In this document: positions 1 to 64,000 of the stretch, piece by piece | Layout of the letters: every line of letters begins with the position of its first letter | Position numbering within the stretch: position 1 is the first letter of the stretch | Origin: a virus | Lineage: Duplodnaviria > Heunggongvirae > Uroviricota > Caudoviricetes | Virus record (IMG/VR): IMGVR_UViG_3300028833_000081 | Location: 7,731 to 71,730 of that record | Direction: 5' to 3' (one strand) | DNA length: 64,000 nt | Position numbers and translations under genes: made by a program | Notes under the pieces: generated by a model | Told to the model about the DNA's origin: nothing | Seen by the model: only the letters and a program-made list of their open reading frames with translations | Database searches by the model: none

Positions 1-8653: not shown

Positions 8654-9352
8654 TTACTTATCTCCTAATCTAGTGGCTCTTGCTACTATCTGTTGAATAG
8701 TTTTAGCGATAAGCTTAGCCTTATCTTCCATAGCCTTATATTCACGTTCGGTATCACCAACTTCTTTCTTTCTGAAGTCTTCAGCAATAATAAAATCGAT
8801 CTGATCGAGGGTAGTTGTAATCTCGCTATCCATTCTGGACAAAAGATTTCTAGATTCAGCAATATGGATCTTCTTATTAGATTCCTCGATAGTATCATGC
8901 AAGTGATTCAGAATTTCCTTGAGTCTTCTGTACTGTCTAAAGACTACAAGTTTCTTTTCGATATCACCGGAATCTTCACCCGGAAGAGGTTCAACATCTT
9001 CTTCAGGTTCGCCATAGCCACCGCCAGCGTTTCCACCGCCGCCACTGAAGTCATCCATACCTCCCATGCCGCCCATGCCACCACCAATGTCGTCCATACC
9101 GCCCATATCATCCATGCCACCCATTCCGGCATCGACTTTCATGTCAATCTTAGTTTTGGTTTGTGTTTGGGTCTGAGCAGCACCAGCATCAGGAGCAGCT
9201 GCGGGTGCGCCACCAGCAGGAGCATCACCTTCGGCATAAAGCACGGTATCCAGATCATCTTCGTATTCTTTACCGCTGAAGATTATAGTTTCTTGCGCAC
9301 TATAATCTTGATTTAAAATCTGGTCAATTTCATCTTCGATTTCGAACTTCAT
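8654..9352 (-). CDS. Hypothetical protein with acidic and GGM-rich N-terminal half and helical C-terminus
   Basis: ORF composition. Confidence 0.75.
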   Translation of the reverse strand: MKFEIEDEIDQILNQDYSAQETIIFSGKEYEDDLDTVLYAEGDAPAGGAPAAAPDAGAAQTQTQTKTKIDMKVDAGMGGMDDMGGMDDIGGGMGGMGGMDDFSGGGGNAGGGYGEPEEDVEPLPGEDSGDIEKKLVVFRQYRRLKEILNHLHDTIEESNKKIHIAESRNLLSRMDSEITTTLDQIDFIIAEDFRKKEVGDTEREYKAMEDKAKLIAKTIQQIVARATRLGDK

Positions 9353-9456
9353 ATTTTTGAGCTCCTTTCATTGAAAAGTTAAGGTGAAAAATAAAGCGAA
9401 AAAATCTAACTTATTAGTGAAAAGGATTTTGATTCCACAGATGGTTCAATATTCTT

Positions 9457-9468
9457 AACATATAAAAT
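9457..9468 (+). promoter_or_regulatory. Putative phage promoter AACATATAAAAT
   Basis: TAACATATAAAAT is identical at 9456-9468 and 49086-49098, each just before a + strand unit. Confidence 0.45.
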
Positions 9469-9512
9469 GAAAGAGATCACAATGTTGTGGCTCTAACCAA
9501 AGGATTAATATC

Positions 9513-9797
9513 ATGGCTCTTATCACTTCTTCTAACATTGCCAAGGCTGTTGCTGAAGCCAAGAAGATCACCATCGCTCAGGCTGAAGACATCGTCAAGG
9601 CCGTGATCGACGAAACCACGAAGGCTCTCGTTGCTGGTTCCGAAGTCCGTATCAACGGTCTCGGCACCCTCAAGACCTCCACTCGTCCGGAACATCAGGG
9701 TGTCAACCCGAAGACTGGTGCAAAGCTGACTGTCAAGGCTATGAAGGTGGCTACGTTCACCTCTGCTAAGGCTCTCAAGACGGCTCTTAACCCCTAA
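9513..9797 (+). CDS. hup: HU/IHF-family histone-like DNA-binding protein
   Basis: VRINGLGTL..RPEHQGVNPKTGAKLTVKA..F motif; AAGGA RBS; own terminator at about 9816-9848. Confidence 0.93.
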   Translation: MALITSSNIAKAVAEAKKITIAQAEDIVKAVIDETTKALVAGSEVRINGLGTLKTSTRPEHQGVNPKTGAKLTVKAMKVATFTSAKALKTALNP

Positions 9798-9890
9798 GAG
9801 GAACCAAAAGCTTAAATAAGGCTATCTTCGGATAGCCTTATTATTTTTTATAAAAATTCCATAGCCTTTGTAGCTATGGAATTTTTAATC

Positions 9891-12800
9891 TTAGAATGCC
9901 GGAGTGAAGAACGGCTCACCCATCGAGAAGAAATTAGCTCTATACAACTGCTCGTCAGGGAACAATGCACTGTTTCCAGACAGAGTATCATTGAGCTGAG
10001 AGATTCCTTCAGCAACAACAGGGTCAAATGATACCTGCGGAGCCGGAGCGTTGCTACTACTTCTTGGGGCAGGAGCACTAGACGAGCTACTCGTAGGAGC
10101 AGCAGAAGTACTAGTACCACTACCGCCAGCAGCTGCACTCGGAGTAGAAGCAGATGTTGTAGGAGATGCTTCATTAGCGCTCGACATATTGAATTGCTGT
10201 GAAGCTTCGACCTGTTGGAACAACGATCCTTCAGGTGCAATATGTCTAGGCACTACTGTAATCGGGCCATGACCAGTGTTGACAAACGTAGTATCATCAA
10301 CTTCCTTGCCATAGGGTTCGAGCTCACGGTTAATTTCGTTCTTAACTCTAGCCCACTCGCCCTTGACAGTATTATAACGCTTCTTAGAAGGTGCCATAGC
10401 AGCTGGCATACCCTTAAGTTCTACGTGCCATCCTTCATCCCAGCCATCATGCGGAGATCCCTGCTTTTTCGCTTTATTCGTTGCCTTAGCAGCACCACGA
10501 TAAAGACCATACTTTGCAGCAATAGATCCCGGAGCAGGATTTCTAGATTTCAGCTTTCCGGCACTTCCACCGAAGAGCAGGTTAGCCTGTGCAGTATCCA
10601 AGTCAACAGCTCCACCATATTCATGGTTAGAACCACCAGGCACTGCGGCAAGGTTGTACTTTTCATATCCCGGAACTCCAGCTTCCTGCAAGAACCATCC
10701 CTTAAACAAGTCTGCTTGTTTAGCATGGTCTCTTCTGCCAGAGGAAATATACAGTTTTTTCTTGTATTTCTCGTGGAATTCCTTTGCAGCTAAGATAAGG
10801 CTCTTTCTCAAGTCAGGTTTAATACCTTCCAACGAGGAAGTATTTCCGGTCATGTGCTCTTGAATAAGTTTCTTTTCATCCTCATTCAGAGCCGTTTCCA
10901 TGCCGTTATACTGTCCAAGCGGGTCAGCATCAAGAGAATCAAGGTTATCGTGGATACGATTAGCCCATCCATTATAGAACCTAGCCTTGTCAGAACTCTG
11001 TCCATATCTGGCTTGAAGCTTAGCAATAGTATCCTCCTTTGTCGGGTTAAAGCCCTTCTGCTTTGCACTAATTTGCATAGCAGTAATATCGGAAATACCC
11101 TTGCCAGTCCAAGCAGCATCAATCAGGGATGCCTTTTCAGTATTGGTGAGTTTTTCGTATTCAAGTCCAGCTTCCTTAGCGGATTTCTTAGCAGTTGCTT
11201 CGTAGCTCTGCACCTTGTCTTGCAACAATTTCAAAGCTATTTCAGCCTGAACTTCCTTGCTAGTATCACCATCCTTGTTACAAAGGAGTGCACCGTTATA
11301 CTCGCCCTTACGGAATCTTTCGAAGTCAGCCTTGGTGCAGATTCTAACGATGTTTCCATCTTTAGTCTTTAGATAGAAATCAGTAATGCCTTCCTTCATC
11401 GCAGCTGCGGTAATACCGTAACCAACAGTAGGAACGTCATTCTTATTCTGATAGACTTTGAATCCGGCAGCCCCTTCATGCTTCTTAATCTTTTCAGCAG
11501 CGATTTCATAAGGACTTCTAGTCTCAGCTTCGGCAGCAGCCTGTTGTGCAGCTTCAGCTACAGGAGATTTATTTTCTCTCTCAATAGCCTCTGCAATAGA
11601 TTGAGCAGTCTGTGCGCCAGCTTGCTGTTGGGCTTGCATTTCCTTAATGACAGCCATTCTAGCTTCATATTGATACTTTGCAAGATGGTTTGCAACATCT
11701 TTCTTGTCTTTAGTGATTTCTTCGAACTTCTTTTCTACTCTAAGGTTGAACTCTGCTCTTTCCTCAGGAGTCATCTTGCCAGTATCTACCTCGAAGATCG
11801 AGCCAGTTGCAGGGGTAGATTTACTCTTCTTAGCAGTTTCTTCAAGAAGTTTTTCGGTAGCATCGGCAGTTGAAGCAGCCTTCTTTTCTGTCTTCTTTAC
11901 ACTGTTGGGATCGTCTGCTCCGCCAGTGAAGAAGTCTTTAGCATTCAGAATGAAGTCGGCGATATGCTCGGCGACCCAAGAGAATGCTCTAGTCTTATCG
12001 TCAATAAAGTTAAAGATGGTATCAGACATTCCCGGAAGACCCATAACCATCATCAACACTTCCACGATGATACTTATGACAGTACCAATGGGAGGGAAGA
12101 CTAGGCTAATGGCACCAAACAGAGCGATATCGATAAGCATCTTAAAGAATTCTTTGACGAAATCGATAATCTTCTGTCTAGAGACTTCACGCTTCTGCGC
12201 ATCATTCATTCCACTTGTATCTGTGCTATCACCCATAAGGGTCATGAAAGTGGCAAACGAAGCTGCCATTGTGATAGCCTTACCAACCTTGGGAAGTTTG
12301 GCAACAAGCTTATTCTTGCTGATCTTCTCGAAGAACTTAACAAGAGTCTTCTTATTCTTGAATATCTTGGAAATAAGAGGCTTCACAAGATTCTTGAGGA
12401 TAGTCAAGATACCACCAATGGGGTTAAACAAGAATCCAAAGATAGACACACCTGCAAACAAGCTCTTCACAGACTTGATTTTAGAGAGCAAGCCAGCCTT
12501 GGTCATGCCCGTACCTGCAGCCTTTGCAGCATCCTTGGCAACGGCAGTTACACCACTCTTTGCTTCCTTCATCAGCTTTTCTGTGTTAGCAAGCTTATTC
12601 TTCAATTCTGCAATCTTCTTAGAATTCTTAGCAGTCTTTTTCATCTTGTTAAGCTTACTAAGGCTCTTCTCGATGGCTGTCTTTTCGCTCTTCAAAGCTG
12701 CGAGAGACTTTCCAGTAGCAGCTGCCGCTTCAGCGCCCTTAGCTGCCTTTGCCACATCACTTGCAGCATCAGCCGCCTTAGCAGCTTTAGCAGCAGCCCT

Positions 12801-15800
12801 GCCTTCCTTAGTGAATCTTTGCAAGAAGTTACCAATAGCTCTGGTACGCTTATTCTTCTGGAGTACCTTGGACAATCCAGCTACGCCTACACCAGTACCA
12901 CCAAGACTTATGATGGTAGACAAAGCATCGGTGGAATCTTCGGTATTTTCCTGCTGCTGCTTCATTGCTGCTTTATGTCTCTTCTCGTCAGCTGCTTGCT
13001 TAGATACATGCTCCATATTGAGGAATGAAAGAAGCTGATCAAACTTACCGGACATGATAGCAAGGATCTTGTCGCCAGTAGTGGAGTTAGGATCCTTCAT
13101 CACAGCCTTGATAAGTTCCTGACCTTTAAGAAGGCTAGGATCACCAGAGAACTGAATAAAAAATCTCTTAATACCAGCCCAAGGAAGCTTTGCAACAAAT
13201 CCGGCAGCAGACTTGAATTTCCTAATGGCAGCCATGGTAAGAGTACCCATTTTGCCAGCAACAGTCGTAATAGCAGAACCAATCTTTCCACCAATACCAG
13301 ACTTAGCAAGCTTGTAAGCACCATAGCCTAATGCACTAGCACCTAGACCGATTCCAAGACCGTTAATACCAAGACCAGAAAGTGCATCCATACCAGGTAT
13401 CAACACATGCTTGCCAAGCATGTATCCACCAAGACCTGCACCTGCCAAGGCACCAGCCTTAAGTCCGACCTTACCGATCTTCTTAGCAAGCATCGGAGTA
13501 CCTATGAGACCACCAATACCTGCACCGAGAGCAGTTCCTAAGCCGCCCATTCCAACCATGCTACCAAGAGTATGACCGATGAATCCGCCAGCTCCAAGAC
13601 CGATACCCATCTTAGCAACGTTCTTATAGAACTCAGTTCTGACCTTTTTATAGTCCATCTTGCCATTTTCATCTTTGTATGCCTTCATAGGCGTACCAAA
13701 GAAGAAGGTGTTCATCGGGCCAGCGATACCAGCTGTAAATGCACCTTGCAAGACATGAAGCAGACCACCCTCATACTTGTCGCCATGACGCTTACCAACA
13801 AGGAATCTGTCGAGAAGCGAACCACGTCTACCGAGGACTCTACCTGCCACAGAGCCAACGAGAGCACCTTCGACACCACCCATTGCCAGACCAGCAAGAC
13901 CCATAGTAGCCATTACGCCTCTAGTGGACTTGTTGTCACCAATGATGAACTTTACAGGATCGTTCATGAAGGACAATCCATGCTTTTCGAATGCGTCTCC
14001 GGCTTTCTTACCAAAGAAACCACCAATGATTCCCTTGATAGTAGTACCAACAGCACCAAGTTCTTCGTACTTGCCAGACTTTTCGTCTCTAGCACCAAAG
14101 AGGAACTTTCTAAGTTTTGTATTCTGAGCTACAGCTCCACCTGCACCACCCATGAGAGCACCCAGAATAGGTGATCCCATAAACAATGCGCCAGCAACAG
14201 CACCAGTACCACCGCCAGCAACAGCGCCCTTCATATTTTGTTCAATGAAGTATCTGTAGCGTTCCTTTTGATCAGGACTATCGCCAAACAGTGCGCTCTT
14301 TAAGCCTTCTTTATTAGCAAGAAAGTCATTCTTGATATCGTGAGCAGCAAGTTCAAGGTCATGACCCTTATCAATACCCTTCTGAAGAAGTCTCTTAAAC
14401 GGATTCCAAGATTTTCTTCTCTTAGCTGCAACATGAGCTTCTTTAGCTTCCATCTGGTCAGACATGATATCTTCCATGTCTTCCAGAGTTTTACCAGTGA
14501 TTTTCTCAATGTCGATATATCTATTAAGATGATTAGCGTAGACACCATTCTTCTTAAGGAACTCTGGATCAGCCTGTACAAGCTGCTTAAGAGCCCATAT
14601 ATAGACTGTCTTATCGAGTTCATCAATATTTCCGAGTCTAACCTGCCTACCTACATAGCTGTAGATAAGACCCATCTGAGGAACTTTACCGTCCTTTAGA
14701 GACTTACCAGTAAGATAGCTTTGCTTAAAATTGGTATAGACAGGCTGTCTTTCAAGCTTATTTTCATCCCAATCGGAGAATAAGCTAATAGGCTTATCCA
14801 TATTATTGGGATCGATAATGTTAAAGATTTCACTAGGCTTAAGAGTAGCAATTCTTCTAAGATAGTTAGTAGCTTCTCTAGCTCTAGCCTTAGAAATATT
14901 ACCAAGCTCTACCTGTCTCTTTACATATCTATGAATAACGGCAATTGCGCTGTCCTTGTCAGGTCTAAACTTTTTGAAGGTATAATCCTTGTCATACCAG
15001 TCAGTATCGTCATCAACCTCACCACCTTCATCATAACCTCTAAGTCTAAGGGATTCAAGTTGGTTAACGAGGTTAGAACCCTTGCTAGTCTTCATCACAT
15101 CGCTAGGAACAACATACTCGCCTTTATGAACAATACCTGCAGGCTGATACTTAGCTCCGGGGCCAGTGTAACCACCAGATGCAAGACTCAAGAATGCGTC
15201 ATTTCCAGTAACAGACGGTTCAGCAGCTGCGGCAGCACTTACTTCAGGATGAAGAGGAGTATACTGGCGTTCCGCCATGCCTTTTCTTGCACGTTTAGAC
15301 TTTATCGTCCTATAATTGGTAAGATCAGCCTCTGTATTCGTGAAGATCTTTGACTCATTACGTCCATCGAGCTGTGCAGCAAGGTCTCTCTGCCCTCTTG
15401 TCAGGGTTCTTCCAGCATTTGCGATACCTCTTCTGGTATGAGCCATGACTATGCTAGCCATATCACCGAGAGATCTTTTTCTCTTAGTACCTCTGTTATG
15501 GACAGCAGCACCCTGATTACCGAAGACAGTGAAGAATTCCTCGATTAAGCTAATGCAATAACGGAAGAATTCTCGCTTATCTATACCATAGGAATTAAAG
15601 ACTTTTCCAACAGTGTATCTGGCTCTTGCAGGAAGAGACTGTAAGAGTTCCGTATATGCTACGTTTGCGGCGGCAACGTTATGTCTAGAGTCCTTATGTT
15701 CTTTTCCTCTAAGGATTAAACCGACTTTGCCATTCCAGTTATTGATGATGATATACATCAACTCACGAATTTCTTGCGGCTTAGTAGAGAAAAATTCAGT

Positions 15801-18200
15801 TCCCTGCATCTCAGAGATATGATGAATAAGGTCTGCCTTAGTATAGGTACCGTTATCAATCTGTATCTTGAGATTCTTTCTTAATCTGATAATTTCCTTT
15901 TTCCAGCGTTCCTGCCATGGCTTATCATCGCCATGTCCCTTAGGGATCTTTTTCGGATCGCCGTAAACAATATCTTGAGCTTTCTCTGCCCATTTAGCGT
16001 CATCCATTTCGAGAATGGCTTTAACGCTGTAGTTAACAGTATAAGAGTCTCCCTTTGCCGCTTCAAAGCCAGTAGTCACGCCCTTAGCTACTTGGTCATA
16101 TGCAGCATCACCGACTCTACCAACAGTATCCCAGAAAGTCTGTCCTGTAGCACGCATGGCTCTATCAATGACTTCTGGATCATCCATGTCCTCGCCAGTA
16201 AACTGGTTATCTACAACAACACCTTTAAGGTTCTTGCTGTTTTTCATGATATAGTCAATAGAGTGCTCGGGAGCTTCTTTCAACGATTCAACATGGTACC
16301 CAGACATGGTACCATTCTGATATTTGTTGAGAGACTTATTGAGCTTTGCAACTTCAGGCTTATGATTACTGTCTGCCCAATACTTCTTCATTTCGGCAGC
16401 ATAATCTTTCTTAGTAAGAGACTTGGAGTCTCTAAGCTTCTTGAGCTTAGCCTTAAGGTCTTCTACGCTGATCTTTGCAGCTTTTAGTTCCGCTCTGTGT
16501 TCTTCAATGAATCTTTCAGCTTCATTATAGTCAGAACCAATCTTACGTCCAGCAATGAACTTGTCATTCGTCTGTGCATTCTGTAAGAACTGAATTTCGT
16601 CAGCAGTACGAATCTTTGCACTGTTTCTGTTGGCAGTGTTAACTTCCATTCTAAGAGAAGCTGCGAGCGATGCGAAGCTATCCCCACCAGAAACACTCTT
16701 TCCAGCAACGATAGATGCTGCAACTAGATATTCGTCGCCATGAGCTGTGCCTATGGTGAAATTAAATCCCTTGTTAACAGCATCAATGATGTATCTAGCC
16801 ATCTCATAAGTCATCTCCTTCTTTCTCAAAGGAGTAGCCTCTTGGTATGTCTTGTATGTTGACAAGACACCTTCGGCAATATGAACAACGCTAGATACGC
16901 CCACAAATTCGCTACTTTCAATCTTGAGCTTTTCTTCAAGCTTGTTAACGAATTTGCCAGTGGCGTAGTTAAACTGTCTTCTGTTTTCATTCTTAAGAAG
17001 CTCACCCATAGACTTACCAGTCTTTCTGGTAACGTCTGCACCGATGAGTTCCTTAATATCAGTCAACAATTCCGGAATCACGACAGTAAGAGCTTTCTTA
17101 CTTTCACCATCCCAGTCAATCTTTCCTCGTTTATAATCGGCAGAATTTACAGACTGAAGTGTTCTGGAAGATCTCTTTCCGAAAAATTTCAAAAGATCAC
17201 TTATCTTTCCACTACCACTCACGTTAGCCATGCTATTGAGAGTGATTTCCAGAAGGCCGGAAAGATTCTCATCCATCTTCTTAAGGAATTGGACAAGAGG
17301 AAGCTTTCCAAGAAGCTGACCACCAGCAAACTTCATCAAGCCACCGGGGTTAGCCATCATCTTGGCTAGATCCTTATATTCGTCAACGGCGCTAAGGATC
17401 GGGTTATTCTCAGCAAATCTCTTATCAAGCTCCTTGGCATAAGCTCTGACATTAAACTTACCATCTTCAAAAATACCTTCGATCTTGCTAGCATCCCAAT
17501 CCGTATTTTCTGCGGCTTGCATTTCAGCAGAACTCTTTGCAAGCTGTTTAATTTCTCCGAGAAGTTCGAGAGAGGAAGCATAGTATTTGGACTGAGCTTC
17601 AGCCATAGAAGCAAGTCTCTTGTCAAGTGCGGCAAGAGAACTGAAGTTCAGTTCAGCAGACTTAGCAATGGCGTTCGTAGTCTGAGCAGCGCCACTAGCA
17701 ACGCTACCCGCAATAAAGCCCGCATTATCCCTGTTGGATTTTGCGATATCAGTTACAACTTCTTCAGCAACAGATTCGACGACACCACCAAGCTTGTCAT
17801 AGTCAATGTTCGAATCATCGTCACTGCCAACGTCGTCAAGATCGCTCTTTCCGCCTTTGCCGTCATCAAAGCCTTCAAAGCCTTTAAGAGCATCATTAAA
17901 TTCTTCATTAGCCTCTTCGTCTTCAAACAAATTGTCAAAACCAGAGGCGTTCCTATCATAGAGCTTACCAGTCTTAAGCTGTTTGCCCCAGTCAGTAAAG
18001 CTTTTAGCAGAAGTCTTGAAAACATCTTTCATGTCACCGAAAGCTTTTCCGGTGGCAGTTTCGCTAACATTAAGGTCTCTAACGCCTTCCTTGATGTCCT
18101 TGGCTACGGTCGATAGGTTAGGGAATACGTTTTCCTTAACGGTATCTACAGCCAAGTCTTTGAAGCTGTTAACTAGGTTCTTTAAAACGCCAAGTTTCAT
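9891..18200 (-). CDS. Tape-measure-like tail protein with C-terminal lysozyme-like and M15 peptidase domains (2,769 aa)
   Basis: ASGGYTG..AGIVHKGEYVV motif, Gly-rich hydrophobic repeats, KKHEG..DVPTVGYG (GH24-like), ISSGRR..SNHEYGGAVD..GWHVE (M15); AGAGG RBS before 18200. Confidence 0.85.
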   Translation of the reverse strand: MKLGVLKNLVNSFKDLAVDTVKENVFPNLSTVAKDIKEGVRDLNVSETATGKAFGDMKDVFKTSAKSFTDWGKQLKTGKLYDRNASGFDNLFEDEEANEEFNDALKGFEGFDDGKGGKSDLDDVGSDDDSNIDYDKLGGVVESVAEEVVTDIAKSNRDNAGFIAGSVASGAAQTTNAIAKSAELNFSSLAALDKRLASMAEAQSKYYASSLELLGEIKQLAKSSAEMQAAENTDWDASKIEGIFEDGKFNVRAYAKELDKRFAENNPILSAVDEYKDLAKMMANPGGLMKFAGGQLLGKLPLVQFLKKMDENLSGLLEITLNSMANVSGSGKISDLLKFFGKRSSRTLQSVNSADYKRGKIDWDGESKKALTVVIPELLTDIKELIGADVTRKTGKSMGELLKNENRRQFNYATGKFVNKLEEKLKIESSEFVGVSSVVHIAEGVLSTYKTYQEATPLRKKEMTYEMARYIIDAVNKGFNFTIGTAHGDEYLVAASIVAGKSVSGGDSFASLAASLRMEVNTANRNSAKIRTADEIQFLQNAQTNDKFIAGRKIGSDYNEAERFIEEHRAELKAAKISVEDLKAKLKKLRDSKSLTKKDYAAEMKKYWADSNHKPEVAKLNKSLNKYQNGTMSGYHVESLKEAPEHSIDYIMKNSKNLKGVVVDNQFTGEDMDDPEVIDRAMRATGQTFWDTVGRVGDAAYDQVAKGVTTGFEAAKGDSYTVNYSVKAILEMDDAKWAEKAQDIVYGDPKKIPKGHGDDKPWQERWKKEIIRLRKNLKIQIDNGTYTKADLIHHISEMQGTEFFSTKPQEIRELMYIIINNWNGKVGLILRGKEHKDSRHNVAAANVAYTELLQSLPARARYTVGKVFNSYGIDKREFFRYCISLIEEFFTVFGNQGAAVHNRGTKRKRSLGDMASIVMAHTRRGIANAGRTLTRGQRDLAAQLDGRNESKIFTNTEADLTNYRTIKSKRARKGMAERQYTPLHPEVSAAAAAEPSVTGNDAFLSLASGGYTGPGAKYQPAGIVHKGEYVVPSDVMKTSKGSNLVNQLESLRLRGYDEGGEVDDDTDWYDKDYTFKKFRPDKDSAIAVIHRYVKRQVELGNISKARAREATNYLRRIATLKPSEIFNIIDPNNMDKPISLFSDWDENKLERQPVYTNFKQSYLTGKSLKDGKVPQMGLIYSYVGRQVRLGNIDELDKTVYIWALKQLVQADPEFLKKNGVYANHLNRYIDIEKITGKTLEDMEDIMSDQMEAKEAHVAAKRRKSWNPFKRLLQKGIDKGHDLELAAHDIKNDFLANKEGLKSALFGDSPDQKERYRYFIEQNMKGAVAGGGTGAVAGALFMGSPILGALMGGAGGAVAQNTKLRKFLFGARDEKSGKYEELGAVGTTIKGIIGGFFGKKAGDAFEKHGLSFMNDPVKFIIGDNKSTRGVMATMGLAGLAMGGVEGALVGSVAGRVLGRRGSLLDRFLVGKRHGDKYEGGLLHVLQGAFTAGIAGPMNTFFFGTPMKAYKDENGKMDYKKVRTEFYKNVAKMGIGLGAGGFIGHTLGSMVGMGGLGTALGAGIGGLIGTPMLAKKIGKVGLKAGALAGAGLGGYMLGKHVLIPGMDALSGLGINGLGIGLGASALGYGAYKLAKSGIGGKIGSAITTVAGKMGTLTMAAIRKFKSAAGFVAKLPWAGIKRFFIQFSGDPSLLKGQELIKAVMKDPNSTTGDKILAIMSGKFDQLLSFLNMEHVSKQAADEKRHKAAMKQQQENTEDSTDALSTIISLGGTGVGVAGLSKVLQKNKRTRAIGNFLQRFTKEGRAAAKAAKAADAASDVAKAAKGAEAAAATGKSLAALKSEKTAIEKSLSKLNKMKKTAKNSKKIAELKNKLANTEKLMKEAKSGVTAVAKDAAKAAGTGMTKAGLLSKIKSVKSLFAGVSIFGFLFNPIGGILTILKNLVKPLISKIFKNKKTLVKFFEKISKNKLVAKLPKVGKAITMAASFATFMTLMGDSTDTSGMNDAQKREVSRQKIIDFVKEFFKMLIDIALFGAISLVFPPIGTVISIIVEVLMMVMGLPGMSDTIFNFIDDKTRAFSWVAEHIADFILNAKDFFTGGADDPNSVKKTEKKAASTADATEKLLEETAKKSKSTPATGSIFEVDTGKMTPEERAEFNLRVEKKFEEITKDKKDVANHLAKYQYEARMAVIKEMQAQQQAGAQTAQSIAEAIERENKSPVAEAAQQAAAEAETRSPYEIAAEKIKKHEGAAGFKVYQNKNDVPTVGYGITAAAMKEGITDFYLKTKDGNIVRICTKADFERFRKGEYNGALLCNKDGDTSKEVQAEIALKLLQDKVQSYEATAKKSAKEAGLEYEKLTNTEKASLIDAAWTGKGISDITAMQISAKQKGFNPTKEDTIAKLQARYGQSSDKARFYNGWANRIHDNLDSLDADPLGQYNGMETALNEDEKKLIQEHMTGNTSSLEGIKPDLRKSLILAAKEFHEKYKKKLYISSGRRDHAKQADLFKGWFLQEAGVPGYEKYNLAAVPGGSNHEYGGAVDLDTAQANLLFGGSAGKLKSRNPAPGSIAAKYGLYRGAAKATNKAKKQGSPHDGWDEGWHVELKGMPAAMAPSKKRYNTVKGEWARVKNEINRELEPYGKEVDDTTFVNTGHGPITVVPRHIAPEGSLFQQVEASQQFNMSSANEASPTTSASTPSAAAGGSGTSTSAAPTSSSSSAPAPRSSSNAPAPQVSFDPVVAEGISQLNDTLSGNSALFPDEQLYRANFFSMGEPFFTPAF

Positions 18201-18315
18201 ATGAGTCCTCTCATAAATTCCATTATCAAGTTCCACTTTTTAAAATTTTATTTTTTTTTTATTAATAATAAAGAAAAAAAAATATGAGGAACTCTATGAT
18301 GAAAGGAATACTCTT

Positions 18316-20193
18316 ATGTCAAAATTAATGGATCTCAAGCTAGCCTATCTGGAGACTGATATTAGACAGAACCTTCCTGAAGTAATTCAGAATTATGTCT
18401 CTTTTAATGACAAGGTTCAAGAGGCTGACAAGAAGGCTTTTATTAACTTCGAATTCAAGTGTCTACTTGAGAGGCTTGAACAGATTAAAAAAGACGGTAC
18501 AACGGAAGTTGCACCTACAGATGCTGCTGAACCTAAACTTGGTCACAGAACCTCTGTGCCATATCCGGCTGGCGGCATAACTAAAGGTATCAAAGTTGGT
18601 AAGTTTGAAGAGCAGACTCTTGCTGACCTTTTAGAAGAAAACCTTTCGAATGATATTCAAGATTTCTATATCTTTAAAGAAAGGTCTTCTACCTTCATAA
18701 ATACACTCTTACAAGTTGACGATCTCCAAGTTGCTACATTGGAAGATTTTGAAAAATTGGTCTGTAGCAAGGAGATTACGAAAATCATGAAAGCCCTTTC
18801 ACCAGTAACTGAAGATCCGGAAACTCATCAGCCGAGTATGTTATTCTTTGTCGAAAACTACCTTAAGGAAGATGATGCTATCTTTATCAACACTAAAGTT
18901 AGAGACAATGTTAAAACATACATCCACAATGCTATCATCTGTCCTATAGCTGCTGAATTTAACTATACCCCAAAAATCTTCAAGATCGAGAACGGTATTC
19001 AGCCATATGCATCTACCCTGAAGATTAAGAGCAAAGAAGGCGTAGTTATAGATGAGCTTCTAAGGATGCAGCAAGGTCTTGGTGTAGAAATTGCATTGGC
19101 AAATAACAACGTCGATAAGCTGTTCTCTGATGAGTTTTATGATACCAATCTTCTAAGATATGAAGATACAAAGGCAGACTTTGATGAGTTCTTTTCTAAG
19201 CTCCAGTGGTTCAAGGACTACATTAGAAACAGGATGCTGGAAAGATACTATGCCCATGAGGTATCTGGTCTTATAGGACAATATGCGGCAGATCATGGCG
19301 TAGTATATCCTGCAACAAGATCTAAACCAGTTCTTCCTAGTAATCCTTCGCAGTCCGATATTGATACATACAACACGAATCTTGCCAAGTATAATGCATG
19401 TGAAGAGGCCAAAGGTAAAATCGATTCTCTCATCGTTAGTCTCTTGGCTACGGAAGCATTACTGCTGGAAGCCGACTATTCCGCACAAAAAGATTTTATA
19501 CGCAAGTTCATGGGAGCATTTACAAGCACCCTTGTTTCTGGAGATTTTGACGAAAATTTCGATGCTATCTATCCTGATAAGAGACAGACTAGAATCAAAG
19601 CCGACATCGAAAAATTCTACAACGGAACAATCATAATTGAACAAGGCAAGACATTCGAAAATACAATCATGTATACGAATGTCAAGGAACAGGAGCTGTA
19701 TAACGGTTTTAGATTCAAAGAAGTATCTGAATCAGTGAGTGACATTCGAGATGCAATAGAGAATATCTTTGAGTACTTCAGATCCTTTAATGGTCTTGGC
19801 GAGATCTATAACTCCTTAAAAGATTATGAGTATAAATGCTTCGACCTTCATGATGAGCTGGAAGCCTTTAAGCAGCTCTCTACCAGTGAACAAACAGATT
19901 CGCTGGTTAAGGCTATTAATAGTTTCAAGACTTTTGTTGGGAGCTGTTCTTCTACCTCGACTGATGATCTTATGCCTGAAAGCTGGGTGAATACCATAAA
20001 AGAGAAAGCTCAGCTTTGTATAGACAGGATGCAGTCTATCCTTGAGCTGACTACTCCTAGAACCTTCATTCTTGAGGATATCTATGAATTTCTTATAAGA
20101 AAGGAAGCAGACAGAGATATCGTAGGTTACATCATAACTCTTGATTCTGACAGGGGTGTCATAAGGGTAGTAAAGGAAAGTGAACCGAACTAA
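18316..20193 (+). CDS. Hypothetical, probably virion protein (625 aa)
   Basis: Long ORF with AAGGA RBS. Confidence 0.8.
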   Translation: MSKLMDLKLAYLETDIRQNLPEVIQNYVSFNDKVQEADKKAFINFEFKCLLERLEQIKKDGTTEVAPTDAAEPKLGHRTSVPYPAGGITKGIKVGKFEEQTLADLLEENLSNDIQDFYIFKERSSTFINTLLQVDDLQVATLEDFEKLVCSKEITKIMKALSPVTEDPETHQPSMLFFVENYLKEDDAIFINTKVRDNVKTYIHNAIICPIAAEFNYTPKIFKIENGIQPYASTLKIKSKEGVVIDELLRMQQGLGVEIALANNNVDKLFSDEFYDTNLLRYEDTKADFDEFFSKLQWFKDYIRNRMLERYYAHEVSGLIGQYAADHGVVYPATRSKPVLPSNPSQSDIDTYNTNLAKYNACEEAKGKIDSLIVSLLATEALLLEADYSAQKDFIRKFMGAFTSTLVSGDFDENFDAIYPDKRQTRIKADIEKFYNGTIIIEQGKTFENTIMYTNVKEQELYNGFRFKEVSESVSDIRDAIENIFEYFRSFNGLGEIYNSLKDYEYKCFDLHDELEAFKQLSTSEQTDSLVKAINSFKTFVGSCSSTSTDDLMPESWVNTIKEKAQLCIDRMQSILELTTPRTFILEDIYEFLIRKEADRDIVGYIITLDSDRGVIRVVKESEPN

Positions 20194-20219
20194 CTTATTG
20201 AAAACCAACGGAGTAATTT

Positions 20220-20729
20220 ATGGCTATGCTGAAACGTGAAAGCTTTAGTTCCGGCATGTTGAAAGATTTGTTTAAAGATAACAAAGACTTTTTAAAACAG
20301 CTTGAAACAGCAAGAACTAATCTTGTTACATATATTGATACAAAGAAACTCATGTCTTTATTTACAGAATGCATCGATGAATGCCCTTATGTAGATTTTA
20401 ATGACAAGAGAGATAGGCGTGTCAATAAGTCTAATCCGGTCTTCAAAGTAAAGATCATTTATGAGAAGATTCCGGCAGAAGTCCTCAAAGAAGCTAGGAT
20501 GAAAGGTTCTATCTCCGATGCAAAGACCAACATCGTCAGGGTAGGTGTCATCTCTAACTTCACTGTTAAGATTCACCAGATTCTTAAAGAGAAGAATAAA
20601 GAATATCTCAAAGAAGAGCTTCCTAGTGATGAAGTTATGAACTCTATCGGAGAATTCATTATGACCTTCTTTATGGTGGATGCTTCTGATGACGCTATGA
20701 AACCAGTCTATATTAGACACATCATTTAA
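20220..20729 (+). CDS. Hypothetical protein (169 aa)
   Basis: GGAG RBS; ends at a bidirectional terminator at about 20729-20765. Confidence 0.8.
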   Translation: MAMLKRESFSSGMLKDLFKDNKDFLKQLETARTNLVTYIDTKKLMSLFTECIDECPYVDFNDKRDRRVNKSNPVFKVKIIYEKIPAEVLKEARMKGSISDAKTNIVRVGVISNFTVKIHQILKEKNKEYLKEELPSDEVMNSIGEFIMTFFMVDASDDAMKPVYIRHII

Positions 20730-20772
20730 AATAATTCCTGTATCTTGCGATACAGGATTATTTTTAACGAGG

Positions 20773-21606
20773 TTACAAGACTTTTGCAAAGGCATTGTTG
20801 CCAAAAGTGTTGAGCTTGAAGTTAGCTCTGTCAACAAGCTTCAAGGTGTACAGACCTTCGAGAGCGGCATAAGTGCCAACGGCCTTGAGGAACTGTTCCA
20901 TTTTATCAGCTTGCGGAATTTCCTTAATAGTGGTATCAAGAATCTGCTTGAAGAAGGTATTGAATCTTCCGGCCTGTGCCTTCATGTACTGTTCGGGGAA
21001 GGCAGCATTCTTGGAAAGTTCGATTTCTTCCTTTCTCTTAGATTCAATCTTCTGTTCGTTGTCAAGCATAGCCAGAACCTTACGGTTAATGACATCGCTC
21101 ACATCGTTTTCAAAAGATTCCTTAAGGACTTGAGCATTAGAAACTTCTTCGTTGCCAGCAACGACATCCTTAGACATGTCGGCGATAGAGGCAAGGTACA
21201 CACGGAAGTGCGGATTTTCTTTAGCAACATCTTCAAGCTTGAAGTACTGCTTTTCGAGAAGATTCTTGAAGGTTTCAGTAGCAGACTTTGCGATTTCTTC
21301 ACTGAAGTCCAGACTAGGATGAACCTTAGCGGCAGCAGCAACCATCTTACCAAAACCGCTGGAGAGCAGGGCTACAAAAGCTTCATCGGTCTGCTTATTC
21401 AGTAGAGCGGCATTACGCTTCTCAAGGTTCTTAGCGCAGGTATTCTTGAAGGGTTCATTAGTCTTAAACTTGTTACGTTCGATCTGTCTGTTGAACTTAT
21501 CTTCTTCAAATTCACGATTGAAATTCAGACTTTCAAGAGCCTTCTGTCTCTGGAGACGACGCTTCTCACCGTGGAGCGATTTATGAACAGAAAAATTCGG
21601 ATCCAT
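20773..21606 (-). CDS. Hypothetical helical protein (277 aa)
   Basis: GAGG RBS; convergent on the terminator. Confidence 0.8.
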   Translation of the reverse strand: MDPNFSVHKSLHGEKRRLQRQKALESLNFNREFEEDKFNRQIERNKFKTNEPFKNTCAKNLEKRNAALLNKQTDEAFVALLSSGFGKMVAAAAKVHPSLDFSEEIAKSATETFKNLLEKQYFKLEDVAKENPHFRVYLASIADMSKDVVAGNEEVSNAQVLKESFENDVSDVINRKVLAMLDNEQKIESKRKEEIELSKNAAFPEQYMKAQAGRFNTFFKQILDTTIKEIPQADKMEQFLKAVGTYAALEGLYTLKLVDRANFKLNTFGNNAFAKVL

Positions 21607-21670
21607 TTCAAAACCTCGTTTGAATTATTCAATCTTTAGTTTACACGTTTGTTTGTCTCTTTTTTGGCAT

Positions 21671-21678
21671 TATATTAT
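21671..21678 (+). promoter_or_regulatory. TATATTAT putative early phage promoter of the Ubl operon
   Basis: The same 7-8-mer lies 25-40 nt upstream of ORFs starting at 995, 46459, 51348 and 52948. Confidence 0.5.
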
Positions 21679-21709
21679 ATCTAGACCTTAACCTAGGAAA
21701 AGTCAATTT

Positions 21710-22348
21710 ATGGAAACTATCAAAGATATCTTTAACAGGACTAGATTATGTGAGGGACTAAGGATTCCTCGAACTGTAGTTATTGCGAACTACAATCGCA
21801 GTGATTACGAAGCGGCTTTTATTGGAAAAGTCGCAACATTTCTTGAACGTAGTGGTGTACAGAATCTTGTCATGCGCTACAATCATAATTGCTTTATCAA
21901 CCCGTTCATGAAGGTCATGTGTGCTGATCTCAGTGTGAGCCGTGGTCTGACGGTGCTTCCGGATTTTATCAAGAATGAAGAACCTGAAGTGGCAATTTGG
22001 TCTGGCGAAGATTCTAGAGGTGACAATGTAGAAAGGTTCTACACTCCTCTCAAAGACAGAGAATTGCTGAATATCTATGTTGCATCGAGGCGTATTGGTT
22101 TGTACTATGGCAAGCCGTTCGCTCTGACAGCACAGATTCGTAGGGCATTCTTGGGCAGTGAAGACACGACATTTGGTCATATCTCTCAGACTCTCCGTAA
22201 TGGAAATTCTATTGATAAACAGTGGCTTCAAAAGGTAGCCGTATTGACTACTTATTTCACTGTGTCTGAGCAAATCTACGATATGGTGACTGAAAATCCT
22301 AACAAACCCTATTTGTTTGATACGGAGAACTTCCATGAAACAATGTAA
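21710..22348 (+). CDS. Hypothetical protein, first gene of the ubiquitin-like cassette (212 aa)
   Basis: AGGA RBS; overlaps the E2-like start by 14 nt. Confidence 0.75.
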   Translation: METIKDIFNRTRLCEGLRIPRTVVIANYNRSDYEAAFIGKVATFLERSGVQNLVMRYNHNCFINPFMKVMCADLSVSRGLTVLPDFIKNEEPEVAIWSGEDSRGDNVERFYTPLKDRELLNIYVASRRIGLYYGKPFALTAQIRRAFLGSEDTTFGHISQTLRNGNSIDKQWLQKVAVLTTYFTVSEQIYDMVTENPNKPYLFDTENFHETM

Positions 22349-22943
22349 AGTCTATGTTCCTCTAGATTTTGTGGTAGAGAAAAGAAGTGGCTCAAGAGTG
22401 GGCTACAATTTCTACGATGTCGAAAACTACAGCAGCAGCGAAATTCGCCGTGTTACAAACAATTCTGAAGTGAATTCTTTCATTAACGGTCTGCTCGGCG
22501 CTGATTTGTCTAATCATCCGTATATCGAACGGATTGAACTCAAATCTAACCAGAATTATATTTATTTCTGGCTTAAGAAGCCTATTGTGCCTACCATGGT
22601 AATCAAGGAAAATCGTAAGTACATTCTTAGCGAAGAGCACAAAGCAAGACTCGTGAGCAGGGATGATCATCTTCAGATCGATTTTCTTAGAATGCAGATT
22701 CCCAACTCGATTGACAATGAACTCAGAATCTGGGCGATGAATAAGTACAGTGGTGAAATCTCCACTCATCCGAATTCCGGTGATGACCATATCTGTTATG
22801 GTACGTATCGTGACAGAGTCAAAGCTGGAAAGTGCCAGATTAGCCATATTATCGGCTTGCTGAACATCGCAAACTTTGACAGTGCATATCGTAATTTTAG
22901 GTACGAACTTGATTGGGATTCTATCCCCAGTGAGGCTTACTAA
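22335..22943 (+). CDS. E2-like ubiquitin-conjugating fold protein (prokaryotic E2), 202 aa
   Basis: THPNSGDDHICYG matches the E2 HPN-x(n)-IC active-site signature (Cys codon 22794-22796), followed by LL..AN..SAY; GGAG RBS; TAATG overlap with E1. Confidence 0.72.
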   Translation: MKQCKVYVPLDFVVEKRSGSRVGYNFYDVENYSSSEIRRVTNNSEVNSFINGLLGADLSNHPYIERIELKSNQNYIYFWLKKPIVPTMVIKENRKYILSEEHKARLVSRDDHLQIDFLRMQIPNSIDNELRIWAMNKYSGEISTHPNSGDDHICYGTYRDRVKAGKCQISHIIGLLNIANFDSAYRNFRYELDWDSIPSEAY

Positions 22944-23611
22944 TGGCTAGACACGCAGTGATTCTCGGAGCCGGAGGAATTGGCTCCAACATTAAACGAG
23001 TGTGGCAGGATAATTTTAGTGGACAGGTTATCACTATTGACGATGACACAATCGAAGCTTCTAACCTTAACAGAAGCGATTTCACGCTTCATAGTATTGG
23101 TCAGCACAAAGCTGATAAGTGCTACAGGATCTCCACTAGAGAAGAATTCTTCAATAAGGCCGGAGACTTCCTTCGTGAAATCTTCCAGTCTGAAGGTGGT
23201 GGTATTAACGGAATGAATGAAAATTCCGTGTTTACTGAAGACGCCTTCGATTGGTTGCGCAATCACGAATATGTTACCGTGATCGACTGTCGTGATACTA
23301 TCGATCCTACAACGATCTTCCGTGAAATTGATTTCAAGCTTACCTACAATGGTGCGTTTGGCATCAGATTCGAACTTAATCCGTTCCACTCCAATGACTC
23401 TGTCTTTGGTGCTGAATTGGAAGCTGTTCGTTATGGAACAACACCGTCGTTCTGTCTGCCACCTCAATGGCTGGCATGGATGGTTGTGAAGTTCTACAAG
23501 GAACATCGTGATATGGTGAAGGACAAGAATGCGCATAAAATTATTGCGTACAACCTTGAAAACGAAATTCTGTCTCACCTGAAAACAGACTTGCCGGAGG
23601 TTGCAGTATGA
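22943..23611 (+). CDS. ThiF/MoeB/E1-family adenylating enzyme
   Basis: GAGGIGS Rossmann loop, DDDTIEASNLNR, GQHKA and VIDCRD motifs. Confidence 0.9.
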   Translation: MARHAVILGAGGIGSNIKRVWQDNFSGQVITIDDDTIEASNLNRSDFTLHSIGQHKADKCYRISTREEFFNKAGDFLREIFQSEGGGINGMNENSVFTEDAFDWLRNHEYVTVIDCRDTIDPTTIFREIDFKLTYNGAFGIRFELNPFHSNDSVFGAELEAVRYGTTPSFCLPPQWLAWMVVKFYKEHRDMVKDKNAHKIIAYNLENEILSHLKTDLPEVAV

Positions 23612-24267
23612 GTGCGAATAACTACAAGCTCATCGACGGATTAGACTTAAAGCAAATCTACGAAATTTTGGACAAAAAGAATGTGGTATGTTTTGAGTCC
23701 TATGACTCTGAACACTACTTCTACTATGACCTCTCCGACGAAGCCTCCATTCCCGTCTTCTTGGGTTTGCTGTGTTCCGAAGAAGAGACTATTGGGCAAA
23801 TCTTCGCTTGTGATCGTGGAATGTATGGTATTGCAGCAAAGACTGTTATCATGCGGCTTATCGATCTCATGGAAGATTATCCGGAATTTGCTGGGTTCGT
23901 CAGAGACATTTATGTCGAAGATTACAACGGCAACAGGCCGTACCAGAAATTCCTCTTGTGGCTTTTGTCCAAGAAACTGCAATACGTTCTTGAAAATGAG
24001 ACGAGCAGCAGCTTCAACGCAAGACTCTGCATCGCAAAGATTCAAAAGGTTATCCAGAGGATTGGATTTGGAAGTGAATTCCTTTTGCCGATTCTCGCCA
24101 ACTGTGGTTTGAATATCATAGATTCCAATGGTTTCTATGCTGATAGCTTCTTTGAATCTATTATAAAGAACGATCTTGAGGCCCTGCCTCGCTCTGCGGA
24201 AAGGTTCTCCGAAGAAGGATTCTCTGTCGAGACATCTGACAGTGCTGCTTCGGTGTTCCTCAGTTAG
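23608..24267 (+). CDS. Hypothetical protein coupled to E1 (219 aa)
   Basis: ATGA overlap with the E1 stop. Confidence 0.75.
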   Translation: MSANNYKLIDGLDLKQIYEILDKKNVVCFESYDSEHYFYYDLSDEASIPVFLGLLCSEEETIGQIFACDRGMYGIAAKTVIMRLIDLMEDYPEFAGFVRDIYVEDYNGNRPYQKFLLWLLSKKLQYVLENETSSSFNARLCIAKIQKVIQRIGFGSEFLLPILANCGLNIIDSNGFYADSFFESIIKNDLEALPRSAERFSEEGFSVETSDSAASVFLS

Positions 24268-24346
24268 AGCATTTTTCAACAGCATATAATAACACGTCTA
24301 ATCAAGTGATTGGACGTGTTAACACAAACAAAAAGGAAAAAACATC

Positions 24347-24877
24347 ATGGCTAGAACCGCTAGTGATCTCAGCGTTGCCGAAGTTGTGAAGGCTTGGAAC
24401 AAGTCTTCTTCGACCATTAAGAAGGTTGTCACAGAACTTGAGACGACCGAAAGCGCACTTAAGACCAAGATTAAGTGCAACAAGGAATTGCAGAGCAAGT
24501 TGAAGAACCTCCGCCCTGAATGGCTGGACATTGACGCGCTCGTCGCAAAGAACAAGACCGCAGTAAAGGCTGCTAAGTCTGGTGCCGCAAGAGCTACTGC
24601 CGCTGCACCGAAGGCCGCTTCCACGGCTGCAAAGACTGCCAAGGCCAACACTGTGACTGTCAAGATTCAGCATCCCCGTAACAGCAGCGAAGCTGTTGAA
24701 GAAACCATCACTTTTGACGATGCCGCCGAACTCCGTATGGGTCTTGAATCCTTTGCGTCTCGTAACGCAACCTACAAGACCGAACCGTATGTGAACGGTT
24801 CTCCGGTGCTTCTCAGCAGCATCAAGAACGGCGATGTCGTTGAACTTCGCCAGAAAGACGCTGGTGCCGCGCTGTAA
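24347..24877 (+). CDS. Ubiquitin-like protein: coiled coil, Ala/Lys linker, beta-grasp domain, C-terminus KDAG-AAL
   Basis: The last ~75 aa follow a beta-beta-alpha-beta pattern ending YVNG..IKNGDVVELRQKDAG, typical of ThiS/Ub folds; AAAGGA RBS. Confidence 0.72.
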   Translation: MARTASDLSVAEVVKAWNKSSSTIKKVVTELETTESALKTKIKCNKELQSKLKNLRPEWLDIDALVAKNKTAVKAAKSGAARATAAAPKAASTAAKTAKANTVTVKIQHPRNSSEAVEETITFDDAAELRMGLESFASRNATYKTEPYVNGSPVLLSSIKNGDVVELRQKDAGAAL

Positions 24878-24893
24878 TTGAAAGAACAGAACA

Positions 24894-24925
24894 AAAAGAG
24901 GGCTAAGCAAATGCTAGCCCTCTTT
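24894..24925 (+). terminator. Intrinsic terminator after the Ubl gene
   Basis: AAAGAGGGCTA...TAGCCCTCTTT followed by a T-run. Confidence 0.75.
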
Positions 24926-24944
24926 ATTTTTGGAGATTAAAATC

Positions 24945-26165
24945 ATGGGATTCGAAATTGACGTAACCCCGAAATTCCTTGAAGGGAAAATTTTCTTCCC
25001 TCCGAAAGTTATCAGACGATTGGACGATCTGCGTAAGGATTTTGCCCATGGCAACGAATATGCAATGTTCTTGCACGCCGAGGTTGATCTAGAGAACCTC
25101 GAAATATGGGTAGATGAAGACATCTATGATATCCCGAATCAGAAAGTTGGCCCTGCTACAGTCGAAATCGAAGATTCGACTTTTGAAATTGATCCGGAAA
25201 CTGGCTATGGTAAGAAGCCTCTCGACCGTACTCTGAACTGCGTTGTTCATCGTCATCCTACTGGTGTTGACAACTTTAGTAGTACTGACAATGAATACAT
25301 CAATGTGATGAATCCGATTTCCTTCTTGTATCAGGAAGGTTACTATGTTCCTAAGGCTCGTATCAACGTTCCGTGGGGCGACAAGATTCTTCCGTTGTAT
25401 GTTTCTCCTTTCCTCATCTACAACGATGGCGAAAAGGATGAATATATCCCGCTCGACGTTCGTCATACGAACTATCAGTATGGTCGCTACGGCTATGGTT
25501 ATGGCTATGGTTATAGCAGCCCGTACGGATTCTATGATCCTGAAACTCATGAATACATTCCCAAGCAGCATTGGGATCGTGATCAGGGTAAGATGGTCGA
25601 TAATCCGGAATACGAAGAACGTAAGGCTGCCGCTGAAGCAAAACAAGCCGAACTCGATAAGGCTCCGAAGCCCATGACCACCAAGGACAAGATCGATCAG
25701 GCTATCAAGGATGCCGAACCTGATCTTGACCTCGATCTCTGTAAGGAACGCATCAGAACCTATGACTACGGCTACTTCCGTAATCGTGGAATGATCGATG
25801 TCGAAGACTTGGAAGATATCGAGGGTTTCATGGATCGCCGTCGGAAACGGGGAAAGAAACAGAAGAACAAGAAGAAGGGAAAGAAGATCTCGTACATGCC
25901 TCGTGGCCAGTACAACTCTTCCGCAAACTTCGATCATGTCTTCGTCGGCGGCGAGGAAACAACCCCGAAACCTGCAGCAGCAAAACCTAGGTCGTTGGTT
26001 GATGCCGAACGTGAGGATCTGTCTTTTGGCGGTTCCTGTATTGAATTCGGTGACGACGGTTTAAGTGATGTTGATTTTGACTCCGAAATCACTCTTGGTG
26101 TTGATGAGGAAATGCAACAACAAGAAGAACTGTTCTTGGGAGTGACAAATGACAACGAAGACTAA
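24945..26165 (+). CDS. JAB/JAMM (MPN+) metallo-isopeptidase with long low-complexity C-terminus (406 aa)
   Basis: Upstream Glu (NEYAMFL) plus exact HxH-x7-S-x2-D motif (HRHPTGVDNFSSTD, 25248-25289); GGAG RBS before the ATG at 24945. Confidence 0.88.
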   Translation: MGFEIDVTPKFLEGKIFFPPKVIRRLDDLRKDFAHGNEYAMFLHAEVDLENLEIWVDEDIYDIPNQKVGPATVEIEDSTFEIDPETGYGKKPLDRTLNCVVHRHPTGVDNFSSTDNEYINVMNPISFLYQEGYYVPKARINVPWGDKILPLYVSPFLIYNDGEKDEYIPLDVRHTNYQYGRYGYGYGYGYSSPYGFYDPETHEYIPKQHWDRDQGKMVDNPEYEERKAAAEAKQAELDKAPKPMTTKDKIDQAIKDAEPDLDLDLCKERIRTYDYGYFRNRGMIDVEDLEDIEGFMDRRRKRGKKQKNKKKGKKISYMPRGQYNSSANFDHVFVGGEETTPKPAAAKPRSLVDAEREDLSFGGSCIEFGDDGLSDVDFDSEITLGVDEEMQQQEELFLGVTNDNED

Positions 26166-26658
26166 AGCCGAACCTAAGAAGTTCAAGAAGACTACGAGTC
26201 AGGAAAACACTTTTGTTTCAAGGTATGGCGACAGTCGTACCTTTCCTAGAATCTCGTTCAGCGAAAAATACTTCATGGTGAACATGCAAGACCTTGTCAA
26301 AGGTGCGAAGTACGAAGATCTCAAGGTTACGCCCAAGTTCTTGGGTGAATCCAAGACTATCGGAAAGTACATGATTCTCGATTTGAAGGACTTTGCTAAG
26401 CTTATCGATAATGATTTGATTCGAAAAGATCTTGTGAAGACTGCTCAAGAGTCCTTGCAGGAAGATGCCTCTTCGGATGACTATTTCAAGATGATGTACT
26501 CCAACACATTGCGCCATCTTGACTATCTCTTGTCTGAAAAGGCTTTCGCATCTTTCCAGTTTAGCTCTTTCACTCGTGAATTCTTGACTAAGAACATGAG
26601 CGCCTTGTCCACGGCTTCTAGAAAGGTCATCGTGAGTAAGGAGGCCTCGATTGGATAA
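26149..26658 (+). CDS. Hypothetical protein (169 aa)
   Basis: Overlaps both neighbours; GGAG RBS. Confidence 0.75.
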   Translation: MTTKTKAEPKKFKKTTSQENTFVSRYGDSRTFPRISFSEKYFMVNMQDLVKGAKYEDLKVTPKFLGESKTIGKYMILDLKDFAKLIDNDLIRKDLVKTAQESLQEDASSDDYFKMMYSNTLRHLDYLLSEKAFASFQFSSFTREFLTKNMSALSTASRKVIVSKEASIG

Positions 26659-27193
26659 TAACCTTGAATTGATTGACTCGTGGAGACACGAGTTCGGGGT
26701 TGAAGCATCGTCTAAAGATATTCTGGATCTAGCTACAAAAAATGTAGCTGCTGCGGAAAATCTAAGTTCCGATAAACTCGTGCAAGTTGGTGCGGCTCTC
26801 ATCAAGCCGGATCTGTCTTACATGATTAGCTCCAACCTCACTCGATTCAATGGTGTATATCCTAAAGGCTTCTGGGCGAAGCATGACACTGATCCTGAGA
26901 CTTCCAGCACAGGCCTCAGGAAAGGTGATATTGCAATACACGCTGAAATCAGACTCATCAATAATGCAATGATAACTGGATTCGTCCATAACGCAGAAGA
27001 TTGGCGTGAATGCCTCTTAGTCCTAAGTACATTCCCTTGTGCTCACTGTGTAAGTGCGCTGATGGAACTAACTGAGATTGAATTCTTACTCGTACTGGGG
27101 AATACCTCAATCAACACTCCGCAAAAGCAAGAGAAGGCTAAAGAGCTTCTCAAGTGGTTTAATACAGACCAACAGCGAGTGATGCATTATTAA
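26651..27193 (+). CDS. Zinc-dependent cytidine/dCMP deaminase-family protein
   Basis: QVGAALI, HAE and PCAHC motifs; GGAGG RBS with TTG start. Confidence 0.85.
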   Translation: MDNNLELIDSWRHEFGVEASSKDILDLATKNVAAAENLSSDKLVQVGAALIKPDLSYMISSNLTRFNGVYPKGFWAKHDTDPETSSTGLRKGDIAIHAEIRLINNAMITGFVHNAEDWRECLLVLSTFPCAHCVSALMELTEIEFLLVLGNTSINTPQKQEKAKELLKWFNTDQQRVMHY

Positions 27194-27194
27194 G

Positions 27195-27240
27195 AAAAAA
27201 GAAAGAGGGCTACTAACATAGCCCTTTTCTTTTTTTTTTT
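27195..27240. terminator. Bidirectional terminator closing the cassette
   Basis: AAAGAGGGCTA-ctaaca-TAGCCCTTTT with flanking A and T runs. Confidence 0.8.
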
Positions 27241-27580
27241 AGTCGATGATTACTTGGATCGGAATCCAGTCCAGCTTGCCATCATCGAATGTGGCTTCTT
27301 GGACTATTCCGTCCATTTCGAAACGGATATCCCAGTGACCATCGTTTTCTGCCTTGATCTGAACCCACTCGTATTTGTTCCAGTTCTGATTGAGGAATTC
27401 AGATAGCTGCTCTAGAACAAGCACAGGCATAGCACTAAAGAAATAGTGCGCCCTTCTTGTATCTTCGAGCATTGATTTTTTGCCGGACGTCAGGATCCAC
27501 TGGAATCCATCAATGTCTGACACGCCATGCTTGAGAAGCACAACGGTAGCGCTGCTTTCTGTTACGGTTAAGTTTACCAT
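27239..27580 (-). CDS. Hypothetical protein (113 aa from MVNLTV)
   Basis: AAGGAG RBS before 27580; the ORF-track N-terminal extension overlaps the tRNA-like element. Confidence 0.75.
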   Translation of the reverse strand: MVNLTVTESSATVVLLKHGVSDIDGFQWILTSGKKSMLEDTRRAHYFFSAMPVLVLEQLSEFLNQNWNKYEWVQIKAENDGHWDIRFEMDGIVQEATFDDGKLDWIPIQVIID

Positions 27581-27600
27581 TTTTTGCTCCTTGGTTAAGA

Positions 27601-27671
27601 AAAACGAGAAGGGATTCGAACCCTTGACTATCCCCAAGCTGGGGATCGCTTTACCACTAAGCTACTCACAT
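27601..27671 (-). ncRNA. tRNA-like element with atypical anticodon arm (pseudo-tRNA)
   Basis: ATGTGAG TA GCTT AGTGGTA AAGC G ATCCC CAGCTTG GGGAT AGTC AAGGG TTCGAAT CCCTT CTCGTTT: intact D and T arms, but A33/U37 and no CCA. Confidence 0.7.
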
Positions 27672-27754
27672 TCTTATATACTATCGATATAAAAAATAAT
27701 ACGCAGATTGCTCTGCGTATTACCAAATGGCAAAAAAGTAACTTCATTATAAAG

Positions 27755-28285
27755 TTATCTAAAACTCTGGTAGGTCTTACCGTTATCCAAAGACATCAGA
27801 TACTTCGTTCTGGTAAACTTGATTCCTTCCTTGAAGATCTGATTCCAGTCGTTGCCAACATGGATCCAACAACTGCCAGTAGAAGGGTTAAATTCATAAA
27901 TGATCTGACCAAAGTGAACAATGCCAGACTTATCCCATTCGATCATCAAAGAAGCGATATCCTTCAGGGATAGCGAACAGTTATGTACATTGATGTCAGC
28001 TGCGCCAAGCGTAGGTTTGCTACCGGGCTGGTAGCCACAGAAGTGGTCAGAGTTAGCACTCGGGTTGTAACCAGAGTTCTTCAGCCTAGTATAGTCATCG
28101 GCAGTCCTTACACCAGACGAAATAGTGATCGTGACATTCTTACTTTGAACTCTCTTGAAAGATTGCAGCTTATCCCTAACAATCTGGAGATTGTTAGCGA
28201 GCATCTGAATCAAGCTTAACTGATAGTCGTTAAGCTGGATCTTAGAAAATTCGGAAAGGTCGAAGTTGGGTGTAAGTTTAGCCAT
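27755..28285 (-). CDS. Endolysin, peptidase M15 family
   Basis: LTPNFDLSEF, ITISSGVR, SDH..AADI and WIHVG zinc-peptidase motifs. Confidence 0.85.
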   Translation of the reverse strand: MAKLTPNFDLSEFSKIQLNDYQLSLIQMLANNLQIVRDKLQSFKRVQSKNVTITISSGVRTADDYTRLKNSGYNPSANSDHFCGYQPGSKPTLGAADINVHNCSLSLKDIASLMIEWDKSGIVHFGQIIYEFNPSTGSCWIHVGNDWNQIFKEGIKFTRTKYLMSLDNGKTYQSFR

Positions 28286-28357
28286 AGCAAAATCCTCTAA
28301 TCATTAGTTAGAAAAAAATAAACGGTATCCCTCATGAGATACCGTTTTAAGAAATCC

Positions 28358-30631
28358 TTACAGGTTCTGTCTCTTTTCGACAAAGTTGTAAGTGATTTCC
28401 ATCTTTCCTCCAAAGCTGGAATCGATACTATCTGCATTGTCATCAAAGCTAGTACGATCCATGAACCACTTGTGGCTGACAATCATAGCGAACTTCATCT
28501 TCGCCAGTTCTTCAGCTACAGCCAGTTTCTTAACGGAAAGACCGTTGAATGCGCCAACGACAGCATCCTTGTATGCGTCACCTTTAACGCCAGACAGGTA
28601 CTTGCCATCGATGTACACCATAACATTCTTGAGGAATTCCATAGAAGGCGTAAGCTTCTTCTTTTCCTTCAGGTACTTTTCAACATCTTCAATCTTCGGG
28701 ATCGAAGAGAAATTCTTGAAGGCGGCAGTGAATGCCGTATAGTTATAGAAGTCTTCGCTCTTGACGGTTTCCTTGGCAGGGTTGTAACCCTTTGCAGTAA
28801 TACCAAGCGTTGCCAGATATTCCTTTTCCTTTTCGGAATACTTCTTGCCTTCGACAAGCTCTTCTTCCTTAATACCAAGCTGCTTCTTGAGGTATCCGAG
28901 ATACTTGAGCTGGAACTGGTATTCGAGAAGAGCCAGAGACAATTTAGTCATCTTGGCAGCCTTGCTTGTAAAGACCTTGTTTCTGTTAAGGACAGGCACA
29001 GAAGACATGTCAATATCACATTCGATCATGTCGCCCTTGTGCTTCTTAATCACGTCAATCTTGACAGCGGTCTTAGAAAGCTTTTCAAAAGTCTTCTTAT
29101 CGAGAATTACCGGGAGAATCTGCACATTGACGATACCATCCTTGATAAGAGTGAAGTTACGCCATACGGTAGAGTTTACCTTGGTAATCTTAAATTCGTT
29201 CTGCGGGAGTTCCAGTTCAACATCGATCAGGAGACGTGCAGAAAGGTTAGCACGTTCTTCGTTCCATGTAAATCCGTTGATGGGATATCCCTTGTCGATC
29301 ATAGTCATCTTGACCTTGCGTTCTTCAGCTGCCTTGGTAATCTTTTCAACCTGTGCAGCAGTCTTCGCATTCTTCAAGAGTTCTTGTTCTTCAGCAGTCA
29401 ATTCAACCTTGTCAGTAGTCTTTGCAGTAGTACGGTTGTAATTGAATCTGCTATTGCAACAGAGAACAAAGTTGTTGCCACTCTTGAGGTCATCGATGAG
29501 GTCTACAACGCAGTAAGCGTTGCTAGGAGCTTCGTAGTTCGGATCGATCGTTCCACGAGCGCCTTCTTCAAATACAGCAGTAGCGATTTCAGTCTGGAAG
29601 TTGAAGAGACGAACCTTGCCAAATGCAGTAGCATAAAGGCCGATAAACTTGGTATCGCCGATTGCTGCAAGGAGCTTTTCAACCAGACCATACTGAAGAC
29701 GGTCTGCACAGACGTTAGCAGCAGCATACAACGGAGAGAGACCTTCGTCGAGCTTGCTGAAATCTTCGCCAGCATTATCCCCTACAACCTTGGAGGAGAT
29801 AGAGTAGAATTTCGTTACACTTTCAGGAATGTGAACACAGGAGTAGTAATCCTTGTGTTTTTCATCCGGCATAATCACATGAATAGTCTTGCTGTTCTGA
29901 TCGAGATAGAACATCTGTTCGATCTTACGATTGTCAGCAATTTCCTTGGTCAGCGGAACAACCACTGCCTTGGTCATCATACGAGTACTCAGAGCACGTT
30001 CGAACACAGGAACATAGCTATCAAAGTCTGATGCTACGACCTTAGTACCACCAAGAGTTTCTGCCATTTCGGTAAGACGGTCAGAGTCGGCCCAGTATCC
30101 ATATTCAATAATGGAAGCGTTGCCGACAGAGTCCTTAATTTCCTTAAGGGCATTGATTACGTTCGTAAAGGAACTTTCGTTGTGTCCACCATCAGAGAGG
30201 AACACCCAGTTCCAAAGACCGCAATTCTTGTTGTTATCGAAGAGCTTCTTGGTTTCAACAACAGGGTTTACGAAGTCCGTACAACCCATCGGAACAAGGA
30301 ACTTGTCGATAGCGTCCTGCAACATCTTAAGTTCGGTCGGAGTATTGCACTTAGCCATTTCCTTGAGGACAAAGCATTCATGCTTCCCTGCAAAGGCAAT
30401 GATAGTGATTGTGTCCAGATCGGCGATAGTCGAGGACAGACGATTCTTGAGCTGCTTACGCATTTTCGGGAGCGTGTCATACATAGATCCCGAAATGTCA
30501 CAACAGTAAACATGGTTTACTGGTTCAGGCTTAAGAACCTTCTTGGTTTTCTTGGTTTCGACGCTATGCTCGGTGAGATAGAGTCGTGTGTCAATCTTAA
30601 AGCTTCTACTAGATAATGCTTTATTTGCCAT
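28358..30631 (-). CDS. vWA (MIDAS) domain protein (757 aa)
   Basis: CCDISGSM (DxSxS), GCT and FLSDGG MIDAS residues. Confidence 0.85.
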   Translation of the reverse strand: MANKALSSRSFKIDTRLYLTEHSVETKKTKKVLKPEPVNHVYCCDISGSMYDTLPKMRKQLKNRLSSTIADLDTITIIAFAGKHECFVLKEMAKCNTPTELKMLQDAIDKFLVPMGCTDFVNPVVETKKLFDNNKNCGLWNWVFLSDGGHNESSFTNVINALKEIKDSVGNASIIEYGYWADSDRLTEMAETLGGTKVVASDFDSYVPVFERALSTRMMTKAVVVPLTKEIADNRKIEQMFYLDQNSKTIHVIMPDEKHKDYYSCVHIPESVTKFYSISSKVVGDNAGEDFSKLDEGLSPLYAAANVCADRLQYGLVEKLLAAIGDTKFIGLYATAFGKVRLFNFQTEIATAVFEEGARGTIDPNYEAPSNAYCVVDLIDDLKSGNNFVLCCNSRFNYNRTTAKTTDKVELTAEEQELLKNAKTAAQVEKITKAAEERKVKMTMIDKGYPINGFTWNEERANLSARLLIDVELELPQNEFKITKVNSTVWRNFTLIKDGIVNVQILPVILDKKTFEKLSKTAVKIDVIKKHKGDMIECDIDMSSVPVLNRNKVFTSKAAKMTKLSLALLEYQFQLKYLGYLKKQLGIKEEELVEGKKYSEKEKEYLATLGITAKGYNPAKETVKSEDFYNYTAFTAAFKNFSSIPKIEDVEKYLKEKKKLTPSMEFLKNVMVYIDGKYLSGVKGDAYKDAVVGAFNGLSVKKLAVAEELAKMKFAMIVSHKWFMDRTSFDDNADSIDSSFGGKMEITYNFVEKRQNL

Positions 30632-30635
30632 GATA

Positions 30636-31058
30636 TTATACCGTCAGCTGTTGGATTTGCTTGTCTCTTTCGCTGACAAAAGAGGCAAGGTTTGTCGGAA
30701 TGACAAATTTCTCTTTCTGTCCGATATTAAGTTCTTCGTGATAGACATATTTATCATTAAAGAGAATGCTCGTCGGATCCTTGTCCTCGTTATCGGTCAT
30801 ATATGCGATAACTCGTTTAGCCTCATGGTTGATATCTTCCTGTGATGGATAGGTATCTTCAGTTGGCGTTTTGATACAGCCTAGAGGATTACCGGACTTA
30901 AGAACCTTACCTAAGGCAATAGCTCTTTCCCAGTCATATCTCTCTATCATGCACTTCGGACAGTTTTCATTAAATGGAATAAATCCTAGCATGGCTAGCC
31001 TAGACCATTCCAAAGGAATCTCGTATTCTTTTTTACAAAATTTACACGTTCTTTTCAT
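30636..31058 (-). CDS. Hypothetical zinc-ribbon protein
   Basis: CKFC...CPKC. Confidence 0.65.
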   Translation of the reverse strand: MKRTCKFCKKEYEIPLEWSRLAMLGFIPFNENCPKCMIERYDWERAIALGKVLKSGNPLGCIKTPTEDTYPSQEDINHEAKRVIAYMTDNEDKDPTSILFNDKYVYHEELNIGQKEKFVIPTNLASFVSERDKQIQQLTV

Positions 31059-31069
31059 ACAACTCTATT

Positions 31070-31483
31070 TTGATAAAGGAGTTTAACATGGAAGATACAG
31101 AAATGCACGCTCCGTCGAAGAATTTCGATGCAATTCGTGATCTCGTTAACCTGCTTGAAGATGTTCAGCAGCAGTTTAGAATTTGGCACTGGAATACTAA
31201 AGATTGGATCCATCTTGCCACTGAGGAAGTTTACAAGGGATTGATTAATCCCATGGATGGTCTTGCAGAAAGTTACAGAGTGATGTCTGCAAAGCTCTAT
31301 ACAAGAGGAGAAGCCAAGCCTACCTTTGAAGCTGACTTTGATGTAACGAAGGCTAGACTTGTCTGCAATACTACCATTGCACAGCTCAACAAGATCGCTA
31401 AAGAAATCGGTGATGAAGGTATCAACGGTTACGTTGGCGACTGTGTACAACTATTGCGAACCTGTCTCTATAAATTGATGTAA
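31070..31483 (+). CDS. Ferritin/Dps-like four-helix protein
   Basis: HWNT..HLATEEVY..MDGLAE pattern; AAGGAG RBS before the ATG at 31088; terminator at about 31486-31520. Confidence 0.65.
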   Translation: MIKEFNMEDTEMHAPSKNFDAIRDLVNLLEDVQQQFRIWHWNTKDWIHLATEEVYKGLINPMDGLAESYRVMSAKLYTRGEAKPTFEADFDVTKARLVCNTTIAQLNKIAKEIGDEGINGYVGDCVQLLRTCLYKLM

Positions 31484-31513
31484 AATAAAGTCTGATCGAA
31501 AGATCAGACTATT

Positions 31514-31780
31514 TTATTTCAGAATCTTGAAGTCCTTTTCAATAATGATTATCTTGAGAGACTTTCTAATTGCTGGGGCAATGTCGTTTGCTAGTATAGC
31601 TTCTGCCATTCCTTTTTCTGCAAACAATGTTGCATTCTTTGGGTCTCTAACAAACTTCACAAACGAACCGTCTTCAAGAGATACCAAACATTTTCCGTCG
31701 GCCTTTTCAGCGATGGCATAGAAGTGGTCTGGTAGATTTATCGGACTTTCTACCGGGCTAAGATATATTTTTGTTGGCAT
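31514..31780 (-). CDS. Hypothetical protein (88 aa)
   Basis: AAGGAG RBS. Confidence 0.75.
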   Translation of the reverse strand: MPTKIYLSPVESPINLPDHFYAIAEKADGKCLVSLEDGSFVKFVRDPKNATLFAEKGMAEAILANDIAPAIRKSLKIIIIEKDFKILK

Positions 31781-31811
31781 ATTGTCTCCTTGGCTAGATA
31801 ATTATATGCAA

Positions 31812-32060
31812 TTAAATATACCGCCATGCAACTGGCTCAACTGTTTCAGCCACAGATGTCTGGATAGGGCGATGAATCTTGTATTCATCGAACGCATCAG
31901 AATAATAACCAACAGTCTCGACTACCTTCCCGAAAGTCTCATCCTTTTCCTTGGATACGTATTTAATGAGAAGCCAAACACCAGGCATAGGCTTATCGTT
32001 TTCGAAATATGAATGCCATATCAGGACATTTGGCGTTACAGTAGTGTTTGGTTCGCTCAT
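31812..32060 (-). CDS. DUF551-like small phage protein
   Basis: W..Y...KP..GVWLLI..GYY..VAWRY pattern. Confidence 0.5.
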   Translation of the reverse strand: MSEPNTTVTPNVLIWHSYFENDKPMPGVWLLIKYVSKEKDETFGKVVETVGYYSDAFDEYKIHRPIQTSVAETVEPVAWRYI

Positions 32061-32069
32061 ATAGGCTCC

Positions 32070-32294
32070 TTACTTTTTGATTTCGTAGTACTTGTTTCTG
32101 ACGAGGATATCCTGAGTACCACCATACAGGAAGGTGATTCTAAGGTATTCTCCATTGTTAATCTTTTCGATTTTCTTCACGTCATCAAGGTGATGGTATT
32201 CACAGTCATAGTTCTTTTCCTTGCATACCATAATGACGATGGGCTTGGCAAATGCCATAGAACACAGAAGGGAAATGATAAGAATAAGCTTCAT
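32070..32294 (-). CDS. Small exported protein with signal peptide
   Basis: MKLILIISLLCSMAFA N-terminus; AAGGAG RBS. Confidence 0.7.
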   Translation of the reverse strand: MKLILIISLLCSMAFAKPIVIMVCKEKNYDCEYHHLDDVKKIEKINNGEYLRITFLYGGTQDILVRNKYYEIKK

Positions 32295-32370
32295 AATTAA
32301 CTCCTTACAAAGTAAAGTTTAGAGGATCAACAGATAAAAAATAATCTCAGCCTTGGCTGAGATTATAGAT

Positions 32371-32871
32371 TTACGTTTTTGCGTACTTTCTTAAAGAAGG
32401 TGCGCACTGATTGACAGATGGCTTTAACTCCTTAACAATTTCAACCATTTTCTTTGGATCTGATGGATTAAAGAGATACTGTTTCTGTACTACTGTTTGA
32501 GGAGCGTCAATAGTGTCTTCATTAAATATGAATAACAGTTTGTAGCCGTCGTCATAGAGCTTCTTATTAATTGCTAATTGCGCCTTGCTTCCTTTTTCTT
32601 GAATCAGGAAGAACTCGGATGAGCTCAACTTATCCGAAAATTTAGTCGTTAGCATCTCAATCTGTTCCATTACTTTATCAACCCCATACTTGGGAATAAG
32701 CTTCAATTCTACCATATCATCGTCTAACCAAAGACATGTGTGGTCAGAGAAGTAGTATATGCTAGTCTTATCCAAGAAAGATGCAAAGACTAATTTGGAG
32801 AGAGGCTTCTTCAACGCTTCTCTCACTGTAATTTTTCTGGCTGGTTTGGTAAAAATTTTGACATCGATCAT
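32371..32871 (-). CDS. Hypothetical protein (166 aa)
   Basis: AAGGAA RBS; terminator at about 32340-32367. Confidence 0.75.
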   Translation of the reverse strand: MIDVKIFTKPARKITVREALKKPLSKLVFASFLDKTSIYYFSDHTCLWLDDDMVELKLIPKYGVDKVMEQIEMLTTKFSDKLSSSEFFLIQEKGSKAQLAINKKLYDDGYKLLFIFNEDTIDAPQTVVQKQYLFNPSDPKKMVEIVKELKPSVNQCAPSLRKYAKT

Positions 32872-32930
32872 AAATAAATTCCTTCTATTGGAGAGTTTTT
32901 AAAAAAGAAAGGCGGTAATACCGCCTTAAT

Positions 32931-34184
32931 TTAATCATCTTCATCTTCGTCAATGAGACTATCTTCGTCATCTTTTTCATTGACTGTTCCAAGAATACAT
33001 TTTGCGGCATCCTTGATTTCGTCACGATATTCAGAATGATAGCGTCCATTAGCGTAGAGCATAGGGTTAGCGAGGATATCTTGCTTGAACGATTCTCGAC
33101 AGTAGTCAAGAAAGGTCTTGCTAGCCTTCTTCCCATCTTTGTAGTGCTTGAGCATCAATTCAAAGGTAGCTTTGAGGATTTCCAAGTCTTCTAGTTGAGA
33201 CTTCATGAATTCTTCAAAGACTTCCTCATGAAAAGGTTTGTCAAATGAACATGCGACTAGACCATTTGTCCAAGATTCTATATCACGGTATTCGCCCGAC
33301 CGTTCAATGGTCTCGAAGTCTATTCCTTTAGGAAGCTTCACCTTCTTTAAGGTGAAGTACAGAGAGAAAAGATCGCCTATAGTGATAGGTTTATCTTTGC
33401 TATCCTTCTCCGGGAATATAGAGAAAGCTGCTGCCTTGAGAAAGTCTTCAGGATCAATCTTTGTTGCTTTGAAGACTATCCTGCCATTCTTAGCAGTAAT
33501 CTTGATATCCTTCACTTTCCTAGCAACATCATAGTACTTCAAGAATTTCACGTCTGGAAAACCTGACCATTCCGGATGCCATGCATTCTTTTCTCTTATA
33601 CAGTCAAACCTGATACCTTGGCGCTTGCTAACCTCCGCATATACTTCAGATGGAGTAATGTTTGTAAAAAGTTCATACCCATTGGTAGGCATGATATCCT
33701 TGCAAACGACTTCTCCCTTAGCTATGAGGACATTATTCTTATACTCATAGGTAACACTTTCCTTGTATACTGAGGCAAGGCACTTGGAATCTTCTATGAT
33801 GAATTTGGTTTTGTACTCTGTACGGCTGAATGCTGCATCCACAAAGTTTGCAACCTTTTCAGCATTCACCATCTTTTCATCTAAAGATGCTGGCATCAAT
33901 GCGACCACCTTCAAAGGATAGACCACTACCGACTTCTTCTTGAAAATTTCAACGAATTCATCAGCATGAGCCAACACAAAGTTGGCGATATCTAGCTCCT
34001 CGTATCCGTGGCTAACTTCTGCACATTCCTTATCTCTACCCTCTTCCAAACAGGAAAAGGGATCTTGCATATCACGATATGCAGACATCGCATTAACAGT
34101 CAGCATTAGCTTGAGTTCTTTGAACTCAAACACCTTCGGCTTAACAGCCTCGGCATCAGTCTTCGTAGTCTTCTGTTTTGTCAT
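32931..34184 (-). CDS. Hypothetical protein (417 aa)
   Basis: Long ORF with GGAG RBS and acidic tail. Confidence 0.8.
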   Translation of the reverse strand: MTKQKTTKTDAEAVKPKVFEFKELKLMLTVNAMSAYRDMQDPFSCLEEGRDKECAEVSHGYEELDIANFVLAHADEFVEIFKKKSVVVYPLKVVALMPASLDEKMVNAEKVANFVDAAFSRTEYKTKFIIEDSKCLASVYKESVTYEYKNNVLIAKGEVVCKDIMPTNGYELFTNITPSEVYAEVSKRQGIRFDCIREKNAWHPEWSGFPDVKFLKYYDVARKVKDIKITAKNGRIVFKATKIDPEDFLKAAAFSIFPEKDSKDKPITIGDLFSLYFTLKKVKLPKGIDFETIERSGEYRDIESWTNGLVACSFDKPFHEEVFEEFMKSQLEDLEILKATFELMLKHYKDGKKASKTFLDYCRESFKQDILANPMLYANGRYHSEYRDEIKDAAKCILGTVNEKDDEDSLIDEDEDD

Positions 34185-35703
34185 TTGTTACTCCCTCTAA
34201 GTCTGACTCAATACGTTTTAGTTTAGCTTCATTATAAGAAACGCCACCAGCGCCGCAGATCTTGTTTACTTTATCATAAATAGTCTTAGGATACTTCCTT
34301 AATTCACATTCCACATTGCGTCTGGCTTCTTTGATAACATTTTCTGCTTCAAAGATTGACATTGTAGAATCTATGGTTACAGTTCCTACGTCTATATCTT
34401 CATCATCATCTTCAAGACCGATGGACGATTCATCTATTTTGCTAAGGATCAGCGTAGCTAAGTCATGAATCTTAGGATTCCTAGAAAGCATCATTCTGGC
34501 GAATGTATTTTCGATCTTGAACTCCTCTCCGGTGAACTTGAACGGATTGGTGAACATAGCTTCTTTGAACATATCCTGAGCATACTTGATAACTTCAATG
34601 TTCTTAGACTTAAGCTCTTCGAGAAGATCCTTCAGTCCGTTGAACATCCTTGCAGCTCTTTTACAAGCCAACAAGCAATCCTTAACATCCCTCAATGCTG
34701 ATTCAGTATTGTACCATGTTGAGCACAACTTGAAGTATACATTAGAATTAAAGCACGAAACGTCATCATTGAAAGTAATTTCAGCATCCTTGTCATTCTT
34801 GCTATAGTGCAGATCAACGAACTGATTCAGACGTTTATCATTACATACAGCAGTCAGAACAGAGATAACTTCAGAAGCAGATGGAGCCTTTGAGTCAAAC
34901 AATGATCCTGCGGCAGCTTCTATAGCCTTTTCAATATCCATCTCGGACTTGGGCAGGAAGAGAAGCTCAAAATCGCCTCTCATTTCTGAATTGGTAGCGG
35001 GATTAATAGTGAAAATATTCGGGTTTGCAAAGTATACATACAATCCCAGATATACGCTATCATACGGAAAGAGATCCCACATTCTATAATCTGTGTTACG
35101 CCAGCCATCCTCTGTAGTCCTGAATTTCATTTCGCTATCTCTTGAGGATTGTCTCATACGTTCCCTAGAGAATGTTCCAAGATATGTCTTTTGCTTAAAA
35201 TTGTCAATATCCTGCCTTTTGAATTCAGAGAATATTAAGTCAGCCTGAGCAGAGATGGTATAGGGATTTTCTATCTTCCCGACGACATTTTCGATCCTAT
35301 TATTGCAAGACTCGAAGGGAAGGTTAAATGGCTTTCCAAGAGCCTTCTCTCCGGCAACCGTACGAACAGCTTCACGAAAGGCACCATTAAGGTAGCTTTC
35401 ACTAGTTAACTTCGTCTTCAGTTTATCGCTGACAGGGAATGGGAAGCATACGTTAAAACGCATCTTGATAAAGATTTCTTCATCTCCGTTGGAATCGACG
35501 ATAGCCTTTGTTATCTCATTGAGCTTTTCGAAATCCTCCGGTCGGATTCTTTTTGTGAGAGGAGAATAGTTTCTGCCATAGGTTATCATGGCTGATTCCA
35601 TTATCGCTTCAATCTTCTGTTGGTCGGTATTTGGATCAAGACCTAAAAACAGTCTACAAGTGTCCATTGTAAAGAATAGTTCTGCAAAAGAATATTCTTT
35701 CAT
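34156..35703 (-). CDS. Hypothetical protein (515 aa)
   Basis: Long ORF with AAGGAG RBS. Confidence 0.8.
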   Translation of the reverse strand: MKEYSFAELFFTMDTCRLFLGLDPNTDQQKIEAIMESAMITYGRNYSPLTKRIRPEDFEKLNEITKAIVDSNGDEEIFIKMRFNVCFPFPVSDKLKTKLTSESYLNGAFREAVRTVAGEKALGKPFNLPFESCNNRIENVVGKIENPYTISAQADLIFSEFKRQDIDNFKQKTYLGTFSRERMRQSSRDSEMKFRTTEDGWRNTDYRMWDLFPYDSVYLGLYVYFANPNIFTINPATNSEMRGDFELLFLPKSEMDIEKAIEAAAGSLFDSKAPSASEVISVLTAVCNDKRLNQFVDLHYSKNDKDAEITFNDDVSCFNSNVYFKLCSTWYNTESALRDVKDCLLACKRAARMFNGLKDLLEELKSKNIEVIKYAQDMFKEAMFTNPFKFTGEEFKIENTFARMMLSRNPKIHDLATLILSKIDESSIGLEDDDEDIDVGTVTIDSTMSIFEAENVIKEARRNVECELRKYPKTIYDKVNKICGAGGVSYNEAKLKRIESDLEGVTNDKTEDYED

Positions 35704-35915
35704 TTTGTCTCCTTGGTTAAGAATAATTTATAGTCATTCTTTTATATATAAATAAAAGACAATAAAAATATCAGTCTATCACTCGATAGACTGATATAAA
35801 CGCACAGAGAAGAACATACCAGGTTAGAACTGTGCGTATTTTGCGAACCACAATAACGGGAAAAAGGAAACGAACCCGTCATTTTTAAGTTAGCTTCATT
35901 CTACAAGGAGATGAA

Positions 35916-37058
35916 ATGGCTGATGCGACAAACATAACTGAAGCTCCAAAGACATTATTTTCATTGTACTTCGAAACTCAGATCTTCCAAGATCTGTCGT
36001 GTGTGAAGACTAGATATGGTGCCACATACTTCCATGATGGCCTTTACATTAGACAACGGGAACACTCTACTATACATATAGGAGATAATCTAGATAACCT
36101 CGCTGATCATTCTTCATACACCTTCCAGCACTTAATGAAAGTGATCAATGGAGAAGAATTTCCAATAGAGATTAGCGGCTTCATGCATGCTATTCCCAAC
36201 AAGAATTTTTCTTCTAAGGAAGAAGCTTTCGATGAAGGATCCAATATACTTAGATTCATAACTAGTGGTGCTATGAAGATCTTTATAGAAGACCATGAAG
36301 TGACTCTAAAAGATCCTATGATCGTACCAATCCATCGTTCTGATGATGATTTCAAGAGGGGAAATATAATCTATATTAATTTCAGAGGCTTTGCAACTGC
36401 AAGACTTTGTAAGCCGATAGAACCACTTCCTGAAGAGTCAGTAAGGCGCAGATTCTCGAAAACAAAGAAAATCCACTTAGACAATATCAATGACATCTTT
36501 CTATTAATGTCAAACATAAATCTTCTTAGTCTCAAGGATGGAAATCAATACGGAGCAATTTCTGCAACCTACTGCAAGCTAGAGGAGTCCGACGAAACTT
36601 TTGCGGATATCAATTATTGGTTAAGGAATCATATGATGTCACGTCCAAGAGATATAGGACTTCTGTATTGTGCTATCAGAGATTTGGATAGTTCTATATA
36701 CAATCCGGTTGACTACTATCCGACATTCAAGAAAACCCTTAACTCTGAGACTATTAATAAGGTTATCACGGATATGATAGAACTCGATAAAGATACTGAA
36801 ATGATCGTGAGATGCAGCCAAAAGCTTATAGATGACTATGAAAAATATCTTGATAATGGAAAGAAAAAGAATAAGACAGAAGAGACTATATTGTATTTCG
36901 TATCTCTAACTGTCAATAATCAAATAGAACTTCATCCGTTAGAGGTTAAAGCCATAATAGCTAAACTCTCTAACTCCAAGGAAAGTTCTAATATCTTCGC
37001 AATTATAGACAAACGTATTTCTAGTGTTGACGTTCTTGCCGAAGATGAAGAAGACTAA
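35916..37058 (+). CDS. Hypothetical protein (380 aa)
   Basis: AAGGAG RBS; terminator at about 37058-37094. Confidence 0.8.
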   Translation: MADATNITEAPKTLFSLYFETQIFQDLSCVKTRYGATYFHDGLYIRQREHSTIHIGDNLDNLADHSSYTFQHLMKVINGEEFPIEISGFMHAIPNKNFSSKEEAFDEGSNILRFITSGAMKIFIEDHEVTLKDPMIVPIHRSDDDFKRGNIIYINFRGFATARLCKPIEPLPEESVRRRFSKTKKIHLDNINDIFLLMSNINLLSLKDGNQYGAISATYCKLEESDETFADINYWLRNHMMSRPRDIGLLYCAIRDLDSSIYNPVDYYPTFKKTLNSETINKVITDMIELDKDTEMIVRCSQKLIDDYEKYLDNGKKKNKTEETILYFVSLTVNNQIELHPLEVKAIIAKLSNSKESSNIFAIIDKRISSVDVLAEDEED

Positions 37059-37093
37059 AAAAGAAAAGCGGTCTAGCCGCCTTTCTTTTTTTT

Positions 37094-37951
37094 CTAGCTT
37101 TCAGCTTCAGACAGGAGCTTAGTTGCAACAAGCTTAAGTCCTTCGCTATACTTGCTGTACATCATCGGGTTCTTTCTCACCACTTCCTCGATGAATGCCC
37201 TACAACATTTTAGTCTATAACGGGTAGCCTCCTTGCCACCGGGGTATGTTTTGGCATTCTCATCCTTCAAGAATATATCCTTTGCCCAGCTATTATTGCT
37301 ATACAATCCGAATGTCAATTCGAAAAGACCAGTCATGAGAGCAGCATCTTGTTCGCTAACCTTTAGGGTGTTTTTGAACAGTGTAACTTCGTCATCAGAC
37401 GATGATATCAATGGTATCAACTCGGAAGGTGTATCTAGCAAGTTCTCATAGACGCTCTGTGCAAAGCTGTAGATATTTGTCTTATCAGCACCGCACTTCT
37501 TTATGAGCACATTTCTTAATGTAGATGAACCCTTGTTAGACTCGCTGGCAAAATCTCTGAATGCCGTAAAGTATTTCATGATTTTTTCTGGGAAAATATT
37601 ATACATAACTGTCTCAGGAAATCGTATACCCGGAGTAGCAGCTAGAACTGCGGTTATAATGTACTCTTTTTCCTTATCAGTTTTTTCTACTCGTACTGGT
37701 GCATCAAAATTTATCCCTGGCCTGTTAATAAACGGCAGGAATCTTCCCATGTCTCCATTGCAGTCTAGAATAAGTCTGTCGTCAAGATCGTCTTTGAGTA
37801 TAAAGTCATAGATATAGCCAGGATTATCAGAGTCCTCTATCACAAGAGTATGCGAAAGATAGTTATATCGCTGGCTCATTCGTCCGGCACAAGGAATAAT
37901 CTTCGGCTCACCCGAAGAATCTGTCTGTATAGTTATGGCGGTTTTAAGCAT
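37094..37951 (-). CDS. Hypothetical protein (285 aa)
   Basis: GGAG RBS. Confidence 0.8.
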   Translation of the reverse strand: MLKTAITIQTDSSGEPKIIPCAGRMSQRYNYLSHTLVIEDSDNPGYIYDFILKDDLDDRLILDCNGDMGRFLPFINRPGINFDAPVRVEKTDKEKEYIITAVLAATPGIRFPETVMYNIFPEKIMKYFTAFRDFASESNKGSSTLRNVLIKKCGADKTNIYSFAQSVYENLLDTPSELIPLISSSDDEVTLFKNTLKVSEQDAALMTGLFELTFGLYSNNSWAKDIFLKDENAKTYPGGKEATRYRLKCCRAFIEEVVRKNPMMYSKYSEGLKLVATKLLSEAES

Positions 37952-37996
37952 GAATTCTCCGATAAAAATTGCGATAGCCTAAGCTATCGCTTTATG

Positions 37997-38455
37997 TTAA
38001 AAGACAATGAATACGCTCTTTTGTTTGCGTTTCAGTTCTTCATCGCTCTTACGCTGTTCCATAAAGAACTTCACTACTTCCTCAATAGGAGTCGGTTTGA
38101 AGTCAAAGGAGATCGGAGTAAACCTCGGAGTGATGCGTCTGAGCAGATCTTCAGTGAGCCTTGCCTGTCTTTCTTTTTCACGACGACGTTCTTCGCTCTT
38201 TTCCCTGGCCTTCTTAATGGCTTCCTGTCTCATGCGGAAGATATCGCACTGCGTCTTCACAATTTCATGCACATCAAAGCCTTCGTCGGCGTCGTTGATG
38301 GAATGAAGAATTCTGGAGGCAAGCATCATCTTCTTTGCTTGTTCTTCAAGGTTGTTATAGGTAAGAATGGCAATTTTCTTTTTTGTCTCTACTTCGTAGA
38401 TAACAAAAGCCATCTTATCCTCGTAGTGTTCAGTCTGGATGAAGTAATTACTCAT
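37997..38455 (-). CDS. Hypothetical coiled-coil protein (152 aa)
   Basis: Overlapping operon arrangement. Confidence 0.75.
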   Translation of the reverse strand: MSNYFIQTEHYEDKMAFVIYEVETKKKIAILTYNNLEEQAKKMMLASRILHSINDADEGFDVHEIVKTQCDIFRMRQEAIKKAREKSEERRREKERQARLTEDLLRRITPRFTPISFDFKPTPIEEVVKFFMEQRKSDEELKRKQKSVFIVF

Positions 38456-38714
38456 CTTCCTCTTCCTCTCTTTCGGGGTTAAGTTTACTTTCAGGTTTTG
38501 GTAGTGTTTTGTTGAGAAATACCTTTACGCATTTTTTGCATCTAGGTGAATATCTCATTGGCCCATGTGTGCAAGTCCAGCACACATCACTCATTTCTCT
38601 AGCAATAGCGTTATATCTTGTGACGGAGAATAAGTCTACTTGTTTAGTATGATTATTTTCTGTACGAACGCCAAAGTAGATTGGGTCTAAAGCTACGATG
38701 GACTCTTCTGTCAT
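38448..38714 (-). CDS. Hypothetical Cys-containing protein (88 aa)
   Basis: CWTC..CKKC; GGAG RBS. Confidence 0.7.
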   Translation of the reverse strand: MTEESIVALDPIYFGVRTENNHTKQVDLFSVTRYNAIAREMSDVCWTCTHGPMRYSPRCKKCVKVFLNKTLPKPESKLNPEREEEEDE

Positions 38715-38905
38715 AGCTCTCCTTCGATCTCTTCTATTTCGAAATCATCTGGATCAAATTCTGAAATTCGTTCTATAACAGTGTTTTTAGAAATTTCTTC
38801 TGTCCATCCCTCATAGGCTAAGGTGAGATCTTCATCATGAAAAATTCGCAGTACGTAATCTTCATGCGCACAATCCCAAGAAAACTGATAAAGGTATTTC
38901 CGCAT
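38711..38905 (-). CDS. Hypothetical protein (64 aa)
   Basis: GAGGTG RBS; overlaps the next gene. Confidence 0.7.
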   Translation of the reverse strand: MRKYLYQFSWDCAHEDYVLRIFHDEDLTLAYEGWTEEISKNTVIERISEFDPDDFEIEEIEGEL

Positions 38906-38924
38906 TTGTCACCTCGCCATCATT

Positions 38925-39347
38925 TTATATATTGTTCTCTAGCTGATCTTTCTTTGCTTTTTCTTTTTCAAGAAATTCAGCTCTATAAGTTTTGATGGCG
39001 TTCTTACGGTCTTCAGTCCACCACCGTTCTTTGCTATTCTCTAATGCTTCAATGAACTTCGGATCTCTCCTACGTTCACGCATTCTTTCCGAGTTTGCCT
39101 TAGCAAATTCTGGGTTTTGGTGCTGTGCAACCATCTTGCACTTCATAGAGCAGAAAATGGTATACCCAGTACCGATGGACTTAAACTGAGAAGGCTTTCC
39201 GCAGATTGGGCAAATCCCTTCCGACTTCCGAATTAGATACTTGTCATAGTATTCCTTCGGTGTCATGCCATGTGACTGGCAATGGTTAGCCAATGACCTA
39301 GCACTTTTAAACATCCTTTTGCATTCTTGGCATTGAAAGGCAGACAT
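38925..39347 (-). CDS. C2H2 plus Cys4 zinc-finger protein
   Basis: CQEC..NHCQSH and CPICGK..FCSMKC; no nuclease motif seen. Confidence 0.7.
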   Translation of the reverse strand: MSAFQCQECKRMFKSARSLANHCQSHGMTPKEYYDKYLIRKSEGICPICGKPSQFKSIGTGYTIFCSMKCKMVAQHQNPEFAKANSERMRERRRDPKFIEALENSKERWWTEDRKNAIKTYRAEFLEKEKAKKDQLENNI

Positions 39348-39356
39348 GATAATTCC

Positions 39357-40346
39357 TTATTTACGATAATAGTGTTCAGCTACAGCTACGGCTGCTGTAT
39401 AAATAGTTTCGTCAGCAGAGCATGGGAAGATCGGCTTCCATTCTAAGACTCCCTCATTAGCCTTTGCTTTGCTGTTACAGATATAAACCTTTTCACCTAC
39501 CTTGATCTTTACTAGATCTTCAGAGATGAGGTTCTTAAGCTTCATTTCTATTTCAATGGTTCCAAGGCTTTCGTAGATAGGCGCAAGCCTTTCACGCTTA
39601 CTGGTGTCTACGATAACATAACCGCAGATATCAAGCTTAAAGTGTCTCAACCCTGCAGGGTCTTCCATATTGAGATACTCATAGTCAAGCCTAAGATTGC
39701 TATTGAAGTTCGAGTAGAACATGTTCACATTATTTACAAGATTCTCAAGATTAGCCTCGACATCCTTGAAAGCCATAGCTCCATTGAGTTTCTTTTTCAA
39801 ATTGTTGTTCTTGTAGAAGGCAACGAAAGACTTCTCTTCATAGCCGAGTTTATACTTTACCATGAAAGCTGTACCAATGACGGAAAAATCAATTATTACA
39901 CTGCTGAACCTTTTCCTGAGATTGTGAGCCTTAGTAAAGACCTTACCGAGATTGATATCTTCTTTTACTCTACTTTCCTGTGGAAGCTTGATCTTGTCAG
40001 TTATGAAATCCTGCATATCCTTATTTTCAATAGGAAGAACATGAATATCACGAGGAGTAGAATTGAAGGCACAATCCTCTGGTCTACAGATGAAATTCAG
40101 CCTTATGTACTGTTCGTAGCTAGGAGTTCCTACATGAACATATGCTACATTATCTATGTAATCTTCCGAATGGTATGTATAGTAGATTAAGTACTGAGCA
40201 GGACTTCCTTCACAGGTATGGTACTTTTCTAAATAGTCCATGACATGATTATTGAAATTCTTCTCGACATATTCCTTGCGTTTCAGCAGATAGTAGTCTG
40301 CCGAGAAGAAGACCTTATAGATAAAGGCTTTGATTAGTTCCCACAT
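39357..40346 (-). CDS. Hypothetical protein (329 aa)
   Basis: ORF in the minus-strand run. Confidence 0.75.
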   Translation of the reverse strand: MWELIKAFIYKVFFSADYYLLKRKEYVEKNFNNHVMDYLEKYHTCEGSPAQYLIYYTYHSEDYIDNVAYVHVGTPSYEQYIRLNFICRPEDCAFNSTPRDIHVLPIENKDMQDFITDKIKLPQESRVKEDINLGKVFTKAHNLRKRFSSVIIDFSVIGTAFMVKYKLGYEEKSFVAFYKNNNLKKKLNGAMAFKDVEANLENLVNNVNMFYSNFNSNLRLDYEYLNMEDPAGLRHFKLDICGYVIVDTSKRERLAPIYESLGTIEIEMKLKNLISEDLVKIKVGEKVYICNSKAKANEGVLEWKPIFPCSADETIYTAAVAVAEHYYRK

Positions 40347-41815
40347 AGTTTATACTCCTCTGAATAGTCCTCGACTTCGGGCTCGTTCAGTCCGATCAAT
40401 TTATTTTCGGATAAGCCATAAGTGATCAATTCGTCTTCAAGTGCCTTGTATCTCATAGAGTCGGCAAAGTCGTTGTTCTTACGACCCAGACGGTAGTTCT
40501 CGTGGACTTCTTCAATGATTTGGTTATTGTATTCATTCAGTTCAAGTGCAGAGCGTTCATCCAGATTGCGGTAGAAGCAAGCTCTAAAGTAATTCTTGAA
40601 GTGATACTTTCCCGGTTCCTCGGAAAGTTTCTGAACGAGATTAATGATACCATCATTCACGTTCTCAAGGATCTCACTGGAGTCTGAATTAAGTTTAAAA
40701 TTACGTTGTGCAGCTACAAAATAGTCAGAATCAAACGATGTGACATCCATCAAGAAAAATCCTGAATCTTTTTTAGCATTCTTTAATTCACGTAGAGTCT
40801 TGACCTTGTGTTCTTTAAAAATGGTCTGAATACGGTTTACGCCGATCTTCGAAGTATTCTTGCCGTTAGCAAGATCAAGCTTCAAGTCCTTTAGCTTCAG
40901 AATGATATTCTTTTCGGTATCAGTTCTGTATAAGCACTTGTCAGAACCTTGCTTGATGATTCCGTTATCACAAAGCTCGGCGAAAAGCATTCCGTTATAC
41001 ACGCCATTAGATAGAGAACGGTCGATCTCTTTATTCACAAAGGTCTTTCTAGTAACCATTTTAGGAACGGAAGCTTTCTGTACATTTTTGAGTTCTAAAA
41101 TTCTTTCCTCGTGATCATGCTTTCTGTTAACCTTATGATATCTATAGAAATTTAGCTCTTCTACATTTCCTTTGAGTAGACCGAATACAAACTCTGGGAC
41201 AACTAGTCTGCGGAAGCCTTCATATGCCCTATACATGTTGTTTATGAAAGTCACAACAAGGAAAAACAGATTTCTGTTGGACAATTCTCCTCCGCTAGTC
41301 TCGACAGCATAACTGATATTCTCGATCATATGCTTCAGGGCTACACGGATTTCTCCAAGGATATAGGAATAGTCTGCATGGTAAGACTTAGAGTAGCCGA
41401 ATTTAGAGGCGCAAGATTCAAGTCTTTCCATAAGTCGATCATATAGAGCTTTGCACCTACGCAGTGTATCAAATCTTCCTTGTTCATCATCGTAGGTAAC
41501 GAATTCGGTAGACATGTTCAAAGCAAACTGGTTAGTAGTCTTATACCTTGCAAGAGCTACAGAGAGCCTTACTAGCGGATCGTCACGGTCAATAATAATG
41601 TCCGAATTAACCATATCGTAATCTGGAATCTCGTTCATCACTCTAAGTTGCACACGACGGTCATACACGATAGGCGTAAATGTATCTTCAAAGCGTTTCT
41701 CGGAAACAAGATTCCTGACCATTTCTCGGTCATTCATTTCTATTCTCTTTACAAAGTCACTAAATACAGGATTGGACTTCCGATCATGTATCTTCTTAGC
41801 AAATTCGATTAGCAT
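40334..41815 (-). CDS. Hypothetical protein (493 aa)
   Basis: GGAG RBS. Confidence 0.8.
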   Translation of the reverse strand: MLIEFAKKIHDRKSNPVFSDFVKRIEMNDREMVRNLVSEKRFEDTFTPIVYDRRVQLRVMNEIPDYDMVNSDIIIDRDDPLVRLSVALARYKTTNQFALNMSTEFVTYDDEQGRFDTLRRCKALYDRLMERLESCASKFGYSKSYHADYSYILGEIRVALKHMIENISYAVETSGGELSNRNLFFLVVTFINNMYRAYEGFRRLVVPEFVFGLLKGNVEELNFYRYHKVNRKHDHEERILELKNVQKASVPKMVTRKTFVNKEIDRSLSNGVYNGMLFAELCDNGIIKQGSDKCLYRTDTEKNIILKLKDLKLDLANGKNTSKIGVNRIQTIFKEHKVKTLRELKNAKKDSGFFLMDVTSFDSDYFVAAQRNFKLNSDSSEILENVNDGIINLVQKLSEEPGKYHFKNYFRACFYRNLDERSALELNEYNNQIIEEVHENYRLGRKNNDFADSMRYKALEDELITYGLSENKLIGLNEPEVEDYSEEYKLCGN

Positions 41816-41912
41816 ATTGTCTCCAGTGGTGGTTCATTTTTAAGTTCGGAAACAATGTTTTGTATTCTTCAATAAAAAGTCCGCTAAACCAGCGTTTAGC
41901 GGATATTAATTA

Positions 41913-42692
41913 CTAATGATGTGTCGGTTTCTTAGGCTCTATCTTTGTCGATAGTGAAGCCTTGGCTACCTTTCTAATCCTAGCCTTTTGAGTGCTCTTG
42001 GACACCTGACCTTGAACCTTGATGGTCATCTTTCCGGTCTTACGGTTCTTACTCACCCTGAAGCCAGACTTCTTCTGTAGCTCTCTAACCTGTTTCTTAG
42101 CTTCATTATACTCATCAAGCTTCTTCTGGAAAGACATAAACTTGCTAAGGAGCACAGTTAAGTTAGCCTTACCCTTGGAGAGTTCCTTAAGAGCCTTCTT
42201 GAAATGGTACTTGTTTTCCTGAAGCCAGTAGCACACGAACATGATAGACTTTTCAAAGCCGAACAATGCTTCCGGGTTTCTAGTTTCAGGAGCCTGTTGC
42301 CAGAAGATAGGAGGGAACTTTCGTTCAAGCCAAGGTACGGTCATGCCTTTTTGCTTTGCAACATAAGCATATGTAAAAGCAAAGGAAGGCATGTTGGTCA
42401 TGACTCTAACTTCGCTATCAAGAATAGAATTAGAGTTATCATCAGGGCTTGGAATAACCTCAATAACCGTATCATAGTATACCTTAACCTTCTGATAGAA
42501 TTTTTCAGACATTACCTTAAAGAACAGAATCCAACCCTCACCGGACGGTCTGTCATATACTGTAAGCTCGAAGCCGCCAATACCTTCCTGAAGCGCCATT
42601 CTGCGTTTCAGGTCATTGATTACGGTATATCTGGCAGCAACGTTTCCAGTACCCTTACCGACCGGGTTGTTCAATAGTTCCTTGAAGGTCAT
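41913..42692 (-). CDS. Hypothetical basic protein (259 aa)
   Basis: AGGAGT RBS; Lys-rich C-terminus. Confidence 0.8.
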   Translation of the reverse strand: MTFKELLNNPVGKGTGNVAARYTVINDLKRRMALQEGIGGFELTVYDRPSGEGWILFFKVMSEKFYQKVKVYYDTVIEVIPSPDDNSNSILDSEVRVMTNMPSFAFTYAYVAKQKGMTVPWLERKFPPIFWQQAPETRNPEALFGFEKSIMFVCYWLQENKYHFKKALKELSKGKANLTVLLSKFMSFQKKLDEYNEAKKQVRELQKKSGFRVSKNRKTGKMTIKVQGQVSKSTQKARIRKVAKASLSTKIEPKKPTHH

Positions 42693-42701
42693 GGTTTACT
42701 C

Positions 42702-43886
42702 CTAGTAGGCTTTTTGCAAGGTTAGAGCCAAGTAGACTGCAATAGCTCTTTCTATATTTAGTTTCGTAGCTGCTCTTGTAGAGGTTCTATATGTATCCGA
42801 AGATGCTCTTGCCATTTTTCCAATACTATCGAACAATTTCTTAAACACAATGTCCTTATTAGTCTTCTTAACAAGAGTCTTGGATACGAGAATACCGAAG
42901 CCTTTAGCCTTGATGAACCTAAGCTCAAAGTCCTTCAGTGTTCTAGAGAAGTAGTCAAGGCAGCAGATGATAAAATCCTTGGCATCCTGAGTGTTGGAAA
43001 CTTTGATTCGCTCCATCATGCCCATGATAGCCTTATCGGAAATACCGATAATCATCGAAGCAGTAAGTTTGCACAATACAGGATCAATATCATTCCTAAT
43101 AAAAAACATCTCAAATTTCGTAGCCGCTTTCTGTATTGATCCAGAGGCTGTTTCGATGTCTTTTGTGTATTCTTCTCCTTCTTCGTCAACAGCATCTGAA
43201 CTAACAGCATTTAAGAAATTTCCTTCTTCAAAGTTACGATAGTATACGGTAGAGATATTCTGAATAGAAAGGTTCAGCTTGTTTCTAGAAGAGGAAGGAT
43301 ATAGCCAGATGTCAGAATCCTTAGATTTCAACAAAGCACTTCCGTTCTTCTTAATCATTGCATCGGAGCAGTAGATGAGGAGCTTAAAGACACTTCCAAG
43401 CTTTCTAAGAAGAAACTTGTCGCTAATGTTGTTTACTGTATAAACCATAGCTTCCTCTTTAATGCCTTGAGGGAAGTACTTGTTAATCATCTTTTCATAA
43501 AGCCAGATAAAGAAGAATACAGATATCAGGTTGGCAGTCTTCATGTCCTTCATGGCGATGAGCTGTCTGATAATCATAGTACAGCCCAGATACATCGGAG
43601 CCTTGTACATGACCATACCAGCCTTGACATTCTTCTCATTAGTATTCTGAATAGCGTCTGCAATAATGTCTTTATCAGTACCACAAAGCTCAAAGAATTC
43701 ATCCTGATCTTTAACGGTGATCAGGGTATTCGGAATCGTAAAGTAGGTCTTGGAGAGGGCATCGCTATTAATCGATATCCTGTTTTTGACAAATGTTTGA
43801 ATCTTGCTAATCTGTCCGGGCTTCTTCAAAGCTCTAGTAATGGATGGCGCAAGTTTCACAAATTCTGCATCAGATGCCATGATCAA
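42702..43886 (-). CDS. Hypothetical protein (394 aa)
   Basis: AGGAG RBS. Confidence 0.8.
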   Translation of the reverse strand: MIMASDAEFVKLAPSITRALKKPGQISKIQTFVKNRISINSDALSKTYFTIPNTLITVKDQDEFFELCGTDKDIIADAIQNTNEKNVKAGMVMYKAPMYLGCTMIIRQLIAMKDMKTANLISVFFFIWLYEKMINKYFPQGIKEEAMVYTVNNISDKFLLRKLGSVFKLLIYCSDAMIKKNGSALLKSKDSDIWLYPSSSRNKLNLSIQNISTVYYRNFEEGNFLNAVSSDAVDEEGEEYTKDIETASGSIQKAATKFEMFFIRNDIDPVLCKLTASMIIGISDKAIMGMMERIKVSNTQDAKDFIICCLDYFSRTLKDFELRFIKAKGFGILVSKTLVKKTNKDIVFKKLFDSIGKMARASSDTYRTSTRAATKLNIERAIAVYLALTLQKAY

Positions 43887-43976
43887 ATCTCCTATTTCAT
43901 AGAAGAGTTTTGGTAGCTTAATTTTTATTTTCTTTCTATAAATAGAAGAAAAAAAAATAAAGCGGATTTCTCCGCT

Positions 43977-45017
43977 TTACAGTCTTCTTAAATCTAGCTT
44001 TTTGTAGACGTGCTTTATCTGAGAGGCTTCTACTCCAAAGTCCTTTCCCAAAGTATTCCTCATAATGGCTATTTTGTAGCCGAGGATCTTAGGAAATTTC
44101 AATTCTCGTAGTTCCTTTATGATGTACTCGTCTGCAACATCGTTATCTGCAAATATAGAAATCTTCTGATCAAGATACCCAAGTTCAGTAAAGAAGTCAA
44201 TGATTTTTGCCGGACTCTTTCCGAGACAAGCAGCAAACACATGATCCTTTCTTAGACTGGGAAACTTGTTGTAGATGCCGATAAGGTCAAAGATTCCTTC
44301 TGCTATAACCAGATTCAAGGATGTTTCCTTTAAGTCCAGTCTAGTCTTGAAACAGTACATTCGCTCGCTCTTCTTTTGAAAGCGGACTTCCTGATACCGT
44401 TCCAGACCTTCTCCTTCTTCGGTATTACGGCAGATTAAGCCATGACAACCGGAGTCAGAGAATATAGCAAAATGGTCTGCTAAGTCCTTCATCGTTTCTC
44501 TCTTTGCAGGTAATGTCACAATCCTATTTACTTTCCAGAATTTCCTCAAGTCAGGGATGATCCCAAACTTTTCCAATTCTTCATTGGAGAATTCAACGTT
44601 AAACCTTTCGAAGATATACTTGGAAGTTATAGAACTGCGATCCTCATTAGTGATAGGCGGCACTTTCAGTTGAGCCGATAGACCTTTTACGATGCTTTTG
44701 ATGTTGTCCTTTCTTATTTCGGAATGCTCTGCAGCAGATGCCTTGACAGCCTGTTTGTTTTGCTTCAACGCTTCTTCAATCTCCGGCGTAATCTCTACAT
44801 CGTACATCTTGAGAAAGTCAGCATTAATAGCTCCACTCCAGTTACATCTAAAGCATTTATACAGGAACGGATAATTCCTAGTAATAGAAAGATGTGCGTG
44901 ATCCTGTTTGTCAGAATCGCCGCACTCTCGGCATCGGATTATACGATGATTTCCTCCGTCAGTAATCTGAGTAAATTCATCATACGCATCTAACAATGCT
45001 CGTTCGATAATATGCAT
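43977..45017 (-). CDS. dnaG: DNA primase-like protein (zinc finger plus TOPRIM)
   Basis: CRECGDS..HAH..CFRC zinc domain; IAEGIFD and FADND TOPRIM motifs. Confidence 0.8.
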   Translation of the reverse strand: MHIIERALLDAYDEFTQITDGGNHRIIRCRECGDSDKQDHAHLSITRNYPFLYKCFRCNWSGAINADFLKMYDVEITPEIEEALKQNKQAVKASAAEHSEIRKDNIKSIVKGLSAQLKVPPITNEDRSSITSKYIFERFNVEFSNEELEKFGIIPDLRKFWKVNRIVTLPAKRETMKDLADHFAIFSDSGCHGLICRNTEEGEGLERYQEVRFQKKSERMYCFKTRLDLKETSLNLVIAEGIFDLIGIYNKFPSLRKDHVFAACLGKSPAKIIDFFTELGYLDQKISIFADNDVADEYIIKELRELKFPKILGYKIAIMRNTLGKDFGVEASQIKHVYKKLDLRRL

Positions 45018-45022
45018 ATAGC

Positions 45023-46459
45023 CTACACAATGAGTTTAATGAACATCAATAGATTCTGTTCAAGAATTTCAAGATTGATTTCCTGATCTTCTCCGTCAGG
45101 ATCCGTATAAGACGTTCTAAAAGCTAATTCAAAAATTCTTGTAATGGGGTTGGCTTTATCGGCACGTTCCCCGATGATGCTGCTAACTTGAGAGACAACT
45201 TCTTTGTATCGCTTCTCCTCTCGGATATACGACAACCGCTTATCCAAAGCTTTTTCCTTGGCAGCAGTCATAGTTGCTCGTTCAGCTACTTCAGCGTACA
45301 TGAGCTTAGACAGTTCGTGCATATGGAACTTTTCCAGAATTACGATAATCAAGCTAATGATGTAGGAATACTTTTCCTTCGTCAAAGAGTTGATAATCTC
45401 CATAGAGGAAACACATTTACTCATGATTGAGAATAGGACGATGTTACGCTCTTCAGTCGGCCTGAATTCCTGAATAGGAGCTTCAATGTCAACATGATAT
45501 GTGCGTTTTATTCTTGCTATTGCATCATCGATCGCAAAGTCTTGTTCACAGAGTAGGAACTCGTCATGCTCACTATAGTTTCCAGACTTATCAAACACTG
45601 AAGCACTATCAGCATCAAGCAAACTATTGAAGGAGCTGTACTCCTTCGGAAGCTTACTTCTGAAACTGAAAGACAGCTGTCGCCTTAACACGACATATAG
45701 GAATGTAATCACATTTTCTGTGAGCCTTAGCTTCGGAATAATGTCCGTTATCACCCTACTGTAGATTGCATGAATCTGCTGAGACTGACTCAAACCTACG
45801 TTACTTAAATAGCTCCAGATGAGCATATCAGTGTACTCGGTTGAAGCAACCCTAGCAGATACCAGCCTGTGCAACTTGTTTTCAAGCTTTACAGGACGGT
45901 CATAACAGGTGGCAGAAATTTTCTTTAGAATCTTAAGGAAGAACTCGGCAAGACACTCTCCGCAGTCTCCAAGCTTTTCATTCTCTCCGTAAATTCCAAG
46001 TATTATAGGAGAGATGAATCGATACAGATATGCGGCGGTCAATAGACCAATAACATGATCTCTATGCCAGATCAGTTCTTCATTAGGCGTTGTGATTCTA
46101 GTCTCAACCTTGTAATTTTCATCACAATACTTGTACACCGTCTTCAAGATCGGATCTATGATAAGCTCTAGAGACTCTTCTAGAGATACAAGCGAAATGA
46201 TTTGATGATTTACAGATTGGTTTAGCAAATTAGCGATAGTCAGAAGAAGCTCAACCTCATCTACCTCGTCAATATTCAGGATCTCAGCCCAAGTTTCTGC
46301 AATGTCTGCACACTGGTTACTATAAACCCTTTTCTTGTTAAAGGTTAGATTTTCGATGGCTTTATTTTCAACTCCAGTAATCGCACATAACCCACTCAGC
46401 TTTAGGCCGGATGAAGTTCCATTGATCACTAGACTTACTTCTTCTTTTGTTTCGTCCAT
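45023..46459 (-). CDS. Putative sigma-like promoter-specificity subunit of the phage RNAP (AR9 gp226 / phiKZ gp68-like)
   Basis: 478-aa helical protein two genes from the chaperonin, which as I recall matches AR9 gp226/gp228; TATATTAT at 46487-46494. Based on size and synteny only. Confidence 0.5.
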   Translation of the reverse strand: MDETKEEVSLVINGTSSGLKLSGLCAITGVENKAIENLTFNKKRVYSNQCADIAETWAEILNIDEVDEVELLLTIANLLNQSVNHQIISLVSLEESLELIIDPILKTVYKYCDENYKVETRITTPNEELIWHRDHVIGLLTAAYLYRFISPIILGIYGENEKLGDCGECLAEFFLKILKKISATCYDRPVKLENKLHRLVSARVASTEYTDMLIWSYLSNVGLSQSQQIHAIYSRVITDIIPKLRLTENVITFLYVVLRRQLSFSFRSKLPKEYSSFNSLLDADSASVFDKSGNYSEHDEFLLCEQDFAIDDAIARIKRTYHVDIEAPIQEFRPTEERNIVLFSIMSKCVSSMEIINSLTKEKYSYIISLIIVILEKFHMHELSKLMYAEVAERATMTAAKEKALDKRLSYIREEKRYKEVVSQVSSIIGERADKANPITRIFELAFRTSYTDPDGEDQEINLEILEQNLLMFIKLIV

Positions 46460-46620
46460 CTGATTTTTCTCCTTGCGGTTCTGTATATAATATACAATCT
46501 CTGATGGTTCTTTCCTTAGTTTATAAAAATTGCAATAAAAAGTTCTTTAAATAATCTTATAAAATAAAAAATAAAAATCTTAAAAATTAGTATTTAAAGT
46601 TAGTATAACTTATAATTGCT

Positions 46621-46646
46621 AAAGAAAATCTTTAAAGATTTTCTTT
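46621..46646. repeat. Perfect 26-bp palindrome in an AT-rich divergent intergenic region
   Basis: AAAGAAAATCTTTAAAGATTTTCTTT is its own reverse complement. Confidence 0.9.
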
Positions 46647-46746
46647 TCTTCTTTTGCCTCTTTTCTTCTTTTCTTTTTGAAAAATTACGGTACATAGATA
46701 TTCCACAAATAACTTAACTAAGGAATGAACCAAACCAGGAGTAACT

Positions 46747-47277
46747 ATGACACATGAAGAACGTAAATCAAAGCTTGAACGTCATGAAATGGCCTTATCT
46801 ATTTCTATCGCTAGAAACCTTGCCAGAACTCAGGTTCATACACTGATCGAGATGTACGCCAACTTTGCAGTATTGTATGGTGAACGGGAAAGCTTCCTTA
46901 GCTCGATCTTCTCTTTCGGAAAGAAGACCAAAAATTACTGGCTTAATATCAAAATCCATGGTATCATTGTACTAGCTAAAGATAAGTACTATGCTAACAT
47001 ACGTACGGCTATTCCGTACGACTATGAGGCATACTTTAGGGCGTATGACTACTATCTAAGAATTGCCCTTAAGAGCGACAGGGTAAACTACCTTAAGGGC
47101 TTCAGAGATTCCGCACCATCGGACAAGTACCTCGATTATGCTATCGCTTATATCGATAGATTCTATTCTGGTAGAGACCAATATTTGAGCGAATGTAGCT
47201 TCTTTAAGTACAAAGTACCCTCATATAAGAAGCAACAAGCCATCAAGAAAAAACTCCTTGAAAGATGGTGGAAATAA
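46747..47277 (+). CDS. Hypothetical protein (176 aa)
   Basis: AGGAG RBS. Confidence 0.8.
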   Translation: MTHEERKSKLERHEMALSISIARNLARTQVHTLIEMYANFAVLYGERESFLSSIFSFGKKTKNYWLNIKIHGIIVLAKDKYYANIRTAIPYDYEAYFRAYDYYLRIALKSDRVNYLKGFRDSAPSDKYLDYAIAYIDRFYSGRDQYLSECSFFKYKVPSYKKQQAIKKKLLERWWK

Positions 47278-47310
47278 CTTTTCAATAATAAACTTAACCA
47301 AAGGAACAAT

Positions 47311-49074
47311 ATGACAATAGATGAAGAACTCCGTCTAGACCCTTGGAAGGGTCGTCGTGGTGAAGGTGAATACAAACCGCAGTTTAACTCTTACGAGAAC
47401 CTGCCGTTTACACAGATTCTTTCCGCAATTTCTAAGATCCTTGAGAAGTCTTTTGGCCCTCATGGTTCTACTACCATCATTGAAGATGTGCAGCTCCACC
47501 ATAAGGTATCTAAAGACGGTTATACCATTCTTCGCAGCCTTACATCTCCGAATGATCTCGAACGTGTAATCTTGGAACTGATTAAGAGAACCAGCTTGCG
47601 TCTTGTAAGGACAGTTGGCGATGGTTCTACTTCTGCAGTCATCTGTGCTGCTAAGATTGCCGAAGGTCTTCAGATGTTTATGGAGAAATATGACGGTCTT
47701 TATCGTGGCGATATTACTGCCGCACTTGAAAAGATTTCTGAAGAAATTCAGAAGCACATCAAGGAAGAAGTCTACATGGTGGACGAAGCTAAAGAAGAGG
47801 ATTGGAATAAGATCCGAGATGTAGCTATCGTCTCTACCAACAATAACATCGAGGCAGCTAACCTTATTACTGACGTGTATAAGAAGGTTGGTAAATTTGG
47901 TGTTGTGAATATTCAGCGTGGCGATAGCCCCAAGACTACGGTTGACTACAAGAGTGGTTTTGAAATGTACCGTGGTTACGTCGATGAATGTTTCTGCAAT
48001 GTTAAGCAGGATGATAAGAAGTATGTGGAACTCAGGAACACTTATGTGCTTATGTACGATGGCGCTCTTGGCACTACCGAAATCCAGAATCTTGCTGAAG
48101 TGATTAATTCTGTAATCAGTGGTTTCGGTGGATCTATCCTTATCATCGCCAACAACTATACCCCTGACGTGATCCAGTTTGCTAAGGAAAATGTAATTCG
48201 TACTAAAGGAGCGATGCCGATCTGCCTTTGCGCTCATGGCACTGGTTCCACTCAGGGTAAGCTCCACTTCAGTGACATTGCAACATACTTGAATGCACAC
48301 CCGATCGAATATCTCGCTAAGGTTGAAAACCTTGAAAAGACCGTATTCAGGAATGGCGCTATCGATGCAGAAGCACTCCGTTACCGTCTTGGGTTTGCAA
48401 AGAGGGTTGTTATCACCGACATGAGTGCTACTTTCTTTGAAGGTCAGGGCATTGATTCTCCGGAATATAACGAATTGAAGAATAGCCTTGAAAAGAAGAT
48501 CAATGAACTTTCTTCTTCCGAAGGTCATATTGACTTCGACAGTGAACTTGGTGCTCTCAAGGTTCGTTATGGTCGCCTCTGTGCATTCTCTGCTGTGATT
48601 ACCGTAGGTGGCCCGTCCAAGGCAGCTATCGGTTCATTTGCAGACCTTGTTGAAGATGCTGTTCTGGCCTGTAAGTCTGCCTTGCAGTTTGGTGTTGTAG
48701 CAGCAGGTAATACGATCATTCCTATTGTGCTATATAAGGAAGGCATTGAAACGAAGATTGCAACGGCGGTCATGAACGACAAGTCGCATCAGACAACCCT
48801 GAACTATGAGCAGATTCTGGAACTCATAGAAATCATCAGAGAATCCTTCTGTGTCGTATTCCAAGTATGCTGTCAGAAGCCTCTCGAAGATATTAAGCAG
48901 ATGTTTAAGGAACGCAAGCTCTGGAACATTCGTGCTAATAGGGCCGAAAGCATTGATACTACGACAGTTCTTAACTCTGCAAGGACTGATAAAGAAATTA
49001 TCTCCGGTGCTTTGTCTGTTGTATCGTTAATTGTTACTTCTAACGGCTTCCTGTTCTGTCCTAGGTTAAGCTAA
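47311..49074 (+). CDS. groEL: Phage GroEL-like chaperonin (587 aa)
   Basis: SFGPHG, VSKDGYTIL, VGDGSTSA, VITVGG, VEDAVLACKSALQFGVVAAG motifs. Confidence 0.92.
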   Translation: MTIDEELRLDPWKGRRGEGEYKPQFNSYENLPFTQILSAISKILEKSFGPHGSTTIIEDVQLHHKVSKDGYTILRSLTSPNDLERVILELIKRTSLRLVRTVGDGSTSAVICAAKIAEGLQMFMEKYDGLYRGDITAALEKISEEIQKHIKEEVYMVDEAKEEDWNKIRDVAIVSTNNNIEAANLITDVYKKVGKFGVVNIQRGDSPKTTVDYKSGFEMYRGYVDECFCNVKQDDKKYVELRNTYVLMYDGALGTTEIQNLAEVINSVISGFGGSILIIANNYTPDVIQFAKENVIRTKGAMPICLCAHGTGSTQGKLHFSDIATYLNAHPIEYLAKVENLEKTVFRNGAIDAEALRYRLGFAKRVVITDMSATFFEGQGIDSPEYNELKNSLEKKINELSSSEGHIDFDSELGALKVRYGRLCAFSAVITVGGPSKAAIGSFADLVEDAVLACKSALQFGVVAAGNTIIPIVLYKEGIETKIATAVMNDKSHQTTLNYEQILELIEIIRESFCVVFQVCCQKPLEDIKQMFKERKLWNIRANRAESIDTTTVLNSARTDKEIISGALSVVSLIVTSNGFLFCPRLS

Positions 49075-49099
49075 TAGAGTTTCAATAACATATAAAATA

Positions 49100-50640
<1,541 letters not shown>

Positions 50641-50706
50641 ATGTCACGGTGTGGTACAAGGAGTAACCAGCTTTTTATTTTTCCAACCAACCAAAGGAAC
50701 CACAAC

Positions 50707-51276
50707 ATGATCATTAAAGCAAACAACGAAACATACATTGTGCAATTCCGAAAGGATCTGCACGAACGTGAAACGAAATGCCAAGATAAGTTTCACCGCA
50801 ATATTACTATTCAGTGGGATGAACTGACCGTGTCCTGCTCTATTACTAAAGTCTACAAGCGTGACAAGCTCCAGAAGACGATCCGTTATGAAGGCATGGC
50901 CACTAGTTCCTACATGGATACTATCTCTGTTCCGGTCGGTCGTTGGATTGCTCTTAAGAGAGCAGTGAGCCTCATGCGCCTTCCGTGCGATCAAGCTGCT
51001 CATATCATTGACGAAGTCGGTAAGCAGGTGAAGCTCCGTAGCCATCATGCGGACAAGGTTCCGCCCAAGGCTTATGTTGAGCTCAAGTACATCATTCCTA
51101 AAAAGGATGAAGCCACTAAGACCAAGAGAGCAGAGCTCAAAGCTTTGACTGACCAGAAGTATAAAGAATATCTCAAGAAGAAGGAAGCTAGAGAGGCAGC
51201 AAAAAAGATGCCGGAAGATGCACCCTCTGATTCTTGTGCAATTTCTCCTATCGGAGAAGCTCCAGAAGTTGTATAG
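50707..51276 (+). CDS. Hypothetical protein (189 aa from MIIKAN)
   Basis: AAAGGA RBS before 50707. Confidence 0.8.
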   Translation: MIIKANNETYIVQFRKDLHERETKCQDKFHRNITIQWDELTVSCSITKVYKRDKLQKTIRYEGMATSSYMDTISVPVGRWIALKRAVSLMRLPCDQAAHIIDEVGKQVKLRSHHADKVPPKAYVELKYIIPKKDEATKTKRAELKALTDQKYKEYLKKKEAREAAKKMPEDAPSDSCAISPIGEAPEVV

Positions 51277-51347
51277 CCTATGTCGGTAATGGAAACATTA
51301 CCGATGTATCTTTTGTATATTAAATAAGGTCTTACAAGGAGAAAAGT

Positions 51348-52832
51348 ATGCTATACGAGAAGTGGTACTCTGCGTACCAAAAGACTAATCCAGAAAAGTT
51401 CTCCAACTCGTTCAAGTCTGTTCGAGAAGAAGAATCTCTGGAAGACATTCTACGGTCGGTTGCAATGGCTACTACATCGACAGGACATGTTGAAGTCTTA
51501 GATGTTGAAGTTGAAGATGATGAGACCAAGATTCCTCATCTCCACAGCATCGAAGAATCTCGTTTGTCAATGGCAAAGATCACGCTGAGGCTGAAAGCTC
51601 CGGATGAAGGATCTAGCAAGATTGTCGAAAAAGATGTGACCATTGAAGTGATGTTGCCGCGTCTTGTAGACAAGTATTTCTTCTATCTCGACGGAAGTAG
51701 ATACTTCAGTATTCTGCAATTAGTAGATGCTGGTGTATATCCGGTGAGAGCAGGAGTAGTAGGTCTTAAGACTCTGCTTATGCCGTTCACAATGACGAGA
51801 CATAAAGAGATCTTTACAAATAGTGAAGATAAGTCTATTGAATTGACTAGTCACACCATTCGAGCTTTTAGAAAAGAAATCCCGATTACGCTGTATTACT
51901 TCAGCATTCTGGGATTTAAGGAAACACTGAAGTTCCTCGCTGCTGATGAAGCAATATTCATGGTTACGAAGGACGACATTGAAGATACTGCGCATTTTGA
52001 GTATTTCATATTCAAGGATCTGACTGTAGCTGTCAAGAAAGACTTCATGCAGCAAGAGCCTTGGGTTGTTGGAAATATTCTGTCTGTAATTGCCATGACG
52101 AAGGCTTCTAAAGAAGATGTGTATAACATTGGATTCTGGAATCTTCAGTTAGGTAGACAGTTCACGAGTGGAAATGATGCGGCTTTGAGAAAGGCCGAAA
52201 AGGTTTCTGTGTCCTTCCAGAGAATTCTTGATGGAAGTACTAGGAATAACTTGGCTAAGATTCCGGAAAGAGACAAACGGAATATCTTTACTTTGACCAG
52301 ATGGATTTGTAGCGAATTCGACGTACTGAATGCAATCGATTCTACTGAAATTCAGAATAAGAGAATCAGGTTGTGGGAGTACGTGCTGTATCCGCTTATC
52401 AAGAAGATGTCTAGCGAAACTTATCGTGTTATCAACTGTCGTCAAGTAACCATTAAGACTTTGGAATCTGCCTTTGGCGGAATCAAGAAGAACATTTGTA
52501 CGAAGGCTCTAATCACCTCCGAACTTCTTAGATATTCGACTGTTGTCAATACTCTAGACTTGTTCGGTGCTGCACTTTGTGGTACTCAAGGTGGCCCACA
52601 AGGTCTGTCGTCAGATTCTGTTCCTGCAAGGCTTAGAGGTATTAACCCTTCTTATAAGGGTAATATAGGCTTCTCTAAAGCATCAGCAGGTGATCCCGGT
52701 ATCACATTTGGGTTTACTCCATTCTTCAAGACTGATGGACTATTCTTCGATAAGACAGAATATCCCGGTACTGATCCAGAAGTGTTCCCAGAGAATGTCG
52801 AGACCGAGAATTCGATCATTCTTGAATTCTGA
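51348..52832 (+). CDS. rpoB: Split RNA polymerase beta-like subunit, N-terminal part
   Basis: GPQGL..RLRGINPSYKGNI..DPG corresponds to the beta GPGGL..RDVHPTHYGR..G.NIG region; size fits AR9 gp105 / phiKZ gp123-type subunits. Confidence 0.8.
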   Translation: MLYEKWYSAYQKTNPEKFSNSFKSVREEESLEDILRSVAMATTSTGHVEVLDVEVEDDETKIPHLHSIEESRLSMAKITLRLKAPDEGSSKIVEKDVTIEVMLPRLVDKYFFYLDGSRYFSILQLVDAGVYPVRAGVVGLKTLLMPFTMTRHKEIFTNSEDKSIELTSHTIRAFRKEIPITLYYFSILGFKETLKFLAADEAIFMVTKDDIEDTAHFEYFIFKDLTVAVKKDFMQQEPWVVGNILSVIAMTKASKEDVYNIGFWNLQLGRQFTSGNDAALRKAEKVSVSFQRILDGSTRNNLAKIPERDKRNIFTLTRWICSEFDVLNAIDSTEIQNKRIRLWEYVLYPLIKKMSSETYRVINCRQVTIKTLESAFGGIKKNICTKALITSELLRYSTVVNTLDLFGAALCGTQGGPQGLSSDSVPARLRGINPSYKGNIGFSKASAGDPGITFGFTPFFKTDGLFFDKTEYPGTDPEVFPENVETENSIILEF

Positions 52833-52864
52833 TTATACGGAAGTGCAAACAGCACTTCTGTATT

Positions 52865-52907
52865 TTTTCTAAGATCCGTAAAATTTAGGAGCCTGATGGT
52901 ATATTAT
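52865..52907 (+). promoter_or_regulatory. Repeated element, copy 3 (22-nt core, N13, TATATTAT)
   Basis: Exact 22-nt match to the minus-strand copies at 96-117 and 690-711, with the same spacing to YATATTA. Confidence 0.75.
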
Positions 52908-52947
52908 ATTGTAGCAATAAACATCACCTTAACAAAGGAGTACAATT

Positions 52948-53316
52948 ATGGGACTGTTTATGACATCGCTCCTCGGAGCAAGCATTGCCAACGCCATCAA
53001 CGACGCACGTTGCGCCGTAAGCCCGGTCAAGAAAGCCTACAAGCATCTTGAACGTCAGGGTGCACTCATCAAGATGCGTAAGACCCTCGAACAGAGGCTC
53101 GAAGCTATCGAAGACGAGTGCCACGATGAGTTGACCGAATTCGCGCTCAAGTTCAATGCGCTGAATGCGTACCTCGCACTCAGCCATAGGATCATGAGGC
53201 GTGAAGAACTGTACGCTGCACGTCAGGCATACCGTAAAGGCGACATCGGCCCTGCAATGGATCTGGCAAAGCGTAATGCCGAAATCAAAGACCTGCTAGA
53301 AGAATACTTCTGGTAG
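52948..53316 (+). CDS. Hypothetical helical protein (122 aa)
   Basis: AAAGGAG RBS; terminator AGAGCC-GCAA-GGCTTT at about 53338-53363. Confidence 0.8.
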   Translation: MGLFMTSLLGASIANAINDARCAVSPVKKAYKHLERQGALIKMRKTLEQRLEAIEDECHDELTEFALKFNALNAYLALSHRIMRREELYAARQAYRKGDIGPAMDLAKRNAEIKDLLEEYFW

Positions 53317-53409
53317 GAAAAAATTAACCCCTAACAAAAGAGAGCCGCAAGGCTTTCTTTTTTGCAAAAAAAGAAATATGCATGATAATGTAATCATGGA
53401 TTTTCTTTT

Positions 53410-53760
53410 TTGTCGCAGACCTTAGCTTTCTAGTCGCCAGCATCCACTACCGAGATCGGTGCTAAAACTCTCTCAAACACTCGTTATCCAGAGAAAGATC
53501 TATTGAGGATTCTTTTTTGTTTTCTTGGTGCAGCAGTATTGCAAGACTTAGCAGACACTCGTCTGCTTATGGTGTTCTCACTTTCGCAAGAACGGGCTGA
53601 CAATAATATTCAATGATTCCATTTACGGATATCATTAGAATCTCTTAGAAAAGGTATACATTAATGCCATGAAGCACAGACTTGTAATAATCATGTCTTA
53701 TGCTTACTAGCATTCCCGTCGTAAGCCGTACTCAGAGTAATACGGATTCGACTTCTAGGA
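53410..53760 (-). ncRNA. Putative ~350-nt structured RNA
   Basis: No ORF; hairpins with G-U pairs and a GAAA loop fit the minus strand (53574-53593, 53550-53567, 53612-53636, 53726-53745); terminator-like hairpin plus U-run at about 53366-53405. Confidence 0.5.
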
Positions 53761-53879
53761 AATAGTTATTATTGTTCAAAGTTTCTCCAAGAAAATAATT
53801 GGTAACACGTACCATTGAATTATATACAATCATACTTTTCTTAATCTTGAACTTCAAAATGAGAAAATCGAGGTTTAGC

Positions 53880-56800
53880 ATGGATTACGCAGACTTGGAA
53901 ACCGAAGCCCTTGGTGAGATTCCTAATAACTTTAGAAGAAGAATTGATCTTTACAATAGAACTATTTCTCTTGAGAATGGTTCTATTTATAAAAGCGTAA
54001 AGAAGAATAAGATCAACCCGAATACCGATGCTGAAATAACTAACAGTCTCGGCGAAGGTAGATATGGTAGAAAAATCAAAAGTGTATCCATTGGCCCCGA
54101 TGGTAAGTCGTCCTTTGAGGGCAAGCGAGCTTATGTTCTTATCGACGGCTCTGCCATTCCTAAGAATCCTAAATTTGCTAAAAAGGAAGAAGACTCTGTC
54201 CTTATGACATTCCTGGAACAGAGTGCCAGAATTGCTTCCGACACGGCTATGGATCTGATTTCCCAGAAAGCCTCTATGATGACCTCTTCGCTGAACCTTA
54301 TGGTCAATCAGGCTAAGGCTGATCTTTGGAAAGCTGGAAATAAGAAGCTTCAGTGGGTTGCAGAAGGCTGGCGTGGCGGTATGCAGTGGATCGATGACGG
54401 TATCAATTCGCTCATGGACTCTGTTGCAAAGAAGACTGTTGACAGCGACTGGTACAAACGTGAACTTGGAATCAATCATAATGACTACCCGGCTGTGAAA
54501 GCTCTTGTGGGTGGTGACGACTGGTATAACAAAAAGCTGAAGGAAGGTCTTGCGAAGGGCGATGCTTCTGCTATCGCTGAATATACAAAGATTATTGATT
54601 CTATTCTGAAGGGTCTCAAGGACAGGGATTTCGAAAGAGAGGCCGAATCTTCTGAAGACTATGGAACCAAAAATGAGTCCAGAATGGTTGCCAGTGACAA
54701 GGAAAGGATAGCCAGCTTCGGTGACACGGATGAAAGCAGAAATACCTCTCCTGATCCAAGCATGAAAACGGCTTTTGAGGAAAAAGACGATCCGAAACTT
54801 GCAGTGAAACCTAATGATGCAGTAAAGAAGCTCTTTGATGACAAGACTGATATCAAGGATGTGGCTGCTGATAAGTCTCTTGTTGCTAAGTATGCTAAGA
54901 AATCCTCCGATTCTCGTAATCCTGCAGCATCCGAATCATACTCTGATGCTACAGCTGATCCCGGTCGTGTTGTACAGGCTGTTGATTCCTTTAAGAAAGC
55001 TCTTGAAGCTGGCGTAGCTAAGGTCTTCACAGCTCAAGTCAAGGCCGGATTGAAGGATCTCATCTCCAAGTCCAGAGATCTTGGAGAGGCTAACCGAGAC
55101 GCCTTCGAAGCATCTTACTCCTATCTCATCGAACCCTTGGAAGAGATTACGAGAGCTAAGTATGAAGATTATGTGAAATTCGAAAAGCTCTTGGATGGTG
55201 AAGAATCGAGCAGCATTTCCGATCCTTCTATTACCAAGCCCGACTTTGAGCCTGAAAGTACTACTGACGATACCGGAACTACGAATGTCTCTGGTCTCGA
55301 TACGGCTAGCTTCGCCACGGATCCTGATACGGTTAACTCTGGTACTATGGATAGTGTCGGAAGCGCTGATGATACTGGAACTATTAATACCGCCGAGCTC
55401 AACAGCGGCACACCTAAGGACATGACAGAGACAGCTGTGGATGCCCTTGACTGGAAGTCCAAGCTTGAGCTTGAAGATCATAAATTCTATGATCCGGCAG
55501 ACAGCGTCGAAGTAATGACTATTGATGAGAATGGTGAGCCTGATATCACTAAAATGAGTAATGCCGAAATAGCTAAAATGGAGAGGAAGCAGAACCGCAT
55601 CAATGCCATCATCAGATACCTTATTGACCTTGAAGAAAATCACTCTATTGAAGAAAACTCTTCTCAAGGTGCAAATTCCGTCCATGCACTTGATGATTCC
55701 AAGAAGGAAGTTACGGATGAAGCTCTTCTTGCTCTTATGAGAGGAGAAAGAGATAACATCTATGATAAATCTCTAACATTCCTTGAAAGGGCTTATAGTG
55801 GAAACCAGATTTCCGATGACGACATTATCTCATTGATGGACGCTAATGAAGCTGGCTTTGATGTTCTTAATACTGCGGCTAATTTGTTTGCCAGAACTAC
55901 TCTCGGACAACAGACCTTATCCGCCATTTCTGAATATACAAGCACTTCTGCATTGTCGAAAATGTATTATTCAGGCGTTAGTAAGCTCACTGGTAAGCTA
56001 TGGGGTAAGGACTCTGTAGAGTACAACGAGCCTGACCCTCTTACGACTATTGAAAGCAATTCCACGATGGGAGCAAGCTCTGACATTTCTAGCTTGGCTA
56101 ATGCTAATGTCAAGCAAGCTATTGCAGGAGCTGCTTCTTCGTTGCGTAGCAAGGCAAAATCGGCAGTCACCGGAACCTCCGATACCAGCCAATATGATCT
56201 GTATCAGTGGTTTGCTCATGACGGCAATATTTGCAAGTACTGTCTAGCACCATCTTCTCAGTTCCTTTTGATGGTTGACTGGAGTCTTAGTCTCTCTAAG
56301 GTTGACTTGATAAAGGCCAAGGACAGTCGTGATAACGACAGAGAAGTCAACGGTGAGTATTCTTACTTCGACAATATAAACAGTACTAATGAAGAGAATG
56401 TTGATCTATATATTCATGACAACAGTGAGTATGGTATCTCCGATCTCGCCACGAATTTTAGAGTCAATAAGACCTTTATTGGTGGCGAGATAGAATACTT
56501 TAAATCTGGATATTATCACTTCTTCTTTGTGAAGCCAGATTTGAATCTCACAGAAAACCATATACACGTTATGGAATGCGGTGGTTATCCTAGACTCTGT
56601 GACGTGATTCCAGAATTATCATACGACCTTAAGGGTTTGGAACAGACTTGGACTAATGGTTTGTTCCCTCCGACTTTGTCATTGATTGACCGACAGAATG
56701 CTCATCCATTCTTTAGCTATCTTCTGTCCAACGCTATCAAGAGTCTCAACATCCCAGACTACGCTTTGGAAAGTAAAGAAGGCTTTGAAAATATGTTCGG

Positions 56801-57647
56801 ACACAGATTCTCGTTCGGAACTACTGGACGCAAATCTGGGTATCAGACTGATTTCTCTATCAATTTTTATGATACGAGCGATCTGCTGATCATGAATACG
56901 ATCAAGACTTGGGTTAAGTATATCGAAGTGATGTATGAAGGACAAGCCAACCTCATGGTCAATCCAATGCAGACTGGTAATATGGACTACCTTGGTGCTT
57001 TGTATTATTTTGTTCTAGAACCGGATAACCAGACGATCGTTCACTGGGGAAGATATACAGGAATTTATCCTGTTAATGTTCCTTGGAGTACAATCAGCAT
57101 GAGTCCAGGCTCTTCTGATATTCCTGAGTTCTCCGTCAATTTCAAATGCCAGTGGCATGAATGGAACAGTCTCGAAGTATTGCAAGACTTTAATTTTGTG
57201 ATGCGTGGGGCTGGAAGATACGGCGGTGCTGATGCAAACAATTCAGCCATGACGTACTTCAAACTCGGAAGTATTTACAGGCGTACCTCTCATACCTTGA
57301 CTGCAGACCCGAACTTGATTGCGGGTGCTACCATCTCCGAAAACAGAGCACTGGTTGAGTTCATTGACTACAAGAGTGACGATACGAATGTAAAGGCTTC
57401 TCCGCTGCTCAGACCGTATAAGTACGTTCTCACGTTTGACTCTGCCAGAGACTTTGAAACGTTCAATGGTGAAAACGGTAATGAAAGCCCGATCGAAAGC
57501 AATCCTTACGGTAGGTTTGTTACTCCTTCGACGGATTACATTCTACCTGCTACTAACGACCTTCAGAGTTATGGTGCTGTTGACTGGGCTGCCCAAGCTG
57601 GTGTTGCCCAAGCAAAAGCTAATGCCAATGCAGTTCGTAGAAGATAA
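53880..57647 (+). CDS. Large virion protein with C-terminal tail-tube-like (T4 gp19/gp54) domain (1,255 aa)
   Basis: DFSINFYDT..IKTWV..GALYYFVLEPD..TGIYPVNVP..FSVNF pattern; GAGG RBS before 53880. Confidence 0.65.
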   Translation: MDYADLETEALGEIPNNFRRRIDLYNRTISLENGSIYKSVKKNKINPNTDAEITNSLGEGRYGRKIKSVSIGPDGKSSFEGKRAYVLIDGSAIPKNPKFAKKEEDSVLMTFLEQSARIASDTAMDLISQKASMMTSSLNLMVNQAKADLWKAGNKKLQWVAEGWRGGMQWIDDGINSLMDSVAKKTVDSDWYKRELGINHNDYPAVKALVGGDDWYNKKLKEGLAKGDASAIAEYTKIIDSILKGLKDRDFEREAESSEDYGTKNESRMVASDKERIASFGDTDESRNTSPDPSMKTAFEEKDDPKLAVKPNDAVKKLFDDKTDIKDVAADKSLVAKYAKKSSDSRNPAASESYSDATADPGRVVQAVDSFKKALEAGVAKVFTAQVKAGLKDLISKSRDLGEANRDAFEASYSYLIEPLEEITRAKYEDYVKFEKLLDGEESSSISDPSITKPDFEPESTTDDTGTTNVSGLDTASFATDPDTVNSGTMDSVGSADDTGTINTAELNSGTPKDMTETAVDALDWKSKLELEDHKFYDPADSVEVMTIDENGEPDITKMSNAEIAKMERKQNRINAIIRYLIDLEENHSIEENSSQGANSVHALDDSKKEVTDEALLALMRGERDNIYDKSLTFLERAYSGNQISDDDIISLMDANEAGFDVLNTAANLFARTTLGQQTLSAISEYTSTSALSKMYYSGVSKLTGKLWGKDSVEYNEPDPLTTIESNSTMGASSDISSLANANVKQAIAGAASSLRSKAKSAVTGTSDTSQYDLYQWFAHDGNICKYCLAPSSQFLLMVDWSLSLSKVDLIKAKDSRDNDREVNGEYSYFDNINSTNEENVDLYIHDNSEYGISDLATNFRVNKTFIGGEIEYFKSGYYHFFFVKPDLNLTENHIHVMECGGYPRLCDVIPELSYDLKGLEQTWTNGLFPPTLSLIDRQNAHPFFSYLLSNAIKSLNIPDYALESKEGFENMFGHRFSFGTTGRKSGYQTDFSINFYDTSDLLIMNTIKTWVKYIEVMYEGQANLMVNPMQTGNMDYLGALYYFVLEPDNQTIVHWGRYTGIYPVNVPWSTISMSPGSSDIPEFSVNFKCQWHEWNSLEVLQDFNFVMRGAGRYGGADANNSAMTYFKLGSIYRRTSHTLTADPNLIAGATISENRALVEFIDYKSDDTNVKASPLLRPYKYVLTFDSARDFETFNGENGNESPIESNPYGRFVTPSTDYILPATNDLQSYGAVDWAAQAGVAQAKANANAVRRR

Positions 57648-57723
57648 ATTTAATGCAACTTCTTCGGAAGTTGCATTTCTTATATCATCGAAACTATAGA
57701 TTGAAAATTACTAGGAGCTGTAT

Positions 57724-58461
57724 ATGCGAAATTCAAAATGCCCATGCCCGATCTGCAAAAGGATCTTTATTACTTGGGATGCGTGTGCAAACCATTTTTC
57801 GCAAGTTCATGGCGCAATCTTGGAAGGTAAGAATGTTACCGCAAAGCAATATATCTTCAACTGCAGAAACCGTTTTGATCCGTTTAGAAGATTTGGTAGA
57901 TCTATTCTTTCTGGGAAGCCTACACTCTGGAATGAAAACACTGGTAAGTACGAACGTCTAGCCGATAATGCTGAGAGACAGCAGTATAGACAGATGTTTG
58001 TTGATCGCATGATGAAGAGATATGGAAGATCTACTTTGCTAGATGATCCGGAAGTCCAGAAGAAGATGCTTGCGAACAGGAAAATCTCTGGAAAGTACAC
58101 ATGGTCTGACGGGAGCCGAGTATTCACATATACTGGTTCCTATGAAGAAGACTGCCTAAGATTTTTGGATGAATTTGGAATTCCCTCAGCAGAAGTATTT
58201 GCTCCGGCACCTTTTGTTGTAGAATACAAGTCTCCGAGAGATGACAAGCCGCACTTTTATATCCCTGATATCTACATCGGGAACCTAAAGATCGTTATCG
58301 AGATTAAGAGTGCAGAGAACAAGCATTACAGAGCAAGAGACTTGGACATTGAAAAAGCTAAGGATTTTGCTATGAGTAAACGGAACCTAACCTTCATAAA
58401 AGTCTACGATAAGGACTACACAGAGCTTGGAGAGATTATCAAGCAAGCTATTAACCAATAG
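57724..58461 (+). CDS. C2H2 zinc finger plus PD-(D/E)XK nuclease (TnsA / T4 gp4 head-completion-like)
   Basis: CPIC..NHFSQVH; VEYKSPRDDKPHFYIPDIYI..VIEIK. Confidence 0.7.
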   Translation: MRNSKCPCPICKRIFITWDACANHFSQVHGAILEGKNVTAKQYIFNCRNRFDPFRRFGRSILSGKPTLWNENTGKYERLADNAERQQYRQMFVDRMMKRYGRSTLLDDPEVQKKMLANRKISGKYTWSDGSRVFTYTGSYEEDCLRFLDEFGIPSAEVFAPAPFVVEYKSPRDDKPHFYIPDIYIGNLKIVIEIKSAENKHYRARDLDIEKAKDFAMSKRNLTFIKVYDKDYTELGEIIKQAINQ

Positions 58462-58470
58462 GAGTAAACC

Positions 58471-59385
58471 ATGGCTGACACTATAACCAGTATTGCTACG
58501 CTATATAAACTTCGGCATGAAGAACTACTGAAGCTTACGTCTGGAGCAAGAATTGGCGGAACCGTTAAAGTAGTGTTGAATTTCTACAGATTCATCGCTA
58601 ATGTAGAGAAGCACTATCCTGAGATTGAACTCAGGGAGAATGAGCTCTGCTCCTCTTTCTTAGGTTTTGCCGCATACTACAAGCGCTTCCTTATGAACAA
58701 TTATGATATCACACCAGAAATTATCATGGTGGGATATCGCGGAGACACTTGCGCAGATGAAACTGTAGAGAACTATGTGAACTCCGAAGCTGATAAGCTT
58801 GAAGAAATTAGCAAGTACTTGAACGGTGTCTATGCTATTAATATCGGTAACATCCATCCGAGATTTGCATTGCAAGTATTGTTGTCTTCGATCAAGTTCT
58901 CCGATGACGAATGCTTTATTCTTGGTCTTTCTAATACTTCAGATATGCTGTCTATCTGTAAGACCATGAGAAACATTATTGGTATCAGCCTCTGTGGTAA
59001 GCATACTTCTATTATGGACAGGGATTCTTTGGCTCCTGTCATGGAGGTATTCCGTAGGCCTGAAGAGTATCTTGCACTTGTGGGCTGTAACGAAATCACT
59101 GGTGTCAAAGGATATGGGCCTAAGAAGGCTAGAACTGTAGCTGTGAAGGCTTTCAACTCTGGCAAGGAACTTGATGAGATTCTGAAGGCTGAATTGTCTC
59201 ATGAAGATTTTGATATCTACCTGAAGAATATTCAGATGCTTAGCTTCAAGAACTTCTATGTTCCGGAGAAGGCTTACAAGATTAAGCTCTGTGAGCAATT
59301 TATCAATCTATTCGACAGCGAAAGTCTTGACCGTTTAAACCACGAGTACTTCTACTTATTCCCGATCGATACTAGAGTACTCTAA
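58471..59385 (+). CDS. 5'-3' exonuclease / flap endonuclease (T4 RNase H-like)
   Basis: H3TH motif LVGCNEITGVKGYGPKKA; the acidic active-site residues look degenerate. Confidence 0.7.
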   Translation: MADTITSIATLYKLRHEELLKLTSGARIGGTVKVVLNFYRFIANVEKHYPEIELRENELCSSFLGFAAYYKRFLMNNYDITPEIIMVGYRGDTCADETVENYVNSEADKLEEISKYLNGVYAINIGNIHPRFALQVLLSSIKFSDDECFILGLSNTSDMLSICKTMRNIIGISLCGKHTSIMDRDSLAPVMEVFRRPEEYLALVGCNEITGVKGYGPKKARTVAVKAFNSGKELDEILKAELSHEDFDIYLKNIQMLSFKNFYVPEKAYKIKLCEQFINLFDSESLDRLNHEYFYLFPIDTRVL

Positions 59386-59393
59386 GGGAAAAT

Positions 59394-64000: not shown

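Follow-up and report, generated by a model that had tools for sequence, protein, structure and literature searches.

To our knowledge, the ubiquitin-like (Ubl) systems that have been characterised in bacteria, namely CBASS Cap2, Bil and Bub, are encoded by the host, and wherever a role has been shown it is directed against phages. Conjugation is distinguished from sulfur-carrier chemistry by the presence of an E2 (PMC10557695). The E1s of Bub use an invariant Tyr of the loop as a catalytic residue, which forms an oxyester and passes the Ubl to a Ser of the E2 (PMC11601596). Ubls with added N-terminal domains, predicted coiled coils included, are known in bacteria (10.1101/2024.11.21.623966, Gong et al.). 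Within the largely open-access literature searched, no description of a Ubl-E1-E2-JAB system encoded by a phage turned up, and a 2021 review of jumbo phages makes no mention of them. An earlier note on the DNA analysed here had proposed that it encodes an oligomerising Ubl of Bil type with a masked C-terminal Gly; its observations were partly confirmed and its interpretation partly supported by our analysis.

The stretch of DNA under study, the 64,000-nucleotide window, runs from 7731 to 71730 in a virus record of 135.7 kb with an estimated completeness of 52%. Since homologous contigs reach 179-242 kb, the source is a large, probably jumbo-sized, uncultured phage. All homologous contigs with an assignment are viral, and a pattern-limited scan of GTDB genomes returned no relative of the E1 described below. 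NrdD matches contigs of gut and rumen MAGs at 46-48%, which is uninformative as to the host. Elsewhere in the window, an HU-family DNA-binding protein is encoded at 9513-9797 (plus strand) by the gene with the strongest codon bias in the genome, which has a CATATAA motif upstream as does the Ubl gene. The minus strand carries a tape-measure-like protein of 2781 aa (9891-18236), whose homologue in locus L001 has a weak VanY peptidase match, and a 757-aa protein (28358-30631) with a vWA-like start, recognised by eye from an Asp-Ile-Ser-Gly-Ser motif; the gene for the latter has a codon bias z of 11.6, no Pfam match and a conserved place near the cassette in near relatives. ARAGORN reported a tRNA-Ser(GCT) at 27599-27672 (minus strand) and a tRNA-Arg(TCT) at 50307-50381 (plus strand).

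Gene content of the cassette and its relation to Bil, Bub and PRTRC

The Ubl gene lies in a plus-strand run with the order X, E2, E1, Y, Ubl, JAB, Z and dCMP deaminase, which is kept down to approximately 30% protein identity and held in every locus long enough to display it. The E2-like carrier (22335-22943) has an invariant His145-Pro-Asn motif and an invariant Cys154 (22794-22796), both retained in six loci and down to 19% identity. It had no Pfam or NCBIfam match and no match among cultured phages, and its ESM Atlas features were similar (0.94 and 0.92) to those of Prok-E2_D / PRTRC protein B clusters, in which Prok-E2_D is found in 39% and 89% of members.

The adjoining gene (22943-23611) encodes a minimal ThiF-family E1 of 222 aa with a single adenylation domain and no CxxC pairs (PF00899, E = 1.3e-8), and its score against the ThiF/MoeB equivalog is far under the cut-off. 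The adenylation motifs are invariant, as is Tyr164 of the crossover loop (23432-23434), which is present in 10 homologues and additionally in the distant viral E1 of locus L014. No direct alignment of this loop to that of BubCD (Tyr370) was obtained, and the equivalence of Tyr164 is positional. Cys171 was rejected as the E1 catalytic residue, being not conserved. The JAB/JAMM peptidase (24945-26165) has a complete JAMM motif, with Glu38, His102, His104, Ser112 and Asp115 invariant in three loci and down to 31% identity, and a weak Prok-JAB match (E = 0.054). Its long, variable tail of approximately 230 residues contains Tyr-Gly repeats with basic and acidic patches, is poorly conserved and is much shorter in locus L002.

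Three further conserved genes accompany these enzymes. Gene X (21710-22348) has no family match and keeps its place in the near as well as the distant clades, while gene Y (23608-24267), between E1 and Ubl, is found at the same position in all clades and has no significant family match. Gene Z (26149-26658) and the dCMP deaminase gene (26651-27193) end the run, again in conserved order (26149-27193). Inspected by eye, gene X encodes an invariant Arg10 and a Rossmann-like segment without a Gly-rich loop, resembling an inactive E1 subunit, and the active E1 is without the N-terminal helix that usually bears an Arg. The assignment of X as an inactive E1 subunit found no support in profile tests, in which 16 of 60 shuffles scored equally well.

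As in Type II Bil (BilABCD; Chambers et al., PMC10557695), the phage cassette has separate genes for the Ubl, a Cys-type E2, a JAB and an E1, a short cap follows a conserved Gly of the Ubl (up to nine residues in BilA), and single beta-grasp Ubls with extra N-terminal domains exist there too. In contrast to Bil, which is a bacterial defence locus, the cassette is phage-encoded and includes the three extra conserved genes, and its E2 is of a His-Pro-Asn...Cys type with Prok-E2_D-like features rather than CEHH. In addition, BilD has an IAD-AAD-CYS architecture, whereas the phage E1 is an adenylation domain without an IAD, a CYS domain, zinc cysteines or a conserved loop Cys. The label 'Bil-type' given in the earlier note is thus not exact, given the phage-borne setting and the single-domain E1 with its loop Tyr.

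The E1 recalls that of Bub types I and II (Ye et al., PMC11601596), which is likewise minimal, with a crossover loop that has an invariant Tyr, here matched by position, in place of a conserved Cys; JAB-type processing after Gly, predicted for the phage Ubl, is a further likeness. Unlike the Bub E2, which uses Ser, the phage E2 keeps a Cys after its His-Pro-Asn motif, and all enzymes are separate ORFs, without the Ubl-E2, JAB-E1 or E2-E1 fusions of BubAB, BubCD and BubBD. No match to DUF6527/BubE (PF20137) was found among the eight cassette genes. Judged by its sequence and by the features that define these systems, the cassette is neither Bil nor Bub; it appears Bil-like in Ubl processing and Bub-like in its E1.

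The closest described counterpart in gene content is operon type 6d of Iyer, Burroughs and Aravind 2006 (PMC1779556). Both combine a stand-alone Ubl ending in a terminal Gly with a Cys-E2, an E1, a JAB and an extra uncharacterised protein. We take operon type 6d to be the PRTRC cassette. In its features, the phage E2 resembles Prok-E2_D / PRTRC protein B. The phage E1 scored 19.6 bits against the PRTRC ThiF model, whose cut-off is 144.75, the Ubl had no Prok_Ub match, and HMM cut-offs were not reached. Further differences are that the E2 His lies upstream of the Cys, that the Ubl has an N-terminal extension of approximately 100 residues, and that the phage JAB, with its catalytic Glu already at residue 38, could not accommodate a preceding JAB-N domain.

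Two other viral loci were noted. A distant virus (L014, 5619-7634; IMG/VR 3300005099) has a compact Ubl-E1-E2-JAB cassette whose gene order differs from that of the window. Its E1 has a loop Tyr and its E2 a Cys, and its Ubl is 78 aa long, with a Gly followed by a three-residue cap and no N-terminal head; this Ubl did not align to that of the window and was left out of the homologue counts. In the crAss-like phage cr126_1 (MT774391.1; L019, 281-4648), several genes whose annotations read hypothetical, metalloprotease and 'thiamine biosynthesis' have a Ubl-, E2-, JAB- and E1-like appearance. As in the window, the E1 gene is beside a metalloprotease gene, with probable Ubl- and E2-like genes recognised by reading, but only the N-terminal half of the E1 aligns, and the putative Ubl forms the N-terminus of a longer protein in which a ribosomal L7/L12-like segment appears, by eye, to follow it.

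The Ubl precursor and its expression signals

The Ubl precursor gene (24347-24877, plus strand) encodes 176 aa with a pI of 9.6. Its homologues comprise eight clusters at 65-100% identity and one homologue at 27-33%. We regard a reverse-strand ORF at 24302-24910 as a shadow of the Ubl gene, because the homologues and the called genes lie on the plus strand. The protein was unrecognised by Pfam, NCBIfam, PADLOC and PHROG and had no sequence likeness to defence profiles; when a profile of its Ubl domain was run against 1.84 billion representatives, only its own cluster and repeat-like noise came back, and an ESM Atlas feature search gave no usable match.

At the level of predicted structure, the C-terminal part agrees with the earlier reading of a beta-grasp-like domain. 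Residues 99-174 model as a ubiquitin-type beta-grasp, and in four structure searches the best matches to this region were SUMO and ubiquitin folds, with modest scores. Residues 100-174 of the model align with residues 21-97 of SUMO1, a segment that ends at the reactive Gly of SUMO1. The domain itself (residues 101-173, 24647-24865) ends in Gly173 (codon 24863-24865), which is followed by the three-residue cap Ala-Ala-Leu (24866-24874, 255 Da). Conservation of this Gly in homologues, on which the earlier proposal depended, was found in all 11 distinct homologues; the Gly-Ala pair is likewise invariant, whereas the downstream cap varies between one and three residues, its ends differing even among near homologues and a single Ala following the Gly in the distant clade. 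Ahead of the domain, residues 74-100 (24566-24646) form an Ala/Lys/Pro-rich, basic and presumably flexible linker with a pLDDT below 50, and the length of this linker differs among homologues. The proposal of a masked-Gly precursor with its own expression signals next to a JAB, whose catalytic motif is intact, is supported, although a precursor with a masked Gly is in itself ordinary.

The gene, linker, Gly codon, upstream hairpin, codon bias and terminator that the earlier note described were each present. Upstream, an AT-rich motif with a CATATAA core (24283-24292), overlapping TATAAT at 24285-24290, may act as a promoter. Its ATAT core is kept in seven loci, and related motifs occur within 80 nt upstream of 33 of the 141 ORFs in the genome, the HU gene included, a count uncorrected for chance. 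Directly downstream, a leader RNA hairpin of 13-14 bp with a 4-nt loop (24290-24321, z = -6.3 against shuffles) includes the 13 pairs claimed for 24291-24320, one of them a T-G wobble, and folds far better than shuffled sequences. It is kept in seven loci, with the stem ending 25-30 nt before the ATG, and its sequence is altered by compensatory and G-U changes, which points to an RNA structure. Its covariation score exceeded those of 500 of 500 shuffles and of all slid controls, a result that is not to be read as a probability because the sequences are related, and no Rfam family was matched at the gathering score. If the CATATAA motif is a promoter, the hairpin would form the 5' end of the transcript, which is the usual site of an mRNA stabiliser, and a role as a 5'-terminal stabiliser is probable. 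An A-rich, unstructured leader then carries a Shine-Dalgarno-like AAGGA (24333-24337), also found in the seven near-clade loci compared.

Between the Ubl and JAB genes, a hairpin with a T run resembling an intrinsic terminator (24895-24931, z = -5.1) occupies the corresponding site in every near locus, and its stem differs from locus to locus. The codon bias of the Ubl gene is significant and ranks 12th among the 141 ORFs. In the distant clade (L002, L010 and L011), both the leader hairpin and the terminator are absent and the Ubl and JAB genes are tightly coupled, indicating that neither element is essential to the system. For the same reason, the reasonable suggestion that the Ubl is made in excess over the enzymes applies to the near clade only; here, the signals would imply a high Ubl copy number.

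The N-terminal head

The earlier note had described the N-terminus as an oligomerising coiled coil and the Ubl as a multimeric modifier that cross-links its targets. Neither description is supported as stated, since the evidence on the helical head (residues ~8-66, 24368-24544) leans towards a compact, helix-turn-helix-like fold. When AF2 was run with the homologue alignment, the head was modelled as four short helices (10-19, 24-30, 35-44 and 46-51), residues 31-34 forming a turn, at a pLDDT of approximately 80, and residues 23-42 (24413-24472) also carry a helix-turn-helix-like pattern. All near homologues have Ser, Thr or Asn at position 23; Thr34 never varies, and Gly32 occurs in 3 of 11. 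Capping residues and a Gly are what is expected at the helix caps and turn of a helix-turn-helix. In the distant homologue, all nine helix-turn-helix core positions are hydrophobic, these positions having been picked after inspection.

If residues ~10-66 instead formed a parallel coiled coil, the same conjugation system would attach an oligomeric modifier that cross-links or sequesters the tagged proteins. The heptad impression is real in near homologues, where the power at a period of 3.5 residues is significant throughout (p 0.001-0.006), with hydrophobic residues at 10, 17, 24, 31, 38 and 52, Asn45, and 10 of 14 a/d positions occupied accordingly. It is lost in the distant homologue L002 (p 0.087), whose heptad core is broken by Asp and Ser. 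Helix-turn-helix folds likewise have core residues seven apart, and the periodicity therefore does not discriminate between the two. Single-sequence AF2 of residues 1-75 did give one long helix (10-74, pLDDT 90), but this helix passes through the invariant Pro57 and is broken when the alignment is used. The invariant Thr34 and Lys41 would fall at core positions in one register and Glu35 in the other, and the Gly32 of three homologues, a Ser-rich stretch at 20-23 and Pro57 also argue against a continuous coil. Weak matches to coiled-coil families were obtained, and profile matches of the head were sub-threshold for helix-turn-helix and coiled-coil families alike. A precedent exists in the coiled-coil Ubls predicted in five Type II Bil and three Bub operons (10.1101/2024.11.21.623966).

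Other approaches did not separate these folds. A homodimer prediction for residues 1-70 from an 11-row alignment scored 0.02 against a mark of 0.42 and gave no answer either way, matches in fold searches with the full Ubl were taken up by the Ubl domain, and tblastn of the head against phages and plasmids found none. Weighing the models and the conservation pattern, we consider a helix-turn-helix-like head somewhat the best-favoured assignment, a coiled coil a good deal less likely, and another helical fold rather improbable. The cross-linking modifier that would follow from a coiled coil is accordingly the strongest alternative to our reading, though doubtful. The net charge of +11 over residues 1-100 would suit the predicted nucleic-acid binding.

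A proposed tagging pathway and its meaning

We propose that the Ubl is probably the modifier in a ubiquitin-like conjugation system that belongs to the phage itself, an abundant, JAB-trimmed tag whose helix-turn-helix-like head may serve in nucleic-acid tethering. To judge from its expression signals, the Ubl would outnumber the enzymes, because an internal promoter would yield a short mRNA that is shielded by the 5' hairpin and in most cases terminated ahead of the JAB gene. By analogy with BilC and BubC, the JAB would then cut off the cap after Gly173. The minimal E1, whose key residues are invariant, would adenylate Gly173 and transfer it to a thioester on Cys154 of the E2, probably through an oxyester on Tyr164 as in Bub, or else directly. 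Because the E2 has a Cys, the likely relay runs from the adenylate via the Tyr oxyester, or by direct transfer, to the Cys thioester and on to a target lysine. Perhaps aided by X, Y or Z as adaptors, the E2 would attach the Ubl to lysines on proteins of the phage or the host, and this conjugation may be undone by the JAB. Taken jointly, trimming, relay and conjugation are likely. The cargo that conjugation delivers would be the helical head, which is compact and most likely helix-turn-helix-like, together with its flexible basic tether, and this combination makes it most plausible that conjugates tie their targets to DNA or RNA rather than cross-link them by coiled coils. As a function in its own right, nucleic-acid tethering of targets is a tentative proposal.

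Two other explanations fare less well than this conjugation system. An abundant Ubl, free or conjugated, could be activated yet act as a decoy that saturates the E1 and E2 of host Bil, Bub or CBASS systems; the JAB would remove host tags, and the head would be no more than a localisation or solubility module. Host Ubl systems do work against phages, and the dedicated expression signals suggest more Ubl than enzyme; however, a decoy could do without a conserved E1 and E2 of its own, the clade retains the cassette stably with a fixed gene order, and the Ubl is unlike defence profiles, which makes counter-defence of this kind improbable. Least likely is a ThiS/MoaD-type sulfur carrier whose thiocarboxylate modifies tRNA or DNA bases while its head binds the nucleic acid. 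The ThiF-family E1, the nucleic-acid-binding type of head, the dCMP deaminase that closes the run and the nearby tRNA gene would fit, but the cassette includes an E2 in which His-Pro-Asn and Cys are conserved, none of its genes was recognised as a rhodanese, desulfurase or thiouridylase, and the ThiF/MoeB equivalog scores are far under the cut-off.

Taken together, the retention of the whole kit in fixed order across the phage clade suggests that the virus itself uses this chemistry. A Tyr-type E1 working with a Cys-type E2 would bridge the Bub and canonical relays, and the meaning of the tag hinges on its N-terminal head, which would make it either a nucleic-acid tether or a multimer. In the most specific and speculative form of our proposal, which we think less probable than tethering in general, a hybrid relay with a Tyr oxyester on the E1 and a Cys thioester on the E2 attaches a DNA-binding helix-turn-helix, carried by a basic tether, to selected proteins and so reversibly parks them on the phage or host chromosome. 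If true, the tag would be a covalent localisation tag, rather than one for degradation or blocking.
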